Below, in pieces: positions 1-64,000 of a DNA stretch of 64,000 nucleotides. The translations under genes were made by a program, and so were the position numbers. Source of the DNA: Hyphochytrium catenoides (lineage: Eukaryota; Protista; Hyphochytriomycota). The stretch is taken from positions 1-64,000 of the forward strand of contig FLMG01002775.1 of assembly GCA_900088475.1 (NCBI GenBank). Reading direction: 5' to 3'. Each line of letters begins with the position of its first letter. Position 1 is the first letter of the stretch. The notes below the pieces were generated by a model. The model had not been told where the DNA came from and did not search any database. It was given only the letters and a program-made list of their open reading frames with translations.

Positions 1-2516
1 TTCTCACAAGACACGAGCAGGGGGCAGGGCATATGGCTGAAGGTTATGCTAGAGCCACGGGTAAGGTCAAGAAGACTTGAGCTTGTTGTTAGGGTGGGTT
101 AGATCTCAACTGTTCTCCTAGGCAAGCCTGGCATCGTCCTTGTTACATCCGGTCCTGGGGCCACAAATACTGTGACTCCTCTTCAGGACGCGCTCATGGA
201 TGGAACCCCAATGATTGTTTTTAGCGGACAGGTGAGGCGCCCCGCGCTGTAATTACACTACTGGCAAAAGGCCTAGAGCTAAGTGGGCTCGTAGGTGGCT
301 ACCAGTGCCCTAGGAAGCGATGCCTTTCAGGAGGCCGACATAATGGGAATTACTCGGCCATGCACAAAGTGGAATGTCCAAGTTCGGCACGTCAATGAGA
401 TGGCTCAGCGCATCAACGAGGCGTTCCACATCGCCACAACTGGACGGCCTGGGCCCGTGCTGGTCGATTTGCCGAAGGATGTGACTGGTAAGCTAACCTA
501 TGGTGGATAGTATTAGAGGTAGAGAGCAAGGGTTAGTGGTACTGATGATTTGGGATTATGTTCACCCAGATAACGTTATTGTTCTTTCCACAGCCGGCGT
601 CTGTAAATCTGCAGTTTCTAAGGAACCTACCTTATTGGGCTACTATGGAGAGAAGAAGGTCAAGGGTAACAGGCGTGACATGGCAGAGAACATCAAAGCT
701 GCTTCGGACCTTATAAACAGAGCAAAGAGACCCGTGATCTTTGCTGGTCAGGGCGTCATCTCTGCAGATGCGTCACAGGAGTTGCGGAAGCTTGCTAGGG
801 CAGCTAATATTCCAGTGACCACCACGCTTCATGTACGCATTTTTCCTCGCCATGCCTCCAAAATGGCCGCAGGATTAACGGCTTATTTCTGATTCTGTAC
901 CTCTCTCTATGTGTCCAGGGCATGGGCGCCTTTGATGAACGCGATTCTCTCAGTCTTCACATGCTTGGTATGCATGGCTCAGCCTATGCCAACAAGGCTA
1001 TGCAGGTACATTCAGGATCATAACCCTGTCTCTAATTTTGTGTCTTCTAAAAGCTTAAGCTGACGCTTGTTGCTATCTCTCGCCTTTTCAGAGCGCAGAT
1101 CTGGTAATTGCCGTGGGAGCGCGGTTTGATGACCGCGTAACGGGCCGTGTGAAGGACTTTGCTCCAGAGGCACGCAGAGCGGCAGCGGAGGGCCGTGGCG
1201 GCATCATCCACATAGATATCTCCGCAAAACAGGTAAGCTGACCTTCACATTATTGCAGCCTGGTAGAACGGTACATGGGGGTTGTGCGGTTTCCAAACAG
1301 AAATCCATCATGACTTCTTTCGCTCATGGCCTCTTTTCTGCTCTGTATTCATTGCATAGATTGACAAAATCATCCCAAGCACGGTGTCTGTTATTGGTGA
1401 TGCGAAGTACAATCTGCAACAGCTTATTCCTAGAGTACGGTCAAAGCCTCGCACAGAGTGGCACAACCAGCTTCAAGAGTGGAAGCGGAAGTGAGTGACC
1501 CTTGCATCTGTGTCCCTGGCCGAAGGATAGATTTCTAGCGGTGGCTATGTGCATCTCTTACCTCTTGTGACCTAGCTTTTGTTCATCTTCTTCGGCATGC
1601 CTTGCATTTCTAGAGCCAAACCCGTGTGGTGCACGGAATCCTGGAGTTTCGTCTGACGAAGACTTTACCGTGTTGTAGGTTTCCATTCCGTTACCGCAAC
1701 AGTGAACCTGGGAAGCTTATGAAACCTCAGAGAGTAATTGAGGAGTTATATACTCAGACAAAGGACAGAGATGATGTTATCTTGACCACCGGGGTCGGGC
1801 AGCATCAAATGTGGGCTGCGCAATTCTATCGCTGGACACAACCAAGAAGCATTGTCACCTCGGGTGGGCTCGGAACGATGGGTTATGGCCTTCCGTCGGC
1901 CATCGGTGCGAAGATGGCCCGACCTGACTGCACGGTGAGAGCCTTACTTGCTGCATGTTATTGGGCGTCGTTTTTTCCCTGAACTATCACACGTTCCTGC
2001 TATGACACTTTCCCCTGGTGTCCTGTTTGTCGATACATGTCGGTTTCGTCTTTGAGACCGTGGTCGTCCTTTAGCACTTACAAATATATCGTTCTCGTAT
2101 TTTGGCAGGTCGTGGATATTGATGGAGATGCAAGCTTTATGATGACGTGCATGGAGCTTGCCACAGCTGCTGAATATAACATTGGCGTTAAGGTCTTACT
2201 GCTGAACAACGACTTTCAGGGTATGGTGAAGCAGTGGCAGGATCTGTTCTACGACCAACGCTACTGCGCCACGGCCATGAAGAACCCGAACTTCCCGAAG
2301 TTGGCCGAGGCAATGAACTGCACCGGCTTGCGCTGTGACAACGAGAACGATCTTCCTGAGGTGATGAAGGCAATGCTGGAGTGCGACGGGCCAGTGGTGG
2401 CTGAGTTCGTAGTAGAGAAGGATGAGCACTGCTATCCAATGGTGGGGGCAGGACGTGCGCTGGATGAGATGATAATTGGAGACTTTGATGACTGTCCGCC
2501 AACAACCTCTAGGTAG
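1..2516 (+). CDS. ILV2: Acetolactate synthase (AHAS) catalytic subunit, 5' end outside window, multi-exon
   Basis: Spliced exons give [84 protein letters not shown] and the ThDP motif DIDGDASF...LNN; stop TAG at 2514-2516. Confidence 0.97.
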
Positions 2517-2999
2517 ATAAGAGAAATAACTTTATTTAGTCAACTACATCATCGTAAGGGCGTCCCACGGGCGCGATCACGCTCGCCGCGGATCTCCTCA
2601 ACCTTTGCACTCCTCATTCAATCCCTTCCCTCTTCTGTGAGTCTACTCCCCGCTAATGCAGGATCCCTGGGCGGTCTAAGAGAGCAATGGATGCCAAGAC
2701 TAATGCCTTAAAAGTTCTCAGTAGTATTACGGAGAGGATTATATAATCGCTTCGTGTTATGATCTGCAGCTGAAAAGTTGTGGGAGAAGGCGGAAAGACG
2801 CGGCCAGTCCTATGCGCACGGTCTGCTATAACGCGTTGTCGCCACTCCTTGTATGAACTAATTAGCAATGACTAGGTGGCTGAGAAGTTTCCCCATCATG
2901 GCCAGAGCGGCTCTTTTTTTCCTGCTTTAGTGCCATCCCGGCGAACCTCTTTCCAGTCCTTATCTGTTCCTCTTTCCAATTTCCTTGTCGCGGTGGAAT

Positions 3000-5260
3000 T
3001 CACAGGTTCTCTAAGAGTCTAGCCATCAGTTCTGCCTTCAAACCCTTTGTGGACAAGTTGCGCCTCGAGAGCTCAGCCTTGAGATCTGCAACTTTCATTT
3101 TCTTCACCTGACTCTCTGTGAGTGAGTTATCTGCAACTCCTTCCACAGCTTCATCCTCGCCTTCCACCTCCATCGGACTTTCCTCATCTTGGGGGGTAGG
3201 TGGCGCCTTCTTTCCCTTTGGTGTCTTTTTAGCACTTCCGCTTCGTGGATGGGGAGAATTCGTCTTCGGTGTAGAGGCAGCTTTTGCTGGCGCCCTGGGT
3301 GAGGCTGCCCGCGGGGAGGCGGACTTAGTGGAATCCTCCGTCTCAACTGGCGTTGGCTGTTTCCTTGGCGATGTCGGTTTGATTGCCTTAGGGGATTCTG
3401 GGACAGGTGTTGGAGTCTGAGGTGCTGCTGCTGCTAGTGTGGTGGCGGGCTTAGTAGGCGATGGTGGCTTGAGAGCAGGCTGGGTGGCAATGTGAGCTGC
3501 CTGTTCGGAGCCTTTCTTTGGAGAGGTGGGTTTGGCGGCTGAGGGTGGCTGTCTTGGACTACCCTGCTCAGTCCTTTGGCGTTTGGGAGACTGCCCGTCT
3601 ACTCTTGCTCGATCCGGACTGCTCACCCTCTTTGTCTACCACACGGGACTACGTAAGTGCGGTAGATAAGTCAAAGCTAGACCTTCACACATACCTTAGA
3701 AGGCGACGCCGGAGCCGGTTTCTCGGTGGCTCCATCTTCAAGGTTAAAGTCAAAGACCCCAGTCTGCCAACACGGATGTAAGCTCGAGGGAACCACATTT
3801 GTAGAGAAAGTAATTAAGCTACCTTGATGGCACGCTCTAACCTGTCCACTTCCTGTGGCGTCTTCGCCTTAGCAATCATCGCCTGAGGATGAAAGAGCAG
3901 ACGCATGCAATCAGTAAAGTGGGAGAATAACGTAGAACAGCATTAAGCAATAGGACATGGTTAACTATCAGGCCTTAGAGAAAGCGCGAATATGCTAAGG
4001 TGGAAACACTGATGTCAATAGGCTGGGAAGGAACCACCTTAAAGAGACATTGGCTCTAGCTTCCCAAGAGCTCCTATGTATTGGACATTGGAGCTAAGAG
4101 GCTTATAGTCATGACTCTCACCTTCAGCTTTGCAGTAACCTCAGGAGTCAGCTTCTTAGGCCCTCCATCTGTGGGAAGGCCTTCTCCAGGTACGAAAGTC
4201 CTCTCCTCAGCCTTCACCTCGTTAACCAACTGCTTTCCTGCGGTTGACTTGAAAAGTCGCGCAGCTTCTTTCCGTTGCTTAGGAGCCATAAACGTTTGAG
4301 TCAGAGGTATTGTTGTAGGTGCGGAACACGAGGGCACAGTCGCGGAGTGAAGGCGTTCGAAGAGACCTTGAGCATAACGTAGACGTCCAGAAATTCGCCC
4401 TTACCTTTGGCCGGATCTTCTTGAAGTCCAAGATCTTCAGGTTGGGGAGCTTGTATATGACGTACTCTCGGTAGTGATGGCGTTTGCAAACAGGGTTGTC
4501 CAGAAGACTAAGCTTTGCTAAGACCAGGAGTCAAGGAATCTTAAGCCAGAACGTCACCTGAACAGTAATAAAAGACAGAAGAGTAACTCCGGAAGGATAG
4601 AGAAATAAAACAAGGCTATGATTCTAGCTCGCAGCTGACAATGCTGCTCTGCTTAGTGGACTGTTGGAAAGGATACTGAGCTTCTTGAACGAAGTCATGG
4701 CATCAATCTCTGATAGGTTTACTATCTTGTTCCTGCTCAGAATGAGGGTCTCTAAGCTGGGCAGTGCCTCCCCCAAATCTTCCTGGATGCGAACAATGTG
4801 GTTGTTATTAAGGAGAAGAGTCTGCAGACGCTTCATCTTCGGAAAATTCTCTAGCTTCTTTATCTCATTGTCGGACAAGTCTATAGTGTCGAAGCCATCC
4901 TGCGCAGGAGAGGGGAACAGTGATGAGAGCCCTAGCAGAATGTCTAGTTGCTTTTATGAGCATCCAACCTGAGTTACTCCGAGATTCTCTATGGTCGGGA
5001 TCTTATATCCTGAGGAAATGAGGGCGTGGCATTATGGTGAGAACAGTGCTATAGCCAACGATGGCAGTCGGGCCAATCACCGTGTACGAGCGACCACGAT
5101 CGAATGTTGTCAGAGCGCTTCGCTCTCAAATGTCAAATGTTTCCGAAAATAGCTGGAAGCTTCTAGAATTTATTTGCCTACCTCTGAGATCTAGCTCCCT
5201 TTCTCTGGCGGGGTTGATCCAGTCCCGAGCCCGCAGGATAACGTCTGCTGTGAGTCTCAT
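3000..5260 (-). CDS. SNRPA1: U2 snRNP protein A' (LRR) with C-terminal S/T-P-rich extension and SAP domain, ~458 aa
   Basis: Exons 5260-5182, 5009-4969, 4899-4677, 4517-4405, 4277-4122, 3882-3823, 3763-3695, 3635-3000 are all GT-AG and in frame (1377 nt). They give MRLTADVI...ERELDLRGYKIPTIENLG, DTIDLSDNEIKKLENFP, LSLLDNPV..HYREYVIYKLPNLKILDF, and end in KMKVADLKAELSRRNLSTKGLKAELMARL (SAP consensus). Confidence 0.9.
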
Positions 5261-6505
5261 CTTCTCTCTGTCGTTGCGCTAGGAACACCACACGGATTAC
5301 TTGCAACTCAGCGCTCTGCTATTATCGCAGGCTGCGGCAGTCACTAGGTCCGATGACCCAGGTCTTCTCACCAACAACAGCAACTCCTGTGCCTAGGATA
5401 GTAACCTGACAATAACTGGTCTGGTACAGGGTTTGCAACTGCCCTTCTCCTCTTCCAGAGCTAAAGGTGCGGACAACAACAGCTCCTTATGCCGGGCTTT
5501 CTTGATTACTTACTGTCCCACAAGCTTCCTCTTCCTGCCGTGCTCTCTCTCTGACTGTCCCCTGGGTCTCATCTCCGGCCCTGGCATGTAGTTCTACTCG
5601 ACTCCCCAGAAGAAAGCTTCATCGCTAATCTTCATGGATTCTCTGCCATCACCTGCAACTTTTTGAGGCCTTGAGATCTGTGTGACCGTGAAGCCTGCTC
5701 CTCAACCCTCAAACCCTCTCCCTCTCTCCCTGCGTCCTGAATAGCCGCTAACGGCCTCACTCGAGCAGATCAGCATGCAGCAGATTGTAAAACCCCCGTC
5801 ATTTATCTTGTCGTGGTTGTTCAATCTGCTGGGTACAGTGAGATATGATATTCCACATAAGATGCCGTTGATCGAGGATAACCGACCCAATAAAGATACG
5901 GATCTGGTATCCTTATTAGAGTGTAGTTGTAGGTGATCAATATTTCTCCGAAACTTTGCCATCAGAAGCGACACACCTGTTTTTGCTTGCTGTGAGCTCC
6001 ACCGTCTCGTGCCGACACCTCCTGCGGCTGTGCATCAGCAGGGCGAGTGGAAAGGCTGCCAGATACGACGGAGTGTCCCCGTCTGAGAGACTTGGGGCGG
6101 GGTAGCGCACCAACAGTGTGCTCTGGAGGGCTGCCGACGTGAGCTGTGCTTTGTCTGTTAGCTTGCGATCCGTCAGGAGGACTGCTGACCGTAGGAGTGG
6201 CTGTCTGGTATGCTTGCTAGAGTCTTGAAGTCCGGCACTCATATTAATCGTACTAGGAGGGCAACCGGCCATCAACATTGCCTGTTTGTCAGTATTGTCT
6301 ACGGTCAGAGGTTGTAAGTTCAATGTACAGCCTTCCATGCGATCTGGATGTCGCGGCCGTGGGCGGCAGTCGAGCTTTATGGGCTTGGACATAAGACGGC
6401 CACTTACAAACAGAGGAGCCAAATATGCGACGCTACGGACGAGGTATTTGAGAGTCCGGAAGGGCGGAGACTCCCTTTACCGCAAAGACTCTCGTACTTT
6501 GATAA

Positions 6506-9500
6506 ATGGCCACCTTACCAGAAGCAGGAAGGAACATGCTACCTCACCATGAGCGACATGACCAGAGTTTGTCGAGAGAACAGGAAGTGGGCCGTATAAA
6601 GGTGGTCCTTCGTGTACGACCCCTCTTGGCCAAGGAAACTGGGCACAACACCGCGCTGTTGCATATAGACAAGCAAAGGTTAGACTCCGGCGCAAACCTC
6701 AGCCACATTTTCTGGCACGCATTCTCTCACCGCATGTCTACTGCTCTAGAAACCTTGCGTCTTTGAGAACGCCTGTGTCGCAACATGCGGACTCTTCGCA
6801 CAAGGGGGATGCTGAAGCGTTGCAGTCTGCCACTGAAACAGAGAAAACCTTTCAGTTTGACGCTGTCTTTGACGGCAGTTCCAGCCAGGTAGCTGCTGAC
6901 GTAAAGTTTGGCTTAATCTGTCCGGATGGGGCCATCACCTTATTCTGAGGGCTGGCATCTACTGACTTTCGTACGTAGGGTGAGTTCTTCGAGCAGGCCG
7001 GTCTGCCCTCGATGGTCTCCAAGCTCTTGGTAGGTCTTGTTCTTGTAGAGTGACGTACATGCATTGGCCCCTGTCCCTATTCCTACCGCGCATCTTAGCT
7101 TACCGTATACCCTAGGAAGGCTACCACGTCACAATATTCGCATACGGCCAGGTGAGACAGCTCTTCTCGCAAACCGAATGACTCTTGCTTCTTCTCGCTT
7201 CGTCTTCTGCTTCCTTTTGCCTTTTCTCTCTTGTGTGGCGGGATACTGACGAAGCGGATGCTTCAGACTGGCTCGGGAAAGACCTTTACCATGGATGGTT
7301 ATAACTACGAAGCAACGAACAGGCGGCCTAGGGAGGAGAGGAATCGGGTGGCAGCTGTCTTCAGCGGTCCAGAAAATGACAACATTGGAGTAGGTTCTCG
7401 CCAGCTTATGCTTAACAAACCCTAGCCGCTGTCCCTTTCGTCTCTACCGCCCTCGTGGCTCTATAGCTCGTCTCTACTTGTAACCTATTCTTCGCGCTCT
7501 GCTTCTCTGCCTGATGTCTCGTTTATAGGTCTGAACTTCTCTATTTGTTGTTGCTCCCTAGATGACTCCCAGAGTTGTGCGGCATCTATTTGAGCGTATT
7601 GCTGGTGATAAGGTATAAGACCCAAGGTGCTCTCGAAGCTCTAGGATACCGCTGATGTATTCTTCCTCCTCACAGTCCAAAGAATATACGGTTCGCTGTT
7701 CGTTTCTACAGATCTATAATGAATCGGTAAGGCAACCGTGACGACGATGACTTTCTAGTGCTCGTCTTCTACTTTGTTGTTCCCTCCTTTTAACTCTGTC
7801 TCATGTCTGTGATAGTGTCCTTTATCACCCTAAATACCGCCAATTTCTAAAGGACATATCTTTCAGATATATGATCTTCTGAACGCTCTGCACCTTCGAG
7901 AGCCATCGAACGGAAAGTAAGACTGCGGCAGTCCGATTGACGACGATAGACTTTTCTATAGCAGTATCTAAGCTTTTCGCTGGGCATGTGATAGAAATGC
8001 TCATGGCCTACGCCTTCGGTGGACGTCTCGAGAGTTTTATGTGGAAAACTTGTATGCGGCGGACTGCACCAGCTACGACGAGGTAGATGGAGGGAAGCTG
8101 AGTGAAGAGAGAGATGAAGATCGACAGACAGAGAGCACTGTTACAGAGGAGCGAAAAGCAAGTGCATACTGCACCGGGCTCGACAGCAAGAATCCAACAA
8201 GTCGTTCTCCATTCAAACCTCCTCTCTCCTCAGGTGATGGCGTTATTTCAGGCTGGGGCTCGCAGCAAGATTATGGCATCTCACCGGATGAATCAGCAGT
8301 CGTCACGATCCCATAGCCTCTTTCGGTTAACACTAAAGGTCATTGATCCCACAAAGCCGAATGAAGAGCAAGTGAGTGAACTCGTGCTGGTGGACCTTGC
8401 CGGCTCAGAGCGAGTCCGACAAACAGGAGCTACAGGTCCGAAGCGAGGCAGTGGGACCAAGAGAGGGAAATATATTGAACGAGGAGAGGGGCAAAAGGAG
8501 GGAGAAAGGGAGGATGTTGCAAGTAAAGGGTTAAGAGTGGGGAAGCGCAACAATGTGCTTCTGACGCACAAGTAGTTTCCTCCAAGAACCCTCACTAAAC
8601 CCGCCATTAGGCGTTACCCTTAAGGAAAGCATTGGCATCAACCGCAGCCTTTTTGTCCTACGAAAGGTGATCCAGGCCTTGGCAGAGGGTAAGAAGGGTC
8701 ACATCCCCTACCGGGATTCAAAACTTACTTCGTTATTGAAGCACGGGTAAGGCAAGACCTGCCAGTTTCCTCCGAAGAAATGTATACTCACTTCTATTCC
8801 GCCTCCAATCCCTAGACTGGGTGGCAACAGCATTACGCTGATGGTGGCGTGCTTATCGCCCAGTGATAGCTACTGGGAAGAGAATTTAAATACCCTCCAT
8901 TATGCTTCTCAAGCCCAGGTAGATGAGACAGGGTTCCCTCAACCAGTCCTGGAGTTGAATCTTCGCTCTTCTATTTTGCTCATGGAACTAAACCTGACTG
9001 CTGAAGGATTACGTCTAACGTGAAGTCCCATAGAGAATCACAAATCAGCCCGTGAAGAACGAGGATCCGCAGCTGAAGCTGATTCGGGAGCTTAAGGCCG
9101 AGATCAATAGATTACGAGAGGAGCTGAGCCAGGTGAATCACTATTGGAATGGCCCCTCTGAATTGCCCCTATGTCTGGGGATATAACAAGTGACGAACCC
9201 TCTTGCAGGCCCACAAGCTGATTCTTATGACCAAGCTTGCAGAAGAAGCTGGAAGCCCAGCAGCGCGGAATTTAGGGGTGGACAACTTCCCTTCGACAGT
9301 GATGCCCCTTTCCGGCTTATCAGGAGTGCCTTCGCCGATTTCATCCGCTAGTAATGAATTAGCTTTATCCGAAGGCACTCCACTGTTAAAGAGTGAGTTG
9401 TTGACCGTGAAGAGGCAGCTCCTGTCCAATATTATCATGATCAAGGAAATGTACCAGGTGAGCCCTTCCTGTCGAGCTGCGTTCATTCTCTTTAGCTAAG

Positions 9501-11015
9501 ATGCTTTGAATAGACGGAGAAGGACTTGCGTGAGAAACTTTATGGGACAGAGCACAAGCTCCAGGAATGCCAAGCAGAAAACGCGACATTGAACATTGAG
9601 AATAGAGACCTCCGCGAGGTAGAGATGGCCGAGACTTAGACACTAATTACGGATCCAAGACTTACTCCGCACTTGTCGTACGCTCACATGCCACCCAATG
9701 ATGCGCTCACAGAAGCTGGATGTACTTGAATATCTCATCGCTTCAGGGTTGCAGGGCTCGACAGGAAGTGGGCAAGCAGAAGAGTGTCCGCAGAGAGAGG
9801 GTCAATGTATGCAGTGTGACGAGGAGGGCAGAGGAGGCCAGCAAGAAGTCGAAAATAGAGGACACTCTCCAGCTATTATCAGGCCTCAGACCCCCAAGGA
9901 GGTCCAGGTCCAGGACGCCCTGAGGTCTATTCGCTTGCGTTTCCTAGACAGTACGGGATACCTGCATCTAGAGGCCTCAAACAAAAAGGTAAGTCAAATC
10001 TGCTCGATACGGGGATGCTAGGATAAGTTATGACCGTTGTCTTCTTTTCAGCTAGAGGAAGATGTGCGCAAGCTTAAGAGCGACAACGACAAACTCAAGA
10101 AGCTGCTAATGAAGGTTACGTTTGACCAATTTCTGAACTCCGTCCCACTGCCCGCCTTTTCTTGTCGTTTTAATTGGTGCGAAGCGCTTATGTCCTCTAG
10201 AGTCGTCAAACTCACTTCCGTATCCAAAACTGGTCTAGGGAGAGTCAGATAGTCGTTCTGAGGACGCCGCAGAAGGAGGTAAGCTTTTGAGAGAATCCAA
10301 GGTTGCAGAAGGAGGTGACATCTTGACCCGCTGCACTCTCATCAGGTTGTTTCTAACACTGTCCTATTTGTTACTCTTACCTATGGCTCTTCACAAAGAC
10401 AAGGAGGCCGAAGGATATGCAGCCGCTCCACCTAAGGCGAAGCGTAGCTTCCGTGCCAGTGGCGCCTTGTCGGTGGGACCCCAATTGTCCTGCTTACACT
10501 ATTTGCCTTCTCTCTATCGAATTTGGCTCAACGGGTTTGGCGAGTGACTAGGTGGATGAGCTGAAGAACCTGTTGAGGCAGAAACCCAAGGCAGAGGCGT
10601 ACCCTTCTAGGGTGGAAGATGCCGATCGGTGAGTCCAGAGACAACGAAGAGCTATCTAATCCCCGTTTAACGAGGTCCTCCTGCATTATAGAAGTCTCAG
10701 CAGAGATCGTGACGCGAGAGGCCTTTTAACTGCCATTTTGACCCCAACCGATAGTCGTCGGCTAATTCCTCTTCGCCCTGACCTGGGGAATAACAATGCA
10801 TCAGATGATGCACAGCCATCAGACATCAAGACAGAAGGTGAGGCAAAGTAGCATAAAATGCTCAGTCTTCCTTGGGCATTCGTTGACTCCCCATCCCTTT
10901 GGACTCTCTGTCGTGGTCAGACCCTGCGAAGCAAATGGCTACCCTTAGTCGCCTCCTGAAGGCTCGGGGTAGTCTCAAGAGGCGGAGCTCCAAGTCAACC
11001 CCAACATCCGACTGA
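6506..11015 (+). CDS. N-terminal motor kinesin, KIF12/kinesin-16-like, with coiled-coil tail
   Basis: [18 protein letters not shown]-loop [39 protein letters not shown] and [10 protein letters not shown] across exons. The LRWT..EFYVENL segment resembles KIF12. Last exon ends TGA 11013-11015. Start codon and subfamily are uncertain. Confidence 0.88.
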
Positions 11016-12214
11016 GCTCAATAAGAAAACAGAAGATAGGAAGCACAAATAATCTCCTCAAACTCGGCAAGGGAGTAAGGCGACCAAAGCAGGATTGAGG
11101 GGCATGGACAGGACCAGTCCTGAGGATGAGGGATCTCAGACTTGGTATGCCGCCTCGCTTCGAAGGCTGGCTTCACCTTAGGTTTAGGAAGAAGAGGTCA
11201 GTAGTCGGTGTAGCTCCCACACGTTATTCAATCTCACAGGCCGCCATTGGTGGCCTATACTAGGCTTCTAGGTTCAACGTGTTCCAAAAAATTCTCTTAT
11301 GATCTGCAACTTGCAGGGGCGAATAGCTAAGTAGGGGACAAAGCAGACCGTGAGCCTATGGCAAGTGGGTTCTCTACACCGTGTCCCGCGAGGATCACAC
11401 ACACGTGCTCAGCTTGCGGTCCCAAATCTATAATTATTAATACCGCTAAGCAATCTCTCGCGACATGCAAGTTATGCAGCGAGGGAGTCAATCTGCGAAA
11501 GATCACCCTGACACTCTTCATTAGGCTCTTTGCCTGGAGCATCAGTCCAATGGATCAATTACCAAGCGCCTATAGCTCACTACTAGGAGGCTTGCTGCTT
11601 GCTACTCATTGCTAGGCTGCTGACAGTTTGGGCCTCTTTACACTGTCACCCTGCTGTCAAGAAGCGCAGCGTCTGGAAGGACGTTTGCAGAGATTCATTG
11701 GCTCACTGACCACTACTCCGAGGGTAGATCTGGGGATTGGTTGGCATTCCTATGGGTTCAAGTTGAAACTCTCTCTAGGGAGTTCGGGCATTGAGCGGCG
11801 AAGGATTGGGAAAGGTTACGTTGAAGAGAATCAACCTCAGACGCGACAAAAGAATCCTCCGGAAGTTGCCTCATCATCAGTCTCGACCTGTCCGCTGATT
11901 GGTCTATGCCTTTCTTCAATTCTCCTTGCCTCCATCGGCAGCTTGCTGAGCCACCTCCTCCCGCCCGTGCCCAGGCCAGCCGCGCCGTGTGCCGATCTAG
12001 TCCCAAGCTTCGTCATCTCAGCTTTATTCCCTCCGCGAAGCGATTCCGGGCCGGTGAACCTTGAGCTGCACCCAGCAGTTGGTGCCAGTACGTCATCTCT
12101 CTTCTCCATTGTATGTGCTGCTGAATTTAAAAGGCCAGGGAGTACGGCTGCACAGCTGAGGATGCTTCTTGAGAAGCAACTTCAGCCACGCGGCTCCACG
12201 ATCTCCCCGGGGAA

Positions 12215-14175
12215 ATGAAAATGATGCTGTCCGAAGAAAACCACAAGCTGCTGAATGTTCGCAGCCCTGCTCCAAACGGCGATGAAGGCAAGTACAGGCA
12301 GTCATATCGAGACGGCGCCGCCCTGGACCCAGAAGATAAGACCCTTCAGTCCGGCTCAGCTGCGTACAGCTATCAAACGGTAGGAAGGATGCAGGGCACA
12401 AGAAATAGCCGTATCAGAGGCCGCCAACATAGTAATTCTGGCGAAGATTATGATATGCCTCGTTCTTCAAGTGCCTTTCCAAAACCTCTAATTGACCTTC
12501 TGACTGTCCTCCTGCCTCCCGCGTCTTCAATTGGCGGCTCCTTCCTTATACATCCATGGCTACTCCCTCTCCGTGCACCGGCAATTAGCTGCTCCCGACC
12601 AGTACTAAGCGGTAAGCGACAATATCGTAGCAAGCCGAGTAGTGCACGGCTTACCTCGTATATCCCCTCGTCCTTACTTGCGATAGGTCCAGGAGTAGAA
12701 TCAGTGTGAGAGATACTCTTTTGGCACTCGTTAATCTTTGCGCTACTGCCTTTGGCACAGGTATCAACACTTCACGCGTCTTTGCCAATACCTCACCTAT
12801 AAACTTAGTCACCTAACTCATCGCTATGTTAGGACTGCTCTCACTGCCATACTCTATGAAATTGGGGGGGTTGGTTGTGGGAGTCGTAGCATTGACCGGA
12901 CTCTGCGCTGTGTCAACATACACGACGGCGATTCTCAGCAAGGCCTGTCAACTCAGCCGGGAGAGTACGTATGACGGCTGTCTTGGCTACTACTTTGGCT
13001 CTGGAGCGCGCCTGATAGGGAAGGTTACCATAATGCTATGTCTATTCGTATTGGGTGAGCCTGAATACATACCCTTCTTCTGTATGCGTTGCCCCTGACA
13101 TCGCTACACCTTCAGCTATGACCTACTTGGTAGCACTTGTGGACCTCATGGATTCAGCCGTGTCGCGCTTCCTGGATGCAGAGAGGGAGAAGTATCGACC
13201 TATCCAGCTGGCAGCCTTGGTGGTCGTCACCTTTCCCTTAACGCTGGTGAAGCGTCTCTCAGCCCTGGGCTTCGTCTCTTGGGTGGCGGTCTTGAGCTGC
13301 TTTTTCATTGCCTTCTCTCTCGTAAGCACTTACATGAAGGCAGTATCGGAGAAGACTGCCTCCCAGAGTGTGATACTCTTTCATCTTTCATGGAAGGTCT
13401 TTTACATTTTGCCATTGCAAGCTCTGAACTACGCTTATCATTACATTTGGTGTGAGACTCTAAAGGAGGTTTCGATCAGTCAAGAGCGCGAGGCAAAGGA
13501 GGTAATGACCATTTGGAAGTGATTGACATTTCGGAAGGGGAAGCTGACTGCCTATCGCTTCTGCTGCGATTGATGTTCTTTGTTGCTGCGTTTCCCTGCT
13601 CTGGACGCTGCCCTTCTCCTCGCCGAATATGCTGGGACTATGACATCATTCCTTGGTGCCATTGTTAGTTGGGGACTTATTCTCACTTGGCAATCTACAT
13701 CTGCTATGTGATCGCTGGAGTCTTTGGCTATTTAACATATGGCAGGAGCACGGAGGGAGATATCTTTGACAACCTGCCTCCAGACGATGAGATAGTCACG
13801 ATAGGCCGTTTAGCAGCGGGATGCATTCTGCTATTTTCCTATCCGATTTTAATTGTGCCACTGCGGGACCACCTCTTACGCTTGTCAAGCCTTGACAGGA
13901 GGTCGGAGCAGTGGGCGGCCGTGTCGGTCTCAGGAATGATCTCGATAGTCCTGTACGGTTGTTGTTACTTTCTCAAGGATCTGACCTTGGCTAATGCTGT
14001 CGCGGGAACGGTCGCCTCTTTCATAGTCTACGTCTTTCCGGGAGCACTTCTGCTTCGGATTTCTGGGCTGGAGCGCAAATCTCTCGTACCTGGCTGTCTT
14101 ATTATCCTTCTGGGCTTGGCAGTATCGGTAAGCGGAATCATCTACACTCTACGAGAGGACGACGGCCCCTTATAA
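12215..14175 (+). CDS. Amino acid transporter (AAAP/SLC38-like), copy 1
   Basis: TM1 motif VNLCATAFGTGLLSLPYSMKLGG, multiple hydrophobic helices, VFGYLTYG, FSYPILIVPLR. N-terminal exon boundaries less certain. Confidence 0.88.
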
Positions 14176-16098
14176 AAGCAAGAGAAGCAACTTCCTTTGG
14201 CAGATCGAAGCATCTTTCTTCGGCCATTCGGATAAGGTTAGCCGCTCAGTTATTTGAGGGAGCCACCGCTTCTTTTGAATAATTACTTTCAGTCACTACC
14301 ACTTCACACTAGATCGTAAGAGCTAAAGATCACGGTAGTTAGTAGGGACATCTCTTTCTCCCCCTTCCCCATCAGAAAACAACCAGAGAGGAGCAGTAGA
14401 GGTGACCGCCACTCCTAATGTCACTTGGTGCTTTACAATAAGTTGTCGACACAAGGGATACAGGTGCTTGAAATAGAAACGGCAGCAAGCATGGCTAAGG
14501 CTCCAGGAACAGTGCAGCGCCATGAAAGACACCCAGACAGCGGAAAAGAATTGAGGGCGCAGGCTCCATGCTGATAGTGGAAGCTCCTCTTTTCTTCCAT
14601 CGAATCGAATGGTGCCCATCGTCACCAAAGGGGCGTTCTTATTTGTAATAACATATCAAAAAAACAAAGAATTGCGCACCTAGGCTGATCAACGTGATCT
14701 TCAGCGATTTCTTCGCCCACCGGATCAGTGAGATTGGGAACTCAGTAACTCGTGCTGAGTTGGACGCTGGACAAATTGCAGGAAAGAAGGCATTTTGCAG
14801 CTGGGGCAATTCTTTGTTGTCCTTGATATGTCTAGAACACTTAGTCTGACAGAACTTCTATCTCGTCTATCATGCCTCAGCCGCTGGTGCTCTGCTGCCC
14901 TGATGGACTGACAGCAGCCACGGCACGGCGCAGCATCAACTGTTCTGCTGCCGCTCTCCCGCCATCTTTGAAGCTTCTTCGCTTACCCGGGAATGCCGCT
15001 GATTGGCTGATGCTGGTCAGTCAGCACCAATCGGAAGGCTTTAAAGTTGCTGTAGTGGTACAATAGAGAGGCGCCGTCTTCACGCTGTAGACCAACCAGC
15101 TCGAAATTCTTAATAGTAGCTACATATGTTGTGCAGGTCCGGCATTCTGTTCAGATTCTTTTGGATTCTGCACAGCAGATGCAAATTCTTTCTGTAAGGG
15201 GAATAGGGTAGGAAAGCATGGAAGGAATACTATTTGCTGTACAGGGACTGCCCTCCTTCGGCACATTAGCAGCACCAGTTCCGTATTACCACGCTTGGAA
15301 ATGGGCCGTTCCATGGTCGTAGAAGGTGTAGGATGAGGACCCTCCTCCTAAACTATTACTATCTGTACCCATCGATGTATGGGAAGTTTAGGCTGTCCAT
15401 CCGTACATTATGTCTGTAGAAGTATAGGGACGGGTAGTTCTACAGGGCGGACAGACCGGAAGGAAGTCTCATCATTCAAGCCTTTACCACCCCGCACTCC
15501 ACCTCCTATGTAAATACCTGCATTTTACCTTCCAACCCCCTCTTTCAGCCGCCACACATTCCCGAGGATATCCGTCATATCGCGAATATTTAGAGTATTA
15601 GCGATCCGAATTCCTGATGACGCCCTGTTTCAAGTAGAAATTTCTTGAAAAAACGTCTGTTCTTTTCGTAGTAGATCTTTGGCACTCTGTCTGCCTGCTC
15701 TATAACCTACAGTGACATAGGACCGTAGGTATTATTCTATGGCCTTCTTTGACGGGTCAAGGCCTCCGGCCCTCCCCCAGAAGCTGCTCACTAACGGACA
15801 GTCACTCTTCAATTTCCTTAGCGACAGACAAGCGGCAGCAGCTAACTGACGAGCACGTGGGCACAGCGCGCACCACGCGTGCCTTCTCTTGCCAGTTTCG
15901 GTCCTTGGGTGCAAGCGTCCGCGGTGCGGGTAGATAGCTCATCCTCGCAGTTTGTCGTTGAAAGACTCTTTACCTGTCTAGTTTGTTCGAGCGACAAGCT
16001 GGATCAGTAGGGTGGTTAGAGTCTGGTCTTTGTTTATAAGCACTTAATAGAGTTTCTCTGAGGAAATAACTATTTAGGACCAGATCTTCCTGGTCTGT

Positions 16099-17572
16099 AT
16101 GGAGCGAGTGATCGAGATCACCGACATAGTTAGGCAGGTCTCACACGAGCTTATTGGCATCGCCATTGGAATTGCAAAGCTAGACCAGAAAAATGGAGGT
16201 TAACTTGCTTACGACTGTCTCTTCAGTCGAAGATGGCAGAAAAGATCTAATCGATCTTGGCTTGGCCGTTGTGAACCTTTGCGCAACTGCATTTGGAGCA
16301 GGTACGACTCAAGGGCTGGCTACTAGTTCACGACCAGCATAATTGATAGCTAATCTTCTGCCTTCAGGCCTCTTATCTATTCCGTTCTCTATGAAGCTGT
16401 CAGGGCTCATACCAGGCCTGGTGCTCCTCACTGCTCTGTGTGCCCTATCAGCATATACAACCTACATACTCAGCAGAGCATGCAGAATTAGCGGTCAGAC
16501 CTCATATGACAGTTGTCTCGGATACTTTTTTGGGGCTCGCATGCAAGTGCTCGGCAAGCTGACAATCATGCTTTGTCTCCTCATTATTGGTAGGTTAGNN
16601 NNNNNNNNNNNNNNNNTTGCATCAGCCGTGAGCTACCTGGTCGCGTTAGTTGACCTCATCGACGCTGTCATTTCTCGCTTTCAAGAGTACGATCAAGAAG
16701 GATTCAGGCCCATTCAACTGGCACTCATCATCCTTGTCACCTTTCCTCTCACGCTGGTAAAGCGTCTTTCTGCTCTGGGCTTCGTGTCATGGGTGGCTGT
16801 CGTCAGTTGCTTCTTCATTGCTTTTTCCCTCTTGGGAATATATGCCAAGGCCTCATCAGAAGATACGATTGTACCAGGGGCGAAACTCTTTGACTTTTCT
16901 GGCAATATCTTCTACGTGCTACCCTTACAAGCGTTCAACTTCGCCTACCACTACATATGGTACGAAACAGTCAATGAGGTCTCCAACCGCACTGAAAGAA
17001 ATATTAAAAAGGTAGACGATCTCTGCTTTCAAATGTCAGTCCTTCATTTAGGCCACTAATCGCTCTCCTTCCTCGTCCAGCTTGGTGGATACTCCCAGGG
17101 CATTATTTTTGTCTGTTACGTCACGGCTGGCATCTTTGGCTACCTGACCTACGGTCCTGAGACTCAGGGAGACATTTTTGCCAACCAGGACCCTAAAAAC
17201 AACGTAGTCATTGTAGGCCGCATGGCCGCAATATTCACTCTGCTCTTTTCTTTCCCTCTACTGGTGGTACCTCTCCGTGACCACTGTATCAGCCTCGCAA
17301 GGCTGCGTCGCAACCTTCGGGGAATGCTGATGGTCTCTCTCGGTCTCTCTTCTGTGCTTTACCTGTGTGCAAACTTCTTACGGAACATAGCAATGGCGAA
17401 CGCGGTGGCGGGCACGATCACTTCTTTGGTCGTGTACATTTATCCTGGAGCTATGCTAACGCAGATGAATGACAAGCACTGGAAGTCGCGGTTAGAGGGC
17501 GGCCTCATCATCATTGTGGGAGTGGTCGTGTCTGCCAGTGGTATCGCCTTCGCGATTGATGGTCCGAAATGA
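16099..17572 (+). CDS. Amino acid transporter (AAAP/SLC38-like), tandem paralog copy 2
   Basis: ATG 16099 splices in frame to EDGRKDLIDLGLAVVNLCATAFGAGLLSIPFSMKLSG. Shares FPLTLVKRLSALGFVSWVAV and intron positions with copy 1; one intron contains an N gap. Confidence 0.88.
16599..16616. other. Assembly gap (18 N) within an intron
   Basis: Run of n characters, between a GT donor and an AG acceptor. Confidence 0.95.
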
Positions 17573-17859
17573 GATAGAGGAGGAAGGCTTAAGGGAAGAA
17601 GAGGAGTGCTGCCCTATATTAGGACGCGAAAGAGTCTAGAGAACGTGTTCCATTCTTGCACCGCTTCGTTTATTTATTGATAATCTTTGAATGTCGTTAT
17701 TTGTGGAGCCTGTTTACAAGGCAGAAAGTCCTCGTTGGCGTTTCGACTTGATCACTTCTCATCATAGCTATTTGTTCTCAGCCACCATTCTTTGCTACAT
17801 TCTCAGCCTGGCTTGAGAAAAATGGCTTGCAGTCTCTCCAAAGCGCTCAATTCTAGTTG

Positions 17860-20800
17860 TCAGTGATTGCCAACAAGGCCCGGTGCAGGCCTTCCGAACT
17901 CATATCTGCTAGCGCTTGGAGGATGCGATCGCCCCATACCGGGCGGAAATGACTGCTGCAGACTAGAATCTCCATGAGGCGTTGCCAACCCAGCTCTGAC
18001 TATCGCAGGGTCGTGGAAAGGCAAGGAGACTGAGTTAGAGGACGAAGGGATGGGAGGTGGACCATAGCCAGGTGGGGATGGCCACACAGCGGTCCGGGTA
18101 TTGGTTGGGTTAAGGCTGAGGGCATTATGACTGGGTTCCCGATAGAGCGCGTCTGCACTTATTCTAACATTAGGAAGCACCTGTCTGAGCCACGCAAGCT
18201 CATCTGGCACGTGATTTGTAGGCAGATGGGGCGAGGTTGAGGGTCCAGGAGTGAATAGGGCTGAGGAAGACGACGCGATCCTGTCAAAGCTATTGACGCC
18301 GACAGATGGCGAGGCTAGAGGGGAAGGGCTGGGGGCCAATGGGAGAGCAAGATTGTTCTGGTCATTCTGGGATATCAGAGGAGGTCTGACGCCATTTTGA
18401 CCCCGCGGTTGTATCATCGCGATCGCTGGGTCCATAAAGGCCAAGTCACTGCCATAACTTCGCTTGGGTAGACCGTTGCCTATACTTCTATTACTGCTAC
18501 TAACACTATGCGCCGCTTTTCTAGGGGAGAATCCAGGAGGTTCGCTGTCATCTTCCGCGTCAGCGTTTGCAAAGGCGAACCTTGAGGTTGAGGGCGGTGG
18601 CCTGCCGCTGGTGATTGGTACGCCTGGAAGCTCAGATCTGAGGAAATCTGCCAGCGTCTCTGTTGGCGGTTTTAGCTCTTCAACAGCGACGACCTCCGGG
18701 TCCAACCCACCACCATGTTCTCCAGAACCCCCTAAAGGACTGGGATTGTTCCAAGTTCCAAGATTGATGACTGGACCTGTTGGTCTGTCAAGGCCCAGCG
18801 CCTTAGAAGGTGATATCGCCCGTCCCTGTCCAGATGCCAAGGCCCATGGATCTAGTTTCTTCCCTCGTTCTGAAGGGCTAATTGCGCGCTTGGCCGTCGA
18901 GCTCGCTTCCCCAACGCTCCCTGCCGTGTGAGAGTATAATGACCCGCCATTGCTGTCAGGCAGTATGGTAGGCCCCAGATTTTGTCCTAGCCGTAATGCT
19001 GGTGAAGTTTCTGGGGTTGAGCCTGGAGTTGCTAAAATGCCCTTGCCAAAGAACCTGCTTTCTCCACTAATTCCGGTAGCCAGCCCTGGAGCAGCAGGTG
19101 CTTTGGGCTTATTGCTGCCGATGGCAGACATACGGCTATTGTTAGGCCCCGCTCGTTTCTCCTCCAATCTACTATCCGACCGCAACTCTCTTCCTGAATC
19201 GCTCGCCGCCCGTGAGAGCGAGGGGAATTCCTCAGGTTTTGCGAATGGCAAGAGTGCTGTTTGGGGCGCAGGTGAAGGACTGACGCCCCAAGGGTTCTTT
19301 GAAGGTGCTGGTGCCGGGAGTAAGGCAGGATATTCTGAGCCCATGGCGACATTCTCTGCATGCAACCTCGGCGGTGATGGAGAATCTCCTTTGCCCTGAG
19401 GGGTGGCCCCGAGATTCGGTGATGCAGAGATGTAAAGTGACCCAATGCCTTCTGACACATCCACAGCTAACGGTTTAGAATCCGACTCCAACATGGAGTC
19501 AGATATATGGCTCGGTGCTGGAGGCAAAACCGTTTTGCCAGCCGAGGGCAACGAGCTTCTATCATAGACTTGGGCAATCGCATGCTCCTTAAAACCTGTC
19601 ATTGCTTTGCCTAAACCAAGATGGCATCGGAGGCAAAAAGGACGTAACGGAGGAATGCAGAGATCAGGCACAGCGTGCAGATGGGCTTTGTAGGTAGGTA
19701 GGGAGAGCGTGCGCTTGTATGGAGCATCAAGTCGTAAAGTCCAACTTCGTACTAGATGTAACAACACTGGCCTAAAAAAAGCCCACCGGCACCAGCGATA
19801 GTTTAGAAAGAACGATAGGGCAAAAGGCGGCCCACATACCAGCCTGCATCTCCTCCTTAGTAAAACTGTCCTCATCCTCTCCTAGTTCATGCAGATAAAG
19901 ACACTCCGGATTATTGCAGGGTAGATGCCTCAAAAAGTAGTTGCAATACTTTGTTGTCCCGAAAGATGCACTGGGAAAAGGGACATGGAAGTCAGTATGA
20001 TAGGTGTTTCGCCCGTACGACATACTTCATTCAAAACGTGCTGGGTCTGTCTTCATATTCAACCTTTGCCTACTATTCTTTCGAACCTACCGCAATAGTC
20101 GTCCATCCAGCCAGAACCCGTCCACTGCTTGTATTGCCCGTGAGGCGTCCTCACGCTTCGCAAACGTAATGTATGCACTGGCGCTCCCATGCCCGCGTTC
20201 TCCCGCAACCTGCGTTCGGTTGATAACAACCTTCACTATTTTTCCATACTGGCCAAAGAAGTCATGTCGCCGTAAGACCTGAGGATAACATGTGGACCCA
20301 AAGCACTGAGACTTTTATGGATGGAACGGCGACGAACATGACAGCTTTCATACCTCCTCCTTGGCGAAAGAGGGCGGGAGGCCTATGACATAGACGAGGT
20401 TGCGTTGGATAACGCGGATATTGTTCAAGCTTTTCCTATCTATAGTGGCTGTGCTCTTATACGACTTCTTGTCAGCTTTCTCTTTCAGCTTCCTCTGTTT
20501 ACTACGCTTCACCAACCTAATGAGAAGAAAAAGAGACCTGTGAGTGCGAACCGGCAGAATCATGGAGACCTAAGCCTCAAACGACGGGACGACGTACTCA
20601 TCTCGGTCTAGCTTAGCTGCCACTACTGGTTGGTCAGCATAAGGTGTACGACAGGCTGGGCAGAGACCATTGGTGTTCTCCTTGATGTGATGCCAGCACC
20701 ATAGGCAGACCTGATAGATGCATGTTTGCGATAAACAACTGTCCATTTAGTCGCAACAGACTATCTAGACCCATACTTAGTCCTCACCTGGTATCCGCAC

Positions 20801-20883
20801 TGACAAGGGATAAAATTTCTGTCAGTGATGTCCAATGGTTCCATACAGAGTGGACACAGATCGTCATCGTCCAGTTCCGACAT
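17860..20883 (-). CDS. CNOT4: CCR4-NOT subunit NOT4 (C4C4 RING - RRM - CCCH - disordered tail)
   Basis: MSELDDDDLCPLCMEPLDITDRNFIPCQCGYQVCLWCWHHI...CPACRTPY; NIRVIQRNLVYVIGL; ASFGTTKYCNYFLR...CNNPECLYLHE. A donor near 21050 suggests a 5'UTR intron. Confidence 0.95.
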
Positions 20884-21997
20884 CCTGACAGCCAGCCTAG
20901 CCGCTTACCAGTCTGCAGAGCAGGGATATGAATGAATGAGCGTCGATAACGTGATACCTCATGTCATAGACCCCTCCCATGGCCATGGCAAGAAAATTCT
21001 ACAGCGTCGCTCCCTGTCACCATCTTGCAGCTTTGAAGTCACAAGTACTTACCTCTTTCAATCGACAAGCGTGAAGATTCTTTCCATACACTGCCCTATT
21101 CAGTAGGTTATGGCTAGCGCGAGTATGCCCTGGAGCTTTAGGAGCAGCTTAGGGATAGAGTGGGGACCAGCGCCAAAGATGGGGCCACAACCCATACCCT
21201 TCCAACAAGAACCCAGAGCACCCAAGAGATCTCTCCACCGTTCTGTCTATCTACGTATAGCAGGCTTATCAACGACGCGGGTCAAGGCCCGCAATAAATA
21301 CACTGGCTTGATAAGCACTCCACGCGCTAGTGGAAACAACGAGACATCTTTCTGTGGGTCAAAGGAAAACTCAATGACAGTGGAGACTTAGCAGAGACTG
21401 AGGTGAAGCTTGGCAGGGCAATAACACACAATAATCCCCTGGCCGCGCTCCAACATCGCCGCAACATGCAAGAAAAAGCGGAGACCCGCGGACCTCCATC
21501 CTAAACATCACTATGTATATTATGGAAAATGGGGATGTCAGACTCCGCTATTCGGCTAGCTTAGCTGCGGAAACTGATAGAAGGTATTCAGAACTAATCT
21601 ATGCCAGATCCGTGATCGGAGAGCGCTAATAAATGGCGAATTCCGGGCAGCTTTTGCCTGTGATTTCCCTCATCTTTTGTCCCGTCGACTATGAGAGACC
21701 TTCCTCAGCGCTATGTTGACAAGTGCGAATCCAATCAGTGGGCTGGAGGCTGAGCCATCATTTTCTTCATCCTGACAACCTTCCGCGGCCCAAGCTGAAG
21801 CTCTTCAGCAGTCAGTCAGTCCTTGCAGGTCAAGGGCAGCAATATCTCCATATTAGACTCACTTCAGCGCTTCAACTTCTCAAACAGTAGCTGCCGCCTG
21901 TAGCTGCTGGGGGGCACCGCGGCGCTTGCTGAACTGGCGTTGTATTTCTACTCGTTTAACGGCAGGCTGAGCTCTTGACCAGTCTAAGGTTCTCGCC

Positions 21998-24083
21998 ATG
22001 TTAGCACGCGCAATCTCAAGGTCCGCTAAGAGGCAGGCTGGCCTAGCGCCAGCCATTGCAGGCAGTAAAAGGACAGTATATACGGAGAAGCAGCTTCGCG
22101 AAGATCTGTCTGATGAATGGACGGGCAAGAATGCTAAGCCTCCTCTCCAAGGCGCAATCCCAGTAAGAAACCCATATTGCGTATATGATGGTACCTGCTA
22201 GATACTGATAAGCATCTGGATTAGGATCACAATGGTGATATTCTCTACGAAGATGGGAAATATGTCCGCGGGCTAGTGTTAAATAGACCATCGGTAAGGC
22301 ACTTTGCGGCTTTGTGTATATGACGCGGTGTAACCTAGTGGCTTCCTTGTGTAGAGCCTGAACGCTCTGACTCTTGACATGGTGCGAACCATCACAAAGA
22401 AGCTACGAATACTGGAGAAGAATCCTCAAACTAGAGCAATCTATCTTGCTGGGACGGGCACCAAGGCATTTTGTGCAGGAGGAGATGTTGTATGGCTATA
22501 TAATAATGGCCGAGATCCAGCGAAGAAGGAAGTGGTACGAGTAGGCCTCTAAGTGGTTACGCTGAATGGGCTTTGACATGCTGCCAATCCGCTGGGATTG
22601 CCGCTTGCGTAGGCGCTTCAATTCTTTCGCGAAGAGTATCAGCTGAACTATCTCCTGGCAACTGCGAAGACTCCGGTGGGGTTACTGTTGAAGGTTTCCA
22701 CAATCGTCGCAAGTCCTAACTCCTTCTTGTGGCTGTCGCCGTGTAGATTATTGCCTTCATGAAGGGGATCACGATGGGGGGCGGTGTTGGGCTCTCAGTC
22801 CACTGCCGCTACCGTCTCGCCTCGGATGAGACGGTGTTTGCTATGCCAGAGACCCAGATAGGGCTCATCCCTGACATTGGTGCTTCCTACTTCCTGCCAA
22901 GGCTAGGAAACTACAAAAACCAAGGAGTAAGTACGGTCCTGACGCCTGAAATATATTGATGGTCATCGTAAATCACTGGCTTCCAATCAGCGAGGGACTT
23001 TCCTCGGCCTGACAGGGCACCGAGTCAAAGGTGAAGATCTCGTTGGATGGGGTCTGGCGACGCATTTCACAGAGTTTGTTAACGAAACAGACTTCTTGCG
23101 TCAGAGCTTCGAACACTTGGTCATTCAGCCTGAATGGGTACGACATGGAGTAGTAATCTCTTCTGCGTCTCATGGACATCGACCTAAACCTCTGTGCCGT
23201 TTGTAGGACGAAATAGACACGGACGACGCTATAGCGCACGTTATAAACGGCGTATCGATTGGAACTAGTGTAGGTCATACCGATGATCTGGATCCTAAGT
23301 TCCTACCAAAATACAAAGGTATGCGGCCCTACGGTGGGCTTATTTGATGGTCTTGCCAGGGGCTTACACTTTCGTCTCCTCAAAGAGCTGTTCAATCAGT
23401 TAGAAGCTATCTTTGGACCGCAAGCGAACAAGGCAGACGATACCGTGGAGGGCATCATGGAAAGATTAAAAGCATCTGACGCTCCTTTTGCCAAGTCGGC
23501 GCTTCAGAATATGGCAAGAGCATCCCCATTGTCCTTAAAGGTATGTGGTACGATGGAAAGCCTTTGTTTGGTCTTCATTGTCCTGACTCGTCGCTCCTCC
23601 CAACAGTTGACCCTGAAGCAGCTTAGAGAAGGAGCTACGCTAAGTTTATTAGACTGCTTTAAGATGGAGTTCAGGATAGTCTCGGTGCGCCGCTTCTCAT
23701 CCGTTATTTGCACGCGAAGTCATCTAACAGCGTGATTGTTTGACAGAGAATTTTTGAGAACAAAGACTTTTTCGAGGGAGTTCGTGCGCAGCTTGTTGAT
23801 AAGGTACATCTCCTAACGACCTTATGGCATTCAGTCCCTTATAACTTTCTTGTACTAGGACAAGAGCCCGAAATGGTCACCTTCTAAGCTATCTGACGTC
23901 AGCGACGAGATGGTTAATGAGTTCTTCAAGCCCCTGCCCGAGGATAAGGAACTTCAGATAGCACCACATAGTCCTATCTCGCCTAAGGATTGGCAACAGC
24001 TGGACAGGCAAGAGACGCTTGTACCTCCAAAGAATCCCTCACACGCTACCTACGACCCCGCCCTAGATCCAAAACTATACTAG
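21998..24083 (+). CDS. HIBCH: 3-hydroxyisobutyryl-CoA hydrolase, mitochondrial
   Basis: Arg-rich presequence [12 protein letters not shown]; [84 protein letters not shown]; stop 24081-24083. Confidence 0.95.
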
Positions 24084-24258
24084 AAATACATCGGAAGTAC
24101 TCCGCCAGCAAGTGTTGGGTCCCAAAATACGAGTTCGTGGCTGCATGAAGTTGTCCCCTGTCAGCCTGGAATCTCCACTTGCTTTAGGTGTGGAAGTTCC
24201 CACACAATAAATAATAGATAGTCCAATCAGACAATCCCGCAAAGTCCAAAGGTTAGGG

Positions 24259-25122
24259 CTAGCGGCAAGGGCTCTTGGGATATCGAACTAACGTCGGATG
24301 GATAACCCACTTGCAGACCGTGTCGACAAGGTCATCGAGGTGCTCTGCCTTCTCTTGACTTTTGATTTTTCTGGCTTCAAGTCTCGACCGATCCTCACTA
24401 CCGCTCTCTTTGTCTAAGAAAGCGCTGCCTACATCTAGAAAGCACGGATATGCATATCCGTCTGTCTCAAAGGAAGCTGGCCCTTCATCCGCTGTTTGGC
24501 TCCCTGTGCCACCATGGTGATGCTCGTTCGTGGGCCTGAGGAAATCAAAGAAGGGCAGTACCATAAACGTTCCGGAAGTACACAAAGAGTTCTTGCGAAG
24601 AAGACACTACCCACCGCAACGCAAGCCTGGTCTGCTGAAGATGAGGTCCATGCAAGAAGTAGCTCGTCTCACTACTGCTGAGGAGGAGTTCACTCAAATT
24701 AGACCCCCAAACGCCTGTGCTGCGCTCAGAGTGACTGTCATTTGGACTGATACGACCAAAAGCTGCTAGCAAAGCGGCTCTTGCCAGGAATCGTTTCGAT
24801 CGTATGTCGTGTTGATTGTGATGGTGCAAGTCCTTCTGATGATAATTTATCACGCCATCGACAGTGATCGATGTGGCACCGACATCTGATTCTTCTTCGC
24901 TGCATGCACCCCTCGGACACTTTCTAGGGTGATATTCCTCCTCAAGATTATTGGTGCACGATGATGCTGCAGATGATGACGGTAGCACACTTGTCTGACT
25001 CTCATTCCCATTATTTTTCCTTTTCCTTTCGTGGTGGCGCGCACAAGCCTTTGTAGGTGCATAGTGTACTTGGTCTAGAAAAGACTGAGGGAGCACCATC
25101 CTGTCTAGCACTTGGCGACTTT
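24259..25122 (-). CDS. Hypothetical low-complexity protein, at least 2 exons, 5' end unresolved
   Basis: ORFs 24545-25111 and 24259-24585 are joined in frame by a GT-AG intron 24614-24536 (…RLALR|PTNEHHH…) with a pyrimidine-rich acceptor. No family recognised. Confidence 0.5.
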
Positions 25123-25612
25123 CTGAATGAGACCATGAGAACCCGCCTCTGGCACCTATAGAAATAGAACTAACAGGTTGAACGAACTGTTTGGCGCCAA
25201 AAATAGACTCTGTATGTTGGTTCGCGCCTCTACTACTTTAGGACTACTTTGCTCAAAGCGACTACTAACTGTGGCGTTACAAATCTTGATAATAGCGGAA
25301 TTATCGTCAGAAATAGACCGTAATAACAATAGAGGAGAAACGCAGATGTTGATCATTCATTATCCCCGTGACATTTCTCCGTCTTCCTGCAGAACGAAAA
25401 GGCAGTGGCTACGCGCTCCACTGGCTGTCACTTCATGGCTTCAGTAGACATTGGCCCCAGATGTGTCTGATGGATGATATGATAAGCTTATGTGTAGCAG
25501 ACGCTAAAATGAAATCAGTCGTTACTGATGATAAATACTAATGGCAGACGGGGTGCAGGCGATGACAGAATGTACGCGCTCCGGTGAGTGACGAAAGGGG
25601 TACGTCGATCGG

Positions 25613-26586
25613 CTACGATCCAGGCCGTCTTTGGCGATTGCCTGGAAGGCTCCGAGAGCTCGCACGATTCAATTCTCTAGGAGAACGCACTTCTAATGAA
25701 CTACAAGTGTCCGACCCGTAGGCTGTGTCACGAGGTACGCCTGGATGGGGCCACTCTTGAGAAGACCTGGTTTGGCTTGCTGCTTTACTTCTTTTTTCTC
25801 TTAGCCGAGGCGAAGATATGCCATCAAGCTCTAGAATGGAGTCTCCCGCCCGAAAGAGGGCCCAAGGGTCATCAGGCTGTACTGAGAAGTTCCATCCTGG
25901 CCCTAAGTCTTGTTCCCCTTCTCGAGCGTACCTCTTCCTCGCCTCTTGAAGACCTGCTCTAGACGACCTTCTTCCGCCGCGCAGGTCCTGTCGTACGTTA
26001 TCAATCCCATGGTCAGGTTCTGTTGATGAGCTTCGGATAGTGGAGGAAGACGGGAGGTTACCTGCGTGCCATTCTTTTGCTTAAGATTCTCTCGACGAGT
26101 ACCCTTTAGCCCTAAGTCGGCTTGGCGGCTTGGATTTACCTCTGGTTCTGAGTTGTCCCGTCGTGCTCTGTGGCCTCTCGATGACTCAGACTTAGTAGTG
26201 CCTGCCTCTTGGACTGTTCCCGACTGTGCAGTACTACTTTGTGCAGTCCACGCTAACCTAACCGCCTTCTTCTCAGGAGAAGAAAGATCACGGCTCTTCA
26301 AATCCCTGTGTGGCAATGGTGATGTTTCTGTCCGATCTTGTAAAGATGTACCCGTAAATCTTGGCGGTTCTTTCTTTTCCTCAGCATAGGTGCCTTCTGG
26401 CGTTAGAGTTGTAGGGCTTGGCTTAGGATTGAACGTTGGGCTACGTCGTTCTTCCACCTTTTTCCGTGCTTCCTGATACCCCTTGGCACGCCCCTTAGTG
26501 ACTCCACTTCCCTTCACTTTGGTATTCGAAGGGCTATCAGTGACGGAGAAGTGGACTTCGATTTTGTCTCTACCGCCTAATAACAT
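25613..26586 (-). CDS. Hypothetical basic, disordered protein, 2 exons
   Basis: ATG 26586. A phase-0 intron 26061-25988 (CAG|GTAACC…GACAG|) joins …QKNGTQ to DLRGGRRSSRAGLQEARKRY…, open to TAG 25613. No family recognised. Confidence 0.5.
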
Positions 26587-27217
26587 CGTCACAATGGGCA
26601 GTTCGCTCCCTCTCAGGACAAGAAGCAGCTGCCGTATTTAAGCACCTCACATAGACTCTGTCGTAGGCTCCTCGCCAAGGGGAATTTTCTTTACGGGTAG
26701 CCAACTCCACTGATAGCTCTCATCTTGATAGAATAGATCACGCACGTGGAGCGATGATCGTCATCCGCCGGCCGAATAGCTGATAGAATCTAAGAGTCCA
26801 ACATCAGTAGCTCCCACTCGTAAGAGCTCCCCCCAAAGAGTCAAGCTCCGGCAGCAAGCAGCAGGAGTCTATCTACGATGCTCCGACAGCTCTCCACCAA
26901 CTCCATCCACAGCCTTCTTATGAGCTTGCTCTCCAGCTCTCCTGGTCTCACACAGTCAAAGGCCGTTACATGACAACTGAGAGCTGAGTCCTGGGGGATA
27001 TCTGAGGAATTTCAGATTCTGGATTCTACTGACAATCTATGCATTGTCGCGAATTTTATCAGCATCTGCACACTGTATTTCGAATCCAGCGTCCCAAAGG
27101 ACTTGACGTACAACACAGTCTAGTTTCTACTGTTTTCTGACATCTAAGAAGTTTCTTCTTTGTCAGGCGCAGAGAGAAGCGGCACTTGGCTTTATAATAA
27201 TTTTAGGTGCGTAAGAC

Positions 27218-28748
27218 TTAGTGTGAAGGAGGAGCCGGCTTACTGGGAGAGGCCAGCCTGCCATCGCTGCGCTTCGGTGACCCCTGACCTGTGGCTTTGG
27301 CCGGAGATGCGTTACCTCCTGTCAAGCTCTTTCCTTGGGTGATAGTTCTACTAGGGCTTGACGGCGCTGGGAGGTCCAATCGCCCCTTTGGGCCCTTTAT
27401 GCTTTGATAGGTTGGTATATGGTACTTGATATTGATGAAAGCATCTGGACCTCCACGTTCTTCAAAACGCTCCAGCACGTCCTGAATGAGGTCGCCTAAG
27501 TGCTTATGCTCCGTCTGCGCATAGTCCATTTGATCACCTAGACTCACTGGAAAGGGTATTCTCCTTCTTAGCAAGCTTCGAAGTGTAAAAGTCATCTACC
27601 GTCTAATAAAAAAGACTTACCGACGTCGCGGACAAAGATATTAAGGACCGGCAAGATGTGTTTATAGTAGGGGATGATGGCAATCCCGATCAATCCACTT
27701 CTTTCTTCATCCTCGTCACAGGTGACGAGGCATCGGAGACAGGTCAAGACCTTCGCGATCACTAGAGGTATCCTGGTATTTAAAGCGGCTAGACATCTGA
27801 TTAGAGATCCACCTCGAACCCAGGTGCAGTGGTTCCAACTGACTTACTTTTGAAGCCAATGACAAGATTAGGAATGGTCGGCAGTACTTTATAAGGAGCA
27901 GCCATTAGCAAATCCATGGTACCCTGTCAAGCTCGAGCGTGATAATTTGCTAGTTCGAGACACATACAGAGGATGCGCACCTGGAACGCAAGAAATGCGT
28001 ACGGCTCTTCAATCTCCCTTAGGCCATCGACGAACACAGGGAGGATTATGCCATACTCCAGCTAAAGATGCACTAACATTAGTGCCACATCGCCTTCTGA
28101 CGAGAACTTTAGCCTTATCTAGCGGCTATTCACCTGTGCTGGATCTATCTTCCAGTACAGCTTGTTCTTTACCGCGCCATGATGTACCTGGACAGGCAGC
28201 TCACTGCGCTCATAATAGCTACAAGAGGAGGATTGACTTAAAACCACAAGCACCACTACTCATAAGACTGGACTTCCAGCACCTTCGCAAAGCCGTATTC
28301 GGTGGGTTTACTCTCTCCTGCGTCGCAGTCCTTGGAAGTCTGGGGGGAGATTTAGAGCTTGGAGACAACTGTTGCTGCAAAGGACCTTTCGTCATTCAGT
28401 GACACATTTGCCTTGCCCCACTTTTTCTACCTTTGCAAGAGCGAGCACAGCCTCCCCGCTTTTTATAAACTTATTGGGATCAGGCTTGTCAATCCTTCTA
28501 TGTAAGTGGTTGAAGGCGCTGTCATCCAAAACAGCCTGGGACATAACATGAGCGCCAGCTCTCTCCTGAATGAAGATCAGCACCGAAGTGAGCATAACGT
28601 CGGTTATGAGAGTTTGGAGCAAGTTGGTCCTTACGTTTGTGGGTAGGGTGCGATCAAATGGAGATAGGGACTCTGGCGCTGGTTTAGCTGTTGCCACAAA
28701 GTAGCTCTTATGCGGGAAGTAAACCCGCAGATTTTTCGGACTTGCCAT
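27218..28748 (-). CDS. PACRG: Parkin co-regulated gene protein family (axonemal inner-junction protein)
   Basis: Exons give YYERSELPVQVHH, LPVFVDGLREIEEPYAFLA, KVLPTIPNLV, ALNTR, IPYYKHILPVLNIF and LGDLIQDVLERFEERGGPDAFINIKYHIPTYQS. Start may be 28544 or 28748. Confidence 0.88.
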
Positions 28749-29307
28749 CTCAAGATCCGCGAGCTACAAACGGGGGTTGAGCGAGTGAGCCTATGGCCCT
28801 CACCTAGCTCAACACAAGCTTCATAAAGACGAACTAAAACATAGTGGTCGCAACCTTGTGCACCTTCATTCTCTCGCCTCTCTCTGGCCGGACGACATAC
28901 CACGCTGATGGAATTCTAGGAATGGATCGAGTGGTTGACCAGCCAGGGATGATGGCCTGGACCGCAAGAGGCACAAATGCTAGCTGTAAGCTCCTGCAGC
29001 TGGACTGATCATGACCAGCTGCTGTGAGTTGTAACGCCCTTCACCTACCCAGCTTGCTTTCCATGACAGGCTCCATGCCCTTATTCTCAATCCGACGACT
29101 AATGTTCTCGAGGAGAAATGATGTTATTCCTAATGGTAAGTGACAAGATGCGGTTAGCGGCTCTCACATCGGATTCTGAGTGCCGGAGATGATGTTTCTG
29201 ATCGTCTGTCGAGCTTCAAGAGGAAGTTCCCTCAGCACAGTCTTCAGAGTCTCATTGCTCTATCTTCACCTTACCCACCCAGGCGGTATCACTATTGGTG
29301 CTTAGTC

Positions 29308-30465
29308 ATGTCGTCAGCGCATCGATCCATCGCTAGGCTGCAGGCCCTTCAGCGTCAGATCCTAAGACCCGCCGCTGGGGCAGCGCCCACGTCCAGCCTA
29401 GCTGCTGTTCACACCGCTTCCTCGCGCCGACTGTCTTCCGATGCTAAAACCCCAGACAATGGCTGGGGTCCTCAGCTTGCGTCTAAAACCGCGGTGATAA
29501 CCGGGGCAGGAAGTGGCATTGGGCGCAAGGCGGCCATTCTGTTTGCATCTCATGGCGCTAAAGTCCTTGCAGTTGACTGGAACCATGATGGCCTGGAGCA
29601 AGTGAAGCAGGAAGTGGACACATCTGGTGGGGTTATTGAAATCTTGAAGGCCGATGTGAGCTCAGAAACGGACTCCAAGCGCATCATCGAGACCTGTGTT
29701 GAGAAGTTTGGCGTGCCGGATGTGTACTTTGCCAATGCTGGGATCGCCGGCATGTCTTACTTCATGGTATTGCCACGTCGCTTTCCTCCTAGCGCAACTC
29801 CCTCAGAGACAACGTCTCCCCACTCAACAAGACACCTTTACTGCTCTCTCCTTTCCTCCGTATTCTATCTAAGCTTGTGCCCTTTCATAGGATATCACGG
29901 CCGAAGACTTCACAAAGATATTGAAGGTCAATGTACTTGGGACCTTCCTCGGGCTTAAGACTGCTGCCATTGCAATGAAAGACGCTGGTAAGGAGGGAAG
30001 CCTCATCGCAACTGCCTCGGTTGCAGGCATTAGGAGTGGAGCTGGTGACACGGCCTATAGTGCAAGTAAAGCCGCAGTGATCAACATGGTACAGACTATG
30101 GCTAATCAGCTGAAAGGTGGGTGCCAAACCAGCTCTTTTGATCATGTTTGTTCTGCACGTTTAAACTCAGTAAGTCGTATCCTACTTTTTGCCGCCCAGG
30201 AACTGGCATTCGCATCAACGCGGTGTGTCCTGGACTGACAGAAACAGGGATGACCCAGCCACTTTTTGACCTTGCCAGAGCGAAGGGCCGGGAGGGTAAA
30301 ATTGGCCAGCTTAACCCTCTTAACCGCTACGGCGTGGCGGAAGAAGTGGCTTCGGTTGGTCTCTTTCTTGCCAGTGCTCAGTCTTCCTACGTCAACGGAC
30401 AGGCGATCGCTGTCTGCGGCGGACTCTCATCTTCTCATCCTACAGCTCCTGGCAAGTTCTACTAG
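29308..30465 (+). CDS. Classical short-chain dehydrogenase/reductase with putative mitochondrial presequence
   Basis: TGAGSGIG, NAG, catalytic S and YSASK, IRINAVCPG, YVNGQAIAVCGG; two GT-AG introns; Arg/Ser/Ala-rich N-terminus. Confidence 0.93.
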
Positions 30466-30557
30466 GCGGCAGATCTAAGCAAGATAGCATAATGTGGTTA
30501 TGTTACACTGTCGCCCGACATAAAGTGAGGACTGAGGGAGGTCCACAGCTTATCAAT

Positions 30558-33020
30558 CTACTCGGCATCATTTCCCTCTTCCTCCTTTCCGTCTTGTCCT
30601 CCACCCCAAAAGTCATCTTCTTCATTCACCTCCTCGTCGGATAGGCGACGGAAGACAGCTAAGAACTTCTTTCCGTTATTCCTTTCCACTTTCTTTCCTT
30701 CCTCGGTCTCGGTCCTAACAGCAAGCGCTGTGGGATCGTTCTCCTAAGACGCAAAATATGAGTACATTGAGACCTCTCCTGAGACCGTTCCCCGGTGGCG
30801 CAATGTAGGGTGAATATGAGCAAGGGAGTGATTCATGCGCAAAAGGCTGGGAAGTTAGAGAGAACTAAAAAGAAAAGGATGTGGAGGTCTTGCAACCCCA
30901 CCACCCACAGTGATAAGCCCGTCTGCGGAATGTGCCGAAGAAAAAAAAGAAAAGCCTATTATACCAGCTCTTCGTCGGGAACCCTTCTGAAGTAGGGATG
31001 CTTCGAGCATTTTTCTACGTGCCAATGGTAGAGTTCCTCTACATCGGTGATCGTGTACAGCAAACCGTGCGGCGCGAGAACGTAGGCATACTCAGTCAAC
31101 AAGTTGTGACTGCAAAGACAACACCAAGAGAATGGGGAATATTTGACGGATGAAGTGAGACAATCATAAGACTCCAATTGAGGTCCTTTTCCTAAGATCG
31201 CTTACTTGACAATCCTCCGTCTATGGTTCTTTGTCTTGAAATGAGGATCCGGAAAGCAGAAGAAAAGCTTCGTCAGCTGTGGATATCATAAAGGAGAGAG
31301 CCACCCAACACAGGGGTGACGCCCGATGAGAGCGGAACGACGAAAGAAAGCAAGAGTCAGAATTAGCTGGTTATGCGCGTACAATGTGTAAGCTTTTAAG
31401 ACACCTGTCCTTTGTAGAAGAAGTTTGGAAGATATTTCATGGCGTTAGTCTTCAGCACAGACACATTCCGATACTGCAATAAGGGCAAGAGGGAGGTGAG
31501 TCGATGTGCGGTGCAGGAGACAAAATCAGGAGATAGAGATGTATGAAGAGACAATCCACAAGGCATGGTCTTTGCTTCGTTTCCTTCCTCTTAAAGCTCT
31601 ACGTTTAACATCATAGGGAGCATTGCCTAGGTGTTGTCATTCTTTCTCACTTCTCCCGTCACAGCCCTTTTAGTCCTTTCTCCTACTGTTTACCTCGCCC
31701 GGATGTTCTTGTCTGAGCCCGAGGATCCTGAGCCGCACGTACTCGGTGACCTTTGGTCGTATCTCCATGGCAAGGGTAAGTCGGTCAGGGAAAAGTTTGG
31801 CAAGTGCAACTGTCAAACCGCCAAAGCCGCAGCCAACATCCGCAAACTCAACTCTCCTTAACACCAGAAAGAGAAGAAGTCAGATCCACGATTACATTTG
31901 GTTTCTGTTGCATTAAAGCGGAGAGTAGGACTCTGTGGGTAGTAGGGAGTCAGGAAAGTGACGAAGAGCACAGCGACTGATTCCTCAAGTAACAGCAGAA
32001 ACATTGACAACTCCATAACCAGAGCGAGACATGCTTGGGGAAGCAAGAAGAAAACGCCAAGTTTCAGTAGGAAGAGATGAAGACAAACGGTGGATCAGCA
32101 TAACCGGAGGATAACTCTAGGCTGCCAAGTTTGATAGACCGGACAACACTTAGAGTCTATAACACGGCAGATGCCGCGGTCAAACTAACGGGGCAGCGCA
32201 GAGCAAACCTCACTTACGGTATGTTAGCGTCGCCTCTTTCCACTGTTAGAAGACTCAGTTAGTTCATGACAATGACAGAAGACGTAACAAGCTCATGGGT
32301 TGACAGATAATTTGATACAGAAGAGGAGTCAGGAAAGCCTGGGACAGAGAGGTGAGCATGACCAGGCAGTAAGCCCGCAAACGATAATGACATACAGGAA
32401 GAGAGGGACGATCAAGCGGCGACAGTTCTCAGATGATAAGTGGAACCAAGCTAAGTCCCTCACCTGCATCTTTGATCACAGGGTAATGCTCCGTCCAATC
32501 CATCTGATCCGGACTGGAAGGGCTGATGTAGAGAGGTCATGGGACAGGGAAGAGAGGAACAGCGAGAAAAAGAAGGTTGAACCAGGGACTAAAGAGTAAA
32601 GACGAAAGCCACAAAAGGAAAAGAGCAAGATCGAGACGGGAAGAGAGAGAAAGCATCACAAGAGAAAAGATGACAAGTTGATGATATCCCACCGGTCCAG
32701 CGAGTGTTGCCGCGCAGTGAGAAAGGGGAGAATGGACAGAAACAAGAGAGAATGGCACAGAGTGAGAGTGACAGGAAATCGGGCTTTACCAGGCAAAGAA
32801 ATGAGAGACAAAGAGGGATATGATAAGTAGGTCTAGATACTGTGGACATGAGCAACGACGATAATGAGAAGCCTCTAGGTAGAGGAAGAGGTACATACTA
32901 GGAAAAGGCGTCGTTATGCGAGAGTGGGTTGCAGTGAGCCCGGCTGCGATAGTACTTCTTCTGCGGCATCTCTCCCTCCACCGTGTACTTCGGCAGTCCT
33001 GGAGCTTCTGTCTTGGACAT
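30558..33020 (-). CDS. METTL1: tRNA (guanine-N7)-methyltransferase catalytic subunit
   Basis: PQKKYYRSRAHCNPLS, FADVGCGFGGL, AMEIRPKVTEYV, TNAMKYLPNFF, FFCFPDPHFK, LLTEYAYVL, YTITDVEELYHW, TEEGKKVERN; ATG 33020, stop 30558. Confidence 0.95.
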
Positions 33021-33281
33021 CTTGCTCACAGCTTTCTTCTCCACAGCCTAGCTGGTATCGCCGTCTCTTCTACTCTCCTTGGTCCTCTTCGCAACCTGTG
33101 GCCCAGTCAAAGCACTGATCTCTTGAAGCTTGAGAAGGAGCTTCAGCGATACCTAAAGCAGTAGCTAATCCACAGGTCGCGCCAAGAGAGAGTGACGCTG
33201 CAAAACAGCCCCGAAAGCCCTCTCTCTCTCGCCTTCTGATGATTGTCTCTAAGGAGCCTTCTAGTGGGCCAGACCTGGAGC

Positions 33282-33341
33282 NNNNNNNNNNNNNNNNNNN
33301 NNNNNNNNNNNNNNNNNNNNNNNNNNNNNNNNNNNNNNNNN
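33282..33341. other. Assembly gap (60 N)
   Basis: Run of n characters. Confidence 0.95.
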
Positions 33342-33401
33342 ACCTGTGAGGGTTCTGATGGGAAAACTGTTGGTTGGCAGTTCTCCTTTCCTGTACACTT
33401 G

Positions 33402-33488
33402 CTCTCTCAACCATCTCTTTCTCTTTCTCTTCCTCTCTCGCTGTCCTCCTTCTTTCCCTCTCTCTCCCCCTCTCTCTCTCCCTCTCTT

Positions 33489-33521
<33 letters not shown>

Positions 33522-33546
33522 CCCCCTTCTCTCTCTCTCTCTCTCT
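33402..33546. repeat. Imperfect (CT)n microsatellite in the METTL1/PPR divergent intergenic region
   Basis: Long ctctct tract. A shorter one lies at ~34492-34519 in a PPR intron. Confidence 0.9.
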
Positions 33547-33856
33547 GGCATGGGATACTGTCCATCATCAAACGAAAAGCTCATCGCCTCTCCTACGATC
33601 CGAGCACTACGACCCACCCCTTTCCATCAAGAGAAGAGAGGGTGCCGCGGTTGTCTGTTTTCCTCCTGCTGAGAAAGGCCTCGCTCGGCTCTTAATCAGA
33701 GTGCCTAACCAGATTGCATTTGTGCTCGTCTCTGTTCTATCTGGTCGGCAGGCCGTGCCCCTACGGCCTCTCAAGACGCTTGCGAAGAGAGCAGTAAACT
33801 GACGGCAGAACGCTTGGAAGTCTTCAGGTAGAGCAGGCACTAGCCTGAAACTAAGG

Positions 33857-36800
33857 ATGGCGCAGCGTCTGCTACAGAGGGAGATGCGGCGGCAGTGCCT
33901 CTCCTCGCTACTTCGATGTCATCGGTCACTTGTCCGCCCTCGGCATCAGCAAACTGCATCTTCACTTGCGGTCGCACCTCCTGCAGCCTGCCGCTCTATC
34001 CCAGCAGCACTCTTCTCCACCAGCGCTGGGCAGGCAGTAGCGGGAAGTTCCCCCAGACAGAACAGCAACAAGGACAAGAGAGAAAGAGGCCGCGTTGCAA
34101 CGAAGAGTAAAATAGCACTAAACAAGAAGGCAGCAAGCCTTGTTAGCCCTGAGGTTGTAGAGTCAGTCATAACTGAGGCGCTAGAGATCGCTAGGAAGGG
34201 ACAGCATGAGAACCCAGGGGAGCAGATGATGAGCTACCAGCCGTCGGAGGAGCACCGAGAGCTGTACCGAGTGACCAATGCCGCTATATATGACAAGATG
34301 GACGGGCTCGCCGAGGCCAGAAAGAAGTATAGCATCAGTAGCCAGACACCGTGCGTACCCATACCCCGCCTCTCTCCTCTTTTTTGACTCTTCTCTTGTT
34401 AAGGTCTCTCTCTTCTTTATGTGAGATTTTTCCTTGAGGATGGCTTGCAATGCACTCTGGGTCTGTCTCTCTCTGCTCCTCCATTTCTTGGGCTCTCTGT
34501 CTCTCTCTCTCTCTCTCTCCTGCAGTTATGATGTTGTCAATCCTCGTGCTTGTCGCTCTCGTGCCTTCCTATCTTCTCCAATTGTTGCTTCCTGAATAGA
34601 CTTTACCCTGATAGGGCTATATCCCACTTGACTCTCCGTCTCTCTCGCCGATCTGGGTATACTCTCTGTCTGTCCACTTCTTCGTTCAGTTCCGTATCTT
34701 TGTCAACAACCACTCATGCTGTCTTATCACGCTCTCTCTTCAGACCTGACAAGCCTTACAGTCTGCTCTATTCATTAGAACCTTATGGCGATCTGTAGTG
34801 ACTCTTTCTTCGCTCCTTATAAACGTCTTTCTGTCTTACCTTCTGTCGTTTTGCTGCTTCCGCTGCTTCCAGTCAGCATAAGCTCTACGCCCGAGCCCTA
34901 CTAGCGGCCGCGGTGAGTCGGCCGCAAAGCTTCTACAGCGAAGCCTCAGAGCTGCTTGGAAGACTTGAGGAGATTGAACCCGAGCAGTTGCATAGCCCAT
35001 CAATCACCACTGCGCTGACCCTAGCACCTATTTTTATAAATGATGCTTACCGGTAGGCCCGTCTTTCTTACTTGGTGGTGCCTTTGGCAGCCTCCTTATC
35101 TTCAAGAAGAGGTCCGGCTGCGTTGGAATGCCAAGGATTGTCCATGTTTGGCTTCCACTCGTCTCCTTGTCGTTCTGTGCCTTCTCTCCGTCCCTCCGAA
35201 TGCAGAGTGACACTAGCTGCCGTTCTGCAGTTGGAATACTTCCGTCTTTATATCTGCGCCGTCTATCCTTGTCATCGAGTTTTGACGTTCCATTGCCAAA
35301 TGCTCTGCATCATGACGTCTCCCTCCTTACACCGCAACTTCATCTCGGTCCAGCCTTCCTGAGGAGTCATCGCAATCGGACCCATACTTGGGTTGGGATA
35401 GAGACAGGTTACAAGATCCTGAATGTGCAAAGCTTGCCTCTATGTTTGAAAGTGGCAAGATGCAGGAAAGGTCCCTGGACGAGGAGTTTATCAACCAGAT
35501 TTTGCTATCTCTTACCTACAGAGACCCACCTCGAGCAGTGCGCGTTCTACTGCTGACAAAGAGGTTGGGAGTGCAGCATCTGCCTTCGTCATACGGGAGA
35601 CTTTGTGCGAGAGCAATAGCGATAGATCGACCAGAGGTGATGAAACGAGGGTAGATTCGCATGCTCAGATTCCTTAGCGATCGTCTCGGTTTTCCTGGAC
35701 TCCAAATCTCTTATGCTCCTTGTTTGCCTTTCTCCTTTTCTTGGCTCCATCGCACTGTTGTCCACGAACCTATCTCCTCTTCATCTCAGCTCCGTGAATG
35801 GATGGCATTTTTATGAACGCCAATTTATTTTCTAACGGTGACATTATGCTTTGGGTTTGTCTATGTCCTGACTGCCTCCTTGCTAACTTGAGGTTGTTCT
35901 TCTCGTCGCAACTCATAGGTTGTCATAGACTTTCTGCAGATGATGTTATCTCTGGGGATGTCCTTTCCATTCTGCGTGCTAGGAAGTCTGCTAAGAGCGC
36001 TACCCAGTCTGGGGCGACAAGATCTTGCAGATTCCCTCCTAGCGGAAATTACAGAGCACAATCCCTCACAGGAGAGTTCCGTGCTTTTGGATGTGCTTGC
36101 ACATGCTGCCTACAAAGGAGAATATAATACTTGCAAGACCGTAAGTCTAGCTGTCTATTGCTACCCTTCTCGCCCCGGTTGCCAATCATGGGTCTAGGTA
36201 TATTATCCTATCAATTCGTGGTCTGTGCTTGCGATTGAACTCCTGGACCGCTTGCATTTGCCTGTTATTCTGAATGCGCAGCTGATTCTGCACTGACTCT
36301 CAATACCGTCATTCAAGCAGATAATCAAAGAGAACTTTACAAGCCCGTCTGTGGACCCACATCTAGTCAGAACTGCGCATCACTATCTTATGCGCTCTTG
36401 TACGACCAAGAGAGAGCGCACTTTGGTGGCGAAGGAAGTTCTTGCTTTTTTGTCTGAAAGGAGCATTAAGCCGCTCAGAGAGAGCTTGGTGTGCGCTCTG
36501 ATGTGGTCTTCTGACGATGACAAGCTACGTATGGTGGAGCGGACTTACCGCCTATTGAAGGCGGAAGGTTACGAGCTGCAGGAACAGGAATTCGGAGAGA
36601 TCCTTGGGAATCTGATAACAAAGGGCCTCAAGGCTTGGGGCTTGATAAGAGTTCTTCTCTTGGATGTGAGTTGACAGCGGGAAATTCTGAAAGGAATGGG
36701 TAGAGAAATTGTGCAGTAGAGGGCCGATTAGGACGGATATGGGTCGTCTGTTGCTAGAAGCTGGGGGTGGGGGGTGGCCAAAGACCGAGTTTCTTGCACG

Positions 36801-38637
36801 ACCCCATCTGGGATGAAGGCCGGAAACAAGTGAAATCGAGGTAGACAGGGAGAGAGAGAGAGACACACTGTGCGTGAGTTCGAATAGGGCAGGAAACAAT
36901 ATCACGTAGGCGAGGACTCCTTGTGCTAGGCAGAGTCGGCAGATCGGTGTGGCAGTTTAACCCGCACAAAGCCTGGCAAGGTCGAACCTAATGCGAGAAG
37001 AGTGCAAGTAATTGGGGGCGGCTTAAGGCTTACTCTCTACTCATTATCTCCCTCTTTTTGACACTCTCTCTTCTATCTTTGCAACAGATGATTGAAAGCA
37101 ACTATCAAGTCCCTCTCGTTTATCTAACGCGCATCTCAGGGCTAAACAACCCCATGCGTTTCAGAATGGCCAGTCAGCTAGTGGACCTTCTTGGACCCAG
37201 ATCTCAGATCACTCCGGAGCTCGCACAAATTTTGTACGGCACTATTGCCCGGTAAGAAAGTAGTCCTTCTTTACTGTCCCTCTTTTAAAGTGACGACGGC
37301 GGTAAGCTAACCCTAACCCTCAGCACAATGCATGTTGAGGCGAGGTTCCGATTGCTGTGGTTCTTAGTCTTTGTCTGACCGTGTTCCTCTTAACATCGAT
37401 CTCTGGCTGATATAGGTTTCACTGTGACTGTGGCCGTATGGAGGAGGCGGAAGCAGCTATTAGCAGCATCTTCTCCTATGGCGTCTCTCCATTACCCAGG
37501 ACTATTGAGGGAGTCATCCAGACCTACTATGACCAACAAAATTATGAAGCTGTTCTTAACTCCTTCAGACGATTTCAACCACCTCATAAGCGGCACTACT
37601 TCATGATTCGGTTGAACTCTATTATAAAGGCTCAGGATGTCTACACCGCACTCAAGTACTTTAGAAATGGATCGAATGAAGAGTTTCGTGAAAGCTGGTG
37701 CTATGGAGCTCTTGTACGGGGCCTGTGTGAAGCAGGAGATTTGGAAGGGGCCGAGGAACTATATAAAGAGATGAGATCCTGTGGACTCGTGCCAAATGCG
37801 CGAACAGTGAACTCCTGCATTATACTTTGCGGCAAGCTGGGACTAAAAGATAAGGCGATCCAGTTCTTTACGGATATGAGGGAGAGTGGAGTTGAACCTG
37901 ACAACCTCACAGTTTCGTCTCTTATGCACTGCTGGGCCGCTGAAGGCGACATAGCAGGAATGGAGGAGGTTGTCAACCTGATGAGGAAGCATAGAGTCAT
38001 GCCTTCCGTCGTCATCTACAACGCTATCCTTCGCGGCTTTCTAACGTCCCACGACTTCAAGGCTGCTTTTTCTCTCTTCGAAAAGGTTCGCCATCATCGT
38101 TCGCCCAAGCTTGGTTGGACCATGCTAGCTGGTCTCGCAAAGGCCCGTCGAGTAGATGATGCTATAAGGATTCTACGATTGATGAGAAAAGATGGCGTGA
38201 ATGTGCATCCTAATCTGTATGGCCTCGTTGTCGCGCTCCTGTGCTACTACAAGCGCTTAGACGAGGCTATGGCGTTGAAGGAGTGGCTAGATAAAGAGAA
38301 GGTGCAGCCAAGTGCGTTGACCTACGAGCACCTAGTGATAACAAACGTTCAGTGCCAGAACACCCGGACCGCCCTTTCTCTGTTCAAGGAAATGAAAGCG
38401 GCAGGATATATTCCTACCCAGACGCTGTTGGTTGATCTTATTGCAGCCTTGGACTCCTCTGGACAGCTAGACGAGGCCTTGCAGCTCATGAAGTATATGG
38501 ACAGCATTAAGCCGAAGAAGACAGTCCTTGACAAACTATTTGAAGCAGATGCAGAGGATCCAGAGGAAAAAGAAACACTCGCAAAGGACAAGGAAAAGGA
38601 AGGAGAAAAACATGCGCGGTCTCTTCAAGGAAGGTAA
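33857..38637 (+). CDS. Pentatricopeptide repeat (P-class) protein, probably mitochondrial
   Basis: Last exon has about 8 tandem ~35-aa repeats (e.g. YGALVRGLCEAGDLEGAEELYKEMRSCGLVPN, YNAILRGFLTSHDFKAAFSLFEKV). Exon 1 has an Arg-rich presequence (…AALFSTSA). Internal exons are helical and linked by GT-AG sites; linkage of all exons into one gene is inferred. Confidence 0.85.
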
Positions 38638-38708
38638 ATGGTGTTCTTCGTCGCCCTGGGCCAGAGTAGTCACTCTTGAGGCAATATCTCAAGGATATAA
38701 TAAATTAT

Positions 38709-39868
38709 TTAAGTTTCTTGCCAAAAAGACTCTGTAACCAAGAGTCCTACACAGCAGCCATTCGCGCGGGTAAACTGGAGCGAGCGAATGCCAATGTGCT
38801 GCATGACTGCCAGCATCAGACAGGGCTTTGGCACCACCATAGATGGTTGTGGAAGAGACTGAAGGTCATCGTCCGTGCGTTCTACTGCTAGGTTTAGGGC
38901 CCGTTCAACGTCCCTGTAGGACAAGGTGATCAGCGCATCCTGTTGCACCTGTTGGCGTTCCTCATTAGGTTTGGCCAGCATCGCGGCCACCCGGAAGGGT
39001 GAAGTGTCACCCCCAATTGCGACAACTCTTGAAAGGCGTGCAAGGTCCCAGGACGGAGGTGGAGCGAGTCTCATCTTCAATACGGTCACTAGTTCCAATG
39101 CATCGCTCATTGAACAAGGGTTCGCACTAAAAGTGCTGTCGAAGCTCCTGCCGTGAACTACTTCTGCCAGTAATGCCATTGCTTGGGAGGTTCCTAACGG
39201 CCCCTTGTAAATGGAATACTTTTCTGTATTCAATGAGCTCTGAGCAGCATCTAGTTGCTGGTCTGTGAGCTCTGTCGTGAGCTTCCATGGGAGATGTTAG
39301 CCTCCGTAGGACAACAACCTTTCATCGAGTAGATTTTGTACCTGAAAGGATGCTGCGCCAGAATCCCAAGAGACGATTGGCTTATCATGAGAATTTTTAG
39401 CAGCCTTTGCAGTCCTGTAGCCTAAGACGCCTTCTTGCTCCTGACTCAATATCTTAAAGGGGACATTGAGTTTCCTAGAAAGCTTCTGAAGCACTGCAGG
39501 CCCATTTAATGTCTCTCTGAACACTGCAGTTGCTATACCGCTTATGCTGGTAGCCCCGTGAGTACGTGCAACTCTCTGCAAGAGGAAATTCACTTTCCGC
39601 CAACGATTATAAAACCAAAGGACAATCGTCTTACCTTCAAGTCCTGCAAAAGCGGTAGAGCAGCGGCTGCAAACTTTGGTCCAATAGCTTTGGCCCTACT
39701 TTCTTGTACATGTATCCCTAACAAAAGCTCGAGCTCAATGGATGCCAAGACTTTCTCAATTCTTGGCAGTGTAGGTGGTGGACTAATCTCCAATTTGGCA
39801 ACGACTAGCTTCATTGCGCCACTGCCAAAGTCAATGGCAGCTCGAGTAACGTGCTTCGGCACAGACAT
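38709..39868 (-). CDS. Ppx/GppA-family phosphatase (ASKHA fold), ~346 aa, 2 introns
   Basis: AAIDFGSGAMKLVVA, IATAVFRE, ILSQEQEG, WDSGAASFQ and VVAIGG match the Ppx/GppA conserved regions. Introns at 39634-39576 and 39341-39282 (the second acceptor is slightly ambiguous). Confidence 0.85.
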
Positions 39869-40240
39869 GGTGCAAGGGTCCTGAGCTGCGACTACCGCTC
39901 AGCGCCGCAGCTGCTACAAACAGCAATTGCGACACCTTCCAAGGAAGTTTCTCATCCGTTGCTTCTGTGGAATAAAATGCCCAGAACAGGCCTTGACTAG
40001 AGACTCCTTGATATCCACGCGTCAGAATCAAAATTCAAGCACTACCATTGCCCAGGCGGACGACCCTATAAGTAGACCTCGAGCCCCCTGTAACCACGCG
40101 AGCATTTGTTACAACTGATGGCAATTAGGGCGCATATAAAGGTCGTTACCTGCTACTGTCTGTCGTTGCGGTGCTCTGCTGCTGCTGTTGCGGTGCCGCT
40201 TGGGTTGAAAGCCAAAACATGGAGGTCACCTCCTCCCACT

Positions 40241-40516
40241 CTCAGCAGTGCTCAGTAGCTCTCCGCAGTTCTCAAGCAGCTCCCCGTAGCTCTCAGGCAC
40301 AGTCTCAGCAGCTCTTTGTAGCTCTCAGCAGCTCTTTGTAGCTCTCAGCAGCTCTCCGTAGCTCCGCAGCCCTCAACAGCTCAGCAGCTCTCAGCAGCTC
40401 AGCAGCCCTCAGCAGCTCTCAGCAGCTTTCAGCAGCTCTCAGCAGTTCTCAACAGTTCTCAGAGCTCTCATCATCAGCAGCTCTCCGCAGTTCGCAGCAG
40501 TTCTCCCAGCTCAACC
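40241..40516. repeat. Degenerate minisatellite, ~10-bp unit CAGCAGCTCT
   Basis: More than 20 imperfect tandem copies of cagcagctct/gtagctctc in the Ppx / eIF2-gamma divergent intergenic region. Confidence 0.85.
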
Positions 40517-41069
40517 AGTCTTTCCTAGAGCGCAGCGCAAAGATCAACAGAGGGTCTTTGGTCATTACCGCCTTACCGTGATGGATCAAATCATAAACGG
40601 TCAACTTGTTTAGTAATCGAAAGATGGTATTTCTCAGCCTTGAAAGGCTCAGAAATGAATTAAGTTGCCTCATATTATATAGTAGGAAACTTACAGAAGC
40701 GGAAAGTATCAAAGAAACCTTCGGAAGGGCGGGTGGGCCCTTGGTCTGGTGACACAGCACACAGTACAAGTAGAGTGTTCTTGTGGTGCAGTGCTGTAGC
40801 CTCCGAAACTCCGCAAACACCCACGGAAATATCTCGTGTAGTCTAGATCACTCATGGCAGAATAGCGGAGTTCCTTTGTGGGTGCTGTAGGCCATTGAGG
40901 GCGGTCAGAGCTTGGCCTGCCGATGATCCTTTGGCGATGAAGCTCATCGGCTGCAGGATCTCCGTCCTCGCATTCTTCTGATCGGCAGCAGCGCGGCTAG
41001 GTCCAGCCTCCTATATACGGAAAGAGACGAAGGAGAATAGAAGTACGGCAAGATATTTGGCTAGACAAG

Positions 41070-43052
41070 ATGGCGGAAGTCGACACTAGTGTAAGCTTTT
41101 TGGTGCAAATTGAGTATGAGAGCGTTTCGATCGTTCAGGATCTGATTCTTCTGACTTCAATGCAGGTGTTCAATGACGGGCTCCTTGAGCAGAACTTGGA
41201 GGCTCTTGACCCTGCGACACTTACACCCCTTACGCCAGAAGTAATTTCAAGACAGGTGCGTTGAGGTTGCTTGGGTTGGGTGTGCAGTTGACTGATATGT
41301 TGATGGATGTATATCCTTCTTGCAGGCCACCATCAATATTGGTACCATCGGCCATGTGGCCCACGGAAAGTCCACCGTAGTCAAAGCTATCTCTGGCGTT
41401 CAGACTGTCAGATTTAAGAATGAACTCGAAAGAAACATCACAATCAAGCTTGGTTATGCAAATGCGAAGATCTACCAGGCCGAAGGAGCAGACGGCCTAG
41501 GCTCATATAAAGCTAAGGGAAGCACGCAGTCAGATAGGTATGTGCTACGATAGAGGATACCTTACATGTCTGATGTATTGATCATCCTGACATGTACTTA
41601 GATTTGAGGAGGATGATAAGACCTGGGTTTTGAAGCGCCATGTCTCGTTTGTGGATTGTCCTGGCCACGATATTCTGATGGCTACCATGTTGAACGGTGC
41701 TGCGGTCATGGACGCTGCACTTTTGCTCATTGCGGGCAATGAAACCTGCCCTCAACCGCAGACATCAGAGCATTTAGCAGCTATTGAGATTATGAGACTG
41801 AAGAACATTATCATCTTACAGAACAAAGTTGACCTTATCAAAGAAGAAGCTGCACTCGCGCAGCATGAGCAGATCAAGAAGTTTGTGGCTGGCACAGTTG
41901 GTAAGGTTGAGATAAATGGCGAAGATGTTATTAACGCGTCCCTGCTTCGCGCTTCGTAGTCCTTAGCGCAGCTCCTATTTGGTTCTTTTACTCTATGCTG
42001 ATATATAGAGCTGCCTCCTCGATTCAATTGTCTGCCCGTTCCTACTTTTTGTTCCGGGCTTGGCCTCTGCGCTTCGGGGTTGATTCGATTACGTCCTCTA
42101 CTTTGTATGTGTTGGTGCGCGGCACTCGTCAATTGCAGTCTAACACTCTGCCACAGCCGATAATGCACCGATTATCCCTATTTCCGCGGTGCTCAAGTAT
42201 AATATTGATGTTGTCTGCGAGTACATCGTGAGAAACATCCCTATCCCTCCAAGAGACTTCACATCTATCCCCAGACTTATCGTTATCCGGTCCTTTGACG
42301 TCAACAAGCCCGGAGAGGACGTGGAGAACCTCAAGGGAGGTGTAGCTGGTGGTTCCATTCTGCAAGGTGTACTACGCGTTGGCGATGAGATAGAAGTGCG
42401 GCCTGGTATCTTTGGCAAGGACGCGTCGGGCAAGATTATGTGTGTGCCAATTTTCTCCAGAATCATGTCTCTACAAGCCGAAAGGAATAGCCTCAAATAC
42501 GCAGTCCCAGGAGGTCTTATAGGTGCTGGTACAAAGATTGATCCAACCTTGACCAGATCCGACAGGTAGACTCGGAAACCCTATCTTTTTGTGAGGCTGC
42601 GTATTAACGACATCTTTCTTAGACTTGTGGGGCAGGTGCTGGGCGTAAAGGGGAGCCTTCCTGATGTATTCATCGAGCTGGAAATCTCGTTCTACCTGCT
42701 CAAGCGGTTGTTGGGCGTCAAGACTCAGGAGGGTAGCAAAGCCAGCAAGGTTCAGAAGCTAACCAAGGCTGAGGTTCTCATGGTGAACATCGGTTCAACG
42801 GCCACAGGAGGTACGGGTCTTGCCGTGTGCTTTTTCTCTACGTATCATCTACTAATAAGGCTATTATGCATCTATGCAGGGAAAGTCCTTGCCGTCAAGC
42901 AGGATCTGGCGAAGATCCAACTAACAGTCCCAGTGTGCACACAAGAGGGGGAGAAGATTGCGCTCAGTCGGAGAGTTGAAAAGCACTGGCGTCTGATTGG
43001 ATGGGGAGAGATTCGTCGTGGTACTAAGATTGATATTACTGAAAGCAGTTAG
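41070..43052 (+). CDS. EIF2S3: Eukaryotic translation initiation factor 2 gamma subunit
   Basis: [92 protein letters not shown]. Confidence 0.98.
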
Positions 43053-44686
43053 TGGCTAACGTGGAAAAGAAACTATCGGAAGGGTTTCCCATTCTAGACA
43101 GACAGACAATATCTATTCTAATGCTGTCATCTGCTCCAATCACACTCCAGCTATCCTTACCTTGTTCCTATCAGTAACTCCAAATCTCACTCCATTTTGC
43201 TATTGACATGAGCAAGTGCAAGAGGTAGACAGCGTTTATCAACTGCCAACTTCCTTCTTGTGCAAGCCGTCTCCAAGTCCTACAATGCCAAACCACTAAT
43301 AGGCATAGCAACAACCATCCCGCGCTAGCACTAGTCTCCAATCTAGTAAAAATCAACTTCTCACCCATAACCCCAGACCCATTCCTTGCTATGTTCATTT
43401 CCTTCCAAGCGCTACTAGACCTTTCATCAATCCGACAAGACCGCCATATCGTAACATGGCTATCCTAGCCCAGCAAGATATATTCCTCTGCGGTACTAAC
43501 TATGGGCCAACAAGTATGGCTATTCTTCCTCATCCCCTCACTACCACAGCAACCCCTCATCCGATTCCTCATCAAGGAACTGAAACTCACTCGCACTACT
43601 ACCTTGGACTCATTCACATTCTTCACTTGCTTCATCCATGACAGCGTATGCCCTCCACAACCTTACCAGACGACAACAGCAAAGCGCTAAGCAAAGCATC
43701 GGGAAAGTAGCTCTTTTGCCACCGCAGGCCACGCTCGCATAGGCTTCAAGCTCTATCCATATGGTGCCGCCATGGAGCTTGGTGACAGCTCGATCGTCAG
43801 CGGGGTTGCCAATGTGACAGGAGCTCGTCCCATTCAGCGTACTGGAGTTTACAACTTGTGTCCGACTCAAACTTGCTGCAGGAACGGACCTGGAAGTAAC
43901 AAAGACAGAAGGCAAAGGCACAGAGAGCCGCAACGCCGACACCACCAACCCACTTTCCTTCTAGTCAGAAAATGGCTAAAGGTATATTTGACTCTCTAAT
44001 ATGTAAAAGCATCACGCTATTATCACATTCTAACTACTCAAACGCATCCTCAGCTGCCGCTATCAAGAGATGCACGAACACTCAAAAAATAAATACTCAC
44101 TGAGACGCCGTCTTTCCGTACAGCCCGCTCGGAAGTGCGTTCTTCGGAGCGACAGATCACGTCTCAAATAGGCTCAATAGACCTGCAAACAGGCTTCCCT
44201 ATCAACACACAAGGTGCGTAGCAAAGGTAAGCACTGAAGCTGTTTGTTAGTCAAGAACCTTGAAGTTCGGACCTAATCATGCCCGGTAAAGAGTTGCACC
44301 TCCACGATGCCCAATGCTTTCACAGCCAGGGCAATCGTTTGTGCGAGGTCTTCACTGCTCGGGAGCTATCGCCACCCGCTTGACTTCCAGCGGGATCCGG
44401 CAGCCTTTGTGGTGCAGTGCCTCGAAAGCTCCGCGAGCTACCGCACGAGCCATGAAAGAACCGCTAGGTACTCCAAGATTCAGGTGTGAAATATCACCTC
44501 TTAAGTGTCAGTGCCTTCAATGTCGCCTTGTCTCTTAGTCTAAAGTGGCGGTGGTCACAAGCACAATGCATGGCGTTAAGATCTCTATGACCACGAGCTA
44601 TGCGTCATGAACAATGCGAGACAAAGAAACAGACAGGAGAACCTGATTCCTGATGAAGACGAGATCCTGCTTGAGACAGGGCATAC

Positions 44687-45289
44687 TCACCACGACTGAT
44701 CCAAAGCCGGTGGGATGAAAGATCCCGTCGGATCTGCAGTCGGATAGTCATTGACGAGAATTTTCTCGACAGCTGCATCATCTGTCTTGGCGTTGTGCTT
44801 CGCATACAGATGCATTAGGAATGATGTGGTGTTGTACGGCGCCCCTGGTCTCGTAAGAATGAGGTCAGCCTTTCTCTTTCGCCGTATATTTCGATGAAGC
44901 TGCCTCTTTTGCTTGTTCGAATCTGGTAAAATTGGTACTGGCTTGATTATGGGTGTCGACGAGTCTGGCTTAGCCAAATTAAATTCCAAGTTCTCTCCTT
45001 CTTTTTTCCAAAATGATCTCTTCTCACTCCTTTTGGGCCGGATGCCGTTGGATGGGAAGTCAAAAACCTTGTTTCGGGAGTAGTGTACCACTCGCCTATG
45101 GCCTCGTGGAGCAAGGCTTCTTGAATCACGACTCATTTCGTCAAGCATCGAGGTAGGTAAGGCTTGTGGTGAGATAGGTCTTCCACTTGTATGCTTCTGT
45201 GAAACAGGGGAACTGTAGAGGTTCAGGCAACTATCGGGTTGTCTTGGACGCTTCAACGAGAGTGACGAAGGCGGCTCTACAGCAATCAT
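44687..45289 (-). CDS. HEXIM-like protein (basic region + PYNT motif); may continue in a downstream exon
   Basis: 200-aa ORF containing KQKRQLHRNIRRKRK followed by GAPYNTTSFLM (44842-44813), versus HEXIM APYNTTQFLM. The ORF stop overlaps a consensus GTGAGT donor at ~44690. Confidence 0.6.
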   Translation of the reverse strand: MIAVEPPSSLSLKRPRQPDSCLNLYSSPVSQKHTSGRPISPQALPTSMLDEMSRDSRSLAPRGHRRVVHYSRNKVFDFPSNGIRPKRSEKRSFWKKEGENLEFNLAKPDSSTPIIKPVPILPDSNKQKRQLHRNIRRKRKADLILTRPGAPYNTTSFLMHLYAKHNAKTDDAAVEKILVNDYPTADPTGSFIPPALDQSW

Positions 45290-48200
45290 TGACGGTGTTG
45301 GGAAGAAGTTCTATCGAAAGGTATGGCCACTTACAACACTTCTTAGATAAAGAAATGTCTAAGCTCGCAGTGGCGTGTCTGAGGGCTGTCTTCACAGACC
45401 AATTGAGAGCTATTGCGACTCGTGTTCTCCGCTCTGGCAGTCGCTAGAACATTCAAAACTGGCGCGAGCGGCTGTTGACCTTTGTGACGCTAATGATGAA
45501 AATTCTTCTATGGACGAGTGAGGCGGCGGCGGCAGAAGGGAAACAGAGACCAACGCTCTTAGACTATTACTACTTTCCTCTGTAGTGTGCAAGATTGAGT
45601 GTTAGCGCCTCTCTCGTCTCTTGGTTATTATTTTTTTAGAGTTTGTCCATAGTTATTAGCAGGAGAATGATCTCATTGTGTTTATTAGAGGTAGTGAGTC
45701 TTTTTCTGTTCTCTCTCTTTTCTGCCATCCTCTCTTCCTTTCCCCCTTGAATCAGTTCTCTGACTCTTCCTCATCAGTGTCTCCCTTACGCATATTAGCT
45801 CCCTTATTCTTCCTTGACAATAGCCAACATAGTATTCGTCTCCTGGCTATCTCTTTCTTTCCTCACACTCTCTAAAGGTGAAGGTTCCTCTATCTCTTTT
45901 CCCTTCCCTCCAATTTCCGTTCCCTCTTACTCCATCCTTCCAATTACCAGACGGCTTCCTGAAATAATCCGCCTTTGGGACCTCTGACTAACATCTCCGC
46001 ATCAGAAGTTCTCGATAATATACCGCTATGGCACTGGCCCCTCTTCCGCCCTTTCTCCTCCTGAACTTCATCATAGCTGGAAGCTGCTTTGTAAGTGTCT
46101 GTGACGATAGAGACTATTAGGAACTAGCCTGATTTGACTATGTAGGTTCCATATTCCTATGGTCCCTATCCGAGATGAACTGACGCCTCCACACCTCCTT
46201 GTGGCATCATAGTAATACAGCTCTACCTGGTGCAGGTGGGAATCAAGAAAGAACTGTAGTAGTAGGCCCACCCCTTGACTATCCTATTGATGTAGATTTC
46301 CAATAGTGATCTTATCTCGTTGGCTGTAAAAATAGGGAGAATATTCTGACCTGTCTCTACTCCAACCGCCCACCCATCCCAGCATCTTATGATCACTTTG
46401 ACCGCTTGAGGAGCGAAGCCGTCCCACCCATCGGTTTTCATGGAAGGGGATGGGTGTGTGGTAACTGCCAGTGCCCCGCCTTGGGGCTGTTGGAATGAAG
46501 GCGAGGATGATGGGAAGGTGGATAGGCAGAAGGAAAGGGGTTCGCCAGCTTTTCCAGAGTTCGAGTGGGAAAGAGGCACGATCTGCTCATGGAGATCCTA
46601 TGTTCAGAGCGAGACAGAGAACGAAGAGATGGGGCAGGCAAGAGAAACTCCATACAGTGGTTGAGTATGGGCAGAAGTGGTTGCTACTGTAGAAGGAGCC
46701 GCCATTCATCTGCACCCAAAGACAATAGAAACAGCACCGAGACAACACAGGCAGGAAATGCCGATGAAAAAGAGAGAAAAGGCAAGAAGGTTCATACAGA
46801 CATCATCAGCTCGCGTTGAGATGTACCTGTAGTTTCTCTTTTAGAAGAGAGACTTCAAGATGAGCGAGGACAGAGGACAGAGGACACAGGCACAGCAAAG
46901 CCAAGATAGAACTATGACATGACGATGAAGAAAGGATAATGAACAAGAGCAGCAAAAAAGAGAGAGCAGGGTGGTGGCTCCTCTTTTTTATGGTATAACT
47001 ACAACGTGTACCCACTGTCTTCCTTTCTGTCCCCCTCTTGTTGCAAATCAACGTCGTCCATCTCCATCTTCTGGAGGACAGGCCAACAATCAGCCAGTTG
47101 TCGCGATGATGATGAAGGGATGATGTGTGGGGAGGTAGGGAGGAAGACGAAGTTGGACGACGGAACTGTGTGTTTCATCTTGTATGGGAGCCATAATGTA
47201 GCTCATAATGTAGTACGAGTAGTAGGGCGCTGCCTGTGGCAGGTCTTACCCTCGCTCACCTTCTTGAGATATCATATGCCTTTATTAGGACCTCGTTTAG
47301 CCGAGCATTAAGTTCCTGAACGACGGTAAAGGTTGTCAATTGGTGGAGTGCAACAAGGAAGGAGAGTGTGCTGCTGCGGTTGAGAGGGTTGAAAAGTATG
47401 TAGCTGCTGGGGAAGCACAGTTTAGACTACTGAAGAAGCTAGATTTCAACCATTAGTAGTTGTTTTTTTTGCATCGCTACTCCTCCCATTTCTCTTCATG
47501 CTCTACTGCTGCCCCACCAGTCTAATCATGACGCTCACCACCTCCTACTCTTCCTCATCTCCCCTTAATCGGAGTACCAGAGTATCTTATCTAAAATTTA
47601 TTATCGAGAGCAACGTTTCCGAGCTGCTTTTTTACTGCTAGCTGTTTGTTTTACTCCTAAGAAAAAAAAGAGATCATCATGCATGAGAGATTGTCCTGCT
47701 GGGCCTCGCGATAGATAGCAGCACCACAAGGAGGAGGAGGAAGAAGGAAGATTGGCGGGAAGGAAGCGGTTAATAAGGAATTGATGAGGAAGCCACAAAA
47801 ACCAAGAAGGATTTATAATAAAGTTTTGCACTGGAAAGCAGTTTTTCATTGACGATGGTAGCAATGATTATAAAGGAGTGACTACTAGTAGACTACTGTT
47901 TAGAAAGGAAGATGTGAAAAATGTACAACGGAGAACAAGAACAAGAGCAGCGAAACTACTAGTAGGCCAGAAAAGAGAAGAAGAGGAAGAAAGCAGTTCC
48001 TCCATCAGCCGCCGACCACCAAGAAGGGCGGCGGCCGGGGAGGATGTTGGGCAGGAAGCGAGAGCTGTGGGGACACTGAGGAGGACGCGGGGCGATCATC
48101 TTCAGAAAGAAGGATGATGATGATGACAGTGATGCTGATGATTGTTGCGTGCTTTGCTGCTTTGACCCAGAGTGGATGCCGATATGACCGTATCATGAAT

Positions 48201-48572
48201 TAGACTACTACGAATAACTATAATCAGCGATCCAAGCTTTACTATCATGAATACCTCTTTTACCATTCACCAATAACCGTCGTTGTTTCTTCTGCCTCTG
48301 TTGTCTGTTACCATCAGTGCTGCGCGCTCGCCGCGCTCGAACTCCTCTCCTTTGCCTCTCTATCAGGACGTGACGCTGAACCCAGGATCAGATCTGTGAG
48401 ATCTCCGCGGAGGCTAGGAGTGTCTCAAGTTCAGTTTTGAAAAGAAGATCTCGGGGTTCGAGCTTAGATCCTCTGTCTCTCTACACCTCAGCTTAGTACC
48501 AGGCGTGAACCTTCTTCAGGAACGCGGTCCTTCCTCACCAGGAAATAGGCTAGGGTCGGTCCCGATCAGAGG

Positions 48573-49903
48573 ATGATGCGCTCAATAATGGCCAACATAA
48601 GGGCGATAAGCCTTGTCGTCCTCACCGTGCAGAACAGTGCTCTAGCTTTAGTACTCAGGCTATCAAAGTACGTTATTATTTTTCAGTCTTCAGGTCATTG
48701 TGTTGGTACGTTAGTCCTAAAGGAGCGCTCTAACTTGTCTTTAGGACTCGGACTCCCGAAGATAACTATTTATCAAGCACCGCGATCGTCAATGCGGAGC
48801 TTCTCAAGGCCGTCGTATGCTTTGCGGTAGTAAGCCAGGTAGTAATATGAGGCCTTCCTGTCCTTCGTCAGGCACCTAGACAACTAAAGAGCTGCCTGCC
48901 AGACTGAAGTAGGACAGCATCCTACGCTGAAGCAAGTACGTCAGGCGTTCTGGCAGTGCTTTGGTGACCGCTATGAGATTTTGAAAATATTAGTTCCATC
49001 CCTACTATACCTGATCCAGAACTCCTTGCAGTTCTATGCTATCTCGCAGCTGCAGGCGGCGACATTCCAGGTAGTCCATGAATCGAGCTTGCGGGCCACT
49101 GGCTAACGTTCCTTCCGTCCTAGGTGATGTGTCAGCTGAAGATCCTTACTACAGCAGTTTTCACTATTGTGCTCTTGGGGAGAAAGATCAGCCTTCAGCA
49201 ATGGCTTGCACTCTTAGTACTAATGAGTGGAGTCGTGACCGTCCAACTGAGCACGGGAAACGCGAGCTCCAAGGCAACAACGGCTGGCCAACACACTCTA
49301 AGAGGACTTTTGGCAATTCTTTTAGCCTGCTGCTGTTCTGGTTTCGCGGGCGTGTACACTGAGAAGATTCTAAAGACATCTCCTACATCTCTCTGGATTC
49401 GAAACGTTCAGATGGGCGTCCTCAGCTTCTTTGTAGGGCTGCTCGGGATAGCTTTGAGCCCTCAGGAACGCCTGGTGGTCCATGAGAAGGGCTTTTACCA
49501 TGGCTATAGTCCAATAGTCTGGCTGGCTGTCCTTTTGCAGGGGCTTGGGGGCCTCGTCACAGCAGTGGTGGTGAAATATGCGGACAACATTATCAAAAGT
49601 TTCGCCACGTCCTTAGCTGTCGTGCTCTCCGCGGTGCTCTCCATATTCCTCTTCCAGGTCTATCCGACAGCCAACTTCGTTCTGGGGGCTGCTCTCGTCA
49701 ACCTTTCTGTCTTTCTCTACAATACACCAGACAAGCTGGAGGTATACCTGGGGAGAGCTAAACCAGTGTACACCCCGCTGCCCACCCTGGCGCCGACAGA
49801 AATATCTCCTACTCCGATGCCCTTGCCCAAGGCTGTCTTGAACGAGGGCCACGTTCTTAGTAGGATGCACCCAAATTCCCCCAATGTGAAGGCCTCGTCG
49901 TAG
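48573..49903 (+). CDS. Nucleotide-sugar transporter, SLC35A family (UDP-Gal/UDP-GlcNAc/CMP-Sia type)
   Basis: VLTVQNSALAL, YLSSTAIVNAELLK, VPSLLYLIQNSLQF, QLKILTTAVF, SGFAGVYTEKILK, SLWIRNVQM, VVKYADNIIKSFATS. Confidence 0.93.
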
Positions 49904-50428
49904 ACTCGCTCCTCCTTCGCTTGAGCTCCGTTTTTGGAATCTCGATGTCTATATGAGTCTCAATGCAGGTCAGCTGACAGTGTTCCTAACCCGCAGTCCC
50001 GCCATTCATTGATAGCTCAAACATCAGCTGCTCCATTATGGAAGCTTACCTCATCTATTTATCACGTAATGAACATGAAGGGTAGTTGACTCGGAAGTGC
50101 TCTTTCTGCAGAAACTTCCTCTTTCTTGTCTAGGTAACATGATTTCAGGGAATCAACGCGTAATTGGCAGGCTATCCTGTTCATCATAGAGGACTTTGGA
50201 GCTAACACTGGGATTATCGCTATCATGTCCTAAGCTTCCACATACTTGATCCGTCCATTAACTACTCACTTCTTCCAGATACACTATGTACATAAAACGC
50301 CGTAAGTTCAAAGACTGCAGCACGGTGGCCCATCAACTATTATATCTGTGAGCTTGGCCTAGAATATGGACAGTCAGCGTACAGCGTCCCGAAACGCTAA
50401 CCAGCCCGTCGATGCTTCAAAGTTTAAG

Positions 50429-52649
50429 TTACGCACTCCTTGCACATTCACCTCTTGGGCTATTGGAGATGTCGGGGATGATCCGGACAATCTTCCCGAT
50501 TCCTTTGGCCTGTCCATCTCTGAAGACAAACCTAAGAGAGAAAACCCGGTCTTATATAAACCTCTTCTTTACTCCTCATTGAGAAATCTCCAATTAATCC
50601 GCTGTTCTTACCTAGTTCGGGGCTTCAGGTATTCTGCATAGCTGACAAACCTGAAGCGGACCAGCGCGTTGTCCCCCGTTCGGATAGTATCTCCGCCATC
50701 TGGTGCCTGTATAGAGACAATCTCCGCCGTTTGTCTGACAGTGCTACAGTTGATAACGGGCTGATAACCCTTCGATATTGTAGTTTGATGATGCAGGATA
50801 TGTACGCGCGCTTCAAATTCTCGAGACACAAAGGAACTTAGCGGCACGTCAGTGCCTACCAATACCATGCCCTGTGAGCCCATAGGAGATTAAGGTGAGG
50901 TGGACAAAGTGAGAGTCTTTAAAGTGTCCTAATTGTTCACCTTTCGAAAGTTTGTCCGACTTATGGGTTCCTTTTTGTTGAGAGAACGAACGGCAAAAGC
51001 AGCTGTGTGACCAGCTTTTGCTTGCCGTAGGGAAACGTGCATCGACTCTATTGACCTGACCGTCACAGGCTTGAAACCTCCATTATGATCTGGACCGAGC
51101 AACAGCGTATCGTTCACAGTAATAGTTCCGCTGGCTATCACTCCTGACACAACAAAGCCGACTCCCGGAACCTAGCAAATGGGTTACTAGTGGCAAGAAG
51201 AACAAAAGAATCGCAAAGTCTGCTCGAGTGGCGGTGCGTTCCCTATTCTGTCAATCAAATGCCTCTTGATAATACCAGCGGTCAATCTTTCCTCCTTCGC
51301 CCACTTAGTTGCTTCCTCATTAAAGCTACCTCTTTCTTTCTTCTCATCTACCATGTAAGTTACTTTACCTGGTAGGTCTCATCAATGGGCACCTCAACCG
51401 GTGCCTCCGTAGAGTGAATGGGGCCCGCCTTGCCATCGACATTTCCGTCAGCTTCAGGCTGTTGCTGCTTGTCTAAATCCAGCCGGGCGGGCCGGGGGGG
51501 AATCAGAGCAAGAAGCTTCTTTAAGTTTGCTAGGCCCTCTCCCGTGACGTTTGACATTGGAAGGATAGGCGTGACGCGGTTTGAACGTATGCTGTCAGCT
51601 GCTTGTGCAGCTTGTGCTTCGGTCTTTACCAGGATGGGCATCTTTCCAGCTACATACAGAAGACAGTACGGCGTTGTTAGCTTGAACAAGTAACGAAAGT
51701 AATGACATTTATAACATTAGAGAGAATCGCAGGGAAATCGCCGTGTATGTTCTTGCCTTTCTTTAGGAGCTGACGGATAGACTTTAAGGTATCCAGCGCG
51801 ATATTCTTGGGAGCAATGTCGATCTTGGTGAGCGCAATGACAAGAGGTATTTCCAGCTGGTTCCCGACCAAAAGGTTAGAAGCCGGAGAGGGTATGAAAG
51901 AGAGGCGAACGAGAGACAAAGGAAACTGAACTTTCAAGCAAAGGCACAGAGCTGACTTGCTACTTGAAGGAACGGAGGACATAGATCACAAGAGAGGAGA
52001 AATCATGAGTAGTCAGAGCCATGCGCTCTCTTACCGCAATAGCGATATGCAGATGCTCCCTGGTCATCTTCTTGACGCCCATGTTAGCTCCCACAAGTAC
52101 GACTGCGAGGTCCGGGGCCATGCCAGTCAGCCCAAAGACCGTAGTTTTTAGATATCTCTCATGTCCTAAGTAGATTGCAGGGTCAGTTTACAGAGCTCCA
52201 ATGCAGATTAAAATTACTTTGTCTCACCAGCTAGGTCAATCAATTGCACTCTTCGCTCGCTGGTCTTGGCGATCTCCTCCCATGGCAGCACACGGCCGGG
52301 TCGCTTGGATAAAATCTGGTCACCACTCCCATCAAACCCAATGTAGGTGGTAGCTATCGAGCTCGTGCGGCCACTGTCGCTCTCATGCTTGTGTCGGAAT
52401 ATCGCTTGTCGTGATAGACCTAACTCAGAAGAAGGCATCGACGTTGCGATAGGAGAGGGGACAGGGACCAAATGTTACTTGTCCTGCCTCCTGCAATCTT
52501 ACGGAATTAGCAAGGGCCGCATTACCTCGGCCGTCGTCCAGCTCCCCTTTGAGTAGGCAGCCGATAAGGCTGGACTTTCCGCTGTCGACATTGCCGACAA
52601 ACGCTACTCGAATGTAGACTTCCTTCTCCATGTGTCTAACCAAAATCAC
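50429..52649 (-). CDS. GTPBP1: GTP-binding protein 1/2 (eEF1A-related translational GTPase), 5' end unresolved
   Basis: RVAFVGNVDSGKSSL, ELDDGRG..RQAIFRHKHE..SGRTSSI, LIDLAGHERYLKTTVFGLTG, LTKID, SNVTGEGL, LLLGPD, ILHHQTTI, RTGD, FRDGQAKGIG; stop 50429. Confidence 0.9.
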
Positions 52650-54677
52650 CTAGCCCTCGCTGTGGTCCGGGGCTCCACTCTACTGGCCGGCGCTTCACCT
52701 ACAGAAGGCCAACGGGTAAATGTGCTCTAGGGCCAGTACCGCGGCTGGCGTTGCCTAGGGAGCCTTTGCCAGCCTTGAAGCTGCCGATTAAGTACCCTCT
52801 GAGCCCTGTCTGCGACCAAGCAGTAATTGCCGACCAAGGACTATCAAGTGCATCCAAGCAACCGGGCAGCTTCAGGACCTTCTTCTAAGATACAGCACTC
52901 AGTTCTTTACCACTCTGCACCTTCTGTCTCTCACTGCACCTTTCCCAACCCCTCGATCCTTACGATAGATCCCACCTCCACTCCCACTCTTCAGTTCCTT
53001 GCTACCTTGCTTCACGTCTGTCGCCCAGCTCCCTTGTCGTCTCCACCCCCTCCGCGGAGGACAACAATCTATGAGAAACTGCTGTCTGTACGTCAGAATG
53101 CCGTTTCACCCCTTCGCTTTGTTCGAGCGCACCATGTTTGTGGACACCTGACATAACTTTAGGGGCAAGCCAAACGTAGTTGCTGTGTATACAGGGTGGT
53201 CATAGTGAGAATACCGTCGTGGTGTGTCACCGCCCTCCCAAAGCGCACGTTGAAGGTTAAGAAGGTGCGCTAAGTAGTACGAGGCTAAAGCAGAAAGATG
53301 CCTAAGAAATTTTAAAGAAAGTGAGAAGAGCTTCTTCTTGCTCCTCCTCGTTGCCTTGCGCTGCTCTACTATGGATTGTCTCGACAAACAGGCACCTTCC
53401 TCCTTCCACGAGCCACACTCTTCTACTTTCTCGTGGTTGCCAGGAGCTAGTCGCCTTTCTTCTTGCGGCCAGCGAGCAGGCATTGGCATGAGCTTTATTT
53501 CTTCGGTTATAAGCAGTGAAGCAAGAAGCAGCCCGAGATAAGTAGTAGATCAACACAGGCATTCGTCTGGAGGTTGTTTCTTTTTAATGAATAGGAAGAT
53601 GTACCGCGTAGGACGGTTTGTGCTGACAGCGAAGGTCGTTCCCTGCTGGCTTTTGGTATGAGTGATAGCTTCGCCACCTTGCTGGGAGCAATGGGACACA
53701 CTCCTGTCAAGCGAACTTTCCGGCGAGCCAGGAGGCATAGGACATCATCATCATCACCATAACTGCCACAAAGGGCCCATAAAGTATGAAGGAAAAGTCA
53801 GGACTTTATGGAGGGGTTTCTTCCACATTGCGAGCTCTGGAGGCGTTTGAAGTGGATGTAGCTCCCTTGTCGCCCAGGCGGCAATGACCAAGTAAAGCTC
53901 CTTGAGAGCTTAGAAAGGTGCCATCTTCACACAGCATGTCCAATAAAATCTATGGAGTGAAATTCTGGTTAGTGCTCTGGCCAATAGCAAAGGTCGTCTC
54001 TATAATAATGCGTGGGCTACGTTGAGAGCCACACACTACGGACAGTAAGAAGGGTCTGTAAGACTTGTCGTCCTCTCTTTCCCTTATGCATGTCATGGCT
54101 CCGCCTTGCCTAGTAGTCTTGGTTGGACTGAGCGGCTCCTTGCCAGCACTCAGCCGCATCTCCCGGTGGCTCTAGAAGTCATGGCGGCAAAAGCGGGCCG
54201 ACAGCTAGCTATTATACATCTTGCTTCTTGAACTCAGCGGTTCCTTTCATGGTGGCGCCAGAGTTATGGCCGTAACGCGGTAACAGAGGACAGAGTTAGC
54301 TATTATGCAACAACACTGCACATGCAGATGAGGAGAGGGTAATATGGAAGTAGGCATGATGAGTTTTAGCCATAACCGGCAGTCAGGAGACTTCCACCTT
54401 CGCTCAAGACGTATGCTTCGGACAAGTCACTGTCAGGGAAGAAGCAGAACACCACCCCTGTCACCGGCTGTGCGCGGTCCCTAGCAACCCTTTGAAGGTT
54501 GAACGCTGCGATTATGTTAACCACCTCTGCTATTCGCATGAGAAGGCATTATCTCTGTCTGCCCTGTGTCTGTCAGGTCCTTGGTGTCGTGTCTCCTAAA
54601 GCCGTACAGACACAGCACGGTGCTGATAGGTGCAGCAGGAGTGCTGCGACGTGCGTGGATTGATGGGCCGGTTCCTT

Positions 54678-54716
54678 GCTGCGCCTGCGGCTGCGGCTGC
54701 GGCTGCGGCTGCTGCC
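54678..54716. repeat. (GGCTGC)n hexamer repeat flanked by a ~22-bp imperfect direct repeat
   Basis: gcggctgcggctgcggctgcggctgc; flanks ttgatgggccggttccttgctgc (~54660) and ttgatgggctggttcttgctgc (~54740). Confidence 0.7.
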
Positions 54717-55242
54717 CTACAAGCTTATTAGTCCTTGGCTTGATGGGCTGGTTCTTGCTGCTGCTGCTCGAGGATTAGAGCGCACTCCTATGTTAGTATG
54801 AGCCCGTCACCTACAAAAAGAGAGAGTTGGCGGGAAAGCCTTTTCAATGCGCTAATATCAGGAGGGTTAGAGTCCTTCCTGCTTCAAAGCAGGTTACCTA
54901 GAATCGTTGTATTTGAGACTAAATATATGTTGGGTACCTTGAAATGCTTTATAAGTCTTTCATCCGTTCTATGCGACAAAGCTAGATTTCATTGTAGACA
55001 AGAGTTTGGCGCCAGCTCTTGAAGTTGATGGCACCTGCTGGAGCCACGATGAGGCTTCTGACCTTGATGGAGCTGCAGCCTCGTCGCTTGGCAGGCTCCC
55101 TTCACAGACTCTTCCTTCTCTCTAGCAAGGTGGCCGCTGTCCTAGCCTCCTAAACAGTCGAGACGGAAGTGATCTGTGGGTAGACTACATACGCCTGAGA
55201 GGAGGGGCAGCACCAGGCCCGGAAAGGGCACGGACAAAGGCA

Positions 55243-58200
55243 ATGGCAGGGTTGTTGTCAACAGCTGGCTCTCTGCAAGGCGCGTCTGCCATTGTTGAAG
55301 CAGATGATGAAGAAAGGCTAGGAAGTCTACTGTCGACGGTAGGAGGAGGTGAGGCTCAAAGCGCAACTGGGGAGAGCGGAGAGGGCGAGGTACGAGAGAC
55401 TGCTGAGTCTGCAAGCTCCTACAGGTCGTCTGTGTGCCGCTCTGTCCGTGATATCTTATTATGAGCAACTAGCTTTCCCTCTTCTCAGTCTCCTGCCCTC
55501 TCGCTATATCTGCGCCTCTCCTCTCTGAACCGCATACAGTCAGAGGAGTGAACACAACTCTCTAGGGCGAATCGTATTCTTCTGAAGGCCGTGTAAGTAG
55601 TCCAAAGAGAAGGAAGTTGTCAAACCTCAATCCAGACGATGAAGTGAAGGAGCAACTTACTGTCGAAGAGGGGGAGGCGGAGAACAAGGTAGATGGACCA
55701 AGAACGGAAGCAACAGCAGCAGGAGAGTCGGAGACCAGGAATAACCTCGTGCAATGCTCGGACTGCTCAACTTGGCGACCCTTGCCTCCAGATGCCAATC
55801 TGGATTTTCTTCCGGTGATGTAGGTTTGCAACTCCCCTTTCGACGGCTCCTCTTACTCTATCAAGATATCGCTTACTCTCTCGCTCCACTAATACCTACT
55901 ACGATCCTCTACTTCGTACCCGTCACTAGTTGGCAATGCGCTATGATGGGCTACGCTTGCAAAGAAGGGCGGCGTAGGAAGGTTTCTGTATCTTCCCCCT
56001 CGATCTCCCAAGATATCAGCGAATCGCGGCCAAAGATCTCACAAGTGAGGTTCGATGTCCTCCAGGAGGAGCTTACCTGTGCAGTCTGCTGTGAGATCCT
56101 ATACAAGGTTCGCAGATAAGAGAGGATGTGGAGAAAGACAAGAGGAGTTCCTCATAATGCTAGCCATGAAGGGTGAATAGGCTCTGGGGAGTAGAAAGAA
56201 CAAGAGGGAGAGAGGGAGAATGAGAGAGGGAGAGGAAGAGAGAGGCGAACTGCAGACAAAATGTATGAGGTAGACCGGCCAAGTAGCCCAGCGACTCAGT
56301 GAAGACGCTTACCATGGCCCGAAACAGCCTATATGCGCACCTTGCGGTCACTTCTACTGCCGCGTTTGCTTCATGCGGAGCGTCATCGCCAACGATGGAG
56401 ACTCTGTACCCTGCTGCCCTACTTGTCGGACGTCCCTTGGCAGCTCTCTTGGCCAGCTCTCAGTGAATGTTCCTCTATGGAACGTAATTCAGGTAGCGCA
56501 TGCTTGCCAGGTCTCATTCAACCCTCCAGACTCTAAGGCATTCATGCAGTTGCTGGTTTTGCACTTCCATGCTCGCCTTGAATAGACCCCTTACCCTTTG
56601 AACCTAACTGCCTTAGTTGGTCCACACTTGCCTGATTCAGAGCTAATCGCTTGCTCCAGCTTCAACCTTATGCCCCTTGGCACACCTTTCATTGGTCTCT
56701 GGTGATGTATGCGCCTCTCTCTCTGTTCGAGGACCGATCGGTTTTGCTTCCTTTTAGTTCGTCTTTCGCAGCCTTGGCACTAAATAATGTGTCATCATTC
56801 TCACTATCTACAGCTGCTATTCTCAGAGGTTTGTTCAGCGAGGCAGGAGACACAGGAGCGGCAATATAAGAAATACCAGTCCGAGTATGAAGAGAAGGTG
56901 GATATGATCAATGAGAGAGAAAGGGAGTCGAATATGGTAGTCGAGAGCGTCCTTGACTCTGAAGAAGAGATGGTATGTGTATTCCTTGCCACAGCCTAGT
57001 ACGCTTTCTTCTCCATCAGGGGATCTTGGGCCACAAACGAAGTTTCCTGCTGGCGGCATGCAACGATTCACTTCCCAAAAGATCTCATTGTGACCACCAT
57101 GCTAAATTCACTTGCCTTGCGCCGTCCGCATTCGAAGGTCGATGAGGCGAATGCAGACGGTCGCTTAGGTTTTGAATATCCGGAGCTCGAAGTGCAAGAG
57201 CAGGTAACAGCGAGAGAGGGCAACTGCGAATCTTACACAGAAGTCAGGAGGAGAATCCTCTGTTGCTGTGCTACCCGTTTTAAATAGTTCGTTGCCACTT
57301 CGGTACTGCCAATCTCCAGAACTGAGAACATTCCTCCTTGCTTTTTGTCCACTTCCTTGTTTAGGGAGGAAGCCTGCCCATCAAACGAAATGTGGTTCTG
57401 GACACAGACCAAGTAACTGTGGATGGTGGAGCTCATCAGAGGTGGATAAAATAGATAAAAATATAGCTGCTGAGATAGAGCGGGAGGCTTGTTTCCTCCG
57501 ACGGACTGAAGAGACGGTCTACCTATTATTTAATCTTCTTTAGGTTATGGTCTCCTCGTCGTCCGCTCGCTAATCAGCAAGTATACGGACCCTTTGGGTC
57601 TGAACCTTAAATATCTGCCGTTCTCTCAGGTTGGCCTTGTGCCTGATGGAGTATCCACCGCTGTTCCAGGTGTCTACAGAGTTCGAAATGGTGGTCGGGC
57701 TCTTGAGGATGGAGGAAGATGAAGACGAGGAGGTCGGAGCAGTCCAACCTTCTAGTCTCCTACTTTGAGCCTATTATTTCACGGCTGAGTGTCGCTCACC
57801 CATGCTTTAACTGCTTCAGGGGTCTTGTCGTGCCTTTTGGCCCCGTTGGCAATCAACCCCTCCACTCTCTTTGTCTTGTCATACCTTAAGTTAAAGCCGC
57901 ACTTCAGATTCTGATGTTGCCTTCCTTGCTAATGCTTTAAACCTCTGCTGTGGCTCTCTATTTAGGACGGATTCCCCTTCATCTTTGATGAGGATAATGG
58001 GGACGACGCTTTCATTGCGTCCGAGAGCTTTGGCGACGTGACTATGACTGTCCGATCAGAGAGGGATGGCCGACTAGTGGTAAATACCCTTGCGCCCCAA
58101 TAATTTCTAGTGTTTGTCATCTATGCTGTCGCTGAAGGTGCTCTCACCCTAATTGGCCTCTCTATCTGATGCACGAGCCCGGTATTTCCACTGTTGACAG

Positions 58201-59459
58201 CTTGTCCCTAAGATTGTCCGTTATACACTCCCCCATGCCCCTCCCTGGTCATCGTCCACGCACTCATATACCGATGTCTCCCTCATTCCTCTTAAAACAT
58301 CTTCGTGACAGCTCAAAAGAAAGAGAAGCATGGAAGGTGGCATCGTTACTTTCCCAGACATCCTCCTTCATGTGCCCGTGGGAGGTTATTACATAGGATT
58401 CAAAGACGAGCGTTACGGCGTCTCCTTGGAGGCACAGATAGAGCTCAGAGCGTTGCGAGAGGATGGAGAAGGACTTGCGGAGCGTGGGATGCTCCGAAGA
58501 AGAGACAGGTCTTCCCGTGGAGCTGTGGAAGAAGAGGCGAAAGAGCGAATGTATGTCTGTCTAAACACACTTTGAATATTTTGATCGTTCCTCTTGCCGC
58601 TCTATCTGGTGTGCAATCTCACGTTTGTCCCATCTCGCCATTCGCCCAGATCTGACGTAAGGGCCAGAGAGAGGGAGATGGAGGACGCTGAGGATCTGTC
58701 AATGGAGGGCGAGGGATATTTTAGCGAAGATGAGGTGGACGTTTCCTCCGAAGTCTCTGCCTGTCAGGTAATGACTCAGGAAGTTCAGGTCTCTACTGAA
58801 CGATGTGACTGGCCAATTGAAGAGGCTGTCCTATGATGGAAAACCGTAGCGGGCTCTTCAGTACTTCATGACACTGTTTCCTATCGGCCTCTTGACCCTC
58901 CGACTACGAACTCAACCATTGTCTCTATCTTAGATCTGCGAGGGGGAGACATCAATTGAAGGCGATCAGCTGGTCCTATGCGACGGCTGTGACAAAGCCT
59001 ACCACCAGGAGTGTGCCAATATATCGGAGAAACAATTGGAAGAACCAACCTGGTAAGCCCTGAGCTTCATTGTTAAAATTGGCTACAGCGTTATATTCAG
59101 CACTGTTGAAGCTGCCTCTTAGAAGAACAACACATTTTCATTAAACTGACCGGCTCTGATGAACGGCGCGTTATGTGATGGCATGGGAACTTTGTGGGGC
59201 GTTGACCAGGTTCTGTGCCGCTTGTGCAAGCAAGACAGCTCCCACCGGCCAGAGTAGTACCGACACACCTTTCAAGCTTGCATCAAGGAAGAGAAAAGCC
59301 ATAGTGGATGACGAGGAAGAGGATGAAGTGCGTGACGACGACGGAAAAAGGGAAGAAGAGGTGGCATCAGCCCCTGAGAGTCTCGCGGCACTAGTCGCAT
59401 CGCAGAGCGCCGACAATGACTGCGATTCACAAGAGGTAGAAAAACGCTCTGAACGGTAG
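55243..59459 (+). CDS. Putative chromatin-reader E3 ligase: CW-type zinc finger + C3HC4 RING + unknown domain + PHD finger
   Basis: NLS SPKRRK; LVQCSDCSTWRPLP…WQCAMMGYAC (CW); LQEELTCAVCCEILYKPICAPCGHFYCRVC…CCPTCR (RING); ACQICEG…LVLCDGCDKAYHQEC…WFCAAC (PHD). Intervening exons inferred. Confidence 0.8.
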
Positions 59460-59607
59460 AGAGGACACTCGTTTATAAAAAGCTTATCAAGATGCAGCTC
59501 AAGATGCCTGTGTGGGCCCTATGCCTACATTTAAAAAAGCAGCGTCACTAGAAGATAGTGAGATATGAAGCAGAGTCACAGGCAATTTGTGTACGAAAGA
59601 AACAACC

Positions 59608-62600
59608 CTAATGATTGCCGGTCATTCCAAATATACTTTCTCGGCGAAGTAAGAGAAGCATCTCATCGCGGTCAGCATCCGGCAACTTGCTAATCATCGA
59701 CAGAATGCCCTGAGAGTGGAAAAGCACACGGGACGTGAGGTGGGAAAAGGTTGATTAGCTCAAGAGGTCGAGCGCTGTTTTCCCTCTTCTCCTCTGCCTC
59801 CTCGTAGCAAAATCTCCTTTCTGTCCTTGGTGGTACTCTCTCTTACTCCCTTTTTCTAGCCTGACCAGCGGCAACCCTAGTCCTCTAGCTATTCCTTGTC
59901 GCTTACCTGAACCGCAGCCTTCGGGTCTTCCGCTGCTAGCTTCTCGACCTCGGTGGTGACTCGCTGCCGACCTAGACCAGCCACTCGCTTCGCAACCTCT
60001 TCCGCTTCATCCAGGGTCCAGTGCAAGACACAGCGATCATCCCGCCAGGCTGCGCCATCTTCCGTCTGAGATGGACCAAAGCGAGTACGGCCCGCTGGTA
60101 GAGGGAGGGAAAAAAAAAGAGAGGTAAAACCATCAGGCCATCAGAAGACGTTACAAGAGATAAGGAGTCATATCAGTAGCTGTTAGACAGCTTTGAGAGC
60201 TGTCCGAAAGAGGGCAATCAGCGCAAGTGACTTCTAACCTGCCACATCCTTCTCGAACCACCCTCTTATAATGCTGGTAGCCTCCTTGTAGCACTGAAGC
60301 CCAGCTGCCTTTCTAATCTTGTCCCTCAAGCTAAACTCGGCCAGCCGTCTCCTTAGCCTCCAATAGAAGAAAGATCGTGCTCTCCTCCAGGCTACAACTC
60401 TACCGATGACGCCCTTGGCCTGCATGCGCCCTGGCGTATCATGCAGATCAGCAAATTGTGTCGCAATTTGCGTGTACAGGCCCAGCAGCTTGGATTCGCG
60501 CCTGTGTATGAGCTCCTGTAGGGCCTTCCGCTGGCCTAGAGTTTTAGGGATCATAAACAAAATAAGACGCAGTAAGTCAATGCGTCTTAGCGTGCATCAA
60601 AAGACAGCATACTCAGCCCAGTAAATGGAGAAAGTGGAGGCCTGAATTAATGTATTGATATATTTTGCCCACTTACCGTCATCTGTCTCCGCAAAGAACT
60701 GCTTATCCAGTCGCTGAAGCTCTGGGTCCAGACGATGGGCGGTGGCCATGATATCCTTCTTCCGGTACTTGATCTCAATCACTGGAGGTAGCAATAGGTA
60801 AGTCGGCAGCAAAGAGTGAAAAATGAATATCTAAACACAGGTAACCTTAGCGAGAAGGCATACAAATAGAGGTTGATGAGAGCAGCAAAGCATTACCTCC
60901 GCTAGGCTCCAAAACTCCTCCTCGTCCTCGATCGTCAGCATACATCTCCATCACCTCACCATTGATTGAAGGATCAACCACCACCCAGGCGCCTCCTCTG
61001 TGTACATGGCCACAACAAGAACGGCGTGAGCGAGGCACATATGAATAGAGGGAAACAGGGCAATGTAAGGGCACTGAAAAGGACACTCACAAGAGAAACA
61101 TAGGGACAGCAAGAATAATATAAACATTATGAGGGAAGGGTGACAAGAGCCATGAGTTTTCACAAGGCAGAGAAAATGGCACCTGAGTTCCGCATGTGGC
61201 GGAATATACACGAAAACTGGTTGCTTGTACGTCACAAGGCCGTCAACAATGTAGGAGCCAAACTTTAGCACCTCATCGAACATGTCCCTTTGGCCACCGC
61301 TAAATTGAAGCAGGCAATAGTAAGAGTCTGTCTCCCTCATCTTCACCCCTAATCATGAGGCATAACGTCCTTGTCCACCTCACGACTCCAACCTCCCTCC
61401 TACAATGCATTAGACGCACCTAAAACCCCTCCAGTTGGCGAAGATGAAAAGAGGCAAATCCTCTCCCTGGAAGTCTTTGATAGCTGTGGCGGTTTTGTAA
61501 GCAGAGTCCGGGAACCAGACTTGTCCAGCCTGCTGCTGGAGGTGCTCCTGAGTGTCGGGACTGGCAGGGTCCGCGGGTGTCACCTTCTCTGCTGACCGAA
61601 TCTCCGAAACGATTACTCCCACAGGGCACCCACCGAGCCTTGCGCGGCCAGTGACAACGGTCTGCGAAAGAGAGATAGAGGTAGAACGCGGAACTCAGCA
61701 AGAAAACGGATGAGCAATGCATCTGCTCCTCCGCAAGCCGCTCTCTTGCCTGCTGACCACCTACTAATACCCATTACAGTGGCCCTTCTACTCTCCCATG
61801 TCGAAAGCCTTCAGTAAGATGAGACGTCAGTTATTACGCAACATACCTTTGCCCAGCCTGCCAAGTATTCCTTGAAGGAATTCCTGTCAAAGAAACCGCT
61901 AATCCAATGCCCGTCATGCTCATCCGTCTTTCCAGCCAGTAGGAACCTTGGATCATAGGGGGTCTTTGGGGGCACGAACTCAATGTCACGCTCGATCATA
62001 TCCACGCCCGTGATATCTGTAAGTGGCATCGGTCTTCCCCGAACAGCAGGTACAAAGCTGAGCCACTGAAGGATCTCCTGCACGCCCTGCATGTGATCAT
62101 GCACTACACAGTGGGATACGCCGTTGTTGTGCATGATCTTTATGCCTCCCAGTTGGGCGTTGGAGGAGTAGACTTCTCGTCCCAGAAGTTTATTAAGTGC
62201 CTGGTAGCCTGTGAGCAAAATTGGTGCATTGCTCTCCTTTTGGATGCACCGGTGGCCCAGACGAACGAGATAGGCGCCAATACCAACCGTGCGGCCACAC
62301 ACGTAGGTCAGCGTAAAGATGTCCTGATAGGCGCGAGAGGTCTCTCCCGCGATCTTTCCGCTGCCCTTCAGGTTCTCAACGCCTGGGAGGCAAAAAGCGG
62401 CCGACAATTATTTGAGAATACATCTGTCAGTCAGCCTGTTATCTATCCTATCATCACAGCGTGCTATCTAAAGTTTCTCAGTTTGTCCCCTATCTTTCCC
62501 TAGACGACGACCCTCCGGCCCTCCTCTCCCCTTCCCCTCTCCCCTCTCTTCCACCTCCCCTGGCTCCCCTCCAAACACAGGCACTCCACTCCCCCGCTAG

Positions 62601-64000
62601 GAGAGAAGTTGCACTACGGTCTGGACCCCTCCAGCACCCTCTTCACCTCTTTACGTCAGCCTCGAGGGATTGTGGCTGTCCTCGCCTTCAACCATAAGAG
62701 AAGGATTGCATATGGAGGTCTTTTTCCTCTCACCTAGATCTGGCTGTGAGCCTATGACATCCTTGATGACATATCTCTCCTCCCCTTGCTCCAGTTTGAG
62801 CTCAGCGTTCACAGAGCCCTTGATCGCCTTGTGGTCCTCTGGAGTAAGGTACAAATACCTGAATCCTCGGGTAGGGTCCTAACGACGGGGGGCAATGAAG
62901 GGCAGAATCAGGGTAACCAATCGCGGAGGAGGCAGTGTCGAGTGAGGGAAGCGGACAAACATCAGCATTGGAGGTTAAAATGCTCCTAGGCATACTTGCG
63001 CTGGGACTGCGTTCCTGCTTCTTAGATAGCGAAGAACCATACCTGAGGGTCATTCCACGCCACCTTGAACTTCTCTTTGACCTCCTCTGCCATACCAATC
63101 CGAGCGCCGCTATTGGCGGCTAGGTAGACACGTGGCAGAGCACGTTCTCTGGCAAACCGGCTTGCAAAGTCGAATACCAGATCTTCTCGGGTGCCAAATG
63201 AGCCGGCCTGGGATTAAGTATAGCGTTAGACAACAGGCAAAATTATATTCAGCAGAACTAGACTAGCACTAGATCACAGCACCATGACACCGCAAGAGAG
63301 CATAATAGCCCTACAGAGCGTCGGCTCTTCGTAAACAACTAAAGCCTGGAAAAGTATCGGTTCGGCGTGTCTTCTTACCTTGTGAGTGATGTCGTTGGCT
63401 ATGATGACAACCTGTCGCCCACCCTCCTTCTCAGGAAACTCTGGAGTGTACATAGTGGCCAACCAGGCAACCATCCCCACGTCATTCTGGCCAGCCGAGC
63501 GCGTCATTGGAATTAACTCCAGATCTTCCGACTCTTCGGCCCGCCAAGGGCTAGACGTGTCCCCATTCTTTCGGCGAACGACCAACTCAACAGCCTATTT
63601 CAGGAATAATTCAGAGGATCTGTCAAAGATGGGGAGAACTTCCGCGGAATATTCGATGCATAAAGATAATGGGACAAACCATAAACGTGGCGGTGGATAG
63701 GTAAGGCAGAGAATTAGACGTTAGGTAAAAGTTAGGAAGCAGTGCCACACTTCACAGCAGTGGTTGTAACTCCTGAACTTACGTGTAGAGGTCTTCTAGG
63801 TAGCTGCACTGCCCTAATGTGCTTTCGAGGTTTGGTGTGCTCCTTCCACAGGTGCAATAACGCACGCTCGAATAACTCCAAGAAGTCGTAACAATAGAGG
63901 GTGTCCGACATGCGGGCTATAGAGATGAAATGGGAACCCAGGTGCAAGAGGCGGTAGTGAGATGGCTTTTACAACGATACAGCCAAAGCAAGCCGTCACC
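59608..64000 (-). CDS. ACC1: Multidomain (eukaryotic-type) acetyl-CoA carboxylase, carboxyltransferase/C-terminal part
   Basis: [113 protein letters not shown]; stop 59608. The gene runs off the window end. Confidence 0.97.

Follow-up and report, generated by a model that had tools for sequence, protein, structure and literature searches.

Locus and coding potential

The candidate HEXIM-like open reading frame (ORF) is located at 44687..45289 on the minus strand of the window, by which we mean the whole 64-kb stretch of Hyphochytrium catenoides DNA that was analyzed. It consists of an ATG start, 200 codons, and a TGA stop. Translation of 44687-45289 (minus strand) yielded the 200-residue product with Lys/Arg-rich tracts and the sequence APYNTTSFLM, as described in the initial annotation. 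An eIF2-gamma-like gene with a GTP_EFTU_D2 match (exons at 42189-43052, plus strand) runs convergently to the ORF, and two introns of 55-70 nt are visible in it. These introns and the gene content clearly mark the DNA of the window as non-animal. The Rfam search of the 64-kb window found nothing.

Coding potential was assessed with a codon-usage model trained on eight ORFs of the window, comprising five with Pfam matches, one adjacent eIF2-gamma exon, and two taken from gene notes. The frame of the HEXIM-like ORF gave a log-likelihood of +0.12 per codon, which falls among the values of the training exons (+0.10 to +0.31 per codon), and all of the other five frames were negative. Residues 86-200 carried a strong signal and residues 1-85 a weak one. 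Because of this weak support in the proximal segment, the true start of the protein is uncertain, with M1, M48, and M52 as the candidates. An exact-sequence look-up showed that the ORF and two neighboring ORFs are absent from the protein collection, so that the proteins of this genome are not in that collection.

The DNA depth over the ORF, obtained from the contigs of a public DNA run of the same organism, was equal to the depth of the flanks, and the ORF is therefore single-copy. The locus was present in none of the RNA runs; those under the species label were tiny and empty, and only a DNA run gave coverage. The contigs revealed four allelic differences inside the ORF (S88I, K95K, L101S, and S110P). 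Three of these are non-synonymous, and all are found between residues 88 and 110. The two alleles were identical over 44439-44961, which covers the helix, the motif, and the tail described below. This identity says little about selection, because the block also takes in the 3' flank. Around the ORF, the allelic differences were clustered in short blocks (43226-43283, 44962-45027, and 45921-46226), and half-depth contigs were observed in the same DNA run; this pattern is consistent with a heterozygous diploid genome. The genome paper of Hyphochytrium catenoides describes a diploid organism with 3.64 introns per gene (PMC5795050). The heterozygosity and the short exons of the window match such a diploid, intron-rich pseudofungus.

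The stop codon of the ORF is overlapped by GTGAGT, which resembles a splice donor. A hidden downstream exon, which might have supplied the missing coiled coil, was considered and rejected on three grounds. The neighboring eIF2-gamma gene has introns of 55-70 nt with weak donors (GTAGAC and GTACGG), the window shows no enrichment of GTGAGT (27 observed vs 31 expected), and each candidate acceptor within 150 nt leads to a stop within approximately 20 codons. Inspection of the three frames downstream of the ORF showed no coding-like frame. The HEXIM-like protein thus most likely ends at the TGA. Farther along the minus strand, an 85-nt segment (44100-44184) has a good acceptor (tttgcag) on one side and a GTGAGT donor on the other, with stops in all three frames. 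A UTR exon, a non-coding transcript, or chance could account for it.

Architecture of the predicted protein

The first basic tract, RPKRSEKRSFWKK (residues 84-96, 45002-45040, minus strand), contains Lys or Arg at seven of its 13 positions, has a net charge of +6, and ends in W-K. It may correspond to the basic region of HEXIM, which ends in ...KKRHW-K. The Pfam alignment does not include this tract. The three amino acid replacements between the alleles (S88I, L101S, and S110P) fall in this tract or just past it. The second basic tract, KQKRQLHRNIRRKRK (residues 126-140, minus strand; net charge +9), is situated inside a predicted alpha-helix at residues 124-144 (44858..44920, minus strand), which aligns to positions ~17-32 of the Pfam HEXIM profile. 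The PYNT block, APYNTTSFLM (residues 150-159, 44813..44842, minus strand), forms the core of the matches to Pfam and to the metagenomic protein P0001 described below. The order of the basic tracts and the motif was given correctly in the initial annotation; its wording that the motif follows directly was slightly loose, as a spacer of nine residues (ADLILTRPG) separates the second basic tract from the motif. The C-terminal tail (residues 160-200, 44690..44812, minus strand) is mildly acidic, with six D/E residues and a net charge of -3, and it has neither the FSETYE block nor a coiled coil.

The AlphaFold2 (AF2) single-sequence model was mostly disordered, with a mean pLDDT of 57. The helix at residues 124-144 was the sole confident element (block pLDDT 81-93), and it is predicted to end six residues ahead of P151. 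A long C-terminal helix was absent from the model. This result, along with the lack of an open downstream frame, bears out the earlier remark that the coiled coil is not visible in this ORF.

A protein-language-model search of the ESM Atlas with residues 120-200 (44690-44930) returned low scores only (0.5-0.64). Among the named clusters, those of arginine-rich RNA-binding peptides (phage lambda N antiterminator and cucumovirus 2b) came nearest, at a score of ~0.5. We regard the possible resemblance of the basic helix to RNA-binding arginine-rich motifs as a weak hint.

Statistical support for the similarity to HEXIM

The sequences APYNTTSFLM of the ORF and APYNTTQFLM of HEXIM1 are identical at nine of the ten positions. 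This identity, which had been proposed initially, was verified against the human and mouse HEXIM1/2 sequences, all of which read VAPYNTTQFLM in the Pfam alignments accompanying the work of Chivu et al. (bioRxiv 10.1101/2023.02.19.529146). Over residues 151-159 of the ORF, PYNTTSFLM shares eight of nine residues with 202-PYNTTQFLM-210 of HEXIM1, including P151, T154, and F157. Chivu et al. marked Pro202, Thr205, the Phe of the motif, and Tyr271 as crucial residues (bioRxiv 10.1101/2023.02.19.529146). Three of these four are present in the ORF (Pro202 = P151, Thr205 = T154, and Phe = F157), and the Tyr271 block is missing.

The expected count of APYNTTxFLM, computed from the six-frame residue frequencies of the window, was 4.6e-8 per window, 5e-5 per 70-Mb genome, and 0.011 over 250,000 windows. 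With the latter value, the match is not a by-product of scanning many windows.

HEXIM (PF15313) was the only Pfam family matched at E values up to 10. For the whole ORF, the match had E = 1.3e-4 and 22.7 bits, and placed residues 128-169 on profile positions 17-57 of 142. Restricting the query to residues 114-200 gave E = 4.6e-5 and 24.1 bits, with the profile covered to position 58, and the search with residues 1-113 gave no match. Both scores are under the gathering cut-off of 29, and approximately 41 of the 142 profile positions were matched. Profile positions 1-16 (wkpYsklsleekkeld) did not align to the ORF, which offers only F-W-K-K-E-G-E at residues 93-99 for this part.

When 1.84 billion representative proteins were searched exhaustively with phmmer, a single match was returned, P0001, with E = 3.2e-5. 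P0001 is a eukaryote protein from an ENA metagenome (L001:5001-6230), and it matched Pfam HEXIM strongly, with 102 bits in five stretches. When an HMM was built from the five repeats of P0001 alone and applied to the 1,419 six-frame segments of the window, the ORF was the sole significant match (E = 2.7e-6), the next best having an E value of 0.35. The search with P0001 for HEXIM reference sequences recovered the close relatives of P0001 only.

Several other searches were negative. No orthologue of the ORF was found among 5.8e9 or 1.84e9 proteins or in the JGI metagenome contigs. Word-indexed homologue searches with the whole ORF and with residues 125-200 gave no match, a method that is blind to a 12-residue motif. 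Searches of PDB sequences with the ORF and with a motif profile returned nothing relevant, and no solved chain matched the PYNT-region query. Scans of metagenome contigs by motif alignment and with the full ORF gave pattern matches, none of which was confirmed by tblastn.

The resemblance of the ORF to HEXIM is genuine and has statistical backing in the Pfam match, the exhaustive phmmer match, and the predicted helix and motif architecture. These data are best read as evidence of a HEXIM-like protein from a non-animal organism, as suggested by the initial annotation. Placement in the HEXIM family proper is not established, because the Pfam score stays under the gathering cut-off and the C-terminal module, with its Tyr271 block and coiled coil, is lacking; the protein is thus not a full HEXIM.

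Interpretation and alternative explanations

On the basis of the sequence, the structural model, and the analogy with HEXIM1, we favor with moderate confidence the explanation that the ORF is a real single-exon gene. Its product would be a short (at most 200 residues), largely disordered nuclear protein homologous to the central module of HEXIM, in which the PYNT block most likely blocks a CDK9-family kinase. In brief, the ORF most likely encodes a real, minimal HEXIM-like protein.

The restriction of the similarity to approximately 40 residues raises the question of convergence. According to this alternative, the gene is real and codes for an unrelated basic nuclear protein. The PYNT-like block of this protein would be a short linear motif that arose by convergence or was repurposed, and the protein would have no part in CDK9-type regulation. 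The Pfam score under the gathering cut-off and the absence of the remainder of HEXIM are in line with such a scenario, as is the view of Chivu et al., who favor a holozoan origin and call the other sequences only 'HEXIM-like' (bioRxiv 10.1101/2023.02.19.529146). On the other hand, P-x-A-P-Y-N-T-T-x-F-L-M is identical at 10 of 12 positions, and the predicted basic helix is found at the same spacing. The RPxAPxNTT context also recurs in many protist lineages, for which descent is an easier explanation than repeated convergence. We consider convergence unlikely.

The missing C-terminal module could also be read as a sign of decay, in which case the ORF would be what is left of a HEXIM-like gene after the loss of its C-terminal half, and would be free of selection or unexpressed. 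The predominance of non-synonymous changes (three of four), the lack of a homologue in the searches of proteins and metagenome contigs, and the absence of the locus from the RNA runs agree with a relic. However, the ORF is intact across 200 codons and has a codon usage like that of known exons, and the half that carries the motif (44439-44961) is the same in both alleles. Comparable lengths (190-230 residues) are also seen in several of the published HEXIM-like proteins of protists, and a relic appears improbable to us. A chance ORF in non-coding DNA with a coincidental motif is highly improbable: by our estimate, 64 kb would contain about 0.4 stop-free runs of 200 codons by chance, and the searches for orthologues revealed no conservation, but the motif is expected very rarely in a single window as well as over the whole scan, the independent profile tests were significant, and the codon usage favors this frame alone.

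For the minimal HEXIM-like protein, the following mechanism can be proposed. The HEXIM-homologous central module would comprise the basic region, the basic helix, the six-residue linker, and PYNTTxFLM. The PYNT block would dock on a CDK9-family transcription kinase and block it, as in HEXIM1. The arginine/lysine-rich helix may act as a nucleic-acid-binding element, a nuclear-localization element, or both, and the binding of RNA by this helix could make the kinase inhibition RNA-dependent. Because the HEXIM coiled coil is missing, we propose that the protein would act as a monomer without a cyclin-binding clamp, and the inhibition may therefore be weaker or rely on other contacts. The analysis itself establishes the sequence, the motif, the statistical link to HEXIM, the helix as a prediction, and a codon usage like that of coding DNA; expression of the ORF protein, its kinase target, the inhibition, and any RNA gating are what we infer. 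The 'P-TEFb control system' with a partner RNA, as envisaged in the initial annotation, would be a pure extrapolation from the animal system.

A farther-reaching version of this mechanism is conceivable, and we rate it as doubtful. The Pseudofungi, i.e., the hyphochytrid/oomycete branch of the stramenopiles, might have a working minimal HEXIM, where a monomeric protein lacking the coiled coil would inhibit a CDK9/cyclin T/K-type kinase with its PYNT motif, and a 7SK-like RNA bound by the adjacent arginine-rich helix would control this inhibition. If this were true, RNA-gated control of elongation would predate the split of the major eukaryotic supergroups, and would not date from the holozoan ancestor.

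HEXIM/7SK control of P-TEFb is usually seen as an animal, or at most a holozoan, invention tied to promoter-proximal pausing. The earlier statement that the HEXIM/7SK system is described essentially from animals is at odds with Chivu et al., who list choanoflagellate and ichthyosporean sequences as well as many protist ones (bioRxiv 10.1101/2023.02.19.529146). HEXIM-like sequences outside animals are already on record, and the ORF is not a first. It is most likely a further member of the known, uncharacterized protist HEXIM-like set, from a lineage that was not sampled in that survey. If it can be cultured, Hyphochytrium catenoides would be a tractable organism in which to ask if the PYNT module suffices to inhibit a CDK9-type kinase and if RNA gating is ancient. 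If the protein inhibits no CDK9-type kinase, a different conserved partner has to exist for RPxAPxNTTxF, a motif that is widespread.

Comparison with known HEXIM and HEXIM-like proteins

Animal HEXIM1 and HEXIM2 are 7SK-dependent inhibitors of P-TEFb (CDK9-cyclin T). A 7SK RNA is not known from the host lineage of the ORF. In HEXIM1, NMR located the helix alphaL at residues 171-194, seven residues before P202, in a region that is otherwise disordered (PMC12901311). The PYNT motif binds and inactivates CDK9; the basic and acidic regions keep it masked, and the binding of 7SK RNA to the basic region ends this masking (PMC12901311). The ORF shares with the animal proteins the order of a basic tract, a helix that is predicted in the ORF, a short linker, and PYNTTxFLM. 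The spacing between the helix and the motif is likewise the same, at six residues in the ORF (predicted) and seven in HEXIM1, and both the ORF protein (by prediction) and animal HEXIM are largely disordered.

The differences concern the regions on both sides of this module as well as its charge. The ORF does not contain the WKPYxKLxxEEK block of HEXIM, and only F-W-K-K recalls ...RHWKPY. Its predicted helix is far more basic (net +9) than that of HEXIM, and the acidity after the motif is much weaker than in the acidic region of HEXIM1. The FSETYE/Tyr271 block is missing, with the stop 41 residues past the motif, as is the C-terminal coiled coil, which mediates dimerization and cyclin T binding in HEXIM.

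Chivu et al. found HEXIM orthologues in choanoflagellates and ichthyosporeans, and a patchy distribution of HEXIM-like sequences in many protists, stramenopiles included (bioRxiv 10.1101/2023.02.19.529146). They favor an origin of true HEXIM in an ancestor shared by animals and the unicellular lineages closest to them, and regard CDK9-type kinases and an ancestral cyclin T/K as ancient in eukaryotes (bioRxiv 10.1101/2023.02.19.529146). Their HEXIM-like set covers colponemids, cryptophytes, Goniomonas, Picozoa, Malawimonas, Trimastix, Spironema, dinoflagellates, and Amoebozoa; the stramenopiles in it are Haloplacidia, Halocafeteria, MAST-3C/3F, Platysulcus, Dinobryon, and Chromulina (bioRxiv 10.1101/2023.02.19.529146). 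No oomycete or Hyphochytrium sequence is present in the HEXIM files of Chivu et al., and the published HEXIM-like set includes no plant sequence. Apart from the work of Chivu et al., a full-text literature search returned no paper that connects HEXIM to protists, stramenopiles, or oomycetes.

The protist HEXIM-like proteins have in common a basic stretch followed by RP-x-AP-[RHY]-NTT-[QS]-[FY] (bioRxiv 10.1101/2023.02.19.529146). When the short blocks were compared by eye, the ORF sequence ...RRKRKADLILTRPGAPYNTTSF conformed to the pattern of a basic stretch and then RP-x-AP-x-NTT-[QS]-[FY], and ...TRPGAPYNTTSF, also compared by eye, fitted the block with [RHY] at the variable position. The protist proteins are approximately 190-375 residues long, several of them 190-230, and the ORF is likewise short at 200 residues. 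It carries the animal-type Tyr (APYNTT), unlike most members of the protist set, which have Arg or His (APRNTT or APHNTT). Such a Tyr is unusual for a non-holozoan. Several members of the set retain a W[KR]PYSxLS block, whereas the ORF is devoid of an N-terminal W[KR]PYSxLSxxE block. The ORF is known in its genomic context, in contrast to much of the published protist set, which consists of transcriptome fragments.

P0001 is the nearest sequence relative of the ORF, and R-P-G-A-P-x-N-T-T-x-F-x-M is common to both. P0001 has an N-terminal basic tract followed by W-NYYK, and five tandem RPGAPPNTTTFIMDQH...DDWSYEE modules; its relatives are P0006-P0010. Its host contig is rich in microsatellites and comes from a eukaryote unrelated to the host of the ORF. 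The two differ in the number of motifs, with five in tandem in P0001 and a single one in the ORF. A HEXIM with multiplied PYNT motifs, such as P0001, could in principle engage several kinases at once.
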